Sequence record: PZ049724.1
Reading direction: 5' to 3' (one strand)
Length of the DNA stretch: 1,379 nucleotides
Origin: a phage
The notes under the pieces are model-generated. The model did not search any database and was not told the origin of the DNA. It worked only from the letters and a program-made list of their open reading frames with translations. The translations under genes and the position numbers were made by a program. Shown piece by piece: positions 1 to 1,379 of this stretch (the first letter of the stretch is position 1; each line of letters starts with the position of its first letter).

Positions 1-16
1 CGCGATGAGTTATGGT

Positions 17-31
17 GATTTCTGGTGTATG
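17..31. repeat. Candidate left terminal inverted repeat (IRL)
   Basis: Positions 21-31 (tctggtgtatg) are the exact reverse complement of 1365-1375 (catacaccaga). Extended over 17-31 versus 1365-1379, 12 of 15 positions match. A further gapped match (caggc at 36-40 versus 1355-1359) suggests the repeat may extend inward to about 25 bp. Confidence 0.45.
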
Positions 32-91
32 GAAGCAGGCTGAAGGGGTGGCGTATCCTGTTGGTTGATCACCGCGACGATCACAACCAAC

Positions 92-97
92 AGAGGA
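92..97 (+). promoter_or_regulatory. Shine-Dalgarno-like ribosome binding site (AGAGGA) for the transposase ORF
   Basis: Purine-rich AGAGGA sits 10 nt upstream of the ATG at 108-110. Confidence 0.5.
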
Positions 98-107
98 ATG
101 ATACGCC

Positions 108-821
108 ATGTCCAAGTCTAACCTGCATGCTCTTTCACAGCCAGAGATGACTAGCAATGACCCGCTGCACGAGCTGATTCGGCAAGGTGCGCGTGACCTG
201 ATTGCCCGGGCAGTTGAGACAGAGCTCGAAGGTCTCTTGAGCCAGTACGCTGACATCAAGACGGCCGATGGCCGGCAGGCGGTGGTACGCAATGGGTATC
301 TTCCCAAACGCACCATCCAGACCGGTGTTGGCGATGTGGAGGTTCAGGTGCCCAAGGTCCGGGATCGCAGTGGTGCCGGCATACGCTTCAATAGCCACCT
401 GCTACCGCCTTATCTGAAACGAGCGAGGAGTATGGATGAGCTGATCCCATGGCTGTACCTACGGGGTATCTCGTCGGGCGACTTCCAGGAGGCCCTCAGC
501 GCTCTGGTCGGCGAACAGGCCAAGGGCCTATCGGCCAACACGGTGTCCCGGCTCAAGGCGCAATGGCTTGATGAGCACAAGGATTGGCAGCGGCGGGATC
601 TGAGCCAGACGCGTTACGTCTATTGGTGGGCAGACGGCGTGTACAGCAATGTCCGCTTGGATGACCGGCTTTGCCTGCTGGTAATTATCGGCGTCACTGA
701 GCATGGCCATAAGGAGCTGGTAGCTGTTGAGGACGGCCACCGGGAGTCCGAAGCCAGTTGGCGAGAGCTGCTGACTGGGCTGAAGGAACGAGGCCTGGAG
801 CCTTCCCCAAACTTGCCGTAG
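108..821 (+). CDS. IS256-family transposase, N-terminal segment (237 aa), containing the first catalytic Asp (WWADGVY) and ending at a premature TAG
   Basis: ATG start with upstream SD. The translation has the family pattern as I recall it: an N-terminal helical region (ELIRQGARDLIARAVETELEGLL), RNGY...VP(K)(V)R motif, YVYWWADG first-Asp motif, and LLVIIGV...ELV. The frame ends at TAG 819-821, before the second Asp and the Glu. Confidence 0.8.
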   Translation: MSKSNLHALSQPEMTSNDPLHELIRQGARDLIARAVETELEGLLSQYADIKTADGRQAVVRNGYLPKRTIQTGVGDVEVQVPKVRDRSGAGIRFNSHLLPPYLKRARSMDELIPWLYLRGISSGDFQEALSALVGEQAKGLSANTVSRLKAQWLDEHKDWQRRDLSQTRYVYWWADGVYSNVRLDDRLCLLVIIGVTEHGHKELVAVEDGHRESEASWRELLTGLKERGLEPSPNLP

Positions 822-1360
822 GCGACGGCGCCCTTGGCTTCTGGAATGCCCTGAGCAAGGTGTTTCCTGATACCCGTCATCAACGGTGCTGGGTTCACAA
901 GACCGCCAATGTGCTGGACAAGCTGCCCAAGTCGGTGCAGCCAAAGGTGAAGTCAGCACTACACGAGATCTACCTGGCGGAGACCCGTGACAGCGCTCAC
1001 AAGGCGTTTAACAGCACCTTGAGCCGGTTCCGGGACAAGTACCCGAAGGCCATGGAGAACCTGGAGAAGGATCGCGACGAACTGCTGGCCTTCTATGATT
1101 TTCCGGCGATTCACTGGATTCACTTGCGGACCACCAACCCGATCGAATCCACCTTCGCCACCGTACGACTGAGGACCAAGCGGAGCCGGTCTTGCGGCTC
1201 CCGCGACACCACGTTATCGATGGTATTCAAACTGCTCCAATCCGCTCAGAAACGCTGGAAGCGAATAAAGGGATTCGATCAACTGAAGCTGGTCGTGGAC
1301 AATGTTCAGTTTCAAGATGGAATACAGGTGGATAATCAATCGGACAGGAACGCTGCCTGA
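758..1360 (+). CDS. IS256-family transposase, C-terminal segment in the -1 frame, containing the second catalytic Asp (LAVGDGALGF) and the catalytic Glu (TTNPIESTF, with R seven residues later)
   Basis: The ORF-track start at 758 is a TTG with no convincing RBS. The transposase-like sequence begins about codon 800-812 (PKLAVGDG...). There is no in-frame ATG or GTG before the second Asp, so this segment is probably expressed only as a fusion with 108..812, or not at all. Stop TGA is at 1358-1360. Confidence 0.75.
   Translation: MARAADWAEGTRPGAFPKLAVGDGALGFWNALSKVFPDTRHQRCWVHKTANVLDKLPKSVQPKVKSALHEIYLAETRDSAHKAFNSTLSRFRDKYPKAMENLEKDRDELLAFYDFPAIHWIHLRTTNPIESTFATVRLRTKRSRSCGSRDTTLSMVFKLLQSAQKRWKRIKGFDQLKLVVDNVQFQDGIQVDNQSDRNAA
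806..812 (+). other. Candidate -1 frameshift site: heptamer C_CCA_AAC (X_XXY_YYZ pattern) at the junction of the two transposase frames
   Basis: In frame 0 the codons are CCA (807-809) and AAC (810-812). A 1-nt backward slip re-pairs them to CCC and AAA. GGAG at 797-800 lies 5 nt upstream and the frame-0 stop TAG lies 7 nt downstream. Equally compatible with a 1-nt indel in the C4 run at 805-808. Confidence 0.35.
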
Positions 1361-1364
1361 TGGT

Positions 1365-1379
1365 CATACACCAGATTTG
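1365..1379. repeat. Candidate right terminal inverted repeat (IRR)
   Basis: Reverse complement of 1365-1379 is caaatctggtgtatg, matching 17-31 (gatttctggtgtatg) at 12 of 15 positions with an 11-bp exact core. The transposase stop codon (1358-1360) lies directly beside it, as is common for IS elements. Confidence 0.45.

Follow-up and report, generated by a model that had tools for sequence, protein, structure and literature searches.

Organization of the locus

The window, by which we mean the whole 1,379-nt stretch of DNA analyzed here, is filled by one insertion sequence (IS) with terminal inverted repeats, as the sequence-only reading had recognized, and is preceded by six nucleotides of flanking DNA (CGCGAT, 1–6) that lie outside the element and are too short to contain a 9-bp target duplication. 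The left inverted repeat (IRL, plus strand, 7–31) is 25 bp long, reads GAGTTATGGTGATTTCTGGTGTATG and carries a −10-like hexamer, TATGGT (11–16, plus strand), at its bp 5–10, 4 nt from the left end. It is followed by a leader with a stem-loop (50–107, plus strand) that encloses the Shine-Dalgarno sequence AGAGGA (92–97) and ends at the ATG, and by two large open reading frames on the same strand, both belonging to the transposase. The first (108–821) runs for 237 codons to a TAG stop at 819–821, matches positions 17–224 of the PF00872 profile (E = 3.9e-34) and encodes the DNA-binding region together with the first catalytic aspartate, D176 (codon 633–635). The second lies in the −1 frame (806–1360, with 758–1360 as the mechanically called ORF), matches positions 228–378 of the same profile (E = 5e-31) and contributes D240 (824–826), C261/H264 (887–889 and 896–898) and E347 (1145–1147) before its TGA stop at 1358–1360. 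Start and stop codon, at 108 and 1358–1360, are placed as originally described, and the transposase gene reaches nearly to the right repeat. The right inverted repeat (IRR) is represented in the window by its inner 15 bp (1365–1379, minus strand), the full repeat being GAGTTATTGTCAAATCTGGTGTATG on the minus strand, and the last three letters, TTG (1377–1379, plus strand), begin an outward-facing, perfect −35 hexamer TTGACA, the rest of which falls past the window end, 7 nt from the right end of the element. A simple scan of the window found neither a sigma-70-like promoter nor an intrinsic terminator inside it.

The frames at 108–821 and 758–1360 are one transposase gene split in two: with one C added, the gene encodes precisely the 417-aa protein WP_011805383.1, a sequence found on 691 contigs. 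As it stands in the window, the gene has its first catalytic aspartate in one frame and the other catalytic residues and the CxxH motif in the second, and since the break falls between the first and second catalytic aspartates, neither ORF product is expected to be active alone. The earlier description does not mention this interruption between 108 and 1360.

Identity and distribution of the element

Both large ORFs are recognized by PF00872, the Mutator/IS256 transposase profile, at 118.6 and 108.4 bits against a cut-off of 21, and the repaired protein scores 327.1 bits with NF033543 transpos_IS256 (NCBIfam; cut-off 150). The transposase of ISCth4, as represented by structure 6XG8, aligns to the repaired protein with E = 1.3e-35 (HMMER), which sets D175, D241, E348 and C262/H265 of the former against D176, D240, E347 and C261/H264 of the latter, and the element accordingly carries the DDE triad and the C/DxxH motif of the inserted alpha-helical domain that are expected of the IS256 family. 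Its intact copies, at 1,384 bp, lie within the family range of about 1.2–1.5 kb, and its imperfect terminal inverted repeats (25 bp, with 21 matches) within that of about 20–40 bp. The profile scores, the structural alignment and the shared residues bear out the IS256-family assignment of the sequence-only reading. A family trait that the window copy does not display is the single long transposase ORF, in place of which it has two ORFs in different frames; this split is a defect or an error of the window copy and not a property of the element.

Close copies of the element are found on plasmids. A megablast search against plasmids returned eight records that match the window at 99.7–99.9% identity, of which seven, mostly IncHI2, belong to Salmonella enterica and the eighth to Pseudomonas sp. 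JS3066. It also returned a plasmid copy from Marinobacter nauticus VT8 at 83%; the plasmid records annotate a single 1,254-nt CDS as "IS256 family transposase", WP_011805383.1. A 2025 letter on the resistance gene grdA (PMC12587605) describes an "ISMaq7-like" IS of the IS256 family, 1,384 bp long, with 25-bp IRL and IRR and 9-bp direct repeats, that shares 71.6% nucleotide identity with ISMaq7 of ISfinder. According to the same source, grdA-IS1394 is enclosed by two copies of the element in Salmonella, both on plasmids and on chromosomes, giving the unit IS256-grdA-IS1394-IS256. Compared with this grdA-associated element (CP082667.1, NZ_CP043223.1 and pZJ18, NZ_MT246861.1), the window proves to hold the same element by an ISfinder-style rule (at least 90% nucleotide and at least 95% amino acid identity), with 99.7–99.9% identity over the 1,373 nt from 7 to 1379 and the same ends; length, IRL, IRR, 9-bp duplication and repaired protein are all alike, and the window differs in having one C fewer at 805–808, a split ORF and no last 10 nt.

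We therefore consider it highly probable that the window contains a known IS256-family IS of 1,384 bp in a single, almost complete copy, with 10 nt missing at its right end, and hold with the same confidence that this element is the "ISMaq7-like" IS that brackets grdA-IS1394 in Salmonella enterica. The element as such is already known, its length, 25-bp repeats and 9-bp duplication having been published in 2025 (PMC12587605), and the copy carries little weight as a discovery; hundreds of contigs have its transposase annotated as IS256 family as a matter of routine.

Diverged forms of the element are, with little doubt, widespread in Marinobacter and other marine Gammaproteobacteria. When the 26-nt left end was used to scan contigs from one genome per species, 85 stretches were obtained, most of them in Marinobacter, Neptuniibacter, Alcanivorax, Halomonas and Aeromonas; among these stretches are about 20 distinct full-length copies with the same ends and 72–87% identity, 1,384 bp in length except for two of 1,383 bp. 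The marine copies (e.g. that of M. nauticus VT8 pMAQU02, NC_008739.1) share with the element the length of 1,384 bp, the 26-mer of IRL, a near-identical IRR, the single ORF of 417 aa, the 9-bp duplications and the leader hairpin; at 72–87% nucleotide identity, the usual ISfinder rule makes them separate isoforms or elements. Elsewhere the yield was small: the window had no match among E. coli genomes and phages, and in IMG/VR only one 86-nt end fragment matched. The insertion site of the window copy, with its flank CGCGAT, was not found among the other copies; CGCGAT stood upstream of the left end in 0 of the 85 stretches from the one-genome-per-species contigs, and the 25-mer across the left junction of the window had no match in the JGI metagenomes.

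An apparent single-base loss in the transposase gene

The frame is broken by the loss of a single base in the run CCCC at 805–808 (plus strand), which in all intact copies reads CCCCC (TCC CCC AAA, encoding S-P-K), and the description of the element as autonomous is unsupported for the window as it reads. This one C is also the sole internal difference between the window and the copies in CP082667.1 and NZ_CP043223.1 (L001 and L003 of our collection), and apart from the C5 run the whole element has no homopolymer of at least five.

We slightly favor an artefact, that is, a homopolymer contraction introduced in sequencing or assembly, over a truly dead copy. The exact 237-aa truncated product occurs on seven other contigs from six samples, and two of these seven CCCC copies sit on one long-read contig, ERZ1332097 tig00000380, which over 2.3 kb departs from a finished Stutzerimonas plasmid overwhelmingly by contracted homopolymers (C5 to C4 twice, G5 to G4, C6 to C4, A5 to A4 and G4 to G3). 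Contractions of this sort in an assembly would yield precisely the one difference observed in the window.

That the loss is instead a real mutation, and the window a defective, non-autonomous copy, is a serious contender to which we give somewhat less than even weight. The copies at multiple sites would then stem from mobilization in trans or from recurrent slippage on the C run, and it speaks for a real mutation that the 237-aa product stands next to at least six different flanks (the window's included) and that decay of copies is common, with about 5 of some 40 full-length relatives in genomes having disrupted ORFs. Five short Logan contigs with distinct insertion sites, from the five runs ERR3213904, ERR3213533, SRR32022549, SRR32022507 and SRR12390988, likewise carry CCCC, and the flanks of three of them (L093, L094 and L095) had no match in the plasmid collection. 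Against a mutation stand the position of the lesion in the only homopolymer of at least five, the systematic contraction of such runs in at least one of the carrier assemblies and the identity of the window with intact copies in every other base, as well as the distribution of the short form: it is present in none of the finished plasmids, and a CCCC-specific 28-mer had 0 matches in two other large collections, the JGI metagenomes and IMG/VR. The flanks on the Logan CCCC contigs, only about 530 nt, hold no run of at least five and are too little to judge compression.

The CCCC form could also be read as functional, with −1 frameshifting on C_CCA_AAC (806–812) as in IS3- and IS1-type elements and with the 237-aa product as a regulator, a reading that we regard as very improbable. 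The deletion does give rise to a correctly framed X_XXY_YYZ heptamer that precedes the stop of the first ORF by 6 nt, with the downstream frame at −1, and the form does occur at several sites. Yet a stimulatory structure is missing, the region 800–900 folding no better than its shuffles (z = −0.29) and the sole nearby hairpin having 5 bp and a 2-nt spacer, and the relatives are all single-frame, most with TCG CCC AAG, which leaves no conserved frameshift site; moreover, the artefact explanation covers the same data. The conserved heptamer, stimulatory structure and two-ORF relatives that mark IS3- and IS1-type frameshifting are therefore not found here, and with a heptamer that exists only through the deletion and no fold downstream of it we reject programmed −1 frameshifting as the main reading. 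It is correspondingly far-fetched that the CCCC form should be a spreading lineage in which one mutation turned the single-ORF transposase gene into a two-ORF gene read by −1 frameshifting on C_CCA_AAC, with IS3-like self-limiting regulation.

Returning to the two readings that carry weight, a contraction artefact and a real deletion, we note what the latter would entail. Should the Logan contigs stem from Illumina sequencing, the loss would be genuine and the defective form would have spread, and if the deletion is true, the copy is non-autonomous and could be moved only by transposase supplied in trans. A frame broken on the sole homopolymer of at least five should not be taken for biology until accurate reads have been checked.

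Terminal repeats and target duplications

The exact 11-bp inverted repeat from which the element was originally delimited is present as described, with TCTGGTGTATG at 21–31 and CATACACCAGA at 1365–1375. An exact inverted repeat of this length arises somewhere in 1,379 nt in 165 of 1,000 shuffled sequences; with both arms required to lie at most 40 nt from the ends, it arises in only 6 of 20,000, so that the core repeat is real and non-random. These 11 bp belong to a longer, imperfect terminal repeat of 25 bp with 21 of 25 positions matching, of which they are the conserved inner core and in which 7–16 (GAGTTATGGT) pairs at nine of ten positions with GAGTTATTGT (other strand) outside the window. 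The imperfect outward extension that had been proposed does not hold up: 17–20 (GATT) agrees with the reverse complement of 1376–1379 (CAAA) at one position in four, and the two tetramers constitute the mismatched middle of the true repeat. The proposed inward extension, CAGGC at 36–40 against GCCTG at 1355–1359 with a 1-nt offset, is there in the letters and stays at chance level; its right copy extends from the final transposase codon into the stop, and the left one is not conserved in two diverged relatives (L062 and L081).

The true ends emerge from a side-by-side comparison of copies in plasmids (L001–L004) and in other assemblies (L091–L097); as the window copy itself offers 6 nt of left flank and no right flank, its boundaries are inferred from these other copies. 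On the left, the element begins at window position 7 (GAGTTATGG...), directly before which the flanks diverge: the base preceding GAGTTAT varies from one independent copy to the next (G, A, T, A, G, G), and in the plasmid megablast the matches to other copies begin at query positions 3–7. On the right, the element ends with ...TTTG|ACAATAACTC, where the last 10 nt (plus strand), the outer part of IRR, are no longer in the window, and the right flanks diverge directly after AATAACTC / ...CAGATTTGACAATAACTC. Two contigs have a total length of exactly 1,384 bp. These boundaries, worked out independently from the comparison of copies, agree with the published ones, and both IRL and IRR are identical to the published repeats (PMC12587605).

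Target duplications lead to the same ends. At 15 insertions of the element and its relatives we find perfect 9-bp target duplications at exactly the outer boundaries, for example CTTTCTGAG, TCTGCATTT, TGCATCAAT, AGGTATTTG and CAACCGTGG, which upholds the duplication of 8–9 bp that had been anticipated from the family, at a length of 9 bp and at these other insertions, and not at the boundaries for which it had been anticipated. For the window copy we would predict from its letters that the sequence continues on the right with ACAATAACTC and then with NNNCGCGAT, a 9-bp duplication ending in CGCGAT.

The sequence-only reading, an autonomous IS occupying 17–1379, about 1.36 kb, behind a flank at 1–16, has the exact 11-bp repeat near both window ends in its favor and retains practically no credence, since independent copies are identical to one another through 7–16 and for 10 nt past 1379, the 9-bp duplications are compatible only with the outer boundaries, and both the one-in-four match of the outward extension and the interrupted ORF contradict it. 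Continued homology past its boundaries, by its own account what would refute it, is thus what the copies exhibit. Only 1–6 are flank, 7–16 being the outer part of IRL; the element runs for 1,384 bp from window position 7 to 10 nt past the window, and the leader, put at about 90 nt, measures 101 nt from the true left end.

Putative promoter halves, leader hairpin and a proposed model for transposition

Elements of the IS256 family transpose by a copy-out/paste-in route via a double-stranded circle in which the two ends are joined with a 5–7-bp spacer, and a −35 in the right repeat then combines with a −10 in the left repeat into a junction promoter that boosts transposase expression (PMC7780238). 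In keeping with this, repeats of the family have a conserved inner and a variable outer part (PMC7780238). The ends of our element appear to be built in the same manner: TTGACA of the right repeat, a 6-bp junction spacer and TATGGT of the left repeat add up to the optimal spacing of 17 nt, and from this arrangement and the family precedent we infer that TATGGT would be the downstream half of a circle-junction promoter. Such a placement of the promoter halves in the outer repeats would also explain the clustering of the mismatches between IRL and IRR at bp 8–14.

ISCth4 of Clostridium thermocellum (6XG8, 6XGW, 6XGX; PMC7780238) provides a described case of such a system, with an IS256-family DDE and CxxH transposase like that of the element, a distant relationship that is drawn from the HMMER alignment only. 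Its repeats, too, are conserved on the inner side and variable on the outer, where the −35 (right) and the −10 (left) of the junction promoter are located, and a spacer of 5–6 bp is needed (PMC7780238). It differs in length (1,503 bp), in its 31-bp repeats and in its 8-bp duplications, and its hexamers occupy bp 6–11 (right) and 8–13 (left), as against bp 8–13 and 5–10 in the element. IS256 itself, the family prototype from Staphylococcus and Enterococcus, has the NF033543 profile in common with the element and, as cited in PMC7780238, forms circles with 5–7-bp spacers and hybrid promoters from its outward −35; it differs in its Gram-positive host and in its end sequences, the likeness being one of profile and description only.

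The leader hairpin is the second feature that may bear on transposase expression. It has a folding energy of −28.5 kcal/mol (z = −6.48), with 0 of 200 shuffled sequences as stable, and 11 distinct relatives share its consensus structure, with nearly invariant stems and a variable loop; covariation is thin, with 2 of 22 pairs compensatory and both of these coming from two related sequences. A role as a terminator was ruled out, as there is no T tract. Translational brakes are known from other insertion sequences, and the hairpin, which lies over the Shine-Dalgarno sequence, would be such a brake on the transposase.

Taken together, we propose a model in which the element, which encodes a single 417-aa DDE transposase (D176, D240 and E347, with CxxH) and generates 9-bp duplications of its target, would move, as its family relatives do, by copy-out/paste-in through a circle. 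Joining of the ends with a 6-bp spacer would give a TTGACA-17-TATGGT promoter for expression of the transposase, as suggested by the hexamers and the ISCth4 precedent, and outside the circle the hairpin over the ribosome-binding site may hold expression low.

Conclusions

For the delineation of elements of this type, the main implication is that an exact repeat core near the ends of a stretch of DNA is not to be equated with the boundary of the element, as IS256-family repeats hold unlike promoter halves in their outer portions and for this reason differ there. The outward-facing half is also of interest beyond the element itself: in pZJ18, the outward −35 forms TTGACA-17-TAGCAT upstream of grdA, and this perfect −35 is relevant to the expression of neighboring resistance genes such as grdA.

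Results and Discussion

The transposase gene of the copy in the window is interrupted by the loss of a single C at positions 805-808, which splits it into two open reading frames, ORF1 at 108-821 and a second at 758-1360. The break falls between the codons for the catalytic residues D176 and D240, at the element's only homopolymer of 5 or more nucleotides, and the loss itself creates a C_CCA_AAC heptamer 6 nt upstream of the ORF1 stop codon. Two further copies of the element, L091 and L092, lie together on an 828-kb long-read contig (ENA ERZ1332097 tig00000380), where homopolymers of this same length class are systematically contracted relative to a finished Stutzerimonas plasmid, accounting for 9 of the 12 differences over the 2.3 kb compared. 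Frameshifted genes called on that contig, and likewise similar exact-protein matches, are suspect.

Upstream of the transposase, the leader folds into a very stable hairpin (window 50-107; -28.5 kcal/mol, z -6.5) that adjoins the ATG and holds the Shine-Dalgarno sequence within it. Relatives as distant as 72% identity retain the structure; its loop varies, and two of its base pairs have changed in a compensatory way. It probably serves as a translational brake on the transposase.

Exact matches to the 26-nt left end also occur at five loci (L023, L056, L032, L044 and L086) with no transposase similarity behind them and no right end found within 4 kb. Two of these, L023 and L056, are cyanobacterial (Leptolyngbya, Nodosilinea) and share the flank upstream as well as a leader-like stretch that has diverged, their sequences parting after the ATG. 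These loci may represent solo ends or remnants, or a different element with the same end.

Among the genome contigs L009-L085, dozens in a single assembly can end ~53 nt inside the element: more than 25 do so in the Neptuniibacter sp. MAG ME_XS_2108_bin53, and contigs of Marinobacter MAG59 and M. vinifirmus FB1 terminate likewise. Contig ends of this kind suggest that the element has expanded to a high copy number, breaking up these assemblies. On the Marinobacter metalliresistant chromosome (L038), the element is present as two complete copies with 87% and 84% identity to the window, oriented divergently on either side of a ~1.5-kb segment (2290-2315, minus strand, and 3811-3836, plus strand). 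Each carries its own 9-bp duplication; two neighbouring or nested insertion events, and not a composite transposon, may account for the pair.

An IS30-family insertion breaks the copy on the Pseudomonas sp. JS3066 plasmid (L004, NZ_CP143313.1, locus ~1570-2660) close to its 3' end, and the outer ends of this copy show no matching 9-bp duplication. Matching 9-bp duplications are likewise absent from the outer flanks of the pZJ18 copy (L002), as expected for one of two copies in direct repeat that have recombined or been mobilised together. At the right end of the element lies a perfect -35 hexamer, TTGACA, that faces outward (window 1377-1379 plus 3 nt beyond it); in pZJ18 it is followed at a 17-nt spacing by a flanking TAGCAT (L002 1675-1703), with the start of grdA ~40 nt downstream. 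This arrangement is a candidate hybrid promoter that may drive the gentamicin/plazomicin resistance gene grdA.

Follow-up and report, generated by a model that had tools for sequence, protein, structure and literature searches.

The stretch of DNA analysed here (1,379 nucleotides, hereafter the window) is, as judged from its sequence, a copy of an ISMaq7-like insertion sequence of the IS256 family that measures 1,384 bp and has been described before; in the window's copy the transposase gene is divided between two reading frames. The results point to a copy of this known, active element, which flanks grdA in Salmonella, that would be perfect except for one C lost from its only five-C homopolymer (C5 to C4, 805-808), so that the single 417-aa ORF looks split. 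The loss is most likely due to an undercall of the homopolymer by the sequencing or assembly method, in which case C5 and an intact gene are probably present in the true DNA. The arrangement would not have to be programmed in any way, and both the -1 relation of the frames and the slippery-looking heptamer at the break would follow mechanically from the position of the lost base. The features referred to below are, in window coordinates:

1-6, no strand: flanking (target) DNA, CGCGAT, outside the element; to the left of position 7 the window no longer aligns with three copies that lie at other sites.
7-31, plus strand: IRL, the left terminal inverted repeat of 25 bp, GAGTTATGGTGATTTCTGGTGTATG, identical to the published IRL (PMC12587605).
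45-111, plus strand: predicted leader hairpin, MFE -33.5 kcal/mol, z -3.96; none of 200 shuffled sequences folded as well.
108-821, plus strand: ORF1, 237 aa, made up of the N-terminal 234 residues, three out-of-frame codons and TAG (819-821); it holds the DNA-binding region and D176 (633-635).
805-808, plus strand: C4 run at which the frame breaks; the corresponding run in intact copies is C5 (TCC CCC AAA CTT, S P K L).
806-812, plus strand: C_CCA_AAC, which has the form of an X_XXY_YYZ -1 slippery heptamer and lies in the phase of ORF1, read from the sequence.
809-1360, plus strand: remaining, C-terminal portion of the transposase, read in the -1 frame; it begins with K235, ends at the stop codon 1358-1360 and contains D240, CxxH, E347 and R354.
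1365-1379, plus strand: inner 15 of the 25 bp of IRR, the right terminal repeat as published in PMC12587605.

The ISMaq7-like element has been described as an IS256-family member of 1,384 bp with 25-bp inverted repeats and 9-bp direct repeats, two copies of which bracket grdA-IS1394 in Salmonella enterica (PMC12587605). Examples are CP082667.1 and NZ_CP043223.1, with WP_011805383.1 as the transposase; the element resides on both plasmids and chromosomes of Salmonella enterica. The window's element and the published Salmonella element are one and the same: the IRL and the visible part of the IRR are identical, and the sequence from 7 to 1379 agrees except for one C. The complete element is 1,384 bp long and generates target duplications of 9 bp. 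The window differs in that its run at 805-808 is C4 and not C5, so that the 417-aa ORF is split, in that it is without the last 10 bp, and in that it lies at another insertion site (flank CGCGAT).

The boundaries of the IS were set by the 9-bp target duplications in two of the plasmid copies (L001 and L003). The element ends 10 bp (ACAATAACTC) past the right edge of the window, and the IRR was completed in identical copies. Duplications of 9 bp flank the copies L001, L003, L005, L006, L007 and L018, the right end of the window's own copy being cut off, and the target duplication of 8-9 bp expected of the IS256 family is therefore seen from other copies of the element. Its length of 1,384 bp and its 25-bp IRs likewise lie within the 1.2-1.5 kb and the 20-30-bp terminal inverted repeats of this family. 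A megablast search of PLSDB with the window matched eight records, with identities of 99.7-99.9% and as many as 7 places in a single record; the records with the element were Salmonella IncHI2 and Col plasmids and one Pseudomonas IncP plasmid. The element was not found in E. coli complete genomes, in the phage collection or in IMG/VR, all three of which were searched. The biological weight of the identification is small, as publications already cover the element with its ends and target duplication, and also the part that it plays in moving the aminoglycoside-resistance gene grdA.

Some further copies showed rearrangements of their own. On plasmid pJS3066 of Pseudomonas sp. JS3066 (NZ_CP143313.1; L004 1567-2681), an IS30-family element has split an otherwise identical C5 copy near IS position 1267, the matched pieces overlapping by 3 bp, and the same pairing of IS256- and IS30-family elements is present in the Salmonella grdA unit (PMC12587605). 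A marine copy (L014, TARA_R110000868_G_scaffold47963_1) is a natural variant that carries, near IS position 268 in the N-terminal region, an in-frame 3-nt insertion (ATG) together with one substitution and keeps the single ORF. A 96.6%-identical copy with internal deletions was found on a 1.6-kb contig of a Firmicutes MAG, 'uncultured Peptococcaceae' (CALKAR010000127.1; L012 34-1378). Every host except this one is a Gammaproteobacterium, and one homologue bears a Methylobacillus name; the L012 copy is suggestive of a binning contaminant or of a decayed copy.

ORF1 and the second ORF, which is -1 relative to ORF1 and open from 758 to 1360, are consecutive halves of one IS256/Mutator-family transposase, with no gap between them and far beyond chance. 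Against PF00872 (Transposase_mut, Mutator family) ORF1 matched profile positions 17-224 (E 3.9e-34) and the -1 frame 228-378 (E 5e-31), and the joined protein gave a single match covering 17-378 (E 1.4e-69). The joined protein also reached the family-profile level for IS256, scoring 326 bits against the NCBIfam equivalog NF033543 transpos_IS256 (cutoff 150), and a phmmer comparison with the ISCth4 transposase (PDB 6xg8) showed homology over residues 9-384 (E 1.3e-35). The two profiles and the ISCth4 alignment thereby uphold the family assignment of the original prediction.

The catalytic residues are found where they had been placed before, with the first Asp in ORF1, which runs from 108 to the TAG at 819-821, and the second Asp and the Glu in the -1 frame. 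The codons are 633-635 for D176, 824-826 for D240 and 1145-1147 for E347. The previously given spacings of 64 aa (D176-D240) and 107 aa (D240-E347) were reproduced by the alignment, as was the Arg at E+7 (R354), and the -1 frame further contains C261 and H264 (887-889 and 896-898). When aligned with ISCth4 TnpA, an IS256-family transposase of known structure (PDB 6xg8/6xgw/6xgx; PMC7780238), the DDE triad and the CxxH motif correspond residue by residue, D176/D240/E347 falling on D175/D241/E348 and C261/H264 on C262/H265 (numbers from PMC7780238). The DDE spacing, the K/R at E+7 and the CxxH in the helical insertion domain are thus all as in the IS256 family. The two proteins are nevertheless distant, ISCth4 being encoded by a single ORF and having 66 aa between the first two Asp residues, as compared to 64 in the window's element.

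A single uninterrupted transposase ORF, which was originally put forward as the normal state in this family, is indeed what the reference copies have (417 aa), and the relatives are unbroken as well. In the window the ORF is split at 805-821. The missing single ORF is a defect of the window's copy or of its sequence, and not of the element.

Alignment with three plasmid copies showed what separates the two states. Where the intact copies read CTT CCC CCA AAC, the window reads CTT CCC CAA AC, and the one missing C is the only element-internal position at which the window differs from all three; the intact copies L001 and L003, from finished Salmonella plasmids, match it at all 1,373 IS positions except for this base. 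The intact copies are annotated as one CDS of 1,254 nt encoding 417 aa (WP_011805383.1), with the sequence ...E P S P K L A V G D G... across the site, and the C5 run is the sole homopolymer of at least 5 bases in the 1,384-bp element. The C4 run at 805-808 and the heptamer C_CCA_AAC at 806-812, in the correct phase for a -1 shift, are present as had been noted. The original prediction left the copy as either inactivated or recoded, and it named as evidence against recoding the finding of intact single-ORF copies that differ only by one C at 805-808. Exactly such copies were found; the branch of a simple frameshift mutation or a sequencing error is strengthened, and that of programmed recoding with an OrfA-like regulator did not hold up.

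The break is also rare. The exact intact protein occurs on 691 contigs and a variant in its 90%-identity cluster on 175 more, while the exact 237-aa truncated ORF1 occurs on 6-7, and the intact form outnumbers the broken form by roughly 100 to 1. In a scan for the C4-or-C5 pattern, C5 was present in the one match (1/1) among GTDB species-representative genomes and in all four (4/4) in metagenome contigs. None of the best places in PLSDB is C4; all carry the one-base gap relative to the window, and a C4 copy would have ranked first. Among protein homologues, drawn from Marinobacter, Halomonas, Methylobacillus and metagenomes, the break was absent from all of the 120 best listed (77-99% identity): 115 are 416-418 aa long, and the other 5 (375-406 aa) each cover at least 90% of the query and therefore span the junction. 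A relative in Marinobacter nauticus VT8 (82% identical in nucleotides, 90% in amino acids) reads GCG CCC AAG CTG at the site and has neither the C run nor the heptamer. Taken together, the rarity among copies and the absence from relatives mean that, in the sequences compared, the break is conserved neither among copies of the element nor among its relatives. It had been asked whether the break is in every copy and conserved across species, and with intact copies in such excess and every relative examined lacking it, the answer was negative.

The copies that do show C4 are informative about the cause. An identical C4 state was seen at no fewer than 7 different insertion sites, with its own target duplication wherever both flanks are present, and this is easily explained by a systematic error and not by a single mutation. 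Five of the IS copies lie in the long-read Canu-style 'tig' assemblies ERZ1332090 and ERZ1332097, where the run is C4 or C3 and where GAGAG, a G4 run and TT of the copies have also lost bases. A 1.9-kb flank of ERZ1332097 tig00000380 could be compared with a finished Stutzerimonas plasmid, to which it is 99.4% identical. Almost all differences were homopolymer contractions, every run of at least 5 bases being shrunk to 4 (C5 to C4 twice, G5 to G4, C6 to C4 and A5 to A4), and the same tig splits the housekeeping gene transaldolase into two ORFs. The base calling behind the ERZ1332097 tig dataset demonstrably makes the systematic error of turning C5 into C4.

We infer that the window's own source has the same homopolymer error as these tig datasets. 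The contraction in the window is the same C5 to C4 change as in homopolymer undercalling of uncorrected long-read assemblies, and we consider such an undercall to be the most likely cause of the split ORF, and a reasonably probable one.

The effect of this error extends beyond the IS. In L005, L006, L017 and L018 (ERZ1332097 tig00000380 and tig00000384, ERZ1332090 tig00000099) runs of at least 5 become 4 and dinucleotide repeat units are dropped, and many genes are split in the tigs of the two assemblies, among them those for transaldolase, IstB, IMS/IMS_C, SRAP and DEAD/Helicase_C. Gene calls from these tigs seed spurious truncated proteins in protein collections.

It is also possible, although we hold this more tentatively, that the deletion is genuine. 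Replication slippage on C5 would then have produced a recent C4 allele with an inactivated transposase, and the copy would be a young pseudogene or a non-autonomous element. For true slippage, too, no site is as mutable as this homopolymer, and the missing C as the window's sole difference from the intact allele fits a very recent event; yet the only dataset with a measurable error profile makes exactly the C5 to C4 error. The remaining C4 copies, five short Logan contigs (ERR3213904, ERR3213533, SRR32022549, SRR32022507 and SRR12390988), come from at least three studies and have no other indel as compared to the reference, a single substitution in one of them being the only other change, which speaks for a real allele. 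Against this, C4 was found in no finished record and in no match of the genome-contig or metagenome-contig scans. The same defect at 7 or more independent sites requires either recurrent mutation, by repeated slippage at a hotspot, or efficient trans-mobilisation by intact copies that share the cell, and the latter is made plausible by the multicopy nature of the IS where it is present (up to 7 places on one plasmid).

The surroundings of the Logan copies are neutral in this respect. Their flanks contain no run of at least 5 bases that could show a collapse, and the window contains no second long homopolymer. The flanks of two of the contigs (L007 and L008) matched no finished record in PLSDB, no insertion site common to the Logan contigs and the tig assemblies was found, and the run and assembly accessions of the C4 copies gave no match in a literature search. 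In one SPAdes scaffold (ERZ22279073 NODE_7332, coverage 2.96; L019 around 1461-1530) the C5 run is replaced by CCACC and a run of N begins 5 bases later; this break in a short-read assembly could reflect low coverage or a mixture of C4 and C5 reads.

Programmed recoding of the gene is, in our judgement, very improbable. According to this explanation C4 would be a real allele, and -1 frameshifting on C_CCA_AAC would produce a 417-aa K235N enzyme, with the predicted junction peptide GLEPSPNLAVGDGALGFWNALSK, along with an abundant 237-aa N-terminal product, resembling the OrfA/OrfAB arrangement of IS3 and IS1. The X_XXY_YYZ motif is in the correct phase, a stop follows 3 codons downstream and the product would have the native length, and the window thus has the 0/-1 ORFs with an in-phase slippery motif in their overlap that mark a frameshifting IS. 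It has them trivially, since deletion of one C from C5A3 leaves CCA AAC over CCC AAA and the heptamer is an automatic by-product; being inevitable after the deletion, it carries no evidential weight for recoding.

Recoding in other elements offers a useful comparison. The 0/-1 ORF pair, the X_XXY_YYZ motif in the overlap and a catalytic domain that is complete only in the fusion are shared with IS3, IS1 and ISMich2 (PMC4066793, PMC3942029), and ISMich2 represents a conserved -1 frameshift in another prokaryotic Mutator-like group (PMC3942029), which lends the idea some precedent. In those groups the break is conserved throughout, often together with stimulators, whereas in the window's element it is nearly absent among copies and absent in relatives, and no stimulator was detected. 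Conservation is what supports recoding in ISMich2, IS1 and IS3, and in this key respect the window's element fails, the break not being conserved. The occurrence of C4 copies at many sites could be read in favour of recoding, but the element also exists in hundreds of copies that are intact, not one of the 120 homologues listed (77-99% identity) has a break, and both run and heptamer are missing from the 82%-identical VT8 relative.

The local sequence gives little reason to expect efficient shifting. Some IS1 and IS3 elements use low-efficiency motifs of the A_AAC type. In E. coli A_AAA_AAC and G_GGA_AAC have low efficiency, a motif that lacks a stimulator exceeds the background of about 0.05% by a factor of no more than about 10, and heterogeneous ZZN codons such as AAC, or AAY codons in general, shift less well (PMC4066793). 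Folding of 813-900 and 813-860 showed a downstream RNA no stabler than shuffled sequence (z -0.38 and -0.29, respectively), and no stimulator was found, whether as a stem-loop or pseudoknot on the downstream side or as an SD-like sequence on the upstream one. A GGAG lies 5 nt upstream of the heptamer, equally in the intact copies, and is therefore uninformative as an SD-like stimulator. Intact copies, for which a frameshift is unnecessary, have the same sequence all around the site.

If a C4 allele exists, leaky production of transposase is conceivable, and nothing points to selection for leakiness. That C4 is both genuine and mobile, judged by at least 4 Logan sites with no other indel, and survives through a low-rate -1 slip on C_CCA_AAC giving the K235N full-length protein plus a truncated N-terminal DNA-binding product, is a scenario we regard as extremely improbable. 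Were this scenario true, a regulatory scheme with two ORFs, like that of IS3, would only just have emerged in the IS256 family and would here be observed at its beginning, and a genuine and mobile C4 would make a small, instructive case of how frameshift-regulated transposases might originate.

Transcriptional slippage was rejected, as C4 or A3 is far below the run lengths that support such slippage, the runs known to do so being far longer.

The undercall reading carries a caution for annotation. A one-base homopolymer contraction in a transposase automatically gives a textbook-like 0/-1 ORF pair and a 'slippery heptamer', and signals of this kind should not be read as recoding without a check of conservation.

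Upstream of the gene, the leader folds into a strong hairpin. Pairing of 51-58 with 100-107 forms its lower stem, which ends immediately ahead of the AUG at 108, and the hairpin encloses the AGAGGAA Shine-Dalgarno region (about 92-98). The same fold was obtained for the Marinobacter VT8 relative (z -5.25). The leaders of the window and VT8 are 96% identical, as compared to 82% for the CDS, and the changes in the leader all fall in loops. The hairpin is probably a translational attenuator of the transposase, comparable to those by which read-through transcripts are kept from being expressed.

No sigma-70-type promoter-like site was found in the window when both strands were scanned. The tips of the terminal repeats do contain promoter-like hexamers, as in ISCth4, and the likeness to ISCth4 implies a copy-out/paste-in lifestyle for the window's element. 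In the tip of IRL there is a -10-like TATGGT (11-16), 4 bp from the left end, and the tip of IRR holds a perfect outward-facing -35 TTGACA, 7 bp from the end (L003 1673-1678, in the 10 bp beyond the end of the window). Across a circle junction with a 6-bp spacer, TTGACA and TATGGT would form a promoter with a spacing of 17 bp, a hybrid, circle-junction arrangement that has been described for IS256 and ISCth4 (PMC7780238).
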